Shown: positions 1-64,000 of the stretch, one piece after another
Layout: every line of letters starts with the position of its first letter
Position numbering within the stretch: position 1 is the first letter of the stretch
Made by a program: the position numbers and the translations under genes
Notes under the pieces: model-generated
Seen by the model: the letters and a program-made list of their open reading frames with translations, nothing else
What the model was told of the DNA's origin: nothing
Databases searched by the model: none
Assembly: GCA_023205875.1 (NCBI GenBank)
Contig: CP060758.1
Coordinates: 310,001-374,000 of the forward strand
Reading direction: 5' to 3'
Source of the DNA: Chloropicon primus
Taxonomy: Eukaryota
DNA: 64,000 bases

Positions 1-367
1 GATCAACGAAGACATTCAGCTTCTCGGCAGGTTGTGGGGGCTCCACCACAAGATAGAAGCTCTCGGAAGCAGCGGATCGTACGACGCGCGGCTTCAAAAA
101 ATTTTGGGGAGCGCCTCTACGCTGGAGGACAGGGTTGCCTCAAAGCTGCAGCTGATAGAGGGGTACTCCCGAGTGTCCCACATGATAGAGATAGAGGTCG
201 AGCTGGATGCTGACATCGATGCCGCGGAGACGCGGGTGGCCATGTCAGGCATCACGGTGGAGCTCGGCAAGGTGGAAGAGCTGGAAGAGCTCAAGGACGA
301 GTGGACGATGCAAGTGGAGGCCAAGGACGAGATAGAAAGGCTTCTGGGGTCGTCGGATCAACTCTGA
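1..367 (+). CDS. 3' end of a hypothetical acidic/coiled-coil protein (truncated by window edge)
   Basis: Frame is open from base 2 to TGA at 365-367 with host-like codon use; no recognisable motif. Confidence 0.55.
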   Translation, partial: INEDIQLLGRLWGLHHKIEALGSSGSYDARLQKILGSASTLEDRVASKLQLIEGYSRVSHMIEIEVELDADIDAAETRVAMSGITVELGKVEELEELKDEWTMQVEAKDEIERLLGSSDQL

Positions 368-508
368 TGGGAAGCGTGGTGTACAAGAACAAGAAAAGAA
401 GAAAACATTTTGTGGTGTATCGAATAGGAAGTATTATGAAACAAACAAACAAGCAAAATTATGAAACAAGAAGCCATCTATGGCTTTGATGAACCAGAAC
501 GGGGCTCC

Positions 509-2389
509 TCAGACAATGAAAGCGATTGGCTTGACGAGGGAGAACGTGGGATCGGTCCTGAGTCCGCACCTCAAAAGCTTCGCCACATCCCTGTTCATTT
601 GCGCCCTCTCCAACTTGAAGTGGATGTACCTCTCTCCAATCTCCTTCTCGAATTGGTGCCTCTCCGAGACGAAGCTGGCGATCGCGGCCGCCCTCGCGTT
701 GTTTCTCGCGGCAGCCGTCTGCAGGGTGAAGAGGTTCTGATTCCTCCTGTTTTCCGCTGCCTTGATCCTGCCGACGCGGGCGCAGTCCTGGATCGCCGCT
801 TTTGCCTTCGCGCAGATTTGGCTCTTCTCCACGCGCTCCGATCCAAGCTCGTTGGCCTTCTTTGACTTGGACGCCAAGACCCTCTTCCTCTTGGCCTCCG
901 CTGCCTCGATCCTCTCGATCAGGGCCAAGGCTTTCTCGGACAGCACCCTCCTCCTCTTCTCGTTTGCTCCCTTGTCACCGAGCCTGCGAGCCTTCTGGGC
1001 CACCCCCGCGAGGTGCACGTTCCTCTTGGCCTCCGCGGCCTGGAGCTTTGCGGTCAATCCCAGGGAGAGGAGGGCCATCTTCTCGAAGTTGCTCGCCCTC
1101 ACGATCGCATCACCCATCTCGTAGGCCTTCCTCTGCGCCATGATCAGCCTGATGTTCCTCCTGGAGGTGGCAGCCTCCAGCTTCAACCTCCACAGGTTGG
1201 TCAGGGCCGCGCGCATCATCTCGCCCTCCAGGCGAATGAACTCGGCCACGGAGTCGCCAGACATTGTCCTTGCGCGTGCCCTGCGAGATTCAAGGTGGGA
1301 CGCCCTCCTGTCCGCCGCCTCCTGGAGCCTGGCGCTCAGGACATCGGAGAGGAAGACCCTCCTCCTGTTCATCCAGATCAGCACGGACCCCTCGCCGAGC
1401 TCGCCGGCACGCTTGACCCTCTGGGCCAAGGCGTTGGCCCTCCTTCCGGCCGCGGCCTCGAGCCTGTGGCGCATCGCTTGGCCCAAAGCCTGCCTCTTCC
1501 TCTCGCTGTCCTCCATGATCGCGGCGATGGCCTTGGTCCTCTCCGCGGCCTTGGCCCTCCTGGCCAAGAGGTTCTGGGACCTCCTCTCCTCGGCCGCCTG
1601 AAGCTTGGCCTCGATCTCGTCCTTCCTGAACATCCTCCTCTCCTCCATCTTGCGGGCCGAGTACGTTCCGACCCCAAGCCTCGCGGCTACGCCCGCCCTG
1701 GTGGCCAAGACGTCCTGTCTCCTCTGGTCCGCGGCGGCGTGCCTCTCCTCGACGGCGTCGCGAATCAAGTCCGGGCTGGACCTCTTCCGCCTCGGCGTCC
1801 TCAGCCTCGTGAGCTCCTTGGCTCGGCAGGCTCGGGCGCACATCATGGATGCCTTCCTCTTCTCGGCCCTCTCGAGGCGGAGGTTGACGGGGGAGGGGCC
1901 CTCCACCCTCTTGGCCTTCGAGGGCGGCGTCGACATCCGCCTCGCCTGGTTGACCCTCTCGCGGAGAAGGACGAGCCTCTTGCGGGACGCCCTGTCCTGC
2001 CTGTCGAAGATCTTGCCGAGGGCCTCCCACCTCTGCCTGTCCTCGGGACTCGTCGACATGATCATCCCAGCAGGATGATGCATGACGTTCTCCTTGTCGT
2101 CGTCTAGGGCGATGACGACCCACTCTTTCTCCTGCTCGGACGCATTGTTGAACGCGGGCAGGAGGTTCTTCCCGCGCCTCGGCTTCTTCGTCGGGGAGCT
2201 CGGGGCGAGGGCCACGTAATTCTCCACGACGGCGGGCAATTCTGTCTCCAAGTCCGAGCCAGTGGCACTACCGCTACCGCCAAAAACGTCCGGGACGGAG
2301 GGGAGGGACACCTGTTTCTTGAGTCTCCTCTCCTCCCTCCTCCCCTTCAGCCTCCTCTGGAGCTCCTCCGGCATTCTCAGTCCAGGCAT
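509..2389 (-). CDS. Coiled-coil protein with repeated (K/R)L(Q/E)AAE-(R/K)R units, resembling the N-terminal region of plant T-complex protein 11 (TCP11)
   Basis: Long ORF; first ATG at 2389 (MPGLRMPEELQRRL); repeated helical units such as EIEAKLQAAEERR, RLEAAAGRR, RLQEAADRR, KLQAAEAKR. Confidence 0.65.
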   Translation of the reverse strand: MPGLRMPEELQRRLKGRREERRLKKQVSLPSVPDVFGGSGSATGSDLETELPAVVENYVALAPSSPTKKPRRGKNLLPAFNNASEQEKEWVVIALDDDKENVMHHPAGMIMSTSPEDRQRWEALGKIFDRQDRASRKRLVLLRERVNQARRMSTPPSKAKRVEGPSPVNLRLERAEKRKASMMCARACRAKELTRLRTPRRKRSSPDLIRDAVEERHAAADQRRQDVLATRAGVAARLGVGTYSARKMEERRMFRKDEIEAKLQAAEERRSQNLLARRAKAAERTKAIAAIMEDSERKRQALGQAMRHRLEAAAGRRANALAQRVKRAGELGEGSVLIWMNRRRVFLSDVLSARLQEAADRRASHLESRRARARTMSGDSVAEFIRLEGEMMRAALTNLWRLKLEAATSRRNIRLIMAQRKAYEMGDAIVRASNFEKMALLSLGLTAKLQAAEAKRNVHLAGVAQKARRLGDKGANEKRRRVLSEKALALIERIEAAEAKRKRVLASKSKKANELGSERVEKSQICAKAKAAIQDCARVGRIKAAENRRNQNLFTLQTAAARNNARAAAIASFVSERHQFEKEIGERYIHFKLERAQMNRDVAKLLRCGLRTDPTFSLVKPIAFIV

Positions 2390-2752
2390 CGCGACGGAAG
2401 CAGCGGATGGATGACGATGCTGGTGGGTATCGATATCGATATCAATGATGTTGTTGATGTAGATGATGATCTTGGGATCCACTTTTCAGGTTCTCCTCAG
2501 ACCAAGCAAGCAAGTATTCTCGTTCAACGCAACAGCAGCACACCAATGCCAGTGATGATGCCCAATGTCAGTGACAATGTCAGTGATGATGATGCTTCTG
2601 TCTCTCTCTCTCTCTCTCTTCGGTCGGTCAGTCTCGGTCGCCGGCCTCCTCGTCGATTGTGGACCTCGAGGTCCCCTCCCGTCCCCTCCCCGAAAGTCTG
2701 CAGAGTCTTTTCATCTCGCGATAATCTTTCACGGAGGACGCGGGGTCGAGGC

Positions 2753-2835
2753 ATTTCCTTAATCAAACCCCAAGGTGGACGGGAACCCCCCCGCTCGTCT
2801 CCAAAGGTCCCACCTTCGGATTTGATTAAGGAAAT
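2753..2835. repeat. Inverted repeat/hairpin in a divergent intergenic region
   Basis: ATTTCCTTAATCAAA (2753-2767) is the exact reverse complement of TTTGATTAAGGAAAT (2821-2835); inner arms AAGGTGG/CCACCTT also pair. Confidence 0.8.
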
Positions 2836-3264
2836 ACGATTCCCCTCGTCTCCAAGGGTCGCTTCGCGCCTTTCGCCCCCCTTGTCCAGCATGTAACGTT
2901 ACCTATAAAAAAGTTCAGTATACGTAACGTTACAAACAAAAACTAGGGATTTGGGATGGAGTTTATATAACGGCATGAAGCGAAAGCGAATCGGATAAAT
3001 CGTCACGTGGGGGAACGATGGGATCGAGGAGACAGACCCCTTTGGCGCGCGCGGCAAGACAGACAGAGAGAGACAGAGAGAGAGAGAGAGGGAGGGAGGG
3101 AGGTGTGCGTGATCTTGGGAGTTTTTTTCGAGTGCGTCGAGAGGGAGCGTCTCTTTTTCCTCTTTCGAACGAGACCTCGGTCGAGAGAAACGACCCAGGG
3201 GTGAGGATTTTAGACAGAGGGAGAGGAGCAGAGCGAGCGAGCGAGCGAGACAGAGAGAGAGGGT

Positions 3265-5211
3265 ATGGCGACGGTCGTGAGGACAGAGGACGACGTTGCG
3301 GGAAAGGACGCGTCGTCGAAGCCCCTGCAGCTCCCGCGGCAGATCGAGAGGAAGCTGGAGATGCGCGCGACGGCCCTGAGGCGTTCCAGGCGCCGCGTCG
3401 TCGTCCTCGAAGGAAACGCTCGGGATGATGCCGACGTTGTTGTTGTTGCTGATGATGTCGAAGGTGGCGAGCTGAGCGAGAGGCTCGCGCGCGCGGAGCA
3501 GCTGAGGCAGTCGCTTCTGGAGGAGAGGAGCAAGAGGGCGAGGAGGCTCTCTTTCGAGAACGTGGAGAGGGCGAGGGAGAGGCGGGCGAGGGAGAGGATC
3601 AAGCAGTGCTTCCTGGAGGCAGCGAGGGCGGCGAGGGTGAGGCTGGCGAGGAAGAGGAGGAAGAGCGAGATCGAGGAGCTCATGAGGAGAGCCGCGGCGA
3701 AGAATGCGAGGGTGCACAGCGTGAGGGATGCGGTGAGGGCCAAGGAGAGCGAGGAGAGGGTGAGCAGGGAGAAGGCCCTCGCGTGCAGGCTGAGGCTGGC
3801 CGAGCGCAGGAGGGGGGAGAACCTCAGGAGGTCTCCCCGGTCCCCAAAGTCTGCCGCCCTGGCTTCTCGAAGCGGGGGGGGTCCGAGGAGGGAGGCCGCG
3901 GCGTGCGTCCTCATTCAGAGGCGGTGGAGGGAGGCCCGGGAGGTCCGCGCCGCGAGGCTCTTCGCCGCCGCGGTCCCCAAGTGGTTCCTCGCGAGGGCGG
4001 GGGCGGCAGCCTCCGGGGGCGAGGACTTGCCGACCCCCGAGGGGGTGGACCGCGACTACCTGGCCTACAAGAGGTTCGAGGAGTGCTCTGCGGTCGTGCG
4101 GCGACCTTCGGTCCTCCGGGCCACGTCGTGCCTGCTGCAAAGGGTCGCCCAGAGGGGGGGGTCGCCACCCCCCGGAAACCCCGCCCGCGAGGCGAGGACA
4201 TTCCTCGCCGCGTTCATGATCGTCCTCCACCCGGAGATCGTGATGTCAAGGAAGCTCAAGGCGGTCGAGGAGGTCCTCCAAGAGGAGTCCTCGGCGCTCG
4301 TGCGAGCTTTCCTCGACGAGGTGGTGGCGGAGAGGAAGGGGAACCGGGCCGAGGAGTTCGAGGGGAGGCTTCGCAGCCACAGGGCGGCGTTCGAGACCTG
4401 GAAGAAGGACGACGCGGCGGCCTTGGAGGGCGACCTGATCAAGATGGCCCGCGATCTGACGGCCTCCGTTCTCGCCAAGTGCGGCCCAGACCTTGAGGCC
4501 CGGCACGTGACCTCCAACCCGGACTTGAGGGCAATGGTGGAGGCGCTGGGCAACGACAGGAGGCTGCTGACCAGCAAGGTCAAGTCCCTGGCGGGGGTGG
4601 AGGGGGTCCAGAGGATGGAGGAAGCGGTCAGATCCTGCGTAGCCGAATTCGAGGAGGAGTACCGCAGAAAGGTCTCGGAGAGAGGGAGGGAGAGCGGGGG
4701 CGGGGACGGGGACGGGGCCGACGACGCGGTGAGCGGGGCGGAGAGGTTGGAGTGCGCCTTCAGGGCGGCGATGGCCGATTTGATCCGGGAGAGCGTCGAG
4801 AAGGGGGAGTACGACCACGTCCTCCGCCTTTGGGACGAGGTTCGGGACAGGCTCATGAGGCTCTCCGGCTCGTCCCCCCGGGAGAGGGAGAGAACGGCCC
4901 AGTGCATCGACTGCGACTACGCGAGGGAGCTGGTCAAGGATCGAGCCATGGACAGCAGCATCCTTGCGGACATGATGCAGCTCGCCTCCCGGCGGATCGG
5001 GGAGCTCGGGGCCGCGGCGTACGAGCGGGAGACCCTGGAATGGGGCCTTTTGAGCGCGCAATTGATGAGAGAGTCGGAGTCCGCCGGAAGCGTCCTCGCC
5101 CAGTTCTTCCAAGACGCGGACGTGCTCCTCACTCGGATCGAGGCAGGGATCGCCGCAAGCCTGCTGTGCCAGGCTCTGACTTCGGGGGCGTCCAAGGAGA
5201 TGGCGTCTTGA
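3265..5211 (+). CDS. T-complex protein 11 (TCP11) domain protein
   Basis: 648-aa ORF; R-rich coiled-coil N-terminus, IQ-like LIQRRWR, RTFLAAFMIVLHPEIV and FETWKKDD motifs typical of TCP11/SOK1 family. Confidence 0.7.
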   Translation: MATVVRTEDDVAGKDASSKPLQLPRQIERKLEMRATALRRSRRRVVVLEGNARDDADVVVVADDVEGGELSERLARAEQLRQSLLEERSKRARRLSFENVERARERRARERIKQCFLEAARAARVRLARKRRKSEIEELMRRAAAKNARVHSVRDAVRAKESEERVSREKALACRLRLAERRRGENLRRSPRSPKSAALASRSGGGPRREAAACVLIQRRWREAREVRAARLFAAAVPKWFLARAGAAASGGEDLPTPEGVDRDYLAYKRFEECSAVVRRPSVLRATSCLLQRVAQRGGSPPPGNPAREARTFLAAFMIVLHPEIVMSRKLKAVEEVLQEESSALVRAFLDEVVAERKGNRAEEFEGRLRSHRAAFETWKKDDAAALEGDLIKMARDLTASVLAKCGPDLEARHVTSNPDLRAMVEALGNDRRLLTSKVKSLAGVEGVQRMEEAVRSCVAEFEEEYRRKVSERGRESGGGDGDGADDAVSGAERLECAFRAAMADLIRESVEKGEYDHVLRLWDEVRDRLMRLSGSSPRERERTAQCIDCDYARELVKDRAMDSSILADMMQLASRRIGELGAAAYERETLEWGLLSAQLMRESESAGSVLAQFFQDADVLLTRIEAGIAASLLCQALTSGASKEMAS

Positions 5212-5376
5212 AGCAAAGGGAAGAAGAAGGAGAAGAGCCTTTGAAGAAAAAGAAGTTGTATCAAAAACTAGAATCAATTTTGTATGTTGTTTGAATTCCT
5301 TGCCGTTCCGTTCTTTCGCACCGTTTTCGTTGTCGTCTGCTGCCGTCGCTTCGAAGAAGAAGAATCGTTCTCAAGG

Positions 5377-8070
5377 CTAAGAATCGTTCTCAAGCCTCAG
5401 CGCCGCGGCGAAGGATACCCAGGATGTGCCCTGCCTGGCAATGTAGGCAACGGACTCGGGCGAGAAGAACGACTGGCCCACCCTGATGCAGCTGCACAAG
5501 TTCCGGACCTGGTAGGCACACCCGGAGGGGATCATCAGGGCCTCGTTCACCTTCTGCTCCACAGTCCAGGGCTCCACCCCGGTCTCCTCCTTCAGCAGGG
5601 CCAGGGCCTTGGAGGACAGGTAAAACTTTTGGCTCATCACCACGGAGGCTCCTTCCGTCTTGAGGGCGCCCCGCCCCCCGGCGAACCTATCCGTGTTCCT
5701 GACCAGGAAGCCCGCGAGCTTCTCTGTGTCCTCGCGCCTGAAGATGTGCCAAAGGCTCCCTGGAGCGTCCTTGCTCACGTGGACGTTCACGAAGACGTTG
5801 TCCACAGGCTGCAAGTTCAGCTTCCAGGTCGAGTCCCCGTCCTCCTGGAGCATGCTACCCTCCGAGGGCTCCTCCTGGGTCCTGCCGTACCCAATGTACG
5901 CCTTCGGCCCGACGTCCGGCCTGAGGGCCTCTGGGACCAGCCTGACCAGGTTGAGCTCGCCCATCTGGTGCGTGTAGTCCTTCACCGGGAGCATGTCCTG
6001 GAAGTCCGTGTACAAGCGCTTGAGCTTCCCGTTCCACTCCTCCTGGCTCGGCCAGGACTTGAGGCAGTACATTGGGTTCCCCTCAAAGTAGGTCTCCCCG
6101 GTGTAGCCATTGAAGAAGGCCTCGATGGACACCTCGATGACGTCGCCCAAAGCGCAGTCGATCACGTCCGTCGTGTACTCCCCCTTCCTCTTCTCCGTCG
6201 CGGCCCTCTTCATGAGGTGCGGCGTCCAGAGCATCTGGCCCTTGATCCCTTCGACCACGAACGGGCACCCCTCCCGCCAACTTTCCCTGAAAGCGGCGAT
6301 GTCCATGCTCGAGGCGTCCTGGATGTAGCACACCTCCCCGCAGGCCTTCCCGTTGTCGCTCGTCTTGTCGGACGCGGCGTCTCCCCCCGGCGACGACGAC
6401 GGCGACCCGGCCGGGCCGCCGCACTTCTCCAGGCACCTCTCGAACGCCCTGCTGCCAAAGTAACCGAGCCTCTTGAGCTCCAGGCGGTGGTTCAGGGGGC
6501 AGCACAGGTCGGCCTGGTTCGCGGGGACCCCCAGGGCCTTGGCCTGCTCCGCCCTCTGCTCCTTGCAGCAGCTGGGGCAAAGGTCGTACCCGCACGGCTC
6601 GCAGGTCTTGAGGGTGCAGACCACGGTCGAGCTGCACTTGCTGCACTGGACCCTGTACCCGTTGTCCTCCACGATCTTCAGGTCCCCGAGCGCGACGCTG
6701 GACCCCTGCCTCTCCTCCTCCACCCTGAGCTCCCCGAGCTCCCCCGCGAGAACCTTGCCGAGCCCTGCCTCCCTCAGGACCCCCCAAACGTAAGCCAAGT
6801 TCCTCTCCCTGGTCTCCTGGTCGTACTTTGGGGGCTGCCCCACGTGCTTGGGCACCTTGTTGCACCTCTTGTCCATCCGCAGGGCGTACTTGCAGTTGCA
6901 GATGCCCCTGCACCTCGGGCACTTGTCCCTGCACTCCTCGATCGTCATCCCCGGGTAGCACCTCTTGATGCACTCGGTGCAGTAGTGGAGCCTGCACCCC
7001 TGGCGGGAGCACCTCGCGAGCTCCTTGCCCCTCTGGCAGTGGTGGCAGCAGATTCCCGCGACCTTCTTCACGAGGAGGGAGCTGCTCGCGGCGTTGTCGT
7101 CCGCCGCATTCAGGGACCCGGCGCCCTGGCCCTGGCTGAAGTGTCCAGTCGGCTCGGCGAAGGACTCGGAGGACTTCCTGCAGACCTTGAGGGCCCACGC
7201 CTGGGCGGACGCCTTCTTCTTCTTCTTCTTCCTCGTGTCCTTGATCTGGGCGATCATCTTCCTGTTCGTCTCGGCGAGGGCCTGGCACGTCTCCTGCCTC
7301 TTGAGCTTCTGCAAGTTCCTGAACCTCAGGCTGTTGCCGACGACTTCCCTCTCCACGGCCGTCAGGAGCGCCACCCAGTTCTTGCACAGCTCCCTCTTGG
7401 GGCTCTTCTTCTTCCGCAGGCTCTGGAAGGTCGCCGAGAGCTTCTGCGTGAGTCTTGGGCCCTCGTACTCCACGTCGATCTCGTTCAGCAGCTCGGTCTC
7501 GCCGTCGCTGTCGGCGGACGACGACGTCGTCGTCGTCGTTTGGGCGGCGGCGGTTGAGGCGGCGACAGCGGCCTTGCCGGCCTGCAGGTCCATCTCCTGG
7601 TCCGTCTCCGTCTCGGAGTCGTCCTGATCCTCATCGTCGAACACGTACCGCGAGGAGGACTTGGCCTCCCTCTTGGCCAGCAGCCTCCTCGCGACCTGTG
7701 GCTTGTGCTGCTGCTGCTCGTTGTTGTTGTTGTTCGTGTTGGTGTTGTTGCTGTCCCTCTTTACCGTGAAGGTGGAGTCCGAGCTGTTGTTCGTCCCTCC
7801 CGGACTCTTGGGGCTCTCCTGGTGGTTCCGCTGCAGGGAAAGATCGTCGTCGTCGTCGTCCTCGGCCTTCCTCTTCCTCCGGCGCTGGATGTGCGGCGCC
7901 GTCGTCTCCTCCGGCGTGTTGGGCGCCAGCGCCGTGGTCGCCGGGACGGAGTTCGGCATCGTCTGATCGCTGCACGTGGTCCCGGCGACGGCCACCTCCA
8001 AAGGGTTTGGAGGAGGAGAAGGAGGCAAGGACAACGCCGCCGCCTTCATGATGGACTCCTTCAGCATCAT
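5377..8070 (-). CDS. KDM3/JMJD1-like JmjC-domain protein with Cys-rich RING/zf-4CXXC-like domain; Fe-binding residues appear substituted
   Basis: CHHCQR..C..C..YCTECIKRCYP..CPRCRGICNC; LKSWPS, PDVGPKAYIGYG, GSLWHIFRREDTEKL, GVEPWTVEQKVNEALMIPSGCAYQVRNL match plant JMJ24-29/KDM3; first ATG at 8070 (track start is TTG). Confidence 0.85.
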   Translation of the reverse strand: MMLKESIMKAAALSLPPSPPPNPLEVAVAGTTCSDQTMPNSVPATTALAPNTPEETTAPHIQRRRKRKAEDDDDDDLSLQRNHQESPKSPGGTNNSSDSTFTVKRDSNNTNTNNNNNEQQQHKPQVARRLLAKREAKSSSRYVFDDEDQDDSETETDQEMDLQAGKAAVAASTAAAQTTTTTSSSADSDGETELLNEIDVEYEGPRLTQKLSATFQSLRKKKSPKRELCKNWVALLTAVEREVVGNSLRFRNLQKLKRQETCQALAETNRKMIAQIKDTRKKKKKKASAQAWALKVCRKSSESFAEPTGHFSQGQGAGSLNAADDNAASSSLLVKKVAGICCHHCQRGKELARCSRQGCRLHYCTECIKRCYPGMTIEECRDKCPRCRGICNCKYALRMDKRCNKVPKHVGQPPKYDQETRERNLAYVWGVLREAGLGKVLAGELGELRVEEERQGSSVALGDLKIVEDNGYRVQCSKCSSTVVCTLKTCEPCGYDLCPSCCKEQRAEQAKALGVPANQADLCCPLNHRLELKRLGYFGSRAFERCLEKCGGPAGSPSSSPGGDAASDKTSDNGKACGEVCYIQDASSMDIAAFRESWREGCPFVVEGIKGQMLWTPHLMKRAATEKRKGEYTTDVIDCALGDVIEVSIEAFFNGYTGETYFEGNPMYCLKSWPSQEEWNGKLKRLYTDFQDMLPVKDYTHQMGELNLVRLVPEALRPDVGPKAYIGYGRTQEEPSEGSMLQEDGDSTWKLNLQPVDNVFVNVHVSKDAPGSLWHIFRREDTEKLAGFLVRNTDRFAGGRGALKTEGASVVMSQKFYLSSKALALLKEETGVEPWTVEQKVNEALMIPSGCAYQVRNLCSCIRVGQSFFSPESVAYIARQGTSWVSFAAALRLENDS

Positions 8071-9089
8071 GCTGCTGCTCCTCGAAGTCGTGGTGGTGGT
8101 GGTGTTGGCAGCGGCGATGGCGTCGTCGTCAAGTGGAGGAGGAGGAGCCAAGTCTTCTTGAACGAATTAAGGAAGGGAGCAAAGGCAAGCAGCAGCAGCA
8201 GCAGAGTGGTGAGAGACAAAGACAGAGACACAGAGAGAGACAGAGACAGAGACAGAAAGAGAGAGTCAGACAAAGGCAGAGACAAGCGGCGGCACGAATT
8301 GAACGAGGAACCAAGCGCGAACGAGGAAGAGAGAAACACAAAAACCCACACAAACACAAATATTTTGAGGCTGGAACCCAACCCAAAATCCTGGTGCGTG
8401 GCGTGCGGCGATCCGTCGCAAGGCGTGTGTCGTGTTGCGCGTTGCACGTGCGCGCGCGCGTGTTGTGTTGCGTTTGTCTTACCTGTGAGCATTCTTCCGT
8501 CCCCGCGCGTGGTTCCCGTCAAAGGGAAGGAAAGAAAGGAAGGAAAACGCGATCGATCGCCAGGGTTTTGCTTTGCCTCTCTGGCTCCGCTTGTAACCCT
8601 GCACCAAAAACCTGCAACCCTAGCGTCGTAGAGGTGTTGTTCTTATTTGTTATTGGCTTTCGTTTCGCGCCAAATCCACGAACAGCCCTCGTGACACGAG
8701 AGAATAGGAAACGCGTCAAATCACAGAAATTTTGGCGAGAAACCAGGATCGATCGATCGGTTGGGAAAAAAAGAAAAGGGGGAGGACGTGTCCGATCGAT
8801 CGCGATCGACTGGCTCGGCTTCATCTTCATCTTCAACGCTCTTTGCGCGCGAAGAGAGGAGGCGAAAGACGCAGAGGACGACGACGGGTGGACCTGCGTG
8901 GTGCGGTGGATTCATTTTTTTTACGGGGACGCCTTGCCCTCTCTCTGTCTCTCTGTCTCTCTGTCTCTGTGTGCGTGTGTGCGTGTGTGTGTCCTATTCT
9001 GGAACACAAACGATACCCTTTCTGAGAGTCTGGTAGGATCCAGCAACAACGACGACGACGACGATATCTAGGGGATTCATTCTGGTAGT

Positions 9090-10892
9090 ATGACAACGGG
9101 GAAGCACTTTTCGGACGAGGACTTGGTGTCGTCCTCGCTGCTGGGACTCGTGCGGTGCTCCAATGCGGCTCCCCTTCGGCTCCTGCGGCCGTTCCCGGAG
9201 GTGAGGGTGGTGGTGAGGGCGGACGTCGAACCGGCGTCGTTTGGCAGGGTCGCCCTCGTGAGTGGCGGAGGGAGCGGGCACGAGCCCGGTCAGGTCGGGT
9301 ACGTGGGCCAGGGCATGCTGACCGCTGCGGTGTGCGGCGACGTCTTCGCCTCGCCGTCCGCGGAGGCCGTGTACCGGGCGATCAAGGCCACCACGGGGTC
9401 AGCGGGGTGCCTCCTGATCGTGATGAACTACACCGGGGACAGGCTGAACTTCGGCCTCGCGGCGGAGAGGGCCAAGGCGGAGGGCCTCTCGGTGGAGATG
9501 GTGGTGGTGGGGGAGGACGTCGCCCTGCCGAGGAAGAAGACGGGGAGGAGGGGGCTCGCCGGGACGGTGGCGGTCCACAAGGCCTGCGGCGCGCTGGCCG
9601 AGCGAGGGGCGAGCCTCGAGGAGGTCAAGGCTGCCGGGGAGGCCGTCGCCGCGAGCATGGGGACGATGGGCGTTTCCCTGACGACCTGCACCATCCCGGG
9701 CCAGCCCGCATCCGGCAGGCTCGGCCCGACGGAGATGGAGGTGGGCCTCGGCATCCACGGCGAGCCGGGGAGGGAGAAGAGGCCCGTCGCGTCCGGCCGG
9801 GACGTCGCCCGGGCGATGTGCGACGCGGTGGCCAAGCCCGGGTCGAACGAGTACTTCGAGGCACCCGTCGGCGAGGAGGTCGTCCTGCTGGTGAACAACC
9901 TCGGCGCGACGACCCCGATCGAGATGACCATGCTGGCGGGCCACTGCTTGGACCACTGCAGGGGGGGGCTGGGCCTCCGCGTCAGCAGGCTCCTCGTCGG
10001 GCCCTTCAAGACGAGCTTGGACATGGTAGGGGCGTCCGTATCCCTGATCAGGGCGAACGTCCCGGGGGTCGGGGACTTCCTCGAGCTCCTGGACGCGCCC
10101 ACCAAGGCCCCGGCTTGGCCCAAGGACGCGGGGAGGGAACCCCCCGCGTCCCTCGAGGAGTGCTTCCGCGACGGCGGCGAGGACGGCGGGCCCTCGACGA
10201 GGAGGCCCGCGGCCGGCGGAGCCCCGGACCTGGGGGACGGGGAGCGGGAGGCGGCCAGGGGGGCCATCCTGGGCGCCTGCAAGGAGGTCTCCGCGTGCCG
10301 GGAGCTGTGCGACGGCCTTGACAGGCTCGCCGGGGACGGGGACTGCGGGAGCACCCTCGCCAAGGGGGCCGCCGGAATCGCGGCGGACGTGGAGGGAGGG
10401 AAGTTCGACTTCTCGACGGGGTCCTCCCTGGCCTCTTGCATCGCTTCGAGCGTTCTCAGGCACATGGGCGGCACTTCGGGGGCAATTTACAACATCTTTT
10501 TCCAAGCCGCGAGCACGTCCTTGGGCGCCTCGGAGGGAGGGGGGTCAAAGTACGAGGCCTTCGCCGCAGCGATGGCCGCGGGGCTCAAGGCGATCCAGAA
10601 GTACGGGGGCGCCCAGCCCGGGGACCGGACCCTCGTCGATGCCCTCCACCCCTTCGTCCACAGCCTCTCCGCTTCCTCGGCGACCACCCCGGAAGCGATC
10701 GAGGCGGACCTCCGCAAGGCCCTGGCGCTGGCGGAGGAGGGCGCAGAGGGCACGAAGGCCATGACGGACGCCATCCTGGGGAGAGCGAGCTACGTTCCTG
10801 AGAAGGACCTGGAGGGCAACGCGGACCCCGGCGCGGTGGCGGCTTGCGCCTGGCTCAAGGGAATGATCGAGGGACTGAGGCAGGGACGTTGA
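9090..10892 (+). CDS. DAK: Dihydroxyacetone/triokinase (Dak1+Dak2 domains)
   Basis: SGGGSGHEP, GDVFASPS, NYTGDRLNFG, GLGIHGEPG, GDGDCG, GGTSGA, GDRTLVDAL, GRASY, DPGA motifs. Confidence 0.95.
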   Translation: MTTGKHFSDEDLVSSSLLGLVRCSNAAPLRLLRPFPEVRVVVRADVEPASFGRVALVSGGGSGHEPGQVGYVGQGMLTAAVCGDVFASPSAEAVYRAIKATTGSAGCLLIVMNYTGDRLNFGLAAERAKAEGLSVEMVVVGEDVALPRKKTGRRGLAGTVAVHKACGALAERGASLEEVKAAGEAVAASMGTMGVSLTTCTIPGQPASGRLGPTEMEVGLGIHGEPGREKRPVASGRDVARAMCDAVAKPGSNEYFEAPVGEEVVLLVNNLGATTPIEMTMLAGHCLDHCRGGLGLRVSRLLVGPFKTSLDMVGASVSLIRANVPGVGDFLELLDAPTKAPAWPKDAGREPPASLEECFRDGGEDGGPSTRRPAAGGAPDLGDGEREAARGAILGACKEVSACRELCDGLDRLAGDGDCGSTLAKGAAGIAADVEGGKFDFSTGSSLASCIASSVLRHMGGTSGAIYNIFFQAASTSLGASEGGGSKYEAFAAAMAAGLKAIQKYGGAQPGDRTLVDALHPFVHSLSASSATTPEAIEADLRKALALAEEGAEGTKAMTDAILGRASYVPEKDLEGNADPGAVAACAWLKGMIEGLRQGR

Positions 10893-11031
10893 GAGAGAGA
10901 GAAAGAGAAAGAGAGAGAGGTTCGGAGGAGAAGGAGTTGGTGAAGCGGTGGCCTTGTATCCTTGCTTGTCCTAAAAACCCGCCATTTTGCTAATTTATTA
11001 TGATTTATCGTACAAACCCCGTAGATAGAGC

Positions 11032-11574
11032 CTACCAGAGCTCGTCGTCCGAAGGGATGTCCACGCCCAGGCTGAAGTCCTCGTCCTCCTGGAAACACTT
11101 GCAGAACGCCTTGAAGTCGAGCCTCTCCTGCTTGGACCCGGACTCCTCCATGACTCGCGTCAGGAGCTGGTCCATTTGGCTCTCGCTCAGGGAGGCACCC
11201 ACCCTCTGGCGCACGACGTGCTCCAAGTCCAAGCGAGAGACGTACCCATCGCCGTCCACGTCGTGGAAGTTGAACAAGAACTGGAGCTTCTCCTCCATGG
11301 ATGCCTTGGGGCTGAAAGCGGAGAGAATGTGCAAGAAGTCCTTGAAGTTCACATTCTCGAAGATGCTCACGAGGCGCTGCGCGAGGGGGTTCAGGCTGAA
11401 TTCTGGGATCGCGAGAAACTCCTCGGTCGAGATGAAACCCTTCTTGTCCTTGTCCAGCTTGAGGAACCTCTTGTAGAGCACCTGAATCTCCGTTTGGGAG
11501 AACTTGAACTCGCAGCCCTTCTGCAGGTCCTCGATCTCCCCTTGCGTGAGGTCGAAACTTAGGCCTTGACCCAT
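11032..11574 (-). CDS. Calcineurin B-like/CHP-type EF-hand calcium-binding protein
   Basis: ATG at 11574 gives MGQGLS (myristoylation-like); LYKRFLKLDKDKKGFIS, IPEFSLNPLAQRL, EF-hand DVDGDGYVSRLD. Confidence 0.85.
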   Translation of the reverse strand: MGQGLSFDLTQGEIEDLQKGCEFKFSQTEIQVLYKRFLKLDKDKKGFISTEEFLAIPEFSLNPLAQRLVSIFENVNFKDFLHILSAFSPKASMEEKLQFLFNFHDVDGDGYVSRLDLEHVVRQRVGASLSESQMDQLLTRVMEESGSKQERLDFKAFCKCFQEDEDFSLGVDIPSDDELW

Positions 11575-11973
11575 CCGCGCCCAACAAATCCTTTCTCGCC
11601 TGCTCCTCGCCGCGCTCGCACGCTCGACAGCGCCTCTGCTCTCTCGATTGGAAGAGGAAGAGGGACGGAGGGACGGAGGGATGCGATGTAAACAAAACAT
11701 AACAAAATATGCAACAATGAGGATGAAACACTGCCATCAACCACGACATCTTGGATAAAACCACCTCGTAATCTAATCCGTTATTCGTTTCGTTTCAATA
11801 TTAGTCTGAGGTGCGCCTCCCGCCTTCTCTTTGACGATGAACGAGGCTTGCTCGATTCCTTGCGCTCCCCCCGTGCAAGTGGCAACAAAGCTTTGGGGCC
11901 GTGTCCACTAGAAGAACCAGAAACCGTCTTCTCCGCCGAAGCGAAGAGAAGAGCCCGTGTTGTCCAACTGAAC

Positions 11974-12873
11974 TCACTGCCCAGACTTTTCCCTGCCGTA
12001 GGCCTCCAAATCCTCGAGCTCCTTGAAGTACTGAGGGAAACCAATGACTGACTTGATGGTCGCGAACGTGTAGTCGTCCTGGGGAACCTTTCCCTCCTTC
12101 AAGCCCTCAAGCGCTTTCTGCATTGCTGTGATGCAAACCCCAAGCAGAGGAAGGGGGTACACGCTGAGCTTGAACCCGATGTCAGTCAGCTTCTCCAGGG
12201 AGAGTATCGGCGTCTTCCCCGATTCCAACATATTCGCGAGGACCGGCTTGTTGTAACTGGCTGCCAGCTTGCAAACCGCGACCATCTCGTCCTCGCTCTG
12301 GAGTGCGTCACAGAACACCATGTCTGCCCCGACCTTGCAGAAGGCCTCGATTCTCCACAGCGTCTCCTCCATCGACACCGCCTGCCGAGAGTCAGTCCTC
12401 GCGATAATTACGATCCTGTCCGCCGGCTCCGGCGTCTCGTCCCTCGCGAGCACAGCCGCCCTCAGCCTGGACAGGGCCTCGGGACGAGTCACGACCTCCT
12501 TGTTCTGGACGTGTCCGCACGACTTGGGCACCTTCTGATCCTCGAGGAGAATGCCAGCGATGCCAGCGTCCCTGTAACCCCTCAGCGTCCTCTGCGCGTT
12601 CATGGCGTTGCCGTAGCCATTGTCGCCGTCCACGACGATCGGAATGCTGGTCACCTCAAGGCACAACCTGGCCTGGTCCAGCATTTCGCTGTAAGTGATG
12701 AGCTGAGTGTCCGGCGCCCCAATCCTCGCTGCCGAGGTCGTGAAGCCCGACATGAACATGACCTCGAACCCGGATTGCTCGATGAGCTTGGCGCTCAGAG
12801 CGTCGTGGCAGCAAGGCATCGGCAAGACCCCGGGCAAGGCCAGGAGGGAACGCAACCTTCTCGGACGGCTCAT
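11974..12873 (-). CDS. Isocitrate lyase/PEP mutase superfamily lyase (methylisocitrate/dimethylmalate lyase-like)
   Basis: DALSAKLIE, SGF, DGDNGYGN, EDQ..PKSCGH, IIARTD motifs; first ATG at 12873. Confidence 0.85.
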   Translation of the reverse strand: MSRPRRLRSLLALPGVLPMPCCHDALSAKLIEQSGFEVMFMSGFTTSAARIGAPDTQLITYSEMLDQARLCLEVTSIPIVVDGDNGYGNAMNAQRTLRGYRDAGIAGILLEDQKVPKSCGHVQNKEVVTRPEALSRLRAAVLARDETPEPADRIVIIARTDSRQAVSMEETLWRIEAFCKVGADMVFCDALQSEDEMVAVCKLAASYNKPVLANMLESGKTPILSLEKLTDIGFKLSVYPLPLLGVCITAMQKALEGLKEGKVPQDDYTFATIKSVIGFPQYFKELEDLEAYGREKSGQ

Positions 12874-13044
12874 ACTTTTTTCACTTCTTTCCCCTCGCGT
12901 GTTCGCGTCCTCCTCCAATCCTCACCGCTGGGTCGTTTCTTTCGCGCGACGGCTCGTTCAAAACAGCAAGAGACGACGCTTCTGCTCGTCCCAATTCCTC
13001 CGTCTCTCCGCTTCCCCGACGCGCGCTCCAGTCCTCGCTTGTTT

Positions 13045-13052
13045 CCCTCTCT

Positions 13053-13090
<38 letters not shown>
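13045..13090. repeat. (CT)n microsatellite
   Basis: Direct read; similar (CT)n, (GA)n and (CA)n tracts occur in many intergenic and intronic regions (e.g. ~21882-21909, ~51410-51440, ~56412-56457). Confidence 0.9.
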
Positions 13091-13092
<2 letters not shown>

Positions 13093-13168
13093 AAGGCAAG
13101 GGATTTGATCGACGAGGCGGCCAGAGAGAGCGTTACGGCGGGAGGGCGGAGGAGCGTTAGCAGATGAG

Positions 13169-14103
13169 ATGAGGGTCTCGCGGCATCGACATGTGGTGCT
13201 CAGGGTGACGGCAGTCCTCGTTGCGGTGTGGCTCCTTGGCCTGGCGCATGGCCAGGAAGGTGAAGGCGTTTGTAGAGCGACACAGGCGGTCGAGGGCCTC
13301 GAAACGGACGAAGCAGGACGCATGAAAGTGGAGGTGGCATCCGCGAAGGTCATCACCTGCGGAGGTTGACAGCGTGAGTAATTTGATTCCTTCTCTTGCC
13401 CGTCGAGCCTGTCAAGCATATTTTGCCCGCGTTCTGACAACAGTCCTTTCTCGTCACAAAGTGAGCAAGCATCCTGGGTAAGGAAGACCACGTTTTTTTT
13501 GTTTGTTTTTTTTGTTTTTGGGGAGGTGGCAAGCAGTGGACTGACTGAGACTCTTCACTACGCAGGGTAAAGAAGTTTCTCTACTCCGAGGATGGGCTCG
13601 TCGTGTATGAGAACCTCTCGTTCGAGATGCGGCACAAGGTCAAGCCCACGCTTCACTTGTACGCGCAGGTGAGTTTTTGGGAAGGTTTTCGTTTTTTTTC
13701 TTTTTTTTTTTTTCGGCAAGCTCACTCCTTTTGGTTTGGTTGCCCCTGCCTCTGCCGCGCAGGGCGCGACGGATAGTTTTCATCAGCAAAGCCTGGAGAA
13801 CTTCACCTTCCAGGAGCTCCACAAGCTCATGCACCTAATTGGTTTGAAGAGGAAACCAGACGAAGTGCTTGCGCAAGAGAACGCCATGGTAGGTAAAAGG
13901 AGTGCCTATTTTTACTGTTTTTTTTTTTTTTGAGATCGCGCTATGTTATAATCGGCGCTTAGACTGACAGGTCCGTGTTCCCATCCGCTGCTGCGGCGTT
14001 CCGCGACGAGAAGAAACTGGAAGAGATTCAGGCCGCCCATGCAGAGTGGAAGAAGATGATCTCCAAGCCGGGAAGCAGCGACGGCGCGCAAGTCGTCCAG
14101 TGA
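13169..14103 (+). CDS. Selenoprotein of the SelM/Sep15 family (signal peptide, CGGU redox motif), 5 exons
   Basis: Predicted exons 13169-13373, 13462-13477, 13566-13668, 13763-13888, 13963-14103 with GT-AG introns and consistent phases give ...AKVITCGGUQLSKHPGVKKFL...PTLHLY...; TGA at 13367-13369 is in frame; last-exon acceptor is less certain. Confidence 0.85.
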
Positions 14104-14123
14104 CACACGGATTACAAAAGCAC

Positions 14124-14182
14124 GCAGCCATGACGAAGGAAGGTCAACAGCACTGGAAAAACTTTCTTTCCGAAACCGAAGC
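14124..14182 (+). promoter_or_regulatory. SECIS element (eukaryotic, type II-like) in 3' UTR
   Basis: ATGAC (14130-14134), 10-bp helix GAAGGAAGGT/ACTTTCTTTC, unpaired AA at 14146-14147, CAG/CTG mini-stem, closing CGAA (14171-14174). Confidence 0.85.
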
Positions 14183-14546
14183 ATTGTATTGTACCGTGGT
14201 GTCGTCAAGTGTGCGAATAGTTTCGCATAGAAGAGCGCCCTCGTCGTCGATTGTCAACAACTTCGTTCCCTTTCCTGTCCACTGTTTCGCTTCCCCTTTC
14301 CAAGGCAAACTTCGAGCTGGAGGACGGGAGGGAGGGGTGAAGGAGGGGAAGAAAGAAGAAGGCCATGGGCTTATCATCGTTGATGAATCGCATGCTCCCT
14401 CCCTTCCCCTCCTCCCCCCCCCTCCTCTCCTCATTCTGTTTCGCGCCAGATTGATTTTAGATTTTAAGATTCGGCCGCCCGAGCCAGCCGATCGATCATC
14501 TTGAGAGGAGGGGAGGACCACCTGACCAACCCACAAGGCGTTCAAC

Positions 14547-17500
14547 ATGTCGCGAGTCGACCCCGTGTTAAAGGTAAGTCATCCCCGGACGAGGTCGAGG
14601 TCTCCCGAAAGGCGTTCCTCTTTCCTCTCCGCTCTTCTTCCCTTCTTTGCTCTTCGTTCTCTTTGCAGACGTTGATCCAAAAGGCTGACTTTGTTTGACC
14701 ACCACCTCCTCCTAACTCCTCCTTGATCGATCCCAACGACGACGACGACGATAACGACGCAGGAGTATCTGGAGAAGCAGGCGGAAGGTCCCGCAGCCTC
14801 GGCGCACAAGGAGAATGCCGAGGTCGAGCCCGGCGGTCTCCACGTGACGCGGAGCTCTTCCCTTCCGGCTTCTCCGCTCCAGGACATCACGGAGGGCGAC
14901 AACGCGGACAACAAGAGGTACAGCTTCAGGACCCGAAGACAATCACGGAACACGTTGATGGAGTCCGACGAGGAGGAGGAGGACGAGTATGCGGACGAGG
15001 GCGATGGCGGTCCTCCTCCTCCTCAAGCTCCGAGGTACACGGGAATCAGGACGCGCCTCGCGGAACCGATGGAGGAGGACCTCGCGGAACCCGAGGAGGA
15101 CGTCCGCCAACAGGATGAACTGGATGAGCTGGGGAACACTGGGAGGTATCCAAGGCGGAACAGGAAGAGCGTGGTGATCTTCGATCCGTACGAGGAGCCC
15201 ACCGTGAGCCGTCGCAGGAGGGTGGGCAGGGGGGCGATCGAGAACGAGGAGGAGGAGGAGGTGATCGAGGACGAGAGAATGAAGCCCTTTGGCCGCTACA
15301 GCGCAGATCACGGGTACTCCACAAGATTCCGAAGGGTCGCCGAGCCAAACTTCGGGGAGGGGAACGATGTCTCGGAGCATGCCGGGGCCGAGCCGAGGCG
15401 GAGCAGGAGGGTCAGGACCGAGGCGAAGAGGTACATGCCGGGGGAGTACCTTGGCAACGACGACCGGGAGGCGCCTTCTCCGAGAAAGAGGCTGAGAAGG
15501 ATTCAGAGGCAGAGGGAGAGGGATTCTTATGGGAGCCACCAGAGGTACAGCAGGAGGCGGATAGGCGGGGACAGCGAGGATGACCTCATACAGGATAGGA
15601 ACGACCACCTCTGGGGCCTCCTGGCGGAGGCGGCCCAGCAAGACGCCACGGCCAACCCCACCCCGGGGGGCGCGGCATCAAACCCCCTCATGCAGCCTCT
15701 CATGCCGCCGGACCTCAGCAGGAGCCTTGCTGGCAATCCGTTCGCGCAGAAGTCGAAGAACGTGGAGATCACCCCGATTAGCGTGGACGCGTCCATCACC
15801 TTCAGCGACATTGGCGGGCTGGAGCACTACGTGCACAGCCTGAAGGAGATGGTTTTCCTTCCTTTGGTGTACCCAGAAATTTTCAGGAAGTTTCACCTGA
15901 ACCCGCCCAAGGGCGTCCTCTTGCACGGCCCACCCGGGACGGGCAAGACTCTTTGCGCTAGGGCGCTCGCCGCTGCGGCGAAGAGATCCGGGCAGAATGT
16001 GAGCTTCTTCATGAGGAAGGGCGCGGACGTTCTCTCCAAATGGGTTGGAGAGAGCGAGAGGCAGCTGAGGCTTCTCTTCGAGGAGGCCCAGAAGAGGCAG
16101 CCAAGCATAATCTTCTTCGATGAGATTGACGGCCTTTGCCCGGTCAGAAGCAGCAAGCAGGACCAGATACACAACAGCATCGTTTCCACGCTTCTTGCCC
16201 TGATGGACGGCCTGGACAACAGGGGTCAGGTGGTGGTGATCGGTGCCACGAATAGGATCGACGCGGTGGACAGTGCCCTGCGGAGGCCCGGGAGATTCGA
16301 CAGGGAGCTGAGCTTCCCGCTGCCAAACGTCGAGGCGAGGAAGGAGATACTCGGGATTCACACCAAGAAGTGGCAGAAACCCATGGAGGAGGAGCTCAAG
16401 GAAGACCTCGCGAATTCCTGCGTGGGTTACTGCGGGGCGGACCTGAAGGCTCTCTGCACGGAGGCAACCCTCCAGGCCCTTCGGAGGCACTACCCCCAGA
16501 TCTACGCCAAGGAAGAGAAACTACTTATCGATACGGAGGCCATCAAGATCCAGAAGGAGGACTTCATCTCGGCCCAGAAGTCGATCACCCCGGCCTCCCA
16601 GAGGTCCGCAGTGGTCCATGCCAAGCCCTTGCCGAAGCACCTCTCAAAGTGCCTTTCAAAGGAGATGGGCAGGGTGAGGGAAGTGTGCTCTGTTATCTTC
16701 GACCCTTCTGAGAAGACCATGTCCAGCAAGCTGGCTGGCAAGCGCATAGACTATGCCCGCGTCCTTCAGAAGTTCACTTGCAGATCCAGGTTGTGCATCT
16801 GTGGCGATGCAGACGTTGCGGGAATGGGCCAAGACCTCCTCTCCGCAGCTCTGCTTCATGACTTGGAGGCCATGCCTTGCTTTGCGATTGGGCATCCCGA
16901 CCTCTTGGCGTTTGCCGGGGCCCACACGCCCGAGGAGGCCCTGGTCAGCATCATCTGCGAAGCAAGGAAGGCGGCGCCATCCATCTTGTACCTTCCGAAC
17001 TGTGACATCTGGTGGACGACCTCCTCCTACTTGCTCAAGTCTACCTTCCTGGCGCTGATGAATGACCTCATGAGCGCGGACGTCCCGCTTCTCTTCCTGG
17101 CGACGTGTGACTGTGGGCCCAGTGAAATTCCAGAGGACCTGCGCGCGGTGTTCTTCGGAAACGCCTTCTGCATGAGGCAGCTGACTCTGGAGGAGAAGCT
17201 GGATTGCTTCGACGACATCATGGTCATGGTGAAGGAGGGCTACGAGGGCGGCAAGGGGTCGTCCGGGGCGGGGCCCTCCGGCGAGGAGGACCTGCCCCTC
17301 GCGCCCCCGGACGAGCAAGTGCTCCAGGGCAAAGCCCTGCAGCTCAAGCTGGACGAGGAGGAGGAGAACCTCAGGCAGCTCAGGATGGTCTTCAGGAGCC
17401 AGGTCTTGAAGCTCCTGTGCGAGCACAGGTGGAGGGTGTTCACAGAGCCTCTCAGGGAGGAGGAGAAGAAGGAGGTCGAGAACAAAGGGGGTTCCTCCAT

Positions 17501-18185
17501 GGACCTGTTAACGCTCCTCAGGTCCATCGACACGAAGAAGGTGAGCAGCGCAAAAGAGTTCGAGAAGGCCATCGCGGACATTGTGTCCACCACAGAGGCC
17601 CTGTACTCGGAGAGCATCGCGGAGGACGCCAGAATCATCAGCCGGGCCCACGCCCTGAAGGACGCGGTCGACGTGTGGCTCGAGACCCTCCCCAAGGAGC
17701 TCGCCAGCAAGTGCGAGGGGATCGTCGAGAAGCGCAGGCAGGAGGAGGGGAAGAAGAAGGAGGAGGAGAACGCCACCAGGAGGGTCAGCGCCAGGAGCTT
17801 GGGAGAGGTGATGGACGACTCCGTCAAGCACTTGGATCCCGAGGCCCTGGCCAGGAAGCTCAGGTCGGAGAGGAGGCAGGCCGAGGAGCAGGAGGCCCTG
17901 GAGGCCAAGAAGTTGGAGGAGGAGAGGGAGACCGAAAGGCTGAGGAAGGAGGAGGAGGACAGGAAGAGGGCCGAGGAGCAGAAGAAGAAGGAGGTTCCGA
18001 TGACTCCACCAACCCTCGAGAACCTCCTGCAGCTGCAGGGCAAGCTCGAGGTCGAGGTCGCCGACAAGCGCAGCGTCCACGACCTCGAGTCCTTCCACGC
18101 CTGCCTCAAGCAGCTGACTTGGAGCTACAGGATGGAACCCAACAGGATCAATGTCTGCGAGGCCTTGATCGACTTCATGGCCTAA
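14547..18185 (+). CDS. ATAD2: ATAD2/Yta7-like AAA+ ATPase with degenerate second AAA and bromodomain-like region
   Basis: GVLLHGPPGTGKT, FFMRKGADVLSKWVGESERQLRLLFEEA, IIFFDEIDGL, ALRRPGRFDRE; short exon 14547-14573 splices in frame to 14763. Confidence 0.9.
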
Positions 18186-18307
18186 ACTCAAAACGTTTAA
18201 TCTCTCATTGTTTTGTCATTGAACCTCCACACATCCAATGCTAGATCTTTGCTTGCTGCTCGGTGACGTCTTCCTCCACCAGTCCGGGCCTCGAGAGGGA
18301 GAGAAGC

Positions 18308-20328
18308 ATGAGGCGTGCGACGTCTGCGAGGCAACTGCAGTGCCGCGCGGCGGCGACGGCGCGGGAGGTAACCTCGACTCGGGCGACGTGTCAGACACGT
18401 CGGTGTGCCAGGCGTGGCCGCGCGGGAGCGCCGCGAGCGTCCATCGGTGGCGTGGGGGGCGAGAGGTTCGACGGACCGTGGAGGGATGACGATGAGAACG
18501 TGCTCGGGGAGCAGGTTGATGTCCAGAAGTCACGTTCCCAGGGGGTTCGGGTTTGGGTTCTCACTTCGCCTCAGCGGTCTACCTTCGTCGCGGCGGAGGC
18601 GGAGGTCAAAGCATCCACCTCGGAGGTCTGGGAAGCGGTGAGGAGGTACGCGGTCTCGAGTTCTGCATCATCATCATCATCGTCATCATCATCTTCTTCT
18701 TCTTCTTCTTCTTCTTCTTCTCTCAAGCTCTCAAGCTCTCAAGCTCTCTCTCGTCTTGTTCTGACTCCTCCTTGCGCGTCTCTTGATCTCCTGTTCTCAG
18801 CTACGACAGCTACGACTCGTTCTTCCAGAACGTGGAGAGGTCCAGGGGGAATGGTAACGTTGTCTCGTTGGACTTGGCCCTTCAGTCGGTGTACTGGAGG
18901 GCCTCGGCGAGGGCCAGGCTCGCCATCCAGGAGCAGGAGGACTGGAAGGAGATCTCCTTCAACCAGATTGAGGGGGACTTCCAGTCCCTGCGGGGGCGCT
19001 GGGTGGTGGAGTCGAGGGGGAAGAGGACAATCCTGAGGCTGGAGATGGAAGTGGAGGACAAGGCGTACCTGCCGCGGGCTATTTCGGACCACATCATCCA
19101 CCAGGGCATTCCGAGCAACTTGAAGCAACTCGCGAAAAAGGTGGAGCTCACGGCCCTGACAGGCTTCGCTTACGACACGTCGAGTCCCTACCAGTATCTC
19201 GGCGTCTCCGAGGTTCCTCTGCCCTCGGCCCCGGCGCGTGGGGACGTCGCCGCCGCAGCGGGGGAGAGGGGCGTTTCCGTGGACGAGGGAGTTACGAACG
19301 AGGGGGTGACCACGGAAGGGGTCAAGGTTCACTTGAGGAAGTTGGATAACGACAGGTACATCCACAGCAGGGTTATCGCCTCAGTGGACATTACGGCCGA
19401 CAAGGAGAAGGTCTGGAAAACGCTGACAGACTACGACAACCTCCCGACGATCTTGCCCAACCTGGTTCACAGCAAAGCCATACGCACCAAGTACCTCCAG
19501 CAGGGGAGGCTGAAGCTGAGGCAGATAGCGTTCAAGGAGTTCATGTACCTTAAGTTTAGGGCGGAGGCGGTGTTGGACGTTCTCGAGAAGCCTTACAACG
19601 AGATTCAGTTCCAGTTGAGCAACGGCACGTTTGATAAGCTTCAAGGGAAGTTCGTGCTGCACAGTTGCTACGACGAGGAGCAGAAGGAGGTGAGGGGAAT
19701 GACGAGCCTCGTGTATGCCCTGGAGATCAGGATTCCCAAGGGAATACAGACCTTTGCCGTCTCTCCGCTGGTGGAGAAGTTCGCCTTTGAGGACGTGGCC
19801 AACAACGTTGCCCTCCTGAAGGCGCACATCGAGAACATTTCGGAGGAGGAAGAGTCGGGGTGTGACTACATCCGGCCGTCAACCTCGGCCCTCTCTTCCG
19901 ATTTCGAGGTGCTGAAGCTGGAGCTCAAGAGGACCTTTGGGGAGGCGAACAGGACGATGCCTAAGAAGGGGGAGTTCAGGTCAGCTGGCAGGTTTGACCT
20001 GGAGAAGGCTTGCTATGCCCACGGGGGGTTTCGGGTCGTGGCAGAGAAATTGGGTTGGAAGCTGCAGTACAAGCGGAAACCTAGGGATTACTGGCAGAAT
20101 TTCGACAACTTGCGCTCGGAAGTCACTGACTTCATACAGGGCCACAATCTCCCGCCGAAGGACTTTCCTTCGAGGCGGACTTTTATCGAGTATGACAGGA
20201 TGGACATCGTGAGGGCTTACACCAAGTGGGGTGGAGCCGCGGAGGTTGCGGGGCAGATGGGTCTCAGAACCTCCTCCACAAAGTCACAGAGCAGCTTGGA
20301 CTTTGATTTTTATGACCACAAGGATTAA
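18308..20328 (+). CDS. Tandem polyketide-cyclase/START-like (SRPBCC) domain protein with C-terminal GRxDL..A...GG repeats, probably plastid-targeted
   Basis: Intron 18646-18800 joins frames; VWEAVRSYD, EGDFQSLRGRW, VWKTLTDYDNLPTILPNL, GTFDKLQGKF, RKPRDYWQNFDNL. Confidence 0.75.
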
Positions 20329-20536
20329 CCGTCGTGTCTTGTTGTGATCTGATTTGCCTTATCCCTTAACTCTTAATCCTGATATGGATGGACACCACGG
20401 TGCTCTCTGTCACCAAGAAAAGGGGTAGAGATGTCCTAAGTCGGAGCGGAGCAGAGAAAGAGAGAAAGGGAGGGAGAGGGAGAGAGAGCTGCAAGAGGAC
20501 CTCTTCGATCCGCCACTATTGCGCTTGTTCTCCAAG

Positions 20537-21439
20537 ATGTGGACTGGGAAGGGCCCGGTACTCCCTCGAGGTCTCGACTTTTGGTAGACCAAAGCTCAGA
20601 GAGGGAGCCTTGTTGTGTGGCCTCGTAGCACCTCGTTGCTTCTCGGGTAGACCGCGTACCATCTTTCTTTTGGTCCCTTTCGAGGTTGCAGTGGTGCATC
20701 ACGATGGTGCAGGAGGAGACGTATGTGGAGCACCGCATCTTTATGAACCCGGTACTGCAGCAAAGGAAGGCCTCCCTTTACAGTTGGTTCTGCGTCCAGC
20801 CCTATTTTTGCACGGAGTTTCCGGTGCAGTTGCAGGACAGCTTCACGGCAGCGGAGTGGAATAGCAAGATCATTGGACCACTGAACGAGATATCTCTGAT
20901 GATATTCCCGCCGCTCAGGCTTTTGATGTCCTTGGTGTTCATCCCTCTTGGACTCTTTCTGTGCGTTTTGACCAGGACTCTGCCAAGGTAAGGCAAAGGG
21001 AGCAAAGATCCCAGAGCATGGATCTCAGCGTCTCACACATCATCCCATCATCCCATCCCTGCGTCAGTGGAAGAAAAAAGCTAACTGCCGTTGTACTTGT
21101 CTCTCCGTGCCTGTCAGGCTGCTCATTATTCTGTTCTGCAGCATGGCTTTCTTGGGGCTTCTGAACGGGTTCCTGACAAGCACCGTGGTTGCTGATTTGT
21201 ACTTCCAGCGCCTCACCGTTTTCTTGAACGATTACTTTGCCGAAGAAAGGGATCTGCGCTTTGCCTTTATCACGTCTTCGAGCCGATCGGGAATGAGGCT
21301 TCGAGCTTCCTACTTGGGCACGGAAAGATACCTCAGCATCCGAAAGCGAAGGATCAGGCAAGAGCTGATCACGGATGAGATGATCGCAGTTGGCGTCGTC
21401 TCTCCTAACAACACATACTCCATCGCCCTTCCTGTCTGA
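20537..21439 (+). CDS. Small spliced membrane protein, possibly Golgin-A7/Erf4/CHIC-like
   Basis: Exon 20692-20988 (FPVQLQDSFTAAEWNSKIIGPLN plus hydrophobic segment), intron to 21117, last exon to 21439; first exon from ATG 20537 is tentative. Confidence 0.45.
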
Positions 21440-21878
21440 ACCAAACAACCATCGCCTTTGCCTTGGGTGATGCATCCATCCTAAACTCACTGTAAATCTA
21501 TGTCATCGTACACAAAGGAGGTTCCTGTCCTGTGGGAGGAACGAGCGAGAGAAAGAAAGGGAGAGAATCTTGCATCCTTGTCCTTCTCTCTCCCTCTCTC
21601 CGTGACTCACTCCTACCACCATTGCTCGTTGCGTTGCAGTGCGGCCTCTGATCATCCTCCATTTCCCGCCAGCTCTGAGGAACCCCCAGAGCAATCATGA
21701 TGGCACGGGTGCAGGCGTGCTCGGGTCAGGGAGAGGCCAGACAGGTCACCAGGACCCGGCGACGGTTGACAAGCACATCGCCTCGTCCTCGACATCAACA
21801 CCTTGCAGAAAGGGACAACCGTGAACGACGACGACGTTTCACGCCAAGGTGAGTACCGACGGAAACAAAGTGCCATCA

Positions 21879-21909
<31 letters not shown>

Positions 21910-22056
21910 TGTGGTGTGCGTGGCGAAGGGCGCAGGATGTTTTGGGCGAGGGGTCTCGCACTTTGCTGACCGCGTTGTGATATTCATGACGAACTCGACA
22001 GGGGCTCCGAAAGGACAAAGTGCAAAGCCATCGCGCTTCCGAGTCAAGCCACTGAG

Positions 22057-22437
22057 TTGCTCCAGAGGTTGAGGACATTCGTGCCGGATCTCAGCGTACC
22101 TCAGGCATCATTCTGGACGGGTCAGTACTCAGCACGAGCTCAGTACGGGGTTGTGGCGGTCGTGGCGGTAGCTGTATCCGTCCTCCTGTTGAAGATCTTC
22201 CGGAAGGGTAAGGGGGAGGCCAAGTCGAAGCCTCCTGCTCAGGGTGGGCAAGTCAAGGAAGCGGAGTCTGTCGGCGGACCGAGCGAAAGCAAGGAACTTG
22301 GGGGCGGGCCAGTCAGTCTGGTCAATGGATTGCTTTTTGGGAACTTCTCTTCCCTGTCGTGGCTTCTCATTTTGGTTACCCTTCTCTTCGCTTCGTCCTT
22401 CCCTCGCAACCTGCTTGAAGATATTCTCATGACGTGA
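22057..22437 (+). CDS. Hypothetical membrane protein (terminal exon; 5' exon probably from ATG ~21697)
   Basis: Two hydrophobic stretches; upstream donor GTGAGT at ~21849; exon structure unresolved. Confidence 0.35.
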   Translation: MLQRLRTFVPDLSVPQASFWTGQYSARAQYGVVAVVAVAVSVLLLKIFRKGKGEAKSKPPAQGGQVKEAESVGGPSESKELGGGPVSLVNGLLFGNFSSLSWLLILVTLLFASSFPRNLLEDILMT

Positions 22438-22566
22438 GGGAGACTTGGGGACTGGCCTCCTGTGGATCAGAAGCAAACAATGGCTCAGCGGGGAGACTTA
22501 CAAATATTATATTGTACAAGTGTATGGATACACACAGCTTCTTTCATTCGCACGGGTTCCGGCCCT

Positions 22567-23535
22567 TCACTTCGCTGCTGGCCCCTCACTTCGTTCTCCA
22601 GCCGCCTCGGCAGGGGACTCAGCCTGGAGCCGAACGCAAAAGATCGGGAACTCCACGACAGTCTTCCCGATGAGATTGGCAGCCAAACTCTGGCCGAGAT
22701 CAAGCTCCGCCATCTCTTCTTGGTCGACCCTCTGCTTGTGGAGCGGCAGATACGCCTTGATCTTGTCCAGGCCCGCTTTGGTGTAAGCCTGAAGTTTGTG
22801 GTACTCGAGCGCGGCGTCCTTCCGCAGCGTCAGGTGGTCCAGCAGGACTTCCGACAGGATCGTCGTGTCGTCAACCCTGTCGTTGTCGAAGAAGAAGAAT
22901 CGAGCCAAGTCCAGTATCGAGATCGAGTCAGCTCATTTGCCCTCCAGTCTGTTCGGCGCAGAGCAGCGCAGCAAAATCAAAGTCATTTCCACTTACCTTT
23001 GGTCGATGAAGGCGCCCTCCACCGAGTCGAACCGCCATTGGACCCTCCAGTACAGCCTGTCCTTCCCCCTGTGGTAGAACGTGCTGTTCTCTTTCCGCCT
23101 CTCCATCCCGGGCTGGAGGAAAAGCAGCCGCACGCCCCGCTTCCTCGCCTGGAACCGCAGAGTTTTCATGAAGTGAGGGAGGTTGTTCTCCTTCCTCGGT
23201 GGGATGGGGCGCGACCTCCGTGCCACGTCCCTCACCCGCTTCACGTCATCCAAGAAGGAGATGTCGGAAAACATTTCCCGATCCCCCAGCTTGTCCATCG
23301 GCTTGTATTGGGTCCTGTCCCTCACACCCGTGCACCCGGTCCTCTCCTTGTGAGCCTTCACGCACTTCAAGCTGCAAGTTCTCAGGCCGCACGCAGGACA
23401 CTTGTACTTGAACTCCTCCACTCCGCACTCCTCACACACGAGATCCTCCCCTCCCCCTGGCCCCTCCTCTCCAGCCTCCTCCCTCTGCTCCTCTGCAGGA
23501 GAACGCCAACGTGGCCCCTCCTCTGTCATCGCCAT
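22567..23535 (-). CDS. BCD1: Box C/D snoRNA assembly protein BCD1/ZNHIT6-like (zf-HIT)
   Basis: CEECG...YKCPACGLRTCSLKCVKAHKERTGCTGVRDRT, MERRKENST, LYWRVQW, C-terminal LAANLIGKTVVEFP; one intron near 22.95-23.0 kb. Confidence 0.85.
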
Positions 23536-24001
23536 GACGCGCGCGCGCGCGCGAGAGAGAGATCAATCGAAAGCTCGCGGGACAGACTTTCGATCTACGC
23601 AACGCTTCCCTCCGTGGCGTCTTCGCCCCCTCCCCCAAGCGTCTCGTCCTTCTCCTTCCGCCGCGCGATCGATCGCGCGATCGCTGCAGAGCTTTGGATG
23701 ATCCGATTTGCTCCGCGAGTTTCAAACGAAACGGAGAGCAGCTCGCGCGCGATCGCGATCGATCGGAGGGAGGGCGGGCGAGGGCGGGCGAGGGGTGGGG
23801 ACAAGGGCGGGAGGGGTTGGATCGCGGGAAGCTTCGCCTCTTGGTCTTTCGGTAGACCTCTCGGTTGAAGATTTTGACCCAGGGACGGGCACGGAACACG
23901 GGAACGGAGGATCGACCGACAGAGGGGACGGTGGTTGGAGCGCGGGGGTCGGTGGTGGTGTTGCGGGGCAGCCGGCGAGTGGCTCGTGAGGGTGCGGCAG
24001 G

Positions 24002-27000
24002 ATGAACAACTTTCACATCTATGAGGTCGTCGGCAGGAGCAAGCACTCCGTGGTGTACAAAGGTCGCCAGAAGAAAACGATACAGTACTATGGGGTGAAG
24101 AGCGTGGACAAGTGTCAGAGGCCTTACATACTCCAGGAGGTGAAGATCCTTCACTCTGTGAAGCATCCGAACGTGATGGGGTTCTACTCGTGGTACGAGA
24201 CGACGAACCACCTTTGGCTTATACTGGAGTACTGCGTCGGTGGCGACCTCCTCACGCTCTTGAGGCAGGACAGAAAACTCCCCGAGACGTCTATTCACGA
24301 CTTTGGGAGGGATCTCCTTTCGGCCTTGCACGCGCTGCACTCGAACGGGATCGTGCACTGCGACTTGAAGCCATCGAACATCCTGCTGGACGAGAACGGG
24401 AGGGTGAAGCTCGGGGGTTTTGGCCTGGCGAGGACGGTCGCGGATATTGTTCACAAGCATCAGTCGAAGCCTTCGTCCTTGCACGAGAAGAACAGGAGGG
24501 GGACACCTTGCTACATGGCGCCGGAGCTGCTCAGGGGGGACGTCAGCTGCCATTCTTTCGCCTCGGATGTCTGGGCCCTCGGGTGTATTTTGTACGAGTG
24601 CGCGGTGGGCCAGCCTCCGTTTGTATCAAGCTCTCTCAACGCTCTGGTGGACGCCATTCTGCACAAGGAGGTGCACCTTCCTCCTAACCTCAGCGACGGC
24701 TTCAGGGACCTCTTGCGGCGGTGCTTTCAGAAGGACCCGGTGCAGCGGATTGGCTGGAAGGAGATCATGTCGCACCCTTTTTGGAAGACCAACCTCCCGT
24801 TCGAGAAGATACCAAACCAGGGCATCTTCCTGGAGGTGTTGAAGGGCTGCGGGTATTCTGCCGATCACGGGCCTGCGTGCGAGAAGGAGCTTGCTCCTAT
24901 CTCTAGCGACGAGGGAAAGGAGAACAGGGATTTGGTCCCAATCAACGGGAAAATGAAGGAGGACAGGGCGAACGTCCTGAGGCTTTCAAGGATCGCGAAG
25001 AAGAACCTCCAGAGCGAGGGTGTAGATTATGGTAGCATATCAAACGATGACTCAAGCGACGTGAAGCTTGATAGCGCGGATACAGAGCTTGACTTCACGG
25101 AAGAGTCGACCCTGGTCCCAGCAGACAAGGCATTCCCATGCGAAGCGGAGAGCAGCACAAGTGCGGACTCCAACGCGGACCCGAGGGATGGGGAGGGGGA
25201 AGAGGAATCATTTGACATGCATCTGGAGTCAACTGCGGGGTCGAAAGCGGATGGCCGAAAGAGAGCAATAGACAGGGAGCTCTCTTCAAGTGCTTTGGAC
25301 GAGCGGTCGGCGAATGGCGACGGCGGGGAACCCGTTGATTTGCCGAATTCCATCAATCACAACCACCTGAAGGACATGAATTCAACAGAGCTTGCGTTTC
25401 ATTCGTCCGACTTGCTTGTGAAGCCCATTGTTGGGAACAGGAGAATCGAGAAGAAGCATGAGTTCCAGTGGGACGCCATCATGCTGCCGTTTGAGCCCGT
25501 GACTCTTCAAGAGATGCTTGAGCTGGACCAGGAGAGCCTCGAGAGCTTTCTGTCGATTATCTACAAGACGGTAGCTTCCTCCTCGAGTGTGAGCGAAAGG
25601 CTGAACGCCCTTGCGTACTTCGGGGGCCTGTGCAAGGACAGCAACTCTGCGAATATCCTCATAAACTCTTCGCTGCTGCACATGTTCGTAACAAAGCTGA
25701 GGGGCACCAAAGTTGCGAACTTGAAGACCTACTTTGCTTACGTCATAGGGACCCTGATCAGGCATGCAACTTTCATCGGTGAGGATGTGCCGAAATCGGG
25801 AATTATTGACGCGTTGACAGAATCGGTGCGGGACAAAAGCGAGGTCGTGAGAAGGAAGTCCATGGCAGCACTGGGGGAGCTGCTATTTTACGTCGTCACG
25901 CAGGAGCAGGAAGAGACTGAGGGGGAAAGTCAGAAGCCAGCATGGTATGTTCCCAATGGAACCATCACGACCATATTTAGGCTGCTGAGAAACGTGGAAG
26001 ATCCCGTGACCCAGCATTATGCCGTGAAAACGTTGGAGAACATCTTCAGCATCGGCGGGGAGTGGGCTCTGCGCCTGGGCACCAGTGAGACCGCCTTGAG
26101 CCTTGTCCACATCTGCTTGAACGCGAAGAGCGAGCACGTTAAAGTGACAGCAAGCTCTGCTCTCGCCAGGCTGTACCGGTGTAACACTGATAAAGCTCAG
26201 ATGATAACCGATAAGATCGGCATGAGGGTGATCGTCGGATTTTTGAAGGAAGGGAACGCGAAGGTTCAGCAGCACTTTGGAAGCATCTTCATCCTGGCGC
26301 TAGCGAGCGTCAGCAACAAAAGCAAGAATGCTCTCTCGGACGAACAGCATCTCGCAAATACCCTGATGGGCTTGCTTGATCACGCCTCAAACGTAGTCTG
26401 TGGCAAAGCAATTATCAGTATCGTCGAGATTTCCAAGCTTCAGGTGCAGTGGTTCATACAGATGTCCAATGCCAAACTTATTGGGATCTTGGAAAGGCTC
26501 AGCAGGGTTCAAGATGCCTATCTATCGCACAGCATTGCTTTCTTCCAGGCCAGCATGCCCGATATCATTGAAAGGCTAGTCACTCAGATATCGAGCGGCG
26601 TCGAAAAGCTCTGTGGGAGGAGGAGCTCAGCGCAGAGGAACAGGACGTACCAAAGCTCTTCCTTGTCGTCGCTGAGCCAGGAGACAAACCTTGGGTGCAA
26701 AGCATTCCTTGCTGTTGTGGCATCCTCGCATTTCTGCTTGGCTTGCGCGGGAAGGAATGCCGTGCCAGCATTAGTAGAAATGGTTCAGAAGCTTCAAAAG
26801 GGGCCTGATACCCTCGTTGCTGACATCAGGGGCACCATCTTCACCATCCTAGAAGCGATGAGCCAGCATGGGGACATTCTCTTGTCCAACCCGGAGGATG
26901 TCCTCGAAAGTCTCTTTCCCATGCTCTCGTTCTTCATGATCAACTCGCAGTCAGGGGACACCAGGTTTCTGTGCGCGAAGATGCTTTGCGATATGGTGCT

Positions 27001-27595
27001 CTTCTACATTTCAGAGGTTTACGGGGGCATGGAGCTCTCTGGATCTGCAGAGCAAGCAAAGTGCCACCAGATCGATGGGTTGCTGCATGGGCAGATAAGG
27101 GAGTCCATACTCCCGAGTCTTCCGGCGCTTTTGGAGGACGAGGATCCCATTCCTTTGTACTCCCTGAAGATGCTGATTGCAATCCTCGACTTTGATGCCG
27201 ACCTCGCGGAGAAGGTGGCGGACCTAGGGCTCCTCTCGAGTTTCATTTCCTTTCTGTCGTTGGATCACCCGAACAACAACGTGCACAATCTGAGGCTCTG
27301 CAAAACTATGGTGGGCACTGCTGTGGTTCCTTTGGAGGAGTTGCTGAGCCATGGCGTTGTCGAGAAGGCCGCTTCTGTGTTGTCCTATACGTGCGAGAAC
27401 ATGGTGGAGGCCTTCATGGAGCCTTCGCTGGAGTTGTGTTTTGCCATCGTAGAAAGGGCCGTCAGGGAGGGAAGGAGGGAAGCTCTGGAGACCCTGGCGG
27501 GCACCTGCATGCAGAAAATCAAGCTGCTGGGGAAGCACTCCGATTTGGGCGTGTCCGAGCTCGCTGGCAAGTGCGTAAGCTTGCTCCAGGCTTGA
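24002..27595 (+). CDS. ULK4: RUNKEL/ULK4 serine/threonine (pseudo)kinase with HEAT/ARM repeats
   Basis: MNNFHIYEVVGRSKHSVVYKGRQKKTIQY, WYETTNHLWLILEYCVGGDL, HCDLKPSNILL, RRGTPCYMAPEL, VRRKSMAALGELLFY. Confidence 0.9.
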   Translation: MNNFHIYEVVGRSKHSVVYKGRQKKTIQYYGVKSVDKCQRPYILQEVKILHSVKHPNVMGFYSWYETTNHLWLILEYCVGGDLLTLLRQDRKLPETSIHDFGRDLLSALHALHSNGIVHCDLKPSNILLDENGRVKLGGFGLARTVADIVHKHQSKPSSLHEKNRRGTPCYMAPELLRGDVSCHSFASDVWALGCILYECAVGQPPFVSSSLNALVDAILHKEVHLPPNLSDGFRDLLRRCFQKDPVQRIGWKEIMSHPFWKTNLPFEKIPNQGIFLEVLKGCGYSADHGPACEKELAPISSDEGKENRDLVPINGKMKEDRANVLRLSRIAKKNLQSEGVDYGSISNDDSSDVKLDSADTELDFTEESTLVPADKAFPCEAESSTSADSNADPRDGEGEEESFDMHLESTAGSKADGRKRAIDRELSSSALDERSANGDGGEPVDLPNSINHNHLKDMNSTELAFHSSDLLVKPIVGNRRIEKKHEFQWDAIMLPFEPVTLQEMLELDQESLESFLSIIYKTVASSSSVSERLNALAYFGGLCKDSNSANILINSSLLHMFVTKLRGTKVANLKTYFAYVIGTLIRHATFIGEDVPKSGIIDALTESVRDKSEVVRRKSMAALGELLFYVVTQEQEETEGESQKPAWYVPNGTITTIFRLLRNVEDPVTQHYAVKTLENIFSIGGEWALRLGTSETALSLVHICLNAKSEHVKVTASSALARLYRCNTDKAQMITDKIGMRVIVGFLKEGNAKVQQHFGSIFILALASVSNKSKNALSDEQHLANTLMGLLDHASNVVCGKAIISIVEISKLQVQWFIQMSNAKLIGILERLSRVQDAYLSHSIAFFQASMPDIIERLVTQISSGVEKLCGRRSSAQRNRTYQSSSLSSLSQETNLGCKAFLAVVASSHFCLACAGRNAVPALVEMVQKLQKGPDTLVADIRGTIFTILEAMSQHGDILLSNPEDVLESLFPMLSFFMINSQSGDTRFLCAKMLCDMVLFYISEVYGGMELSGSAEQAKCHQIDGLLHGQIRESILPSLPALLEDEDPIPLYSLKMLIAILDFDADLAEKVADLGLLSSFISFLSLDHPNNNVHNLRLCKTMVGTAVVPLEELLSHGVVEKAASVLSYTCENMVEAFMEPSLELCFAIVERAVREGRREALETLAGTCMQKIKLLGKHSDLGVSELAGKCVSLLQA

Positions 27596-27760
27596 GGCCT
27601 CATTCCGGGGGAGAAAGCTTTCACTGGGCGCGCGAGAAGTGGCGGGCAAGGCGCAAGGATCGCCCCCGTGTACGCAAAGGGAGGTAATGATGAATGGCGT
27701 TGCACTATCATGCGACTGTTTTGTCAAAAAAAAAGTTTTCGATGTGAATTATTTGGTTTG

Positions 27761-28102
27761 TTACTTTTTCCCTTTCCCGCTCGTCTTGCCTTTTCCTTTC
27801 TTTGGAAGCAAGCCCCTTCTTGCCAGATACTGTTTCTTGAGTGAGAACGCAAAGTTCAGCAGAATATCGTCCTCATCGACGACCTGAGACGCAAAGTGCC
27901 TCGCCACCGCAGGCACGAGCTCCTCCTTGCTGTCGACCCCGCCGCTCAAGTTGAACGCTCTGCGATACTTCTTCAGCGTCGGCATCTCGAGCTTGGACAA
28001 GTCCACCCTCGGCTGGTTTCGCCTCGAGGAACGAGATATGCCGAGATACTGAGGCGAAAAAGCAGGGGAGGCAGGACCAAAGATCACGCTTGCGTCAGTC
28101 AT
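27761..28102 (-). CDS. SAP30-like Sin3-binding domain protein
   Basis: VDLSKLEMPTLKKYRRAFNL...SKEELVPAVARHFASQVVDEDDILLNF matches the SAP30 C-terminal Sin3-binding domain. Confidence 0.75.
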   Translation of the reverse strand: MTDASVIFGPASPAFSPQYLGISRSSRRNQPRVDLSKLEMPTLKKYRRAFNLSGGVDSKEELVPAVARHFASQVVDEDDILLNFAFSLKKQYLARRGLLPKKGKGKTSGKGKK

Positions 28103-28768
28103 CGCTTTTCTTCCTTCATCACAAGAATCTCCAAACTGCCAAAAGGGAAGGAGGCGGTTTCATCTCTCACGAGAGTCGTGCTTGCTTTGCTTACCTCCTC
28201 GTCCTCTTCGTTTCCATTCACCAGCTTGGCGACCACAGGACGTCGGGTGCGCATGATTCCTCCCTTGGTGACACCACTCTCTCCCCTCGAAGTAAAAAAA
28301 AAAGAAATACAGTTTCCCCTCCCCCTTTCCTCTAGGAGTCACCCACACCCACCAAATCCCCTATCCCCTTGCGACTGCGTGTTCTGGAACGATTCGAAAA
28401 GAAAAGATGGAAACACGACAAACTGGACGTCTTACTCGATTTATCGATGCCTCTCCCCCCTCCCCCCTGTCCCCTTCTCCCCTCAGAGTCTTCCACCCAC
28501 CACCGATGCACCTCTCCTCTCCTCTCCTCTCCTCTCCTCTCCTCTCCTCTCGCGTCGCGATTTCATTCCCCTCGGCCGTCAATGGATGAGGCTTGGCGGA
28601 GCGGCACGAGGAAGGCGCACAAGGGGGCGCACAAGGAGAGGAGAAGGGCATCCGGGACGCATCGGTGACGGTAATCGACCGATTCGTCATTCTCATCGCT
28701 TTCCACTTTCATCTTGCGCTCGAAAAGAGGGAGAAACTTGTGCAGAGTTGCAGTTCCCTTCCCCGTGG

Positions 28769-30211
28769 ATGTCGTCGTCCAGGCAGACGGGGATGAGGGA
28801 TCTCGTTGGGAGGTCTGCGGGAAGGGCGCCAACTCAGCGGGGTTGCTCTCCGAGCTGTTCGCGTTCCTCCCGAAGGGGAAAGGGGAGGCGTGCATCGGGG
28901 AGACGGTTCGGGTCCACGCGATTTGGGAGGTCGAGAGTGGACTGGAGTGCGAGGTCCCTGGAGGACATCGATATGCTTGAGGTGGACGGCTGGGAGGAGG
29001 TGACGCTGAGGGAGATCCAGGAGGAGGGGGGTGCAGTGTTTGCGGGTGGTGCCTCGGTGCCAACTTCGTTCGCGGCGGGTGATGGCAACGAAGGGAGTGG
29101 TTTGACGCTGGGGGACCTCGAGTCCGCCGAGTGCTGCGTTTTCTGTGACAGGTCTGACTCCACCGTCCTGCAAGTCGCTGGCGGGGACAGGCTGGCCTTC
29201 TTGCACAACCAGAGCACCGCGAGCGTCGAGGGCGCCAAGCCGGGCGACGTCGTCGAAACCGCATTCGTGACCTCGAAGGCTGGTCTGCTAGACGTCGCAA
29301 AAGTTCTCGTGCAAGGCCAGTCTGCTCTGGTCTTGGCGTCTCCCGACGGCGCCAGCCAGATCATCGGGCACCTGGACAAGCACATCTTCCCCAGGGACGA
29401 CGTGCGAGTGTCAGACGTATCGTTCAACTTGTCCGTCTTCGCTGTCCTGGGAGCGGGAAGCAGCAAAGTAATGGAAACGTTGGGAATGGGCCACGACATG
29501 GGGGAGGGGGAGCAAGTCCTCGTGAATTACGAGGGCTACCCCCTCTGTGTTGCGCGGACGACAGATCTGGGCGTTCCCGGGTACACCTGGATCGTGGACA
29601 CGAGCATCTCTTCGGACGCGTGGTCTCTTCTCACGAGCATTGAAAACGTGAGACCCATTGGTTCCGAGGCGTACGAGAGACTCCGGATCCTCGCGGGGAG
29701 GCCAGCGTTCGGCAAGGAGCTCACCCTGGACAGCAACCCTCTCGAGGCCGGTCTGTATGAGCGCTGCGTGGACGTCGAAAAGGGCTGCTCTATTGGCCAG
29801 GAGGTCATCAAGAGGGTGCACAACAGGAACGGAATCACGAGGAGGTTGGGTGGCTTCTCGTCCGACAAGCCGCTGCGGTGCGGGGACGAGGTGCTTTCCG
29901 AAGGGAGGAAGGTGGGCAGCCTAACAAGCGTGTGCCAGGATGGGGGCGGGTCTTTCCTTGGAATGGGCTACGTCAAGGTGAAGCCTGGCCAACCTTTCTC
30001 ATCGGAGGGCAAGTCCTTCACGGTGCGCGGCGAGGCGGTCGCCGTGAGAGCCTTGGTTTACCCCAAGTATCCTCAAGAGTCGGTCGAGAACAAGGACGCG
30101 CGGGAGGAGGAGGAAAGCCTGGAGGAGATCGAGGAGGCAAAGGAAAAGAAGAAGGAAGAGATGAAAGCAAGAATGGAGGAGTGGCTGAAGCAGCAATCAA
30201 AAAACAAATAA
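28769..30211 (+). CDS. YgfZ/CAF17/GcvT-like folate-binding protein, probably plastid-targeted
   Basis: GGDRLAFLHNQST, LRILAGRPAFGKEL, PLEAGL, KGCSIGQE (YgfZ KGCYxGQE motif); R/S-rich transit-like N-terminus from ATG 28769. Confidence 0.85.
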   Translation: MSSSRQTGMRDLVGRSAGRAPTQRGCSPSCSRSSRRGKGRRASGRRFGSTRFGRSRVDWSARSLEDIDMLEVDGWEEVTLREIQEEGGAVFAGGASVPTSFAAGDGNEGSGLTLGDLESAECCVFCDRSDSTVLQVAGGDRLAFLHNQSTASVEGAKPGDVVETAFVTSKAGLLDVAKVLVQGQSALVLASPDGASQIIGHLDKHIFPRDDVRVSDVSFNLSVFAVLGAGSSKVMETLGMGHDMGEGEQVLVNYEGYPLCVARTTDLGVPGYTWIVDTSISSDAWSLLTSIENVRPIGSEAYERLRILAGRPAFGKELTLDSNPLEAGLYERCVDVEKGCSIGQEVIKRVHNRNGITRRLGGFSSDKPLRCGDEVLSEGRKVGSLTSVCQDGGGSFLGMGYVKVKPGQPFSSEGKSFTVRGEAVAVRALVYPKYPQESVENKDAREEEESLEEIEEAKEKKKEEMKARMEEWLKQQSKNK

Positions 30212-30247
30212 GGGAGCGTGCTTGTCTATTTTTTGTTACACAATTTT

Positions 30248-31846
30248 TCAAGGATCATTTTGTGGTTCCCCCACGCCAAGGTCCCAAAGATGTCCGACTC
30301 CGAAATCGTCCAAGTATTTCCTCGCAGAGGCGTCCGACTTTTCAACCTCTCGTCGGAATTTTTTGAAGTGCGCCGATTGAATCGTCCCCTCCCACAGTAG
30401 TTTACAATAGTTCCCCTCCATGTCTTCCGGGGCCTCTTCCCCCGCGATCCAAGCATCCCACTGCATTCTCTTCAGCACCAGCTTCTTGTAGCGCACGACA
30501 GACTTGGCGCAACCTTCGATCACAACGAGCGAGAAGGTATCCCCGGTGAGCACGCAGCCAGTGAGCATGTTCTGGTCAGCGTTCACGTTAATCTTGTACT
30601 TGTGCTGCGGGTTCTTCAAGCTCTTTATCTTGAATACAGCCATGAAGAGACCGTTCTCGGGATCAAACATTTTCCTCATCTTCTTGTCCCTCCTTTCCGC
30701 CGGGGTGAGCTTTCTGGCAAGGTTTCGATCGTCGTGCGCCTGCTGCCTCTCCTGCATCTGCCGCCTCACCTCTTTCTCTATCTTTGTGGGGTCCTGGGTC
30801 GCGTCCTCGCCAAGGACTCTCACGAGGTTCGAGATTTTCACCTTTGGCTTTGGCGGCTCGAGAAGACCCTGCATGATCATCTCCTGCTTCTCCTTTTCCC
30901 TGGCTTGCCTCCGCTGCGTGCGCAGCTTCTTCCTCTCCACCTTGGTCAGCTTCAGGGGCTGCGGCGGGGGCTCCGGCTTCTCGTTGGGCGGGTCTATTGG
31001 AACCGGGTGCTCGACGTAGGACGTGATCTTCGAGGGGATGACCTCGATCTCCCTGGCCTCCGCGCTGCTGGGCCCAGGGCTTTCGCCACCAGGCCCCGAG
31101 AAGTACTTGCCGTCCCTGAGTATGATCGCATCCCACCACTCCACAGCGACTTGCTGCGGCTCTGCAGGCCTGCTGCCGAGCGGGACCGCATTGGCGTTGC
31201 CCACGAAGCCGCGGTCCCTCCTTGTTCCGCTTCCCTTCCCGCCCTTGCCTCCCATTTCCGTGAACGTGAACTGCATGCGTTCCCTCTGCGCAAGCTTCTG
31301 GAACCGTCCTTCTTGCACGAACTCCAACGTCGCCCGCTTTCTCCTTGCCTCGGGGGCCGCACGCATTCTGGGGTCGAGGAACGCCTCCTCCGCTGCCCCA
31401 CCCTCGCCCTCCTCTTGGTGCTTCTTCGCACCAATGCTCGCCTTCCTGGCCGAGTCTGCCGCGGTCTTGGACTCCTCCTGCCCGATCAGGTTCCCATTGT
31501 CATCGATTTCGCGACCCTTGTCGTCGAGTCTGAGGGGCTTGGGCCCGCTCTCTGCCGCCCTCCCCGGAAGCTTCATCCCCTTCTCCTTGAGGCCCTTCAA
31601 CTTGTCGGCGATCTGCTTCTGTATCTTGAGCGCATCCTTTGCCTTTTGGAGAGAAGCAGCCAGGCCACCGATGGGCAGACCTATCTTCGATGCCATCGTC
31701 GACTTTGTCTCGACGGAATCCTCTTCCGCACCACCACCCTCTCCTCTCCTCGGAAGCTTCCCCTCTCCCTCTCCCTCGGTGGGTGTTCCTCCATCCTTGT
31801 CGGAGTCCCACCTCCTCCTCTTCGCACGCTTCCCTCCTCCATCCAT
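30248..31846 (-). CDS. PRP3: U4/U6 snRNP protein Prp3
   Basis: VEWWD, YVEHPVPIDPP, LTKVERKKLRTQRR, PPKPKVKISNL, QDPTKIE, RNLARKLTP, NADQNMLTG, CKLLWEG. Confidence 0.95.
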   Translation of the reverse strand: MDGGGKRAKRRRWDSDKDGGTPTEGEGEGKLPRRGEGGGAEEDSVETKSTMASKIGLPIGGLAASLQKAKDALKIQKQIADKLKGLKEKGMKLPGRAAESGPKPLRLDDKGREIDDNGNLIGQEESKTAADSARKASIGAKKHQEEGEGGAAEEAFLDPRMRAAPEARRKRATLEFVQEGRFQKLAQRERMQFTFTEMGGKGGKGSGTRRDRGFVGNANAVPLGSRPAEPQQVAVEWWDAIILRDGKYFSGPGGESPGPSSAEAREIEVIPSKITSYVEHPVPIDPPNEKPEPPPQPLKLTKVERKKLRTQRRQAREKEKQEMIMQGLLEPPKPKVKISNLVRVLGEDATQDPTKIEKEVRRQMQERQQAHDDRNLARKLTPAERRDKKMRKMFDPENGLFMAVFKIKSLKNPQHKYKINVNADQNMLTGCVLTGDTFSLVVIEGCAKSVVRYKKLVLKRMQWDAWIAGEEAPEDMEGNYCKLLWEGTIQSAHFKKFRREVEKSDASARKYLDDFGVGHLWDLGVGEPQNDP

Positions 31847-32462
31847 CCTCCTCTCCTCTGATCTCGGTCCAACCAAGAGGTCGATCGAAAGATCGCGAGA
31901 AGAGCTTCCGTGTTCTACAACGAAACTCCCCTCGTTCCCTCCAATCCTCTCCCCCTCGCCGTTCGCAAGCGCAGCGCCCCTCGATCGCGATCGAATCCAG
32001 CGCACGCCCTCCCCCTCTGTGTCGTTTTCTTTTCAGTGAAAGAAGAGAATTCTGAAATCCAAAGTCAAACGAGGGACAGAGAAACCAAGAGGCCCCAAGA
32101 GGAGGACACAGGAAGGGAAGGAGAGAAAGAGAAAGAGAAAGGTCACTCCATCTCATTTATCTTGCGTGTTTTGTTCAAGGACTGTGTCACTAGGCATTGC
32201 ATCACCTTTCTTCTTGCTCTTGTTGTTCTTGTTGTTCTTGCTTGCTTTGTGGGGTCCTTGCCTCCTTGCTTGTGGGTCCAAGGTGCAGCCTTGGTAGAGG
32301 GGAGAGGGGAAGGAAAGAGGGGGGGTTCTTCTTTTCTTTTCTTTTCTTCGCTTTGCTTTTCTTTTATTCTGGCCTGTTCTCATCTAGGCTCTTGGTCTGG
32401 TGCTGGTCTTGGTCTTGTGCGTCGCTTTTGCTTTGTCAAGGGAGTGAGAGGGAGGGCAAAAG

Positions 32463-33182
32463 ATGGAGATAGAAATGGAGGAGGGGAGTGAGCTGCCAAG
32501 GCAGTCGCTCCTTGACGTGGTGCTGGAGAGCAAGCACAGGCAGGGGAAGGCCAAGCTGGAGGACAGGGTTACGATATTGGCAAAGACGAAGGAGACGCAA
32601 GAGAACGACGAGGAAATTCGTGACTATATCTTGGACCTGTTGGAGCTGTCCACAACGGACGAGGAGTCCTGCACTGGGTTGATATTAGTGTACCCAACGG
32701 CGTCGGTCATCACCATCGAGGCCGAGCAGAGCGTGTTGTGGGACGTCGTGAAGAGACTCCACAGCTCGGAGCTCGACAACGCTCCGGTAGACAACTTGAC
32801 CATCCTGTCGAGCTCGGAGGACATCAGCAAGCGGGCCTTCAACATGCCGTACAGCACGTTCCTGAACGAGGCCAGCGCAGCGGCGGTCCTGATAGAGGAC
32901 GCGGACAAGCTCATAAGCACGGCCTCTGCGGCAAACATTTCGATATTGCAGCTGGGCGAGAAGCTCAGCGGGCTCTCTGGAGACGAAGCCCAGAACCTGC
33001 TATCGAACTTGCGGTCCTCCTTCACGACGTTCCCGACGCAGGAAACGTTTGCTGCCATCATAGGCGCCGAGGACACGCCGGGCGTTGACGACTTTTTGGA
33101 GTTCTTCGGCAAGCCCATGAACATCACCCTCGACACGGAGGTCGCGTGGCCTGCGCCAGAGTTCCTGGAAGCCCACCTGTGA
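32463..33182 (+). CDS. TEX47/MOT7(DYBLUF)-like BLUF-fold protein
   Basis: LPRQSLLD N-terminus, TGLILVYPTASVITIEA, EDISKRAF, C-terminal PMNITLDTEVAWP resemble the TEX47 family. Confidence 0.55.
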   Translation: MEIEMEEGSELPRQSLLDVVLESKHRQGKAKLEDRVTILAKTKETQENDEEIRDYILDLLELSTTDEESCTGLILVYPTASVITIEAEQSVLWDVVKRLHSSELDNAPVDNLTILSSSEDISKRAFNMPYSTFLNEASAAAVLIEDADKLISTASAANISILQLGEKLSGLSGDEAQNLLSNLRSSFTTFPTQETFAAIIGAEDTPGVDDFLEFFGKPMNITLDTEVAWPAPEFLEAHL

Positions 33183-33280
33183 GGGCAAGCGGCCGCCCTG
33201 GTCTGGGCCTGAAAACCCTGTGGGAAAACATTATACAATATACAATACTTCTATTAGAATTTCGAACGCGCCCACGCTGT

Positions 33281-34063
33281 TCACCTCTTTTTCGTGTACA
33301 GGCAAGCCTCGAGGAGTCCTGCCGGCGGATCGATCTCGCAAAAGCCTCCCTGCGTGTCGACCACTGGCACAATCTCCCTGGCGAACGGAACCAAAACGCA
33401 GACCTTGGCCCGCTTCCTCTTGCTGGCTTCCACTTCGGATTCCTTTCCGAGCCTCCTGCTGTACGAGTCGCAGACTTCGATGTCGAGCGTGTCGTGGACT
33501 CCCGTGCCGGAGAAGACGTCAACGACCACACCCAAGTCGACTGGATCCTCCTCCCCCCCTTCCTGCCTGACGCGAGCCCGCAGGCCAACCAAGTCCTGGG
33601 CATAAAACTCCGAGTCCCCGTCGAGCTCGTCCCTCTCGTCCGTCCTCACCAACAGGGTGTGCCCCTTGACCGCCTCCGCCTCGTCCCTGCTGGACACATT
33701 GTCGAGCTTCAGCAGGTACGCGAGCTGACCCCGGTTCGTCACGGTGCGCGCGAACTGTATTTCCATCCGCACCGGGTCCTCACTCTCTTCGAATATGCTC
33801 GCCTTTCGACGCAACCAGCTGTTCTTCCCGGGACGAAACCTGTCCTCGGCCGAGTCCGTCAGGGGCTTCACGCGGACCTCGCCACGCAGGCCGTGGGCAC
33901 CCGTCACGACGCCAACCTTCACCCACTCCACGCCCGCCTCTCCCTCCCCGGCGACCCTGCACCTCGCCGTCCTTCGCGGAGGCCGGGGCCCAAGAGCGCC
34001 GAAGCGCTTGCCCTCGCGCCTCCACCGCTTCTCAGCAGCACGGGGCGAAGCTCTGGCAAGCAT
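33281..34063 (-). CDS. rimM: Ribosome maturation factor RimM, plastid-type
   Basis: VGVVTGAHGLRGEVRV, SRDEAEAVKG, EFYAQDLVGL, LVPFAREIVPVVD, PPAGLLE; transit-like N-terminus. Confidence 0.92.
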   Translation of the reverse strand: MLARASPRAAEKRWRREGKRFGALGPRPPRRTARCRVAGEGEAGVEWVKVGVVTGAHGLRGEVRVKPLTDSAEDRFRPGKNSWLRRKASIFEESEDPVRMEIQFARTVTNRGQLAYLLKLDNVSSRDEAEAVKGHTLLVRTDERDELDGDSEFYAQDLVGLRARVRQEGGEEDPVDLGVVVDVFSGTGVHDTLDIEVCDSYSRRLGKESEVEASKRKRAKVCVLVPFAREIVPVVDTQGGFCEIDPPAGLLEACLYTKKR

Positions 34064-34169
34064 CCTGATGAGCTATTTTGCGCCAACGCCGCGGCGTCTC
34101 TCGAGTTCCCTCTTTTGTTATGGTGTTCAGACATCAGATCAAAACAGCACACAGAAAAGTCACGAAAGG

Positions 34170-34244
34170 ACGGTAGGGAAATCACAGTCAATACTGGAAG
34201 CACAAAGGCAAGTTCTCCTTTCCACTGAAAGAGAGAAACACGGA
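34170..34244. repeat. 75-bp direct repeat, copy 1 (candidate Fanzor element end)
   Basis: ACGGTAGGGAAATCACAGTC...GAGAGAAACACGGA is identical to 37899-37973; flanks differ on both sides. Confidence 0.95.
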
Positions 34245-34429
34245 GAGAAATGGAGACCGGCCCCTACTTACCTGTTAGTTTTCTGCAAAGGTCGTTTCAC
34301 CGAGTTTGTAAGTTTCTCGGCAGGGTAATTCAGCCCTACCACGACCATTCCACCGTACATGAACGAATACTTCCGCCCACTTAGCGCACGGCAGCCCGTA
34401 CTAACAAACGTATGTGCAACCCTGAGGAG
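34170..34429 (-). ncRNA. Candidate Fanzor omegaRNA/fRNA scaffold
   Basis: Directly 3' of the Fanzor stop; nested complementary segments 34273-34279/34400-34406, 34290-34295/34341-34346, 34300-34304/34316-34320, 34319-34325/34334-34340, 34386-34391/34396-34401; ends are inferred. Confidence 0.65.
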
Positions 34430-36670
34430 TTACACACTTTTTGGTTGACGCAAGTGCTTCAGGAGGACGTTGCGTGCCCCGTTCACATCCCGACCGCACT
34501 TGAAGCCACACTTCTGGCACTTGTACACCTCTGCTCCACCCAGGTTGTCCTTGATGTGTCCGCACCTGCCACAGGTCTTGGAGGTGTACTCCTCCGTCAC
34601 GATCGCCAGCTCACTGCCGTGCAAGAGCACCTTGGAAGCCAAGAACGTTCTGAACGCATAGTGCCTCAACGTCAAGAGCGTGCGAGCCGTCTTCTTCCTG
34701 ATCACTCGGCGTCTCCCGTTGTTGTTCTTCTTCACCATGTCTTGGGACTTGAACTCCGGGAGGAGGATTGTGTCGAACCTCCTGCATAGATCGTTGGCTA
34801 CCTTTTTGTGAAGCTCGTTCGTCAGACCTCGAAGTTTCTCCATGCAGGCGTATTGCTGTCTCTTCAAGTCGCGGCGGTCGAGGTAAGGGAGCTTCACCTT
34901 TGGGTCTTTGCGCTCGGAAATGATCTTATCAATCCTCCAGCAGAGGTTGAACAGCCTCGCGAAGCCTCGCTCGCCCTTGGCATACTCCCCGACGCCTTCT
35001 TGCGGCGAGTACGACGTCTGAAAGGTCCTGACTCCCGGATCCAGGGCGACAACCTTCCGCTTGTTCTCAGGCTTCAGGGGTGGCAGGCGATCCCATGGCG
35101 TCGCGATGGGAATGTGCATGTGGAACTGCCCAAGGCGATTTCTTGTGATCTTCACGGCACCCTCGATCTTGCCCCCGGGGATCTCCTCCGTCAAGTACAG
35201 GGGCCCGCCGGCCATCTTCTCCTTGAACACCTCCAGCTTGGTCCACTTGCGTCGTTTCTTGTGCTTCGTGTCATCCTTGTGCCTCGTGTTTGGCCTTTCG
35301 ATCGTCTCCACGTTCTTTAAGTCTCTTGCATTAATTTCAATGGTCCAAGAGCTCGGTTGCTGACGTTGACGATACTTGAGAACGAAGCGGTGCCCCTTCT
35401 TCTCGCCGCGCTCCTTCATCGCTTCCTGCTTCGCGGTGTTCGAATCCCATGCCTTGATGAGACTTCGCACGGCAGCTTGTCTGATGGCACAGGGGGTATC
35501 CTTCAGCCAAGGATGCTTCTGATTCACAAAGGCCCCGCTAACGTAGTCCCGGTCCTTGGCCACTTCGGCGCGAAATCGTCTGCCTCCAATGAGGCTGACG
35601 AGTCTCTTCTCTCTGGCCGCCTCCTGTTTTGTCCTTCGCTTGGGAGAGCATTGGATTTCTTTCAGCTCTTTCTCCAGGCCCTCAAAGACCTCAGGGCCTC
35701 GCGGTTTGGCCGTCACAAATCTGTCCAGCAGGACGTTCCAAACCAGCGGAAAACCCTCCTTCTTGACCGCCTCCAAACACTTGTTGTATGTGAAACGCGC
35801 AGCTCCCATCCAGTTGCAAAGTGTTCTCGCCTGCTCAGGGTCCAAGCGCATCCTAAGCTTCCTCGTCCGTATCACCGTTCGCTCCGACAATAGCTTGGAG
35901 GTCTTCAGCTTCTGCTCCCTCTTCCTTTTGGCGGGCGGCTGCAATGTCTCGACGGATACCACAGAATCTTCTGGAAGGTTCAAGCACGACCTCCATCCCG
36001 TCTTCGGACACTTTACCTCTTCAAGTTCTCTCTTCATCGATGAGAACCAGGTCTTCTTCACGCTGTCGTCCGCCAAGCCACCCGGCTGCTTCCCTGCTTT
36101 CTTCCCCCTCTTGTTCTTCTTCTTCTTACCCTTCTTCTTGTTCTTCTTCTTGCCCTTCTTGCGAGGCTTCTTGCGAGGCTTGCCTGACGAGCTCGAACTC
36201 TCACCCGCAGAGGAAGCCGCCTCCGGCGGCTTCCCCTTCCGCTTCCCCCCCCGCTTCTTGCGAGGCGTGCTCGAACCCTCCTCGAAAGCAGAGGCGGGGT
36301 CGTCCAGCGGCGTCTCCTTCCGCTTCCCCCCCCGCTTCTTGCGAGGCGTGCTCGAACCCTCCTCGAAAGCAGAGGCGGGGTCGTCCAGCGGCGTCTCCTT
36401 CCGCTTCCCCCCCCGCTTCTTGCGAGGCGTGCTCGAACCCTCACCCGCAGAGGCGGGGTCGTCCGCGATAGGAAGCATGCACAACGCGTAGAGCAACGCT
36501 AAACCCTGATTCCAGAACCGACGTAACGGCCGCTCCGTCGTCGGAGACTCCTGCCCCGACTTCGAAGCGCCCTGAGCATGACTCTCGCCAGAGTGCGACC
36601 TCCTTGTGGAACTCGTCGAGCCACTCCCCTGCTTCTCCTTTTTCTTACGGCGCTTCCCTGATCGCGCCAT
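34430..36670 (-). CDS. Fanzor: Fanzor2-type RNA-guided DNA endonuclease (eukaryotic TnpB/IS607-OrfB homolog)
   Basis: RTRKLRMRLDPEQARTLCNWMGAARFTYNKCL (OrfB HTH/WED start), RuvC-I VVALDPGVRTF, ILLPEF, alternative RuvC-II VTEEYTSKTC, zinc finger CGRC...CQKC, RuvC-III RDVNGARNVLL; intronless, 746 aa. Confidence 0.95.
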   Translation of the reverse strand: MARSGKRRKKKEKQGSGSTSSTRRSHSGESHAQGASKSGQESPTTERPLRRFWNQGLALLYALCMLPIADDPASAGEGSSTPRKKRGGKRKETPLDDPASAFEEGSSTPRKKRGGKRKETPLDDPASAFEEGSSTPRKKRGGKRKGKPPEAASSAGESSSSSGKPRKKPRKKGKKKNKKKGKKKKNKRGKKAGKQPGGLADDSVKKTWFSSMKRELEEVKCPKTGWRSCLNLPEDSVVSVETLQPPAKRKREQKLKTSKLLSERTVIRTRKLRMRLDPEQARTLCNWMGAARFTYNKCLEAVKKEGFPLVWNVLLDRFVTAKPRGPEVFEGLEKELKEIQCSPKRRTKQEAAREKRLVSLIGGRRFRAEVAKDRDYVSGAFVNQKHPWLKDTPCAIRQAAVRSLIKAWDSNTAKQEAMKERGEKKGHRFVLKYRQRQQPSSWTIEINARDLKNVETIERPNTRHKDDTKHKKRRKWTKLEVFKEKMAGGPLYLTEEIPGGKIEGAVKITRNRLGQFHMHIPIATPWDRLPPLKPENKRKVVALDPGVRTFQTSYSPQEGVGEYAKGERGFARLFNLCWRIDKIISERKDPKVKLPYLDRRDLKRQQYACMEKLRGLTNELHKKVANDLCRRFDTILLPEFKSQDMVKKNNNGRRRVIRKKTARTLLTLRHYAFRTFLASKVLLHGSELAIVTEEYTSKTCGRCGHIKDNLGGAEVYKCQKCGFKCGRDVNGARNVLLKHLRQPKSV
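36236..36464 (-). repeat. 81-bp in-frame tandem repeat (~3 copies) encoding DDPASAFEEGSSTPRKKRGGKRKETPL
   Basis: GCTTCCCCCCCCGCTTCTTGCGAGGCGTGCTCGAACCCTC starts at 36241, 36322 and 36403. Confidence 0.95.
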
Positions 36671-36676
36671 GACTGC

Positions 36677-36800
36677 TAGGGTTTCACTCGCCGTCCTCGT
36701 CCCTCGTCCCTCGCGACAAACTCAACCGATCGATCGATCGTCTGCCAACTCGAACTGACGCTGCTCTCTCTCTCTCTCGAGGCGCGAAAATGTTTTCAAA
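36677..36800 (-). promoter_or_regulatory. Putative Fanzor promoter with host-type motifs (CHR-like TTTGAA, E2F-like TTTTCGCGCC, GATC repeats, telo-box AAACCCTA)
   Basis: Minus strand reads TTTGAAAACATTTTCGCGCC (36800-36781), CGATCGATCGATCG (~36727-36740) and AAACCCTA (36684-36677) just upstream of the ATG. Confidence 0.4.
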
Positions 36801-37118
36801 TCCCCCCCAAAAGAAGCGAAATCACTTGTAAATTTATTACACTCGTTTCGATACACAGGGCGAGGTTTGTTTTTCAGGGGAGGGGGTCGAACTCTTCGTT
36901 CTGGTGGATTTCTCCCTTCCGCTGAACCATCATAACGGCCGAGCACGAGGGCGAACCAGGAGGAGGGAGAGAGAGAGAAGGGGGACGGGAGAGCGCGGAG
37001 GAGGAAGAGGGAGGCGGAGGACCGGACAGAAGGAAGCGTCGTCTCGTGCTCTTTCGAAAGAGCCCTCGCTCGAAGAGAACGACCCGGTGGTGAGGATCTG
37101 AGGAGCACGGGCGTGAAG

Positions 37119-37860
37119 ATGGCGGTGACAGGGGGAGCGAGCAAGAGGCAGAGGACGGAGGGATGCGCTGGAGGTGCTTCCCGAGTGGGCGTGGTTCCTG
37201 GTCTTGAAGCAGCTGGACGATTACGACCACCTTGCTTTTGGGGTTGACCTGCAGGACGTTCCTCGAGGCGGTGACGAAGGCGACGAGCCCCGAGGAGAAG
37301 AAGAAGGCTCGCCTGAGGACGGACCTGTCGCAAGAGAAGTTGTTCGATCAGATGCCTTCCTTCACTTTGGGTTGGTACCAGCGGATGTTCCAATCGTTCA
37401 AAAGGAAGAAGTCTCGGAGATTTGAAAGAAAGAAGGGAGCACGGTTCAATTTTGTACCTCTGTATGGACACTCCAACTACTTGTACCTCTCCGACTACAC
37501 GTACGACGTCGAGCTGATGTACCTCGCCGCTTTCCAGGGCAGCAAGAAGGTGATGAAGTGGCTGGTGAGCCAAGGGATCCCTTTGGGTATCATTCTTCGC
37601 GGTTTACCTCATGAGGAGCGGTAGCAGTTGAAAGAGCTGCTGAAGGAGGTCACATTGATGTTCTGGAATGGTTGAGGAGCGAGGGGTGCGGGTTTGGTGA
37701 GGAGGCTTGTGCGGGTGCAGCTCGAGGAGGCCACCTTGACGCTCTGCAGTGGCTTCGAAGCCTGGAACCGCCTTGCCGTTGGAGCGGGTGGACTTCTTTT
37801 AGTGCAGCTCAAGGAGGCCACCTTCATATTCTCAAGTGGCTTCGAAGCCTGGATCCCCCA
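37119..37860 (+). pseudogene. F-box-like plus ankyrin-repeat protein pseudogene (AA.GGHL..L.WLR type), frameshifted and 3'-truncated
   Basis: Joining three frame changes gives EVLPEWAWFLVLKQLDDYDHLAFGLTCRTF...YLAAFQGSKKVMKWL...AAEGGHIDVLEWLRSEG...AARGGHLDALQWLRSLEPPCRW...AAQGGHLHILKWLRSLDPP, then homology breaks off. Confidence 0.8.
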
Positions 37861-37898
37861 GAATATCTCTCTCTTCTGCAATATCTTTCTCTTCTACA

Positions 37899-37973
37899 AC
37901 GGTAGGGAAATCACAGTCAATACTGGAAGCACAAAGGCAAGTTCTCCTTTCCACTGAAAGAGAGAAACACGGA
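37899..37973. repeat. 75-bp direct repeat, copy 2
   Basis: Identical to 34170-34244. Confidence 0.95.
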
Positions 37974-38024
37974 TCGAACCAGGATAGTTCCAAAGGCTAC
38001 AGACAAGGTAGACCTTCAAAGGGG

Positions 38025-38262
38025 AACGCTCGTGAGGTGCAGTTCACCGAACGAGATACAGAGGCGCCACAGAGTGAAGTACTACAGACCAAACAAGTAC
38101 TGGCTGAGTACTGAACAAGGGCAGTAACGCTCGTGAGGTGTAGTTCACCGAACGAGATGCAGTAACGCTCGTGAGGTGTGGTTCACCGAACGAGACGCAG
38201 AGGTGCAGTAGTGCGAAGTACTACAGACCAGCAAGTATTGGCTGAGTACTGAACAAGTGCAG
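38025..38262. repeat. Tandem hairpin-containing repeat (two ~100-bp units and one 38-bp partial)
   Basis: AACGCTCGTGAGGTGYRGTTCACCGAACGAGA at 38025, 38126 and 38164; the first and third copies are followed by a shared GAAGTACTACAGACCA...TGGCTGAGTACTGAACAAG. Confidence 0.9.
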
Positions 38263-38387
38263 CAAGTATGCAAACAATAAGATTGCAGATAAACAACTCG
38301 ACGATCAACAACGTCGACAGGATTCTCCTTCGAATGATCCTCTTCTCCAGCTCCCTCCTCACTATGTCTTCCCAAAAAAACATGCGG

Positions 38388-38428
38388 GTTGTAGTTGTAG
38401 TTGTAGTTGTAGTTGTAGTTGTGGTTGT
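38388..38428. repeat. (GTTGTA)n hexanucleotide microsatellite
   Basis: Direct read. Confidence 0.9.
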
Positions 38429-39482
38429 CCTTTGGGTGTGACCAAACTGGTATACACTGGAATCCCACCAACAGGGGAAAACCTCCAACATCTGTTTCTG
38501 TCTGTCATACACCCCTTACCCGCTCTGTACACTGTTCGGACGATCTTGGATTTCCGCCGCCCTCTGGATCCAGGATCATATTTCCTTAATCAAGTCCAAG
38601 GTTCACCATTGTAATGGCATTTCGTGGTATGCTACGTGAGACGTTGCACGAAAGTTTCCACCCTTGGAACCCCCAAGACGTTCTCTCTGTTTGATGTTAC
38701 CCTCACTGTTCTGTTTTTCGTTATCGTCTGAGACAGAATCCTTCACGGAAGGGCTCGTCCAGTAGTCCGGTGGTTTTGCTGGAGGCGAGGGGCTCTGCTC
38801 GAGGGAATATACGCCCAACGCGAGGCTTCCAGCTTGACACAACTCACCTTCACCTTCACCTTCATCGCAGGCTCCTGGGATCCCATCACCTGTCAAGCAC
38901 CAAGACGAGGGGCAGACCAAAGCATAGACCCAGAGGCTTGGCTTGACTGGCTCGGCTCTTGTGTGCCGGGTGTGCCGGGTGTGGCGTGTGCTTGTTTTTG
39001 CGGTCACTAGTTTTGGTTCGAGTCTGCTCAGCTTGCCTTGGTGGGCTGGAGGCAGAGACAGAGCAGAGGCAGGAAGAGAGAGGGCAGAGGTTCTGCTTGG
39101 CTTGGCTTGGCTGGTTTTGGAGTTAAATTCTTGCTTGCTGTGGACTAAAGCGGCGGCTGGCCTTTCGGTTTTGTCGACTCTTGTGGAGGAGATCGCTTTG
39201 ATAATACTCTTACTGGGATGAAAGTAGCAAGACCTGTGGACTAGCCAAGGAAACGTGTTGTTCTTTAAGGGTGGGCAGCCAAAGGAGACGGATTCTGCCT
39301 GCTAAGCATGCACTAGAAATCATTGTCCATCAAAGCTTGAGTCGACAAACTTAGCTTGCCTGTGTTGTGCTGAGATAGTAGGCTAGGCGTGGCCTCTCCA
39401 AGTGAAGTTGAAGAAGGCGTGTGTGTGCGTGTGCGTGTGCGTGTGTGTATAAGTGTGAAATCCGCTAGACGACTGCTGCAGT

Positions 39483-40658
39483 ATGGTGTTCAAAAGGAAA
39501 ACGTCCAAGCCGAAGACTGACGTCGAGATGGCTTCAGCGAACAACGGAGACAGGCAAGATGTGCGAAAGAGCTTGGATCTGGAGTCCCAGGACTCGGTGC
39601 ACAGGAGTTTAGGAAGCCAGAGCAGCCTGACCCCCTCGGACGCCCAGCTCCAGATCTTCGACGAGCTCGACCAGATCGAGCAGAAAGGCATCAAGGCGGC
39701 GCACCAGCACAGGAGGAGTAGCAACAAGAGCGTGTCCATCATCGAGAAGATGCTGAACAGGGACGATGACCAGAAAGGTATTAGGACGACTCAGAACGTG
39801 TTCAAGCAAGCCATCGATCCGAGGAACACGTCAAGGTTGCGCTGGGATTTTGTCATCGTGCTGGCAGTTCTTTACAACTGCCTCGTCATCCCCCTGCGTA
39901 TTGGTTTTGGTGATGACAAGTTCGGCCCCTTCTCCGCCATCGACTTGCTCATCGATCTGATGTTCATGTCGGACATCTTTGTAAACTTTGTCACGGGGTA
40001 CTTCAGGACCGTCAAGGAGACGGGCGAGCAGCAGCTTGTTTTGAGCCAGCCCGCGGCTGCGTATCACTACGCCAGGACCTGGTTCTTCTTCGACACGATA
40101 GCGTCGCTGCCGGTGGACTTCATGCTTCTTCTGCAAGTGTCCCCCAAGGTTCTCCTGTATATGAGGTTCCCAAGAATGCTGCGTTTGCTGAGGCTTCCAA
40201 GGCTGTTCAGGTACATGAAGAGGTGGGAGGAGTACATCGGCTTGAAGCCTCAAGTGCTTCGTCTGTGCAAGACAATCTTCTTGCTGTTCGTTTTCGCCCA
40301 CTTCTCGGCGTGCATTCAGTTCTTCGCTGCGCAGTTGCAAGACTTCCCCGCAGACTGTTGGGTGGCCAAAGCCAAGTTGGTGCAGAAGCCAAAGATGGAG
40401 CAGTACGCGTACTCGCTGTTCACGGCTCTTTCCCATATGCTTTGTATTGGTTACGGACCAACGGCGGGACCAACGAACCTCACGGAAGTGTGGCTGATCA
40501 CCATCTCCATGTGTATCGGTGCCTCGTTCTACATTATCCTGGTCGGTATGATCTCTTCGACGCTCGTGGATGCGGATCAGAACAGGTCAAGGGGAAGAGA
40601 AGGGGTCAGGGCCATGTCTGTGTCATCGCGCATGAGCTTTTCTGGAGATATAGTGTAA
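39483..40658 (+). CDS. HCN-like 6-TM voltage-gated cation channel lacking C-linker/CNBD, paralog 1
   Basis: IDPRNTSRLRWD (S1), YARTWFFFDTIASLPVD (S3), RMLRLLRLPRLFRY (S4), ALSHMLCIGYG pore; stop ~30 aa after S6. Confidence 0.85.
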   Translation: MVFKRKTSKPKTDVEMASANNGDRQDVRKSLDLESQDSVHRSLGSQSSLTPSDAQLQIFDELDQIEQKGIKAAHQHRRSSNKSVSIIEKMLNRDDDQKGIRTTQNVFKQAIDPRNTSRLRWDFVIVLAVLYNCLVIPLRIGFGDDKFGPFSAIDLLIDLMFMSDIFVNFVTGYFRTVKETGEQQLVLSQPAAAYHYARTWFFFDTIASLPVDFMLLLQVSPKVLLYMRFPRMLRLLRLPRLFRYMKRWEEYIGLKPQVLRLCKTIFLLFVFAHFSACIQFFAAQLQDFPADCWVAKAKLVQKPKMEQYAYSLFTALSHMLCIGYGPTAGPTNLTEVWLITISMCIGASFYIILVGMISSTLVDADQNRSRGREGVRAMSVSSRMSFSGDIV

Positions 40659-40738
40659 GTAAGTTAGAAGAGGGGAAACCAAGTCCACACAAAAGTTTCC
40701 TGAATATTGTAAACAAAACCCATACAAACAAGTCAAAG

Positions 40739-41944
40739 TTACGCCGCCCCTTCGCCGACCTCCGAGAGCCCCAAAGAGTTCAGCTCGACCTGGGACTTTC
40801 GCCAGTCCTTGTGCACTTTCACGTGCATGTCGAGGTACACCGGGCGCATGAGGAACTGCTCGATGTCGAGCCGCGCGGACGTCGCTAGCTTCTTCAAGGC
40901 GCTCCCCTTTCTCCCGATCAAAATCTTCTTCTGCGATTCCCTCTCGACTGCAATCTCCACCGAGATGTAGTCCTTGCCCTTGCTCCTCTCCTTGAAGTCC
41001 AGCACGTGCACGTGAGAAGCGTAAGGGACCTCTTCGTCGAACTGAAGGATGAGCTTCTCCCTCACTATCTCAGCCACGAAGAACCTCTCCGGGTGGTCGC
41101 TTATGATGTCCTTGGGGTACATCCACGGCCCCCTCGGAACGCTGGAGTTGCACCACTCGAGGACCTCCTCGAGGCCCTCCCCGGTCTTGCCGCAAGTCCC
41201 CACGCAAGCGTCCGCGAAGCCTTCCTCGGAGACCCAGGCCTTGACGTCCCCCACGAGGTCCTCGTCCACCAGGTCAACCTTGTTAATGACCACGGCAATC
41301 GGGACGTTCTTGTGGTTCTCAGGCGGGCGGAGGAGCTTGATCGTCTCGTAAGGCTCGTAATTCACGTCCACCACCATGAGAATAACGTCAGCGTCCTCCA
41401 CTGCCGTGGTCACGGCCTTCATCATGGTGGTGTCCAGCAGGTTGTTCCTCTTCACCACAACCCCGGGAGTGTCCAACAGTATCAGCTGGCAGTCCCCCTC
41501 CGACCGAATGCCCAGCACCCGTTTCCTCGTCGTGTTCGGCTTCTTCGTCACGATGCTGTACCTCTGCCCAAGCAACCGGTTGCTCAGGGTGCTCTTGCCC
41601 GCGTTCGGCAGTCCTACGAGAGCAACGTAACCGCACCTCTCGTCCTCGTTGCTCTCGGCGTCCTCGTCGAAGAGGAAGGACGAGTCGTCCGCCTCCAGCG
41701 GGTCACTTGGCACGCCACGCGCCACCACAAACCTTGGCATGACGCCTCCTGCCCCCCTCGAGAGGATAACGTTTGCCCAACCTTTGCCGAGCCTCACGTC
41801 GCCGCCTCGGCGTGGGCGCTTATCCTCGTGTCGCGCCGCCTTCCTCGAGCAGATCAAGCTGGACGACGAGCATGATGTGCACTGCCTCTGGGACGACCGA
41901 GCGCCATGGCTCCCCCGAAGCTGCTGCTGACCGCGCGGCTCCAT
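40739..41944 (-). CDS. era: GTPase Era, organellar
   Basis: GYVALVGLPNAGKSTL, KPNTTR, DTPG, NKVD, AEIVREK, EEVPY, SQKKILIGRKGS, VKVHKDWR. Confidence 0.95.
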   Translation of the reverse strand: MEPRGQQQLRGSHGARSSQRQCTSCSSSSLICSRKAARHEDKRPRRGGDVRLGKGWANVILSRGAGGVMPRFVVARGVPSDPLEADDSSFLFDEDAESNEDERCGYVALVGLPNAGKSTLSNRLLGQRYSIVTKKPNTTRKRVLGIRSEGDCQLILLDTPGVVVKRNNLLDTTMMKAVTTAVEDADVILMVVDVNYEPYETIKLLRPPENHKNVPIAVVINKVDLVDEDLVGDVKAWVSEEGFADACVGTCGKTGEGLEEVLEWCNSSVPRGPWMYPKDIISDHPERFFVAEIVREKLILQFDEEVPYASHVHVLDFKERSKGKDYISVEIAVERESQKKILIGRKGSALKKLATSARLDIEQFLMRPVYLDMHVKVHKDWRKSQVELNSLGLSEVGEGAA

Positions 41945-42020
41945 CTCACTCTCTCTCTCTCTCTCTCTCTCTTCCTCCTTGGTATTCGTTTGCTTGCTTG
42001 CCGATTGTAACAATTTGCAT

Positions 42021-43079
42021 TCAATTTTTTAGCAACTCAGTCACGTCGTAGCCCCCCAGGTACAAGATCTCGAGCAGGAAGAGGACGCCAGAGTTCCAAG
42101 TCGCGTGGATGAGCATCGGCGTCGCCAGGTTCTTTGTCCTTACGTACGTGAGCCCAAGGACCACGCCAAGGGCAGTGAGCTGCGCAAAGTCTCGAGAGGT
42201 GAGGTGGGCCGCTCCGAACAAGCCCGCGCTCACGAACGCGGCGGTCGGTGCCGGAAGCCACTTGGTCAAGGTGGCGAGAAGAAAGCCTCTGAAGATGACC
42301 TCCTCCAGGAGAGGTGCCATGACCGAGGTGACCGTCAAGATGCTGAGGAAGACCTTGGGGTCCTGGGACAGCATGGTGACGACCGCGTCCGCGGTTCCCG
42401 CCGAGTCCGAGCCGGCGTTGACGTGGAAGAGAGACAAAATGTAGGCAGTGGCCCCGACACCCAGAAACCCCCCGAGCATTCCTATGAGCGCCCACAGCAG
42501 CCACCCGTCCCTTCGGTCGAACGGCTTCTCCAAGCTGAACCGGAAGAGGTCCTTGGGGAGAGGGGAGTAAGGCCTCGTGACCAGCCAGATGAGCCCGAGC
42601 CCTACGACGAGCTCGCAAGTTTGGTCCAGCAGGAGGAAGTAGGCCTTGTCATCCGGCGATCCCGCGTCCGCAAAGTCCAGGTGCAGCAGCCCCGCGAGGC
42701 TGGGGGCGACGAAGACGCCTATCCCGAGAAACAGGAAGGCCCAAGCCAGGAACCCCGTGGCAAGGACCTTCCCTCCCCAAGGCACGTCAAACTTCGTGTC
42801 GGCCAAGATGGAAAGGTCGAGGAGTCCCGCCTTGAACTCCTCCGCCGTCACGTCTTCCTCCCCGAGGTTCCTCTTGGAAGACCGCCTCCGCGAAGGTGAC
42901 TTCAGGTTCCCGAGGGAGAAGCTTCTTCTCGAGCCACCCCAGGCAGAGACCCAAGGACGACGGATGTTGTTGCTCTCGCGGTTCGAGGAGGAGGCTCCGG
43001 AACTTCTTCTCGCGCATCTCCCGCATGAAACCGATTCCGCCTTGGCCCTGATGGCCGTAGACCCCGCCGACCTCCACAT
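42021..43079 (-). CDS. CPBP/Abi (type II CAAX) intramembrane metalloprotease, plastid-type
   Basis: APLLEEVIFRGFL, FGAAH, IHATWN motifs; multiple TM segments. Confidence 0.9.
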   Translation of the reverse strand: MWRSAGSTAIRAKAESVSCGRCARRSSGASSSNRESNNIRRPWVSAWGGSRRSFSLGNLKSPSRRRSSKRNLGEEDVTAEEFKAGLLDLSILADTKFDVPWGGKVLATGFLAWAFLFLGIGVFVAPSLAGLLHLDFADAGSPDDKAYFLLLDQTCELVVGLGLIWLVTRPYSPLPKDLFRFSLEKPFDRRDGWLLWALIGMLGGFLGVGATAYILSLFHVNAGSDSAGTADAVVTMLSQDPKVFLSILTVTSVMAPLLEEVIFRGFLLATLTKWLPAPTAAFVSAGLFGAAHLTSRDFAQLTALGVVLGLTYVRTKNLATPMLIHATWNSGVLFLLEILYLGGYDVTELLKN

Positions 43080-44648
43080 CCTTCCCTTCTGCAACACAAT
43101 CACTCGAATCGAATCGAATCGAACCAAACCAAATCAAATCAAATCAAACACTCGGTTTGATGTTGAAAAGAGTTCTCCCTCCCCAGAGCGAGAGTCAAAA
43201 CTGTCGCAGGAGGAGGAAGAGACGATCCCGATCCTCTCGACGCTCTCGTCGCTGCTCCTCGCCGTACCCCTTCCTTCCTTCCTTCCTTCCACGAGCCAAG
43301 TGACTTCTCTGTCGTATGTCGTCGTATGATCACCTCACCGCTTTCGTGTCCCCAAATCCTCCCCAGAGCGCTGTGCACCTGAAGCGCGAGCTCAAACGAA
43401 AGGTGAGGAGACGACGCTTCTGTATCTCCTCCTCTCCCCCCTTTTCCGAAACCCCTCCGCCGCGCGCCACGACCCTCCTCTTCCTCCTCTTCCTCCTTTG
43501 GCCTCTCGATCGATCAGGCTATGATCTCTCTCTGCTCTCGCTTCCTCCCGTCGCAGGAAAGGGAAAGTTTGGCCAACTTTTCTGGAGAGGAGGAATCCTG
43601 GCGCGCGCGTTGCAACGAGGAGGAGGGAGGGAGGAGATGCCTTCTTCTTCCTCAAGGAAACGGAAACGCTCTCTGAACGCTTGGTTTTTTGACCTTTTGG
43701 GATAATTGAGTCCAAGAGAACGTGCCCCGAAAAGATTCCTGCCAAGGCCACGAACGAGATCGTCGACGCGATCTCTCCATTGACACTGAAGGTCTTGGGA
43801 GAGATGACGGTTGACAAAGAGGGGGACCCTATCCATCATACAAGTTGTGAGGCACAACCTCTTGATCCTTCATCAAAGATACGTTCGTACGAGTAGTCTA
43901 CTCCTTGGTCTTGTTGGAACGATGCAAGCCGAAAGGTTCGGGACCTTTTTGTCTATCTTGTCGATCTGTCACTTGCATGGATCGCCTGTCTTTGTGTTGT
44001 GTCGTGTGTTGGTTGGTCTTATTCCAGCGCAAAAAAAGGAATCTATCTCTCTCTCTACTTTCCATCTCTTGGTTGCAATTACAGCAATTCACACCCTGTG
44101 GTCCTCTCCCTCTCTCTCCCTCTCTCTCCCTCTCCCTCTCCTCTCTTCCCTCTGGAAAAAAAATAAGGACGAAGAAAGAACGAAGAAAGTCTGAGGTCTG
44201 ACCTTCAAGCTTGAAGCTTCGAGCACCGAAGAAAAAAAAATAAACCAGAGGCTACCCTGGGCAAAGTGCAGCCGAGAGAGAGAGAGACCGAGGGACCAAC
44301 AAGCCAAGACAAGGGCTTTGGGCTTACCCACACAACCACTTTACCGAGGACCGAGGCCGAGATACGACCGTGTGCACGGCAACCTTGACCCTGGCCTGAC
44401 CTTGGCACCAGACGCAACGCTTCGAAGGTCAAGGCATTCGCTTCCGTGCTTGTTCGTGGAAAACAATCTTTTCTTGTGTTTGTTTTTTGTGTTGTGGAGG
44501 TTGAGGTGAACGAGGTCAAAGCATTGGAGAGGTCTGTGCAAAGTAACCTGGTGGGGATGTGCGGGTCCATCCTTTAGGCTAGGACTGTCTTAGGCTAGGA
44601 CATTCTTTGCCGTATTCGTAAGCACACAAAGTTTGTTGAACAGCATTT

Positions 44649-45851
44649 ATGGACAGAAACGGAAACAACAATATGAGTAACAAGGTAGCACCTGGCATTG
44701 ACGACAGTCCGCCCCCCATGCTAGACAACTTGGTGGACAACACGCCGAGTCTCGGGGAAGGGACGGGATATTCCATTGAGGATGAGCTTCAGAACAACAG
44801 CAACATGTTTCGGGACGAGGCAAAGATTGAGGCGGAGGAGCAGGACGCGGACAGAAGAGAAAGCCGAACGAGTCTGATAGCGAGGATATTGGGGAAGGAG
44901 GAGCCCAAGATACGCATGGTGGGTCCGCTCAGAACGAAATCGGTGATAAAGAGGTACACGACGGAAGTTTGGGACCCCAGAAGCACAGGAAGACTTCGGT
45001 GGGATGCCGTTGTTGTTGTCTGTGTCTTGTACAACTGCCTTGTCCTGCCGTTTCGAATTGGGTTTGGTGATGACGAGTTCGGTCCACTCTCTGTATTAGA
45101 ACTGATGGTGGACGTGATGTTTATCACAGACATTTTTGTGAACTTTAGGACAGGGTACTTTACGTTTGACAGGGAAGAAGACGAGTACATACTGGTTCTG
45201 AAGCAGCCTCAGGCGGCGTATCACTACGCGAGGACGTGGTTCTTCTTCGACCTCGTGTCCTCGCTTCCGGTGGACCTGCTGCTGCTATTCAACATGAACA
45301 GCAAGACTCTTCTTTACCTTCGCTTTCCCAGGATGCTTAGGCTGCTCAGACTTCCAAGACTGTTTAGGTACCTGAATAGGTGGGAGCAACAGATTGGTAT
45401 TTCGAGGCAGGCGTTCCGTATGGCAAAGACGCTTTTCCTGCTGTTCGAATTTGCACACTTCTCGGCGTGCATGCAGTTCTTCTCCGCCAAGTTCATGGAC
45501 TTCCCAGACACGAGTTGGGTCGTGAAGGCAAACATTGACGACGATACAAAGCCGGAGCAGTACGCGTACTCCTTGTTCACCTCGTTGTCGCATATGCTTT
45601 GTATTGGATATGGCCCCACGGGTGGCCCGGAGAACGTCACTGAGGTGTGCCTGATCATGGCGTCGATGTGTATAGGAGCATCGTTCTACATTATCCTGGT
45701 CGGTATGATCTCATCGAACCTCGTAGAAAAGGATACTGGTCTTGCGAAGAGGAAGGACCACCCTGCGTTATTGGAGCTTCAAAAGAAACAGAGGGCTTCT
45801 CTGCTCATCAGGGAAAAGAGCATGTTTGCGTCCCCACGCATCAATCGCTAG
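44649..45851 (+). CDS. HCN-like 6-TM voltage-gated cation channel lacking C-linker/CNBD, paralog 2
   Basis: Close paralog of 39483-40658; RMLRLLRLPRLFRY, SLSHMLCIGYG; short C-tail. Confidence 0.85.
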   Translation: MDRNGNNNMSNKVAPGIDDSPPPMLDNLVDNTPSLGEGTGYSIEDELQNNSNMFRDEAKIEAEEQDADRRESRTSLIARILGKEEPKIRMVGPLRTKSVIKRYTTEVWDPRSTGRLRWDAVVVVCVLYNCLVLPFRIGFGDDEFGPLSVLELMVDVMFITDIFVNFRTGYFTFDREEDEYILVLKQPQAAYHYARTWFFFDLVSSLPVDLLLLFNMNSKTLLYLRFPRMLRLLRLPRLFRYLNRWEQQIGISRQAFRMAKTLFLLFEFAHFSACMQFFSAKFMDFPDTSWVVKANIDDDTKPEQYAYSLFTSLSHMLCIGYGPTGGPENVTEVCLIMASMCIGASFYIILVGMISSNLVEKDTGLAKRKDHPALLELQKKQRASLLIREKSMFASPRINR

Positions 45852-46199
45852 ACCCGGACGACAGGATAATGATAGTCAGTATGATTGATACCATTTGATG
45901 TAAACAAGTTTATTTTATTCCAACGCTCTCACGAATTTCCTCTCTTGAACTACTCACTTGCCGAATATATTTTCCATTCTGATGGTTGGGAGGGGTGGAG
46001 TGGAAAAAGAGACAGGAGGCATAAGCCGCGCGACAATTCAATCATAAAGTATATTTTCTCAAGATAAGGCACATCTCGGTCCTATGTGTCAGGGCCCACC
46101 TCGTCAATTTTGTGACGAATCGTGAACCATTCAGCAGTCCGTGACAGTGTTCGGAGACGCGTCTGAGCCCTTGGTTTTCTCTGGCCAGTGGAGCAAGTC

Positions 46200-47480
46200 C
46201 ACTATAGGTGAATGATCGTGAATTATCTTTGTTACTCGCAGGCAAGTATTAATAATCATTCTTTTCCTTCCTTGTTCATAAACGCTTTATCACTGCTTCC
46301 CCTTTTCGCATTCTAAATCCACCCAAGTCATTCCATCCACGAAAGCTTCAAAATCTGAAGCGCTTCGTCCTACTACCTACCTACCTACAACTATGCCCTG
46401 CGCCAATAGTAGCTGTATCAGAAAAAATTGTAGGAGGAAATTCTAACGATACGTTACGTCGTCGTTGAAATGAAAGGAGTAAAACTTCTTAAACATACAC
46501 GTTTATGCACCGCTGTTCCCACGATAAAATAAGCAATAATGCTATCTCATAATAATGGAAAAAAAGAATAATTGAAAAACCCGCTCAAGAGTAATAATTT
46601 CGATATATCTATGTGAATTAAATGCAGTTAAACATGATTTTCAAATATAGGAAGTGGACTACAGCATTACCCATTTTTGTCATATTATTTTGTGCTTTGG
46701 GAGACCAACAGACAACAATCAACAGGCACCCCCCCCCCAAATATATATATATATATATATAGCAATAAATAATAAATGAAAAATCTTAAACGTAGTCCCT
46801 GCACTAACAATAAGCAACTCCTCGTAAATATTAGGTGTCAACATAACAAGATATAGCTATGCCTCAGAGAAGAAGAGTTTGAAGAGAATTACATTGATGC
46901 CATTTAGGTCGTGATATAGGTTGCATATTGAAAAGAATAGTCATCGTGGTTGAGAGACTGTTTTGAAAGAGAAGAGAAGAGGCAGATCGACTAATGATTG
47001 GAGGAGGCAACAAGGTAATCTCGTAACTTTTGGAGTTAAAATAGTTTTTTTTTATGATTGCATTTCGATATGAAACAACATGTGTTGAATTGTTTAAAAA
47101 CCAAGTTAAGTTGCCTTTTCGAAGAATGACACAACGTTGAGGTATCAAATGGAACATGGAGAAAAGATGATATTCATTGGATGATTTGGTTGAAGCAGGA
47201 AAAATATCGTGCTATATCAAACGGCAATTACTCACTTTGACAATATCCTCGTTTGTCAAGTTTTCACTTCAGAATATAAAAAAAAATGGAATGAAAGTCG
47301 AAAACATGCCCTGTCGAACAAATGAGGGAGAAAAACTCGATATTTCAATTTGTTTCAAGCATTACTTCTGAAATGACACCGAAGTACGTCAATGTAAGCG
47401 AGAAAGTAATTTTTTTTATTATAATGCGTGAAAAACCTTTTTTCATGTTATTCCTTGGCAGATAAACCCATACGCGCACG
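46200..47480. other. AT-rich island without convincing ORFs
   Basis: Visibly much lower GC than flanking genes, with A/T runs and (AT)n at ~46741-46761; boundaries approximate. Confidence 0.7.
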
Positions 47481-48222
47481 TTTGGCAGTTTGTCAACTCT
47501 GCTGCTGTTTTGGTGAAGCTTGCCCATTCAAATCGAATTGCTTGGGTTACAAAAATGCAATGCTTCGCATGCAGTAGGGGCTCTTGTTGCATTGCAGAAG
47601 GGCAGACAAGTGAAGTTGCGGTGTGGGGAAGGGTCGATTGTTGGAGTCAGTGGTAGAGCTTATTCACCACGAAGGCCATGAGAGAATATCTCGTTGTGCT
47701 CCATTACGACGGGTTTAACTCCTGCGATGTTTTTTTCCTTCTCCATCACGATCCATCACGGCGTGCTGCAGGGGCTTGTCAGTGATGAATACTTTGGAGT
47801 ACACAAATTAGCCTTGAAAGGAACAGGGACTTTTCAGGCACGCACCGCTTTAACTGTAATAATTTCGAAAGAGCTAGAAAATCCGCTTGATGCTCTCCGT
47901 CTTGGGTTTGGGCCTCTTTCAATGAAGCGCGACGCCACAATACATTGTTGGCGCTTATATTATGTTGTTGCTCCTCTAGTTTCTATCGAGATCCCTGCTT
48001 TGACCTTTCGTCGCCTGCTTCTGATACAGATGTACAAGAATAACAAAGGGGTTATATCTTTGTGCGTTCTCCCGCCGTAGGATGCTCGTCTATCACCGGG
48101 CAATGCCTTTCTCGTCCTTTTTTTCCGCTCTCCTTTTGTTTCCCCCCCAAAATGATCAAGAGATCTTGAAAATTGTGGCCAAGAGAGAGATCTCAGACGA
48201 GGTCGAGGTAGAGAGGAAGAGG

Positions 48223-49128
48223 ATGCTCTCGACATTGCTGAAGCGCCAGCCGGGGATTGTGCGAGCGAAGGCCTCACGGGGAGGGGACGCTTTCGCGAGA
48301 GCACAGCGATGCTCCTCCCTGCCCTCGTCCTCGGAGTTCGAGCTGAGTCGGAGAACTTTGTCGAAGGGTTTGATCGCTGCATCCGCATCTGCCGTTCTCG
48401 GGCGGACGGTTGCAGCCCAAGCAGCAAGGATAGACGTGGAGCAGCTGCTGGAGGGGTACCAGTTTCCAGACGAGTTCCCGTTCAGGGCACAGGACTTCCA
48501 GCGCTTCGACGAGGGGAGTGACTCCGCGTTCTACTCCTCCCCTCGCTTCGTCACGCACATCGACGACGGGGCAATAAATGCTCTGACGCGGTTCTACGAG
48601 GCCAACCTGCCACAGGGCCCTGACGTCGCCGTGCTCGACATCTGTTCCTCGTGGATCTCCCATTTGCCAAAGGACTACAGCGCGGGAAGGGTTGCGGGGC
48701 TGGGCATGAACGACGAAGAGCTGAGGGCGAACCCCCAGCTCACGGATTACGTGGTCCAGGACCTCAACGAGAAGCCCCGGTTGCCCTACGAAGCCGAGTC
48801 CTTCGACGCTGTGCTAAACGCTGTGAGTGTGGACTACATGACGAAGCCCTTGGAGCTCTTCCAAGAGATTCACAGGGTGCTGAAGCCCGGTGGTGTCGCC
48901 ATGATGTCCTTCAGCAACCGCTGCTTCCCCACGAAAGCGATTAGTGTGTGGACGCAGACGGGTGATCCTGACCACGTGCTTATCGTGGGCTCCTACTTCC
49001 ACTACGCTGGTGGGTTTGAGCACCCCAAGTGCAAGGATATCTCCCCGAGCAACTGGTCTTTGCCCTTCGCAAAGGTGCTTGGAAGCGGAGACCCCATGTA
49101 CGTCGTTTACGGCAAGAAGGAGGCCTAG
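48223..49128 (+). CDS. SAM-dependent methyltransferase (Methyltransf_11-like), probably plastid-targeted
   Basis: FYSSPRFVTHIDD, VLDICSSWISHLP, GLGMNDEEL, SVDYMTKP, RVLKPGG, SFSNRCFPTKA. Confidence 0.9.
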   Translation: MLSTLLKRQPGIVRAKASRGGDAFARAQRCSSLPSSSEFELSRRTLSKGLIAASASAVLGRTVAAQAARIDVEQLLEGYQFPDEFPFRAQDFQRFDEGSDSAFYSSPRFVTHIDDGAINALTRFYEANLPQGPDVAVLDICSSWISHLPKDYSAGRVAGLGMNDEELRANPQLTDYVVQDLNEKPRLPYEAESFDAVLNAVSVDYMTKPLELFQEIHRVLKPGGVAMMSFSNRCFPTKAISVWTQTGDPDHVLIVGSYFHYAGGFEHPKCKDISPSNWSLPFAKVLGSGDPMYVVYGKKEA

Positions 49129-49249
49129 GCCTAGGGGGTGGTCGTTGTACATGACTATTGTAATATGATGAAAGCACAAAATTATAAAAGTTACACACAC
49201 ACACACACACAAACGCAAGCACGGAAGCGCAAGACTCGCTTCGTGTTGC

Positions 49250-51407
49250 TCACCCTCCGGTCTGCTTACCCAGATATTGGACGTACTTCTGCAGCAGGGG
49301 AACGACCAGGATGTCCCTGAAGTTCTGGAGGAAGAAGTTGATTTCTTCCATACTTTCGCACTGGAGCAACTCCCGCTTCCTGTAGTGGAAGATCGAGACC
49401 GCGAGCAGGACTAACGGAATCAGGGAGTCAAACCCCACGACCCGATCCCACAGCAGCAGCACCTGCTCCGGCACGAGAATATCGGCGAAGGCCTGGACAA
49501 TCCAAGGGAATGCCAGTGCCAAGGGCGACACTCCAATGATGCCGTACAAGTGATAGTTCACTTCGGGCTCGGTCTCCTCCATGAGGCATTCGAACAGCTG
49601 GCAGAGCCCAAGCAAGGATGGCGAGGAGCCACTGGTGGGGTCGTAAGGCCCAGAATGCAGCTTGCAAAAGTAGCGGCAGTACAGAGCCCTGAAGAAAAAG
49701 TAGCAACCAGCGTGATCTTCGATCTGCTTTGCGTTGCTCGAGAGTTCCTTCCTCTGTTTCTCTTGAGACTTTTGCAGGACTGTCTCGCTTTTCCTTCTGT
49801 CCTTGGAAAGACTTGCGTGCTTGCCCCTCAAGCCGTGCGAAGCTGAGAACGGCCTTTGACTGTACCTGTCCTGCAGGTGGTTAGCACGCGCAGGAAACGC
49901 TGTCTTCTCCCTCGCCGTCGAGAGTTCTTGGAAGCCGAAGAGGAAAGTCAAGGGTGCAGCGTACCAGGACATGCCACGAAATGGAATTACGCCGCAGGGG
50001 GGGTAAAGACCATGGTTCTCACCGGACTCCCCGAATCCATACAACTTGGGCCTCGAGCCGGCCTCGCCCTTGCACAGGCCAAGAACTTTTTCGTCAAGAA
50101 GGAAAGCCAAAAGCGTCGACTTGAGGATGTCCTCGAACGGAAAGTAGTGGTCACTGTCGAGGATCGTGGAGATGTCCCTTTCCACCATCCTCTGCCAGGA
50201 GGTCGAGGTGCACGAGAAAGAAACCAGGGTCAGAACTTGAAAGACACGCTGCACATCACGCCGCTCCAGCAGCAACGTACCTCGATCAGCATCTTGCTCA
50301 TTTTCCGCTTCCTGTGCAAGGAAGCCAGCCACTTCTTCTTCGGATTCGAAACCACGTCTATTTTGACGCCAAGCGAAGCTGCCCAGACCTTGCACCTCAT
50401 CTCGGAAGGAACCCCAGTCCTGCAAAACTTGCGCAAGCTCGAAACGTCGCCTTTTTCTAACAGTTGAACCCCCGCCTCCCGCTTCTTCGTGTAATAAGGA
50501 TCTTGCACCAAGTCATCCACTCCTATCTGTTGTGGTTGCCCGAAAGAAAACAAGAACAAGAACAACTTCAGTGGTCAGCCAATAAGGTCGCCGACCTGCG
50601 AGGAAGGGAGTGGCATACCTGGGCGTGATGCACGTCTAAATCACTGTACTCGTGGTAAACGTCCGCGCAGCTCATCAAGGGAAGGCATTTTGGTATCAGA
50701 CTGCAGCCGTACTCAATGAGATCCCTCATCTCCAAACTATAGTAAGACTTTGAGCCCTCTACCTGCCTGAACACCTCCCTCGAATTGAACAAGGACGGCG
50801 AAGCGTCCCTGTGATTCCTGTCGACCAACACCTTCAACTTCTGGACGGCTTCGAAGAGGGTGTCGACCGAGTAGAGGCAAAACCCATCCTGATCGTGCTG
50901 ATACTCGACATAGTCCGAGCTCAAATCCTTGCTCCTTAGCTTGAACTCCCCAGATGAGCTCGTTCCTCCGTTCGCCAAGTGGCGATAAAAGTCGTACCCG
51001 TTTGCTGCCAGAGGCACGCGCGTCCTGCTTGCCACGCTCTTGAGACGCTCGCACAGTCCGCTGGCCCACTCGTGGCTGAGCCTCCCCAGCGCACTGTGCT
51101 GCTGCTTCAGCCCATGGAGCTCGAAGGGTTGCTGCCCACCCGTGCCGCTCTCCTCAGCCTCTGCAACCCCTCCCCCCTCCTCCTCCTCCTCTGCAGACTT
51201 GGATCTTTCCACTACTACCTTGGGCTTCACCTCCACCTTCTTCCTGCTCGCCTTCCTCGTTGCGTGCGCCGTCAAGCTTTCGTTTATGGCGAAGCCCTCG
51301 AGTTGGCTCTTGTCCGATGAACCAAACTCGTGAAGTATCTTGACAATCTCCTCCCTGCAAGAGAATGCAATCAAATCGAATCGAATCGAATGGAATGGAG
51401 CAGTCAG

Positions 51408-51443
<36 letters not shown>

Positions 51444-51718
51444 GGAGAGCTCCTCTCGACTCCACCTACCTCAGGTCGTTGATGTCCCGATACATCTCCT
51501 TCTTGTCCGATCCCTCGAAGTTGTCCAAAAGGCTCATCCTGGAGGCATAGAACCTGCTTCACCACGGCACATACGAAACCCAGACAAAACAAAAAACAAA
51601 ACAAAACAAAACAAAACAAACAATCTTTGAGTTAGCCACAGACGAGTGTTGGCGCCAGAAAGAGACCCGGTGGACTAAGAACTTACTCCTTCTCGTCGAC
51701 CGTAACGTTCTTTGACAT
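49250..51718 (-). CDS. TBC1D19-like Rab-GAP TBC domain protein, multi-exon
   Basis: DHYFPFED, YPPCGVIPFRG, FRALYCRYFCKLH, LCQLFECL, AFPWIVQAF, LLLWDRVVGFDSL; upstream exons at 50.6-51.7 kb; ATG 51718 tentative. Confidence 0.8.
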
Positions 51719-52512
51719 GTCCTGAGCCTTAAATTGTGGACCCAACTCTAACACTTTCAATTTCCCATGGATGTCCTTTCCCTCCCAGACTCCCACCCTC
51801 CCGTCTCTTCACCACTGACACCGCCGAGGCTTCGAGGCTTCTCCGAGGTCCCTCCGCTTCTGTCTTGTCCCTCCGGTTCCCGCTCTCTCTAGGATCTTGT
51901 GGGCCAAATTTCGTGTTTCCTTAATCAAACCCAAGACATCTTACATTTCCACCTCGGACACACCTTTCCAAAATTCAAACTGTTTTTGCCTTACCTTGGT
52001 TTTAGATACGGAAATACGACAAGACACGGATCAAAAAGTTCAAACTTGAAGTAGGCGTGGGGGGGGAGAGTTGAGTTGACCTGGTGGTTGTGTTGTGTTG
52101 ACTGTGGTGTTTGCCGCACCAAAGGATTTGTACACAACTCTGCCCATGAAAGAAAGAAAAAGAAAAAGAAAAAACCTTTTCCGATTCGTTGAGGGCGAGG
52201 CGAGGAATAGGGGAAGCGAGGGAGGCACACCAGGAGCGCACAACCTTTGCGCTCATCTCATCGCACAGTCCACACAGGACGGCTGTCAGGATAGGAGAAG
52301 ACGAGAGGAGAGGCGCACAAGAGAACAAGAGGTTATTGCAGGACCCTTGGGACAAAGAAAGGATTTTGCTTGGGTTGGCGTCTAAAGAGGTTGGACACAC
52401 ACTTTGAATTGGAGACACAAAGGAGATGTGTTGAGGTGCAGGACAGAAGAAGAACACGAGAGACACGGACAGACACAAAGAGACGCAGACAGAGACACAG
52501 AGAGAAAGGAAG

Positions 52513-53892
52513 ATGGTCGTCGAACTTGATACGAGTGTGAGCAATGAGTTCACGCTCGCCATGATTAAGCCAGACGCAGTGGCTGCGGGAAAAGCCCGTG
52601 ATATCATGCACGCCATTGAGTCAAACGGGTTTTATATCATAGCGAAGAAGTACATACAGGTAAGCAAGCCCATCGCTCCACCCTAAGCTCGTGGTGAAGC
52701 ACGACGCGCTTTCCCTTTGTTTCCCGAGGCGCCACAGACAGCGGTACTGACCAACCAACTGGTACACCCAACGTGGAAATGCTTGTGCCCCCTTTCGTTG
52801 TTGCAGCTCACGGAAGCCGAGGCGAAGGAGTTTTATGGGGAACACGAAGGAAAGCCCTTCTTCCCCAATTTGATCACCTTCATGACGAGCGGCCCGATCT
52901 ACGCCTTGTGCATGTCAAAGATTGGAGCCATCTCTGCGTGGCGCGCTCTCATGGGTCCAACGAACTCCAAGGAGGCCCGAGAGATCAAACCGACGAGCCT
53001 CCGCGCTTTGTACGGCACAGACAACACGAAGAACGCGTGCCACGGCTCGGACTCGACGAACTCGGCGAGGCGGGAGGTCCTGTTCTATTTCCCGGATATC
53101 TCCTTCCCCCAGCTGGTAGACCAAGGAGACCTTAGAAAGTACATAAAGAAGGAGCTGGAGCCCATCCTGAAGAAAGGGTTGACGGTGCTTTGCAAACACA
53201 AGCCCTCTGCGGGGAAGCTGGAGGCGACCAAGTTCCTGGCGCACTGGCTCTTGGAGAACAATCCAAACAAGGGGAGGATCATCATGGACGGCGAGGACTT
53301 TGACATCGGCGAGGAGGAGGAGGAGGAGGACTTCGAGCTCATTTTTGAGGGCAAGAAGGAGATCGGGGGCGGAGCCGCGGCGGCGGGCAAGCAGCAGCAG
53401 GAGAAGGCCTCGTCAACCGCGGCGGCTAAGGAAGAGGGGGTTGACAAGTACGAGGAGAAGCTGGTGGAGAACGTAGACAGTTTGGAGATGGAGCACGCCG
53501 CTCTGAAAGTCCAGTCGAACTACAGGGCCTTCGTGGCGAGGAAGACGGTGAACGAGAAGAAGCAGGCGAAGCAGGTCATCGTGATCCAGAACCAGGACGT
53601 GGCGGAGGACGAGGAGCAGGCCGAGATCACCGTTGCGGCCACGAAAATCCAGTCCTCCTTCCGCGCCAAGAAGGCCAGGAACCAGGTCAAGGAGATGAAG
53701 GAGGAGTCCGACGCCGCGACCAGGGTCCAGGCCAGCTTTAGGGCGAAGCAGGCGAGGACCAGGGTGAAGGAGCTCAAGGAGGAGACTGAGGCCGCCACCA
53801 AGGTCCAGGCCGGGTTCAGGTCCATGAAGGCCAGGCAGAGAGTCAAGGAAATGAAGGAGGAGAAGAAGGCCGGGGACGAGGCCTCTGCTTGA
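52513..53892 (+). CDS. NDK5/RSP23-like nucleoside diphosphate kinase with Dpy-30 domain and IQ motifs
   Basis: Exon 1 TLAMIKPDAV (52513-52659), intron to 52806; FMTSGP, WRALMGPT, NACHGSDS; Dpy-30-like PILKKGLTVLCKHKP..FLAHWLLENNPNK; four IQ motifs (VQSNYR, IQSSFR, VQASFR, VQAGFR). Confidence 0.88.
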
Positions 53893-54602
53893 GCAAAACC
53901 TCTCACAAAAACAATTATACACAAAACGTTACAATACAAAAATTACAAAAACCAAAAGCAGGCGACGCGTGGATTCCCTTCATGTTCATAACCATAGTCA
54001 ACACAACACACCACAGCCCCGAGCGTTGCGTTCGATGATAATGAAGGGATAGCGGCGTCTTTCGTTCGTTCGTTCGTTCGGGCCCCTTCCTCATTTTTGA
54101 GGGAGGGGGCGCACCGCAAGGTGTTCATCTTTTTGTGGAAGCAACAAGAGCAGCAGTAGAACGCGGTGGTGCCCCCCACTTGGAATGCCCCGATGACACC
54201 TTTGCCACCCGCCACACCACCTCCGCGACGATCGATAGACAATCGTCGATGAGACACCACCTCGCCTCTAGCCCAACCTTGGCCAGAACAGGAAGAGAGA
54301 GAGAGGGAGAGAGGGCGGGGGAGGGGGGGGATGCACGAACAAGGGGGAGAGGGCACGCGAGAATTGGCATCAAAAGCATTGCCCATGCGCATGGCCTGGC
54401 CTTTTCTTGGTGACGTCCCCGACCGAAACCTCTTTTTTCTCGAGTTTTTCTGAGGCCCCTGGCCAATCCGATCTGGGCCAATCACAGCGCTCGCCTCCTC
54501 AGGACCGGATTTCTACACAAGGGGGAAGGGGGGGAACAATCTCCATTTTATCCAAAAGGTTATCGACCCGACGACGACGGGGACAGGGAGTTTAACGCAA
54601 CG

Positions 54603-55727
54603 ATGGCGGCAGTGAGAGTGAGCAAGTGCACGAGAACGAACCCCTTGAGGGCGACGGGGTCTCCCAGAGTCACCATCAGGAGGAACCTCGCCACCAGGGC
54701 CGGGGGAAACGGAACGACCACCGTCGTCGAGGCGAAGAAGGTACGTCCAACCACCGTCCGTCGTCAGAGGGAGGAAGAAGAAGAAGAGGAAGAAAAGAAA
54801 ATAATATCCATCCATGGAAGATTGTTTGCGTCGCGCAAGCCTGGCTGTGGGGATGACACCGCGACCACCCCGATGAGGCTTCCCTTGGTTTTGTATCGTT
54901 TGCGCCCGTGACGTCTCTGACCCCCTCGCTCGCCTCCGCTCCGCTCGAATGGAAACACGCAGGAGAGAAAGCCTTCCCCGCTCACCGGCGGAGGAACCCT
55001 CGATGGGGAGAAGGCCCTCGGAAAGGTAAGACGCCGCAGCTTCCGACGGAGGAATCCTGCGAGAGCGGGGTTGATGGCAGAACCCTGGACTGACTTGACT
55101 TTGGTTTCCTCCGCCATCGGCATCGGCACACCGGCACCACAACCAACGTCACGCTGCGTGCACGTATCGTACACGTATATCACCTAAAAGGACCCTGCGA
55201 GCGCCACCAAGGCGAAGAACATGGGAAGCGACCTCGCCTCCTCGACCTTCTCCGACTCCAGGTGGGTCCAGGGCACTTGGGACCTGACGCAGTTCACGGG
55301 AAGCGACGGGAACACCGACTGGGATGCGGTGATCGACGCTGAGATGGAGAGGAGAAGGATTTTGGAGGAGAACCCAACCCCTTCCTCCCTGAAGGAGAAG
55401 GTTCTCTTCGACACCGCCATTGTCCCGTGGTGGGCTTGGGTCAGGCGCTTCCACCTGCCAGAGGCCGAGAAGATCAACGGCAGGGCAGCCATGGTCGGCT
55501 ACTTCATGGCCTTGGTAATAGACGGACTCACCGGAACAGGGCTTTGGGACCAGCAGAACAGCTTCCTCGGAAAAGTTGCTCTCAATATCGCGGTCATCGG
55601 CATTATGTTCATCGGCAGCACGAAGGATCTCGACAAGTTCAAGGGCCTCTGGAGCGAGGCGACCTTCTACGACGACCAGTGGAACGCGAGCTGGACCGGA
55701 GTTGAGAGGCCTGAAGACGACGAGTGA
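54603..55727 (+). CDS. LIL3: Light-harvesting-like protein LIL3
   Basis: Exons 54603-54740, 54963-55025, 55191-55727; RWVQGTWDL.QF..DWDAVIDAE, PWWAWVRRFHLPEAEKINGRAAMVG. Confidence 0.9.
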
Positions 55728-56198
55728 ATTTTGCGAAACAAGTCTCTCGATGTTTAATACGACCGTAATTTTTGTGAGAAAGGCTTTCTTCTGCCTTGCG
55801 TGTGTCTTTTCGCGAGAACCCATCACCCATCGCCATCGCAAGTCTCCAGTTTCCATTCTATCACACACACGAGTGCACCGGCGAAGAGGGAAGTGGAAGT
55901 GGGATTTGCCTTAAGTAAACCCCAAGACGAGAGGTCCCCTCCCTCTGCCTCCCTCTGCCTCCCTGCCTTACACCCGAATCCACCCCCCCCCCCTGGCTGA
56001 GCCTGAGCCCTGGGCCTGAGCCTTTCTAAACCCCCCTTGTGTGTCTTGCTCTGTGTCGAGGGCGAGGGCGTGTAAAACAGAAAGAGGAGGAGAGGTGTCT
56101 TGTTCATTGTCTCTTGTGGAAGACAGAGACACAGAGGGTTTGAGTATTGTGTGTGTGCTGCCTTGTGCCTTTGGCTTGAGCAATCAAGGCCAGAGACC

Positions 56199-56408
56199 AT
56201 GACCTCACTTGGTAGGATGCCAGGGCTTTGGTGCTGGGCGGTGCTTTGCTTGTGCTGCTTAGCGGCAAGACCCATCGCGGCCTTTTATTTGCCTGGTGTC
56301 GCACCACAGGACTACGAGAGGGTAAGGAAAAGACGCGAGAGAGGACGGCCACAATCCAAGACAAGACACGACGGAAAGGAAAGGAATTTGCTCACTAGCT
56401 TTGGTTCT

Positions 56409-56457
<49 letters not shown>

Positions 56458-58338
56458 ATGCCTTTGGGGGGTGGCTTGCAGGACGACTTGGTGAACATAA
56501 AGGTGAACAAGCTGAGCTCTGTGAAGACGCAGCTGCCTTATGAGTACTACCACCTTCCATTCTGCCGGCCGGAGAAGATCATCAACAGCGCCGAGAACTT
56601 GGGTGAGGTACTGAGGGGTGACCGCATCGAGAACTCTCTTTACCAGATCGAAATGAGAATGGACGAGCAATGCAAGATCTTGTGCCAGGTTCCTATCGAG
56701 GACAAGAAGATGGCCCAGAAGTTCGAGAAGTATATCAAGAACGGTTACAGGGTCAACATGATCTTGGACAACCTTCCGGTCGCAATGGTGAGGTACAAGA
56801 CCGACAACACGAGGACGGTGAAGACGTACGAGAGGGGTTACCCCATAGGCTTCATCGAGAAGTACTCTGAAGGAAAGCACGGAAAGAACGAAGTGGGAGA
56901 GAAGGGGGGGAAGAAGGGAAAGGATGCCGTCTTCATCAACAACCACCTCCGTTTCACGATCCTGTACCACAGGGACGCGGAGACGGACCTGTCCCGTATC
57001 GTCGGGTTCGAAGTGGAGCCCTTTTCCGTGGAGCATAGCTACGACGAGCCTTGGGACCCTTTGCAGACCAAGCTCTTCACGTGCGACCCAGCCAGGGGGA
57101 AGGCCGTGACCCACGACATGGAACCGATGAGAATCTACAAGGGCGCCAACGTGATCTTCACGTACGACGTCGTCTTCAAGCCAAGCCAGATCAAGTGGGC
57201 GTCCCGCTGGGACACGTACTTGCTGATGATGGATGACCAGATCCACTGGTTCTCGATTGTGAACTCCGCGATGATTGTTCTGTTCCTGTCCGCCATGGTG
57301 GCCATGATCATGCTCAGAACGCTGCATCGTGATATCTCGAGATACAACCAGCTGGACAGCAACGAGGACGCCCAGGAGGAGACGGGATGGAAGCTGGTAC
57401 ACGGAGATGTCTTCCGCCCGCCAGCCCAAGCGGGATTGCTGAGCGTGTTTTGCGGAACCGGCGTGCAGCTGCTTGGTATGACGGGGGTTACCATGGTGTT
57501 TGCACTGCTTGGATTCCTCTCCCCAGCAAACCGCGGAGGTCTTTTGACCGCCCTGGTCTTCCTGTACTTCTTCATGGGAATCTTTGCGGGTTACTTTTCG
57601 TCGAGGATGTACTGCAGCATGAACGGTGAGGCGTGGAGGCAGAACACGATCATGACCGCGCTCCTGTTCCCAGGAGTCTCTTTCACTATTTTCTTCATCC
57701 TCAACCTCATCATTTGGGGGGAGAAGTCCTCGGGGGCCGTTCCGTTCGGCACCCTCTTTGCCTTGTTCGTGCTGTGGTTCGGAATCTCCACGCCTTTGGT
57801 CTTCGTCGGAGCCTACTTTGGCTTCAAGAAGCCTCCTTACGAGTACCCTGTGAGGACGATGAAGATTCCCAGGCAGATTCCAGAGCAGGCCTGGTACATG
57901 AACGGTCTCTTCTCCGTTATGGTTGGTGGAATCCTGCCCTTCGGAGCGATCTTCATCGAGCTCTTCTTCATTTTGACGTCAATGTGGCTGCACCAGTTCT
58001 ACTACATCTTTGGGTTCCTCTTCTTGGTGTTTGTCATCCTCTTGATCACGTGCGCTGAGATCGCGATCGTGATGTGCTACTTCCAGCTCTGCTCCGAGGA
58101 CTACCAGTGGTGGTGGCGCTCATTCCTCACCCCTGGATCGTCTGCTGTGTACGTGTTCCTTTACTCTGGGTTCTACTTTTTCAGCAAGCTGGACATCCAA
58201 AGGGCTGCCTCGGGAATGCTGTACTTCGGATACATGTTTGTCGTGTCTTGCGGATTCTTCCTTCTCACGGGAACGATTGGCTTCTACTCTTGTTTCCTGT
58301 TCACGAGGAAAATCTACGGCTCGGTGAAGATCGACTAG
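56199..58338 (+). CDS. Transmembrane 9 superfamily member (EMP70/TM9SF2/4)
   Basis: Signal peptide plus AFYLPGVAP, intron ~56322-56481, ENLGEVLRGDRI, IHWFSI, GWKLVHGDVFRPP, C-terminal KID. Confidence 0.95.
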
Positions 58339-58405
58339 GCCGGCAACAAAACTCGATGTCAGGAGATATAATTATTTACTTACTAATACAAAAAACACCC
58401 ATTTT

Positions 58406-60830
58406 TCACCTCTTCTTTCCTCTCGACCTCGATGCCTTGGGCGAAGGAGCCTTGGAGGCTGGCTTCGAGGACTGTGGCTTGAGCGACAGTTGCGGTGTCC
58501 CCCTCGCATTCTTTCCTATGCACGTGGCATCCACAACTTGCCCGACGGACAGCTCATCCCCCACACTCTTGACGTGGCCCTCCCTCAGCTCGCTGATGTG
58601 AATCCAACCGTCCCCTCCCTCCTCTTGGATCTCAACCACGGCTCCGTATTCCAGAACCTTTGACACTTTCACTTTGTACGACTTGCCCACGGACAAGCTC
58701 GGGCTCGTTCCAGCATATTTCCTGAGCATGGCGACAGCTTTCTTGCAGCTCTCGGGGTCAGTGCCGTAGACGAAAACGGCGTCCTCCTTCTCGTGAAGAG
58801 AAACGATCACGCCAGTCAGGGCCTCGATCTCTTTGATGTGGCTGCCCCCGGGGCCGATCACTTTCCCTCTGCTTCCCGATGGAATTTCAATCTTTTCCAA
58901 GATGCTGCCCTCACTCGAGCCGCTGTCAAGAGAGCACGCTAGGTTCATTTTCTCTGCGATGCCTTCGTTGCATTCCGCCGCGCTCCCGAGAGCATCCACG
59001 AGCGATTCGAATGAGATTGCAGACTTCACGCCGGAGAGCGACGCCGAAGTGACGTCACCGGCACCAGTGGACGTCATCATGACTATTGCGTCCACCAAGC
59101 GCTCCTCGAGATCAACGAGATCCAAAAGGATTGCTGGCTTGGAGTCTTCCTGGTTCAATATCCCGGCCGAGGTTCCCGCAATGTGGTACTTCATTGGCAC
59201 GCCCGCGTTTGCCAAGGATATTGATGAAGCGCACACGTTGGCAGTCGGAAAGGAGCCGTCCATCGAAAGTGCCTGGGATTTCATTTTCACGTAATACGGG
59301 AACGCATTGAATTCCGGTAGGCTGTAAGAGAATGCCCTTTCTGTGAAGAAGCTGCTCTCTTGCCCGTACTGAATGAGGTCGTACTCGAGGGCCCTTATGT
59401 GGTGCCTGGAGTTCCTCATATGAAAGGGGGCAGCAGATATAGCGAGACTGTGGCTGCAGTCCAGAGTTCTCGGCGACTTGGAAGTCGTCACGTTCACCTT
59501 GCTGCTCAACTTCGTTCCGTCCCTTTCCATTGTACACAAACCGTTGCTCCCTTGCTCAAATTGCGTGGGCCGCAACTCCCCGTACCCCCGACCGTCTATC
59601 CTTTTCGACTTTGATACAGTGCTATGAATGATTGCATCTTTCACAGCTTGAGCGAAGGCCTGCTCCACCTCTTCCCTTGTTACGCAGCCTGATCCCGGAA
59701 TTTTTGTGAAGCGACTCCGAAAGGCACCAATCTTTCTGAAGTACTCTACGCACTCCGACTTGAGGTTGCCCAGACCGCGGTTGAGCTCCAAGAGATCGAA
59801 AGTCTTCCCGACCATGAAGTCTTGGTCAGCTAAGAATGCACTCATCTTCTCATCGAGATAATCACGCACGCGCGCAAGGGCTACAAGGTCCTCCCCCTCA
59901 TCGAATTCCTCCAGCGCCTCGCTGCTGTCTCCCGTGATATGCTCCTCGATGCACCTCGCGACGCGCGAGGCCTCCTCGTCTGCAACCTTCAGCGCAGAAA
60001 CGAGAACCTCCATCGATGCCTCGCCGCTTGCATGAAAGTAGACGGGGGCATCGCGCCTCCCCGCGTACAACATATTCAGCGAGGCGCGGGCCATCTGATC
60101 ACCGGTTGGCGACACCACAACTTGCCCGTCCACCACCGCCACGCTGACCGAACCTATCGGGACGCTGCCGCGGAACACCGTGGAAAAGAGGATCAGGCTC
60201 GCAGCATTCACGGACAGGGATCCTATGCTAGCCTCGTTACTTTGCAGTATGTTCAGATCTAGAACCAGAGTGCTCTTGAGGGGGCGCTCAAACTCTTTCT
60301 CAAAAACCTTCCTGAACATCATGGGCAAGGTCTCTATCGGAGTCCCGACCCTTTTCTCCGTGCTGAAGGCCCTGTTCCTCAGAGAGGAGTTGCCATTCAC
60401 CCTGACTTGCATCGTCCCATCTGAGAACGACGAGCAGCTCGCCAGCGCAGCCACGACCTTGGATTCCCCTTGGTTTGCTTTCACGGCCGTGACGGCCTGC
60501 CAGCCCAGGGACTCCCTCTCCAAAGTCAGCTTCGCGTCGCCCACCTCAACCTTCACGACCAAAGTAGACCGTCCATCGAATGAGCACAAGTCAGTCGTAA
60601 TCCGCGTCGAGAACGTAACCGACGGCGGCAAACCCATAAAACCAAACCAAACCTCTCCGACGTCGTTCCTTCCTTACCTGACTCCTGTTGGGAGGATTCG
60701 TGTGCAGGTTTCTCTTCGTCGACAAGGCGTTCCACCATGGGCTGCCGTTCGTGCTTCTACCCAATGACCACAAGCAACCTTGTTGGAACATCCGCAAGGA
60801 TTCCCTCACTCCATTGACCTTCCTCCACAT
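58406..60830 (-). CDS. Divergent polyribonucleotide nucleotidyltransferase (PNPase)-like protein with KH and S1 domains
   Basis: KRIDGRGYGELRP, SISLANAGVPM, KH GKVIGPGGSHIKEIEALTG, S1 YGAVVEI...GWIHISEL; one probable 5' intron ~60551-60677. Confidence 0.8.
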
Positions 60831-61417
60831 CGCCAATCGCCGTCCTTTGGGGTTTCCTCTGCCCGCGATCCGATCACGATCCCCTCCGCGCCATCACCGA
60901 CGACGACGACGACGACGACGACAGGGAGGCGAAGGGAAGTGAAGTGAAGTGAAGCGAAGCGAAGATCTCACTCCTGGGCGAGGAAGCGAAGGACGCCACG
61001 GCGTGACGTGACGTGACGTGTAGGGCAGCATTCGAGTTCGCACGACGAGACGGCGACGGTGCGGTGCCTTGCTCGAGATCGAGATCGACACCACAGAGAG
61101 AGAGAGAGAGAGAGGGAGGGAGGGATCAGATCAGAGGCAGTGGCAGTGGGAGTGGCAGAGTGTGCATGCCAGGGACGAGGTGGTTGAGGCGAGGAGGTGA
61201 AGCATACGGACGAGGACGTGTGAGAGTTGCTGCCGCGAGGGCTTGTGGCAGCGCGTGGACGAGGAAGGTTTCGTCCAAGGGAAAAGAGCAAGGGAGAAGG
61301 CAAGGAGCCGAAGCTTGTGTTGTCTGGAGTGGACAGAGGCCTGGGGGGAGGGGAAAGGGAGTGACGTTTGCGGGAGGAGTGGGTGACGGGAGGCTTTGCT
61401 TGACGCACAAGGACGAG

Positions 61418-62824
61418 ATGGAGACGCTCGTGCTGAAGCTGCACGAGATCGAGGCCGTGAAGTTTGGTAACTTCAAGCTGAAGAGCGGCATATTTTCGCC
61501 CATCTACCTTGATCTCCGCGTGATCGTGTCGTACCCGGACGTGCTGCGCCAGGTGTCCGAGGCCATGTGGAAGGCGGTGGAGGGAAACGCCAAGTTTGAC
61601 GTGACCTGCGGAGTCCCCTACACGGCGCTTCCCATTGCCACGGCCATGGCACTCGACCACGGCTTGAAGATGCTGATGAGGAGGAAGGAGGTGAAGGAAT
61701 ACGGCACGAAGAAAGCCATTGAGGGGCACTTCGAGCCAGGCCAGACTTGCCTCATGGTGGAGGATCTTGTGACGAGCGGGATGTCGGTTCTGGAGACCTT
61801 GGACGCGCTCAACGCCGTGAAGCTGGTGTGCACGGACGTGGTCGTCCTCATCGATCGAGAGCAGGGCGGGAAGGAGAACTTGAAGTCCCACGGCCTGAAC
61901 CTCTACTCGGCGCTGACCATATCGGAGATCCTGAGCATTCTGTCCAAGCACGGGAAGCTCACCGACGAGGTGGTGAAAAGCGTGCATGACTTCATTGCGG
62001 CGAACAAGGTCGTGAAGCCAAAGGTGGAAACCCAGGCTGCTCCGAAGAGGTTGTCCTACGAGGAGAAGGCCGCTCTCGCGAAAAACGAGGCACTGAAGCG
62101 CTTGTACAACACCATGGTCGCAAAAAAGAGCAATCTCTCCGTGGCAATGGACGTGAACTCCACCGAGAAAATGCTGGCCTTGGTCGACGAGATTGGCCCG
62201 CACATCTGCTGCTTGAAGACGCACGTCGACGTTCTCGACGTTTGGAACGACGGGGTCGCGAAGTCTCTGACAGACCTCGCGGAGAAGCACAACTTTCTGA
62301 TCTTCGAGGACAGGAAATTCGCGGACATCGGCAACACGGTCGTCAGCCAGTACTCTGGCGGAGTATACAAGATCTCCGAGTGGTCTGACATTGTTAACGC
62401 CCACATCGTTCCAGGGCCCGGCATCGTGGACGGGCTCAAGCAGGTCGGACTCGGGCAGAACAAGGGCCTTCTGCTCTTGGCAGAGATGAGCTCTGCGGGG
62501 ACTATGGCCAAGGGCTCGTACACTGAGGAGACAGTGAGAGTTGCGGACGAGAACCCGGACTTCGTGATCGGCTTCATCAGCGTGAACCCAAACTCTTGGA
62601 CGAAGAAAAGCAAGGACAGGAGTCTTGTCCACATGACGCCGGGAATAAAGCTGCAGAAGGGAGGCGATGGGCTTGGCCAGCAATACAATGACCCGAAGTC
62701 TGCGATCGCGCGCGGGAGTGACGTGCTTATCGTTGGAAGGGGAGTGTACAAGGCGGAAGACCCGAAGAGCTCTGCGGCGGAGTACCAGAAGGCCGGCTGG
62801 GAGGCTTATCTCTCCGAACTGTAA
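61418..62824 (+). CDS. UMPS: UMP synthase (orotate phosphoribosyltransferase + OMP decarboxylase)
   Basis: FGNFKLKSGIFSPIYLDLR, GVPYTALP, VEDLVTSG, LKTHVD, FEDRKFADIGNTV, GQQY, IVGRG. Confidence 0.97.
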   Translation: METLVLKLHEIEAVKFGNFKLKSGIFSPIYLDLRVIVSYPDVLRQVSEAMWKAVEGNAKFDVTCGVPYTALPIATAMALDHGLKMLMRRKEVKEYGTKKAIEGHFEPGQTCLMVEDLVTSGMSVLETLDALNAVKLVCTDVVVLIDREQGGKENLKSHGLNLYSALTISEILSILSKHGKLTDEVVKSVHDFIAANKVVKPKVETQAAPKRLSYEEKAALAKNEALKRLYNTMVAKKSNLSVAMDVNSTEKMLALVDEIGPHICCLKTHVDVLDVWNDGVAKSLTDLAEKHNFLIFEDRKFADIGNTVVSQYSGGVYKISEWSDIVNAHIVPGPGIVDGLKQVGLGQNKGLLLLAEMSSAGTMAKGSYTEETVRVADENPDFVIGFISVNPNSWTKKSKDRSLVHMTPGIKLQKGGDGLGQQYNDPKSAIARGSDVLIVGRGVYKAEDPKSSAAEYQKAGWEAYLSEL

Positions 62825-62873
62825 ACACAAGCATAGCATGCATTTTCTTGAATTCGTTTAATGAGCTTAGCCC

Positions 62874-63872
62874 TCATGTGGCACCGAAGCGCTCCTTCAC
62901 CCGATTTGTCACAAACCCTGCCAGGTACAAGACCACGGCCCCGAACAGGGCAGGGTACAATATGTACCACCGGCCCAGGACCTGCAATTTAGTGTCGTGG
63001 ACCATCAGAAGCGCTATGGCTCCGCCCGGAGGGTGAACCGCCCCCGTCCACAGCATGCAGACCAACGTTGCCGTCATCGCCGCAGCCTTGGCCATCGTCG
63101 TGTACCCGAACGCTCTCATCGCCAAGTAGCCGCAGGCTGCCCCAGTCACGTGGCCAACGAGGCCGTTCCATACCCGGATGTTCGCCGAGTCTGGCTGCCC
63201 GAATACGAGTATGCTCAGCGTTCCGAAGCTCCCCAGGATGAAGGGGGCCCCGAGCTTGTGAAAGCCCGAGAAGAAACCCCACCCCATCATGAAATCGCAG
63301 ACGGAACACAACGCCACGACACCCGCGAACATTCCCAAGGCCGAAAGAAGGAGGAACTGACCAGACCCCCGCCTTGCCTTCCCGAGGACGAACCTGTCGT
63401 AGATGACCGACACAACCTTCCTCAACCGTTCCAGCGGCCCCATTCCCCTGAATTCCCTAAGAAACGCTTCGTCCCAGTTGACGCTGCCACTGGCATCGGC
63501 ATTGCCCTCGCAGTGCATGAGCTCCTGGAACTCATCCAGAGTCAGGACACCGCAGGACTTGAGACTGTACTTGTGGAACAAAGCCTCGTACCTCCTCAAA
63601 TCCTCTGCCGAAGCCCCTTTCAACAAGTCCCTCTGGGGCGAGATCCCAGCACCCGCCGGCCCGGTGCTCGCTGCCCCTCCCCTGACAACGCCCCTCCTCT
63701 TCCTCCTGCCGAACCAAGGCACTGACACTGCGCGAGGGAAACGCAAGCCTCTGCCTGTCATGATGACCTGTCCAGGCTTGAACAAAACCGAGGTCCTGGA
63801 GCTTGACGAGGGGCGAGAGCTTCGCGACCCGACCGAGTTGTTAGCCCTGAACGACACGCTGCCCCGATTCAT
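62874..63872 (-). CDS. HPP-family membrane protein with transit-like N-terminus and a degenerate EF-hand
   Basis: GSFGTLSILVFG.P, GAVHPPGGAIAL; LFHKYSLKSCGVLTLDEFQELM upstream. Confidence 0.8.
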   Translation of the reverse strand: MNRGSVSFRANNSVGSRSSRPSSSSRTSVLFKPGQVIMTGRGLRFPRAVSVPWFGRRKRRGVVRGGAASTGPAGAGISPQRDLLKGASAEDLRRYEALFHKYSLKSCGVLTLDEFQELMHCEGNADASGSVNWDEAFLREFRGMGPLERLRKVVSVIYDRFVLGKARRGSGQFLLLSALGMFAGVVALCSVCDFMMGWGFFSGFHKLGAPFILGSFGTLSILVFGQPDSANIRVWNGLVGHVTGAACGYLAMRAFGYTTMAKAAAMTATLVCMLWTGAVHPPGGAIALLMVHDTKLQVLGRWYILYPALFGAVVLYLAGFVTNRVKERFGAT

Positions 63873-63912
63873 CGCGTTCGCCGGCGACGGTACCGCCGTC
63901 TTCCTGGCCACG

Positions 63913-63943
<31 letters not shown>

Positions 63944-64000
63944 GTTCGGTTTGGCACCCTCGCTCCTGAAACGCGGAGTGGAGGAAGATCAAAATTGGAG

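Follow-up and report, generated by a model that had tools for sequence, protein, structure and literature searches.

Downstream of a Fanzor2 gene in Chloropicon primus, within a 64,000-nt stretch of DNA (the window), we find that the minus-strand segment 34437–34272 shares a co-varying pseudoknot pattern with relatives. We take this segment as the likely scaffold of the upstream Fanzor2's omegaRNA (probability of about 0.85), with its 3′ end at G34272 and a guide predicted to read GUAAGUAGGGGCCGGUCUCC. Judged by its testable features, the tail is likely an expected part of the known TnpB/Fanzor2 family, its function being predicted. An omegaRNA reading of the tail had been proposed from this stretch alone; covariation among relatives now lends it support at the level of sequence. 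The C. primus Fanzor2* is hereby given a testable scaffold and guide register; it belongs to one of two lineages that have been cited as intermediates on the way from IS607 Fanzor2 to Fanzor1.

The Fanzor2 gene and the folding of its 3′ tail

The Fanzor2 gene occupies 34430–36670 on the minus strand and encodes 746 amino acids, with no in-frame stop and a Lys/Arg-rich N-terminus. The protein matches PF07282 (E = 9e-18) and PF12323, the TnpB-like TNB and HTH domains, respectively. Its RuvC-I DPG motif is intact (ALDPG at 542, catalytic D544), as are the CxxC-CxxC zinc finger (C700, CQKCG at 718) and the RuvC-III aspartate (D728); the RuvC-II glutamate is the shifted E694, six residues before the zinc finger. 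The DPG motif, the shifted glutamate, the CxxC pairs and the third aspartate are Fanzor fingerprints according to the text of Yoon et al. (PMC10711439). Residues 250–746 are 95% identical to C. primus proteins annotated 'putative IS605 transposase', records which belong to a protein cluster of 46 members. Matching proteins include P0001 (95%) and P0002, the latter listed in the curated Fanzor set of Yoon et al. 2023 (PMC10711439). Among prokaryotic genomes, the best three matches are cyanobacterial, at 42–44% identity, and the nearest prokaryotic kin, as judged by similarity, are pro-Fanzor-type TnpBs. At the N-terminus, 36179–36464 consists of three 78–81-bp tandem units, apparently fewer in other proteins of the family.

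There is only one Fanzor copy in the window. No IS607 TnpA (serine recombinase) is present within these 64 kb (four TnpA-like queries, best E = 0.076), and on that extent of sequence the element does not class as an IS607 member; a resolvase does lie beside the nuclease in relatives L011, L012, L017 and L030. Contigs from sequencing runs also cover the locus. Three of these runs (X4, X5 and X6), each from a different study, are guessed to be RNA runs, and their contigs carry no strand. Such contigs show variants at 34332, 35258 (X4, X5, X6) and 35618 (two runs), none of them among the variants listed for the DNA run; they look as though expression came mainly from one or a few copies, and are not evidence of editing.

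The original prediction described 34170–34429 as highly base-paired. All the motifs it named are present on the minus strand, but their strength is unequal, and the excess folding lies within 34272–34437 rather than across all 260 nt. Against dinucleotide shuffles, the larger interval 34140–34480, in which excess folding had been expected, gives z = -1.86, with 3 of 100 shuffles as good. Most of this comes from upstream: 34272–34409 gives z = -2.47 (4/200 as good), 34170–34271 gives z = -0.88 (31/200), and the terminal 75 bp (34170–34244) fold no better than their shuffles (z = -0.14, 86/200). The excess folding is therefore confined to the part before 34272.

Individual helices fare accordingly differently. 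The 134-nt domain closed by UGUUAGU (34406–34400) and ACUAACA (34279–34273) forms with a probability of 0.85–0.93 when 34272–34409 is folded alone, but of 0.00–0.01 when upstream sequence is included, because the folding program, which is blind to pseudoknots, picks another partner in longer folds. The hairpin GGUAGGG/CCCUGCC (34319–34340) holds at 0.92–1.0, and CAGU/ACUG within the terminal 75 bp at 0.71–0.94. CCGUGC pairs with the second GUACGG (0.97) and not with the first (0.00–0.03), so that what had been offered as the alternative partner is the one retained. GGUCGU/ACGACC is marginal (0.43–0.48 within the domain, 0.01–0.17 in longer folds). CCGAG/CUCGG is weak (0.06–0.26), its bases overlapping CCCUGCC, and the proposed hairpin UGGAAAGG...CUUCCA is essentially absent from the computed ensemble (0.00–0.01).

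Two elements had been overlooked. One is a short stem that makes a pseudoknot of the closing helix, described below; the other is an 11-bp hairpin over the stop codon (34412–34437), whose 7-bp core has a probability of 1.0. Between them and the GGUAGGG hairpin lies a long hairpin (34350–34394), in which the window copy has five extra bases at 34380–34384. These bases are absent in most contigs (3573 of 3703 in depth for X1; all depth for X4, X5 and X6). Without them the hairpin is an uninterrupted 18-bp stem, and the five-base-shorter allele folds better (z = -4.3 versus -2.8; 1 of 50 random windows reaches -2.4). The inner long hairpins vary in number and length among relatives, and are likely to be partly dispensable. 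An Rfam search returned six matches (E = 0.88–7.4), none of them in the tail, and exact patterns drawn from the tail and from both the 75-bp and the downstream repeat had no match in the viral contigs or prokaryote genomes searched.

A co-varying pseudoknot, and the predicted right end and guide

The predicted scaffold, which we call module A, spans 34272–34437 on the minus strand; its 5′ limit is taken from the first hairpin and may reach further into the gene. Following that hairpin, a nexus-type stem CGU/ACG (34397–34410) closes the 8-nt loop UUGUUAGU (34407–34400). The last six loop bases, GUUAGU (34405–34400), form the 5′ strand of the pseudoknot and pair with ACUAAC (34279–34274). Together with the AG that follows, ACUAAC makes up the 3′ segment 34272–34279, the predicted right end of the transposon. 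As in omegaRNAs, then, the loop of the first stem-loop is complementary to the last bases of the scaffold.

Relatives were collected from scans that gave 7 viral and 80 metagenome loci, and tails could be read in 84 of the 87 (L013, L026 and L033 end at the contig end); 79 prokaryote loci were left out of the tail analysis. Five relatives (L008, L009, L011, L012 and L084), whose proteins are 32–56% identical in the best segment, share both motifs, one about 20 nt past the stop codon and the complementary one just before a terminal G. In all six tails (window plus five), a 3–5-bp stem carries a loop of 8 nt, the last six bases of which pair with positions -7 to -2 relative to the end. The corresponding end-anchored alignment, A4, has 58 of 60 cells paired, with 7 of 10 pairs changed on both sides; neither value is reached in any of 500 shuffles, and slid registers pair at 20–48%. 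The five relatives were picked by eye and the A4 structure was derived from the same sequences, which favors it. Left out of A4 were L010 (53%) and L014 (48%), close relatives whose tails lack the terminal motif, and L001 and L067, which have the 5′ half only. L014 has short tandem repeats after its stop codon.

Comparisons less dependent on this choice point the same way. When the 5′ partner is re-optimized for every combination of 5′ and 3′ motifs, loci pair better with their own partner than across loci (5.55 versus 4.46; permutation p = 1e-5, 11 loci), and this holds when ends are set from sister-copy divergence alone (5.19 versus 4.35; p = 5e-4, 8 loci). The closing stem behaves likewise, at 4.08 versus 2.91 for 6 loci (133 of 5000 nulls) and 3.82 versus 2.90 for 14 loci (48 of 5000). 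Taken locus by locus, helix length is not significant (p = 0.06 for the window, 0.025–0.97 for other loci). A covariance model built from the five relatives, with the window excluded, missed module A, its 15 hits all having E ≥ 1.6, and made one partial hit among 27 other loci; this is a weak model, and only half as long as the window tail. End-anchored alignments (A4–A6) were used throughout, whole-tail alignments with loose ends having been dropped as out of register. Also set aside was a strict descriptor with module A as its only match in 128 kb; it was written after module A had been seen, and is circular.

Where the scaffold ends is indicated by the relatives and by contigs. Sister loci diverge right after ...AAACTAAGCG, ...TAGCAG, ...GAAGCG or ...ATCGG, and the window ends in the same register, at ...AAACTAACAG, G34272. 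An earlier end-motif matrix that included by-eye ends was replaced by one built from sister-defined ends only. Over 325 positions the latter ranks 34272 second, 34271 48th and 34170 92nd; it gives 34261 a higher score than 34272, and the end assigned to L008 by eye falls outside its top three. In contigs of X4, X5 and X6 alike, the gene continues into the tail. One contig of run X6 follows the window from 35257 to 34271 and then carries on with 46 letters unrelated to it. In X4 and X5, which belong to two other studies, contigs end at precisely 34272, a weak hint. Annotated copy P0135 has a Fanzor C-terminus joined mid-codon to a SET-domain gene that is whole in P0136, a fusion that would fit a different flank after the terminal AG. 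Differing flanks behind family copies are thus seen directly once (X6) and deduced once (P0135). The right end at 34272 in this genome is accordingly a prediction from contigs and from the register of the relatives. The scaffold lies 3′ of the gene and ends at the element's predicted right end, an arrangement that is that of an omegaRNA and that draws here on contigs, not on aligned genomic copies.

Since G34272 is the last shared base, the guide should start at G34271. Guide A is then predicted to be GUAAGUAGGGGCCGGUCUCC (34252–34271, minus strand), which has no second match in the window. Only 3 of 31 relatives have G directly past their end; the best choice for guide base 1 is accordingly G34271, with an uncertainty of one base. 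Of the two guides offered originally, the one following a scaffold that ends in ...ACUAACAG was right to within one base, placing the start at U34270. The other required one long scaffold reaching to 34170, a position low in the end matrix and preceded by 75 bp that fold like shuffles, and it is not supported in that form.

By analogy with TnpB and Fanzor2 biochemistry, the omegaRNA would arise from the 3′ portion of the Fanzor transcript and may then be trimmed, as the text on CboTnpB describes for that system (10.1101/2023.11.20.567912). The protein would hold the scaffold via the pseudoknot, and the flank-derived guide would direct cleavage of the flank in a copy free of the element, beside a short motif (TAM). 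Repair from the filled allele or homologue could restore the element in this mostly diploid alga.

Mosaic surroundings and competing readings of the tail

The Fanzor gene sits in a 4.4-kb mosaic segment (34090–38490), located between a RimM-like gene and the next locus, which also holds an ankyrin-gene fragment and repeats. In DNA run X1, a contig joins 34089 to 38491 with 215 other letters between otherwise identical flanks; the whole 4.4-kb segment is therefore polymorphic. Very high summed contig depth is seen at the segment's two ends (34090–34173 and ~38430–38490), which, with a join of 34173 to 38287 in another X1 contig, suggests a shorter outer repeat element. Searches for inverted repeats or target duplications around 34090 and 38490 gave chance-level matches only.

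A left end of the Fanzor element is harder to place. Between 36670 and 39500 there is only one 7-of-8 inverted match to the right end, at 38467–38474 (minus strand), with no target-site duplication beside it. It is possibly a degenerate left terminal repeat, one such match in ~2.8 kb set against a chance expectation of ~1. For this copy, three five-base repeats occur among the end pairs tested for a 5-nt target-site duplication (~2.3 expected), and none of them lies at 34272. The resemblance of 15 nt at 38474 to L008 was rejected as chance, as it sits within a peptidase gene.

Several other features of the surroundings were noted. The 204 bp at 36687–36890, upstream of the Fanzor start, perfectly match the middle of a 17-kb single-depth contig that has other sequence on both sides, as if the piece had been captured from elsewhere; at its edge is what we take to be a AAACCCTA-like box. 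A dispersed repeat at 36960–37109 has copies at 12906–13058, 3142–3208, 43345–43497 and 23827–23871. A broken ankyrin-repeat gene fragment of a multi-copy family lies at 37129–37905 (plus strand), and the gene models of annotated Fanzor copies P0004 and P0146 each fuse the Fanzor to similar ankyrin sequence. Nested 37–103-bp direct repeats and an (ACTACA)n run occupy 38025–38265 and 38388–38429. Outside the segment, 39869–40570 and 45025–45727 form a 700-bp paralogous pair, 71% identical. Finally, an exact 75-bp direct repeat has copies at 34170–34244 and 37899–37973.

The first copy of this repeat supplies the 3′ three quarters of a candidate second scaffold, module B (34171–34272, minus strand). 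It is possible, though we consider it clearly the lesser chance, that module B is a second omegaRNA-bearing right end, and that the Fanzor element is inserted in its first stem. Such a tandem arrangement would add to the module A reading, giving one read-through RNA with two scaffolds and two guides. Module B has a stem GGU/GCC that uses G34272, an 8-nt loop AAGUAGGG and a CG end, and GUAGGG (34267–34262) is complementary to CCCUAC (34178–34173) at positions -7 to -2. Nine of the 10 family pairs form in it, G:C(-2) and U:A(-3) among them; module A has the same two. The window-free model finds module B (34275–34171) as its best match in the 451 nt of 34050–34500 (8.2 bits, E = 0.055); this comparison is post hoc, and over the whole window the same match has E = 7.8 and ranks 12th of 15. 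A strict descriptor marks 13 ends in 127.5 kb, with modules A and B among them, but when relaxed it also finds matches in the flanking sequence of 4 of 26 other loci. If the two anchors are fixed, so that the module starts where A ends and stops at the repeat boundary, 35–231 of 127,660 positions qualify (0.03–0.2%).

Several observations around module B, whose end is drawn from the repeat boundary, also favor it. The sequence shared by the 75-bp copies stops one base past the terminal G of module B, and in 16 of the 31 relatives the end is followed by U. The X1 join of 34173 to 38287 implies that CCG precedes the same downstream sequence at another locus. One X4 contig spans 34253, with at least 49 letters to either side; X1 contigs have no cover at 34253, a gap that was not used as evidence. 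Against these stand the fold and the details of the pairing. The interior folds like shuffles (z = 0.17; whole unit, z = -0.88), a U-A pair kept unchanged throughout the six module-A tails is reversed, and UU rather than AA precedes the strand. Furthermore, the second 75-bp copy lacks the 5′ stem-loop of module B, and the same bases read well as intron plus exon. A perfect back-to-back match also occurs at L009:2438–2547, one base past the end of that locus and with an 8-bp complement, inside an open frame with no Pfam match; it is probably chance. The boundary at 34170, proposed originally as the scaffold end, may yet be meaningful, since a separate pseudoknot-like module has its end at G34171.

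Should module B be real, its candidate guide would start UCCUUUCGUGAC (34151–34170, minus strand), in sequence with ~100-fold the summed contig depth of the flank (12854 at 34154 versus 136), a ratio that is not copy number. The fuller version of this idea is a two-unit guide array, and it is more doubtful still. In this version the Fanzor element interrupts the first stem of a right end that bears an omegaRNA and belongs to a second, unrelated element; guide A targets uninterrupted copies of that second element, and guide B targets an abundant genomic repeat. Were it true, one nuclease would home both into the guide RNA of another transposon and into a repeat family, which could explain the mosaic 4.4-kb insertion and the duplicated 75 bp.

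The intron-like reading of the same bases gives rise to another alternative, which we regard as improbable. Right end and flank together resemble a strong splice donor (CAG|GUAAGU), followed by a pyrimidine tract and UUUCAG, so that removal of 47 nt (34225–34271, minus strand), or splicing to a host exon, could switch the guide to one starting at 34224. The donor CAGGTAAGT occurs once in 128 kb (both strands), the 47-nt stretch is one of 11 candidates that pass a loose intron filter, the X4 and X5 contigs stop exactly at the donor position, and published text describes competition between splicing and omegaRNA at the right end of IStrons in bacteria (10.1101/2023.11.20.567912). However, no joint falls in the tail region among the 15 joints listed out of 37, an X4 contig crosses the 47-nt stretch unspliced, and the contig stops can be explained by different genomic flanks without splicing. 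The stretch is also the shortest of the 11 candidates, C. primus introns averaging ~152 bp in the available accounts (PMC6731263, PMC12301720). The exon-like frame after 34224 matches no protein (two candidates, neither at E ≤ 10) and has no Pfam match.

We consider it very improbable that one long scaffold ends at 34170, with the helix at 34272 merely closing an inner domain. The 75-bp copies do diverge after 34170, and the whole 341 nt show some excess folding at z = -1.86; but relatives end in register with 34272, the module-A loop pairs at only 4 of 6 positions with the bases before 34170, the X6 contig diverges at 34271, and the terminal 75 bp fold like shuffles. Equally remote is an ordinary 3′ UTR or terminal repeat with chance pairing, for which the modest z-scores (-1.9 to -2.5), the lack of a meaningful Rfam match and the failure of the window-free model to find the tail can be cited, but which is at odds with compensatory changes in both helices among relatives 32–56% identical in protein, and with a position and geometry that match the solved Fanzor2 and TnpB RNAs as described (PMC11832414; 10.1101/2023.11.20.567912; PMC10711439).

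Comparison with known Fanzor and TnpB systems

The C. primus family has been described as Fanzor2*, non-autonomous elements (Yoon et al. 2023, PMC10711439; bioRxiv 10.1101/2023.08.09.552727) with degenerate terminal inverted repeats and variable 5-nt target duplications (PMC10711439). C. primus has 25 such genes and a mostly diploid genome (PMC6731263, PMC12301720). The term IS605 does not occur in 12 of the 20 supplement files of PMC6731263, and 'Chloropicon' is absent from PMC10530073. The window element belongs to the same multi-copy protein family and, like the published elements, has no IS607 transposase nearby, as far as the window extends (PMC10711439). It differs in that the window copy shows no duplication and lies inside a 4.4-kb mosaic, and in that the published duplication is placed inside the scaffold, whereas the knot predicted here closes before the duplication (PMC10711439). 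No RNA boundary or small-RNA mapping for C. primus Fanzor2* appears in the literature text available, although published figures may show ends or a fold. The covariation suggests that the knot was retained when the element left IS607, and that it closes ahead of the target duplication, a placement relevant to the way guides accommodate 5-nt duplications that vary. The family, intact and multi-copy, shows polymorphism between samples, and the genome is small and mostly diploid; Fanzor homing could therefore be tested in a eukaryote.

With respect to module B, the nearest precedent is provided by the Fanzor ghost loci (Saito et al. 2023, PMC10432273), stand-alone right ends described as having a working scaffold and no nuclease. 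Ghosts resemble the scaffold of their partner and lie apart from it (PMC10432273), whereas module B abuts module A, and its only clear sequence likeness to it is a short GUAGGG/CCCU motif. Our literature search, which saw its sources in part, found no published tandem Fanzor guide array; such an array would be new, if module B is real.

Module A itself is best compared with RNAs of solved or dissected structure. In the omegaRNA of ApmFz2, as in module A, a 5′ segment pairs with the last scaffold bases beside the guide, and there are long inner stems (PMC11832414). The ApmFz2 scaffold covers 206 positions (-205 to 0), compared with ~165 nt for module A, and its knot lies at -4 to 0 rather than -7 to -2 (PMC11832414). 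The former knot has been solved and is active, whereas that of module A is predicted (PMC11832414). The nexus pseudoknot has been described for TnpB RNAs (10.1101/2023.11.20.567912) and is required in ISXfa1 (PMC10711439). Module A has in common with the omegaRNAs of ISXfa1 and the CboIStron a nexus stem-loop that pairs with the 3′ end of the scaffold (PMC10711439; 10.1101/2023.11.20.567912). Those elements are bacterial and lie beside a serine transposase, unlike the window element (PMC10711439; 10.1101/2023.11.20.567912). The IStron intron is a self-splicing group I intron (10.1101/2023.11.20.567912), whereas the signal in the window resembles a donor of the spliceosomal type. At their very ends the scaffolds remain close, with GAACGG in ISXfa1 (PMC10711439), AACGG in the closest relatives (L008 and L009) and AACAG in the window.

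Follow-up and report, generated by a model that had tools for sequence, protein, structure and literature searches.

A spliced-out element terminus as a possible route to guide assembly for an intact Fanzor2 in Chloropicon primus

In the TnpB and Fanzor systems described so far, to our knowledge, the guide has to follow the scaffold without a break at the end of the element. This contiguity requirement is thought to restrict which transposons carry TnpB or Fanzor, and the known solutions place the TIR and the TSD inside the scaffold. A 64,000-nucleotide stretch of the green alga Chloropicon primus (contig CP060758.1, positions 310,001 to 374,000; hereafter the window) carries a Fanzor2 gene in an element that runs 156 nt past its predicted scaffold end. 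We propose, with a probability of about 0.62, that it encodes an intact Fanzor2 of a multicopy TIR element and that its 156-nt right terminus is spliced out, joining host flank to the scaffold as a guide. The features are collected in Table 1, and published work is cited from those parts of each source that were available.

Table 1. Coordinates in the window of the Fanzor2 element and its surroundings
Feature	Position	Strand	Remarks
Whole non-autonomous element	34116..38490	-	5'-TGTT...AACA-3', degenerate TIR; rearranged copy of ~2.65-kb family element
Canonical left end of element (72 nt)	38419..38490	-	match to Chromosome_17 published row
Patchwork replacing about 80 nt of canonical left subterminal region	36688..38418		1.7 kb
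75-bp direct repeat, identical to 34170-34244 within the intron	37899..37973	+	sequence repeat
Frameshifted ankyrin-repeat gene fragment, multicopy family	37119..37905	+	three-frame translation
Fanzor2 ORF	34430..36670	-	746 aa; RuvC D544/E693/D728, C4 zinc finger, HTH_OrfB, basic low-complexity N-terminus
Three 81-bp tandem repeats, N-terminal coding region	36207..36449	-	two in 722-723-aa siblings
Predicted omegaRNA scaffold	34272..34437	-	helix 34405-34400 with 34279-34274, two bases (AG), end 34272; 5' limit uncertain
Predicted GT-AG intron, 160 nt in window copy	34112..34271	-	donor CAG/GTAAGT at 34272/34271; 156-nt terminus; predicted acceptor 34113-34112
26-nt segment beside right end	34090..34115	-	4 nt ending in AG, then predicted guide 34111-34091
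Host rimM gene	33281..34063	-	ATG 48 nt past predicted acceptor, same strand

The reading frame contains no internal stop, in agreement with a preliminary description of this locus that had called it uninterrupted. Pfam recovered the OrfB/TnpB architecture claimed there, as HTH_OrfB_IS605 plus a Cas12f1-like TNB domain, and the three RuvC acidic residues and the zinc finger that it had named proved invariant: D544 (ALDPGVR), E693 (the first E of VTEEYTSKTC), D728 (RDVNG) and the ligands C700/C703/C718/C721 were identical across 19 aligned sequences. The triad aligned with D324/E467/D501 of ApmFz2 (numbering from PMC11832414). The RuvC-I motif D544-P545-G546, a DPG motif of the kind that defines Fanzors (PMC10711439), was invariant in the same 19 sequences. 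The RuvC-II glutamate occupied the alternative position upstream of the zinc finger (E693), and the canonical glutamate was absent: P638 (ILLPEF), invariant in the alignment, lay opposite the glutamate of an aligned Cas12m chain, as expected from the proline noted previously at the canonical TnpB site.

The best solved relative by sequence was the mimivirus Fanzor2 9B0L (E 6e-20; E 9e-40 with a 14-sequence profile), which also ranked first in the fold search (E 1.5e-17), with SpuFz1 (Fanzor1) at rank 49. A FastTree phylogeny of 140 sequences, which took in no Fanzor1 sequences, placed the protein with 20 others in a clade supported at 0.99, some loci of which carry IS607 TnpA. The genomic setting was eukaryotic: nuclear proteins of C. 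primus with 95% identity are encoded on contigs of chromosome size, and the neighbours are algal genes such as rimM. The profile and structure searches and the phylogeny, which the preliminary description had proposed as checks, thus revealed a compact TnpB-like protein nearer to ApmFz2 and IS607 TnpBs than to Fanzor1, and the Fanzor2 assignment is upheld by the structural and sequence match to 9B0L, the intact active site and the position among IS607-TnpA loci. The protein is an intact Fanzor2, predicted to be an RNA-guided DNA nuclease.

The N-terminal ~260 residues, previously read as disordered, were mostly so (pLDDT <50 at residues 1-49, 71-215 and 245-261), but two higher-confidence islands at 50-70 and 216-244 carried motifs common to relatives in the 19-sequence alignment. 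The islands are probably the N-terminal domain of Fanzor2, interrupted here by the three 81-bp repeats and a poly-K tract. The 746-aa length exceeds that of the 722-723-aa siblings because of the third repeat, minus a 4-residue deletion in a REC hairpin. This hairpin is the ~60-aa REC insertion suspected from the first inspection, now predicted to be helical (H327-341, H348-374); in relatives the insertion was anything from absent (0 aa) to about 60 aa long, and the four residues missing from the window copy were present in 16/16 aligned siblings. The copy also bore several private substitutions, its changes lying mostly within the variable REC insertion. The ApmFz2 TAM residues R194, H215 and E260 fell outside the aligned stretches of the sequence and profile alignments, which therefore gave no structure-based TAM prediction.

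Because the C. primus Fanzor2* family and its 25 copies are in print (PMC10711439, PMC6731263), the protein itself is not new. The top homologs were C. primus 'putative IS605 transposases' (86-98% identity), and the window protein belonged to a 46-member sequence cluster. P0002 (UPR03652.1), 95% identical to the core of the window protein, appears in Table S3 of Yoon et al. 2023 (PMC10711439), who named the C. primus Fanzor2s Fanzor2*, described cut-and-paste elements with TSDs and degenerate TIRs, and stated that the omegaRNA scaffold seems to include the TIR and TSD. Lemieux 2019 reported a 25-member family in C. primus, with an RNA-seq depth of at least 19 for 23/25 copies, and Supplementary Data 8 of that study contains three heterozygous full-length insertions of 2664-2707 bp (PMC6731263). 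A metagenome scan yielded no C. primus copy, and its best loci were 53-57% identical.

The earlier label 'probably uncharacterised' consequently holds in the biochemical sense, no activity data for the C. primus family having been found in the available parts of the literature examined, whereas the family already had a name. More generally, the preliminary description was right about a Fanzor2 with an intact active site, but the novelty it implied does not stand, and it overlooked where the element ends, as well as the omegaRNA and the predicted intron between scaffold and flank. The proposed spliced route of guide biogenesis in this known family is likely new. Neither the listings of full-text literature searches, mostly outside subscription journals, nor text passages of PMC10711439, PMC13565253 (a 2026 review), PMC10690162, the Jiang preprint and paper, and PMC12633428 described a Fanzor whose guide is put together by a spliceosomal intron. 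Figures 2A, 4A and S3 of Yoon et al., which lie outside that scope, may depict element ends and an RNA model.

We placed the right end of the element at 34116 because contigs of sequencing runs X2 and X4 begin at 34115/34116 beside differing flanks. The same right end starts two of the three published full-length insertion rows, the third showing the left end, and the left end at 38490 was assigned from the match of 38490-38419 to the Chromosome_17 row (PMC6731263, Supplementary Data 8). The termini are degenerate TIRs (5'-TGTTGG... at 38490 and ...ATAACA-3' at 34116). A left end at 36687, 17 nt upstream of the ATG, was rejected, since the published left end matches 38490. A 20-nt pattern of the terminus matched nothing in genome contigs of viruses and prokaryotes, no target-site duplication was present beside the window copy, and no TnpA-like ORF of the IS607 kind lay upstream in the window element.

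The left arm of the copy is rearranged. Its patchwork combines a single-copy host piece (36687-36890, internal to a 17-kb contig in run X1), a broken ankyrin-repeat gene (Pfam Ank_4 on 37621-37905, E 2.7e-8; high summed depth in runs X1/X3), a copy of the element's own intron and short tandem repeats. The 75-bp repeat at first suggested an LTR or a long TSD, a reading that we dropped because it copies part of the element's own intron and lies inside the element. In contig 1 of X1, 215 other bases stand between 34089 and 38491, and the X1 sample is therefore without this insertion.

Downstream of the ORF we predicted a terminal, long-range helix of the pseudoknot type. Across six aligned 3' flanks, 35/36 cells of this 6-bp helix were paired, with compensatory changes at 4/6 pairs, and this support exceeded the shuffles (0-3/500) and all six slid controls; these figures refer to the window and five relatives, from whose sequences the helix and the loci were themselves picked by eye, with L003, L006, L007 and L060 excluded as lacking the helix or ending early. 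Two bases ending in G followed the helix in 6/6 flanks. Among 153 related 3' ends, 14/16 groups of near-identical loci (grouped by eye) diverged directly after ...CG(G) or ...CAG, and IS607-type relatives end at ...CGG/...CAG. The scaffold of CboTnpB ends in UCGG (PMC10690162), and the ApmFz2 pseudoknot uses scaffold nucleotides -4 to 0 (PMC11832414). On the basis of the helix position, the divergence points and these two precedents, we placed the scaffold end at 34272, and we strongly infer that this is the ancestral IS607 right end position, 156 nt inside the present element. The TIR and TSD were not found within the predicted scaffold of the window copy, where the helix ends at 34274 and the terminus at 34116 belongs to sequence spliced out in sibling contigs. 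Plain folding of the 3' flank was weak (z -1.66; 11/200 shuffles equally good), the terminal helix was frequently absent from unconstrained folds, and Rfam gave nothing credible over 33900-38700 (one match, E 0.92).

The predicted scaffold end coincides exactly with a splice donor, CAGGTAAGT, the helix stopping two bases before it in 6/6 aligned flanks. This donor occurs once on both strands of the window (the 9-mer CAG/GTAAGT is unique) and is present in two published full-length insertions (PMC6731263, Supplementary Data 8); in the closest relatives with DNA (L001, L002), no GT directly follows the scaffold end. The first AG past the terminus is preceded by an AG-free zone of 80 nt (34193-34114), and AG-free gaps of at least 80 nt made up 98/9203 of those in the window. 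An AG lay within 5 nt of the terminus in 5/5 readable right flanks, namely the window, two in X4 and two published rows, a sixth flank in X5 being illegible and excluded. The chance of this is 0.27 per flank and 0.0013 for five, or 0.005 without the flank that was chosen for being spliced. From the sequence we infer that the acceptor of the window copy is the first flank AG.

We compared region 34040-34440 with contigs of one DNA run (X2) and three putative RNA runs (X4, X5 and X6), the DNA and RNA runs being different samples; the RNA status of the three is a guess, strand and expression level are unseen in contigs, and depth is a rough measure. In X4, a host flank starting with AG was joined at the physical terminus (34115), and in X6, from a different study, the same flank was joined at the donor from flank base 3, after the AG, forming a clean GT-AG junction. 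In X5, contigs of 1555 and 817 nt linked the element at 34270 and 34272 to two further host flanks, and a single-word branch contig of 31 nt lay at 34271-34301, so that three different host flanks were joined at the donor in sibling copies. Contig depth on the exon side versus the intron was 1888:105 in X5 and 282:34 in X4; in DNA run X2 it was about 3600-4900 versus 3197, and a 60-nt contig crossed the donor (depth 4700), with no loose end at the donor among those listed. X4 and X6 were without cover on 37991-39500, where X1 has cover, as expected for RNA. Since X1, X4 and X5 carry an element-free allele at the window locus, the spliced joins were seen at sibling loci and not at the window copy. 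The sibling contigs from the putative RNA runs displayed the features of a U2-type intron, with a GT donor and an AG acceptor, and the DNA keeps the intron. In these siblings, to judge from the assembled contigs, the spliceosome uses the donor at 34272/34271 and the first flank AG, and it would presumably do so in the window copy.

In the mechanism that we favour, the Fanzor mRNA would run through the scaffold, and the spliceosome would remove the terminus with the first flank AG as acceptor. The product would be a scaffold joined directly to host sequence, with the geometry of the IS607 ancestor. As its family suggests, the Fanzor would bind the spliced RNA and trim it to the scaffold plus about 20 nt, enter the nucleus through its basic N-terminus, and cut flank-matching DNA at about 20 nt from a preceding TAM, for which AG is the expected ending. 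The break may, as the TnpB/Fanzor literature suggests, promote retention of the element or its allelic spread in a diploid host. The intron would let an IS607-derived scaffold work in a host element whose end is too distant to join it.

In the window copy, the spliced RNA would continue into rimM. The 26-nt segment at 34090-34115 is absent next to 34089 in the element-free allele, and all 4 bases upstream of the predicted protospacer are flank. With the acceptor AG inside the flank, the filled allele would keep both an AG-ending TAM and the target; distinguishing self from non-self is thus the main difficulty of the model. The splicing model contradicts, for C. primus, the statement of Yoon et al. 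on the TIR and TSD in the scaffold (PMC10711439).

Among other explanations, the intron may be real but serve the mRNA or host tolerance as a 3' UTR intron, the Fanzor loading unspliced RNA with a fixed element guide or having no functional guide. Unspliced contigs do exist in X4 (34141-34301, depth 34), two annotated gene models fuse the Fanzor with downstream host exons (P0004, P0135), and a fixed guide would spare unique host DNA. A UTR intron, however, gives no reason for the donor and the predicted scaffold end to coincide to the base, and the bases after the donor differ between copies (34263, 34265) and, within the window, match the element alone. We consider this explanation unlikely.

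Further readings turn on a peculiarity of the right flank. The distance from the terminus to the breakpoint of the element-free allele was 26, 26 and 25 nt in three loci, that is 22, 22 and 23 nt past the AG, a comparison with n=3 and with long-read errors in two rows. The 25- and 26-nt segments occupy the same place in two published insertions, and the third row has 3 nt before its left end. Reported nicks lie at 19-20/15-21 for ApmFz2 and 21-22 for TvTnpB (PMC10530073). The 25-26-nt segment would be compatible with a long TSD, with scars of self-cutting or with flank brought along from a donor site, and the window argues against a local TSD. It is possible, though doubtful, that the spliceosome builds the guide from the first flank AG and that a cut at the own locus about 22 nt past this AG moves the element with a guide-sized flank, without a transposase of its own. 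A related reading, which we regard as rather improbable, has the spliced guide loaded and the RNP cutting mainly at its own locus, some 22 nt beyond the acceptor, defining or mobilising the element instead of restoring empty sites. The element might be excised together with 25-26 nt of flank, or both copies of a 25-26-bp TSD might be cut, and the segments end near the reported nicks; in the window, moreover, the left end has no second copy of the segment, 215 bp of local sequence are missing and the locus resembles a multi-template repair product, and the terms 'integrase', 'DDE', 'Cas1' and 'recombinase' do not occur in the species-specific orthogroup file. Nevertheless, the two published rows are accounted for just as well if an unseen transposase generates a TSD with a fixed length of 25-26 bp, clear TSDs are described by Yoon et al. 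(PMC10711439), and the third published row has only 3 nt; the orthogroup file holds 69 'transposase' rows, 2/69 of which were inspected, and three loci are involved.

The joins at 34270-34272 could instead be DNA-level deletion derivatives or assembly artefacts of an ordinary Fanzor2* copy, given that the data are contigs, with RNA status guessed and DNA and RNA runs from different samples, and that the family does make deletion derivatives (joint 34173-38287 in X1). This is very improbable: the flank shared by X4 and X6 fits GT-AG exactly, three independent flanks meet at one donor, the DNA contig spans the donor unbranched, and the exon:intron depth skew is restricted to the putative RNA runs. 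That the protein of this rearranged copy is a decayed or non-cutting passenger, as the replaced left subterminal region, the 4-residue deletion and the private substitutions might suggest, is hardly credible when the catalytic residues and zinc ligands are all kept, the scaffold helix and donor are intact, and the changes lie mostly in the variable insertion.

Returning to the spliced-guide model, we compared the element with known systems. The published Fanzor2* of C. primus (Yoon 2023, PMC10711439) is of the same family, a TIR-type non-IS607 element, but its TIR and TSD are described as apparent parts of the scaffold and no intron is mentioned in the available text, whereas in the window the element extends 156 nt beyond the predicted scaffold end and a spliceosomal intron would bridge the gap; the window copy also differs in its lack of a TSD and its rearranged left arm. 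ApmFz2/ISvMimi (9B0L, PMC11832414) shares the shifted triad, the N-terminal domain, the basic leader and the terminal pseudoknot-type helix, and the window protein departs from it in the ~60-aa REC hairpin and a longer, repetitive N-terminus. The ApmFz2 guide is reported to run directly past the element end into the flank (PMC11832414); here the predicted intron lies between. IS607-type Fanzor2s (L004, L005) fall in the same 0.99 clade and share the terminal helix, after which they too have two bases, the last of them G; the resolvase of L005 was confirmed by Pfam, and TnpA at the other loci was recognised by the Y.RVS motif only. Unlike these, the window element has no TnpA, bears TGTT...AACA ends and continues past its scaffold end, and the old right end persists as an exon end.

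The nearest precedent, by analogy, is the IStrons (group I intron plus IS605/IS607; PMC10690162), in which splicing and the guide RNA also share one transposon 3' junction. The effect is opposite: IStron self-splicing severs the scaffold from the guide, whereas spliceosomal splicing in the window element would join them.

If the model is correct, splicing out the terminus would constitute a different, eukaryote-only solution that frees both the length and the sequence of the element end. TAM and insertion preference would then be tied to the AG acceptor, and the choice of guide would come under splicing control. A further implication is a possible design whereby splicing of a Pol II transcript would program a compact nuclease. 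C. primus can be grown in culture and has about 25 copies, which are expressed and polymorphic and are each predicted to have a guide of their own. An ORF with its raw 3' flank placed in E. coli would, under the intron model, yield unspliced RNA with element sequence at the guide position.

Upstream of rimM, 215 bp present in contig 1 of X1, a sequencing run showing the element-free allele, were replaced by the element in the window, as seen when window positions 34064-34115 were compared with X1. Contigs of the putative RNA runs X4 and X5 extended 103-120 nt into this 215-bp sequence, and on the element-bearing allele rimM may depend on the transcript of the element. The first 9 nt of the predicted guide of the window copy (34103-34111) recurred 21 nt inside one spliced X5 flank, in a contig with a loose end at 34272 for which 30 letters of flank were readable; by a rough estimate, the chance of such a match is about 1%. 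In two annotated gene models, P0004 and P0135, Fanzor is fused to host exons downstream (ankyrin-like; SET domain) through a donor within its last codons. These fusions are probably prediction artefacts at loci whose transcript splices into host genes.

A joint in X1 linked window positions 34173 and 38287, and the terminal 55 bp of the element had greater depth than the remainder of the right arm. From this joint, a short derivative that lacks Fanzor and keeps both ends appears to exist. At a loose end in X4 (window position 35986), a donor-bearing scaffold end was joined within the Fanzor ORF, which suggests a nested or deleted copy; CGG rather than CAG precedes this donor.

The relative in L003 (727-1471 and 3316-3638; 53% identical) is bracketed by inverted repeats of 78 bp and direct repeats of 247 bp, and the usual scaffold helix is absent from this locus; it could have been captured independently as well, or it could be a Fanzor2 that uses another kind of RNA. 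In L075 and L060, the related Fanzor2 retains the scaffold helix and is flanked by inverted ends bordered by TA, an arrangement that we take to resemble a Tc1/mariner element. In L005 (220-2245), L006, and L004, the IS607 TnpA and Fanzor2 ORFs share hundreds of bases in different frames, and tnpA contains the coding sequence for the Fanzor N-terminal domain.

Many loose-ended contigs were found at a motif of ~77 nt across all four runs compared over the region. Members of the expanded ankyrin family possibly share it as a promoter or as a 5′ motif.

Copies of the ~77-nt motif in the window
Feature	Position	Orientation	Context	Identity
~77-nt motif	37033-37109		upstream of the frameshifted ankyrin-repeat fragment	
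Further copy	12906-12982	inverted		77-82%
Further copy	3133-3209			77-82%

Elsewhere in the window, GC content falls to 38-40% at 46001-48000, compared with about 57% window-wide.
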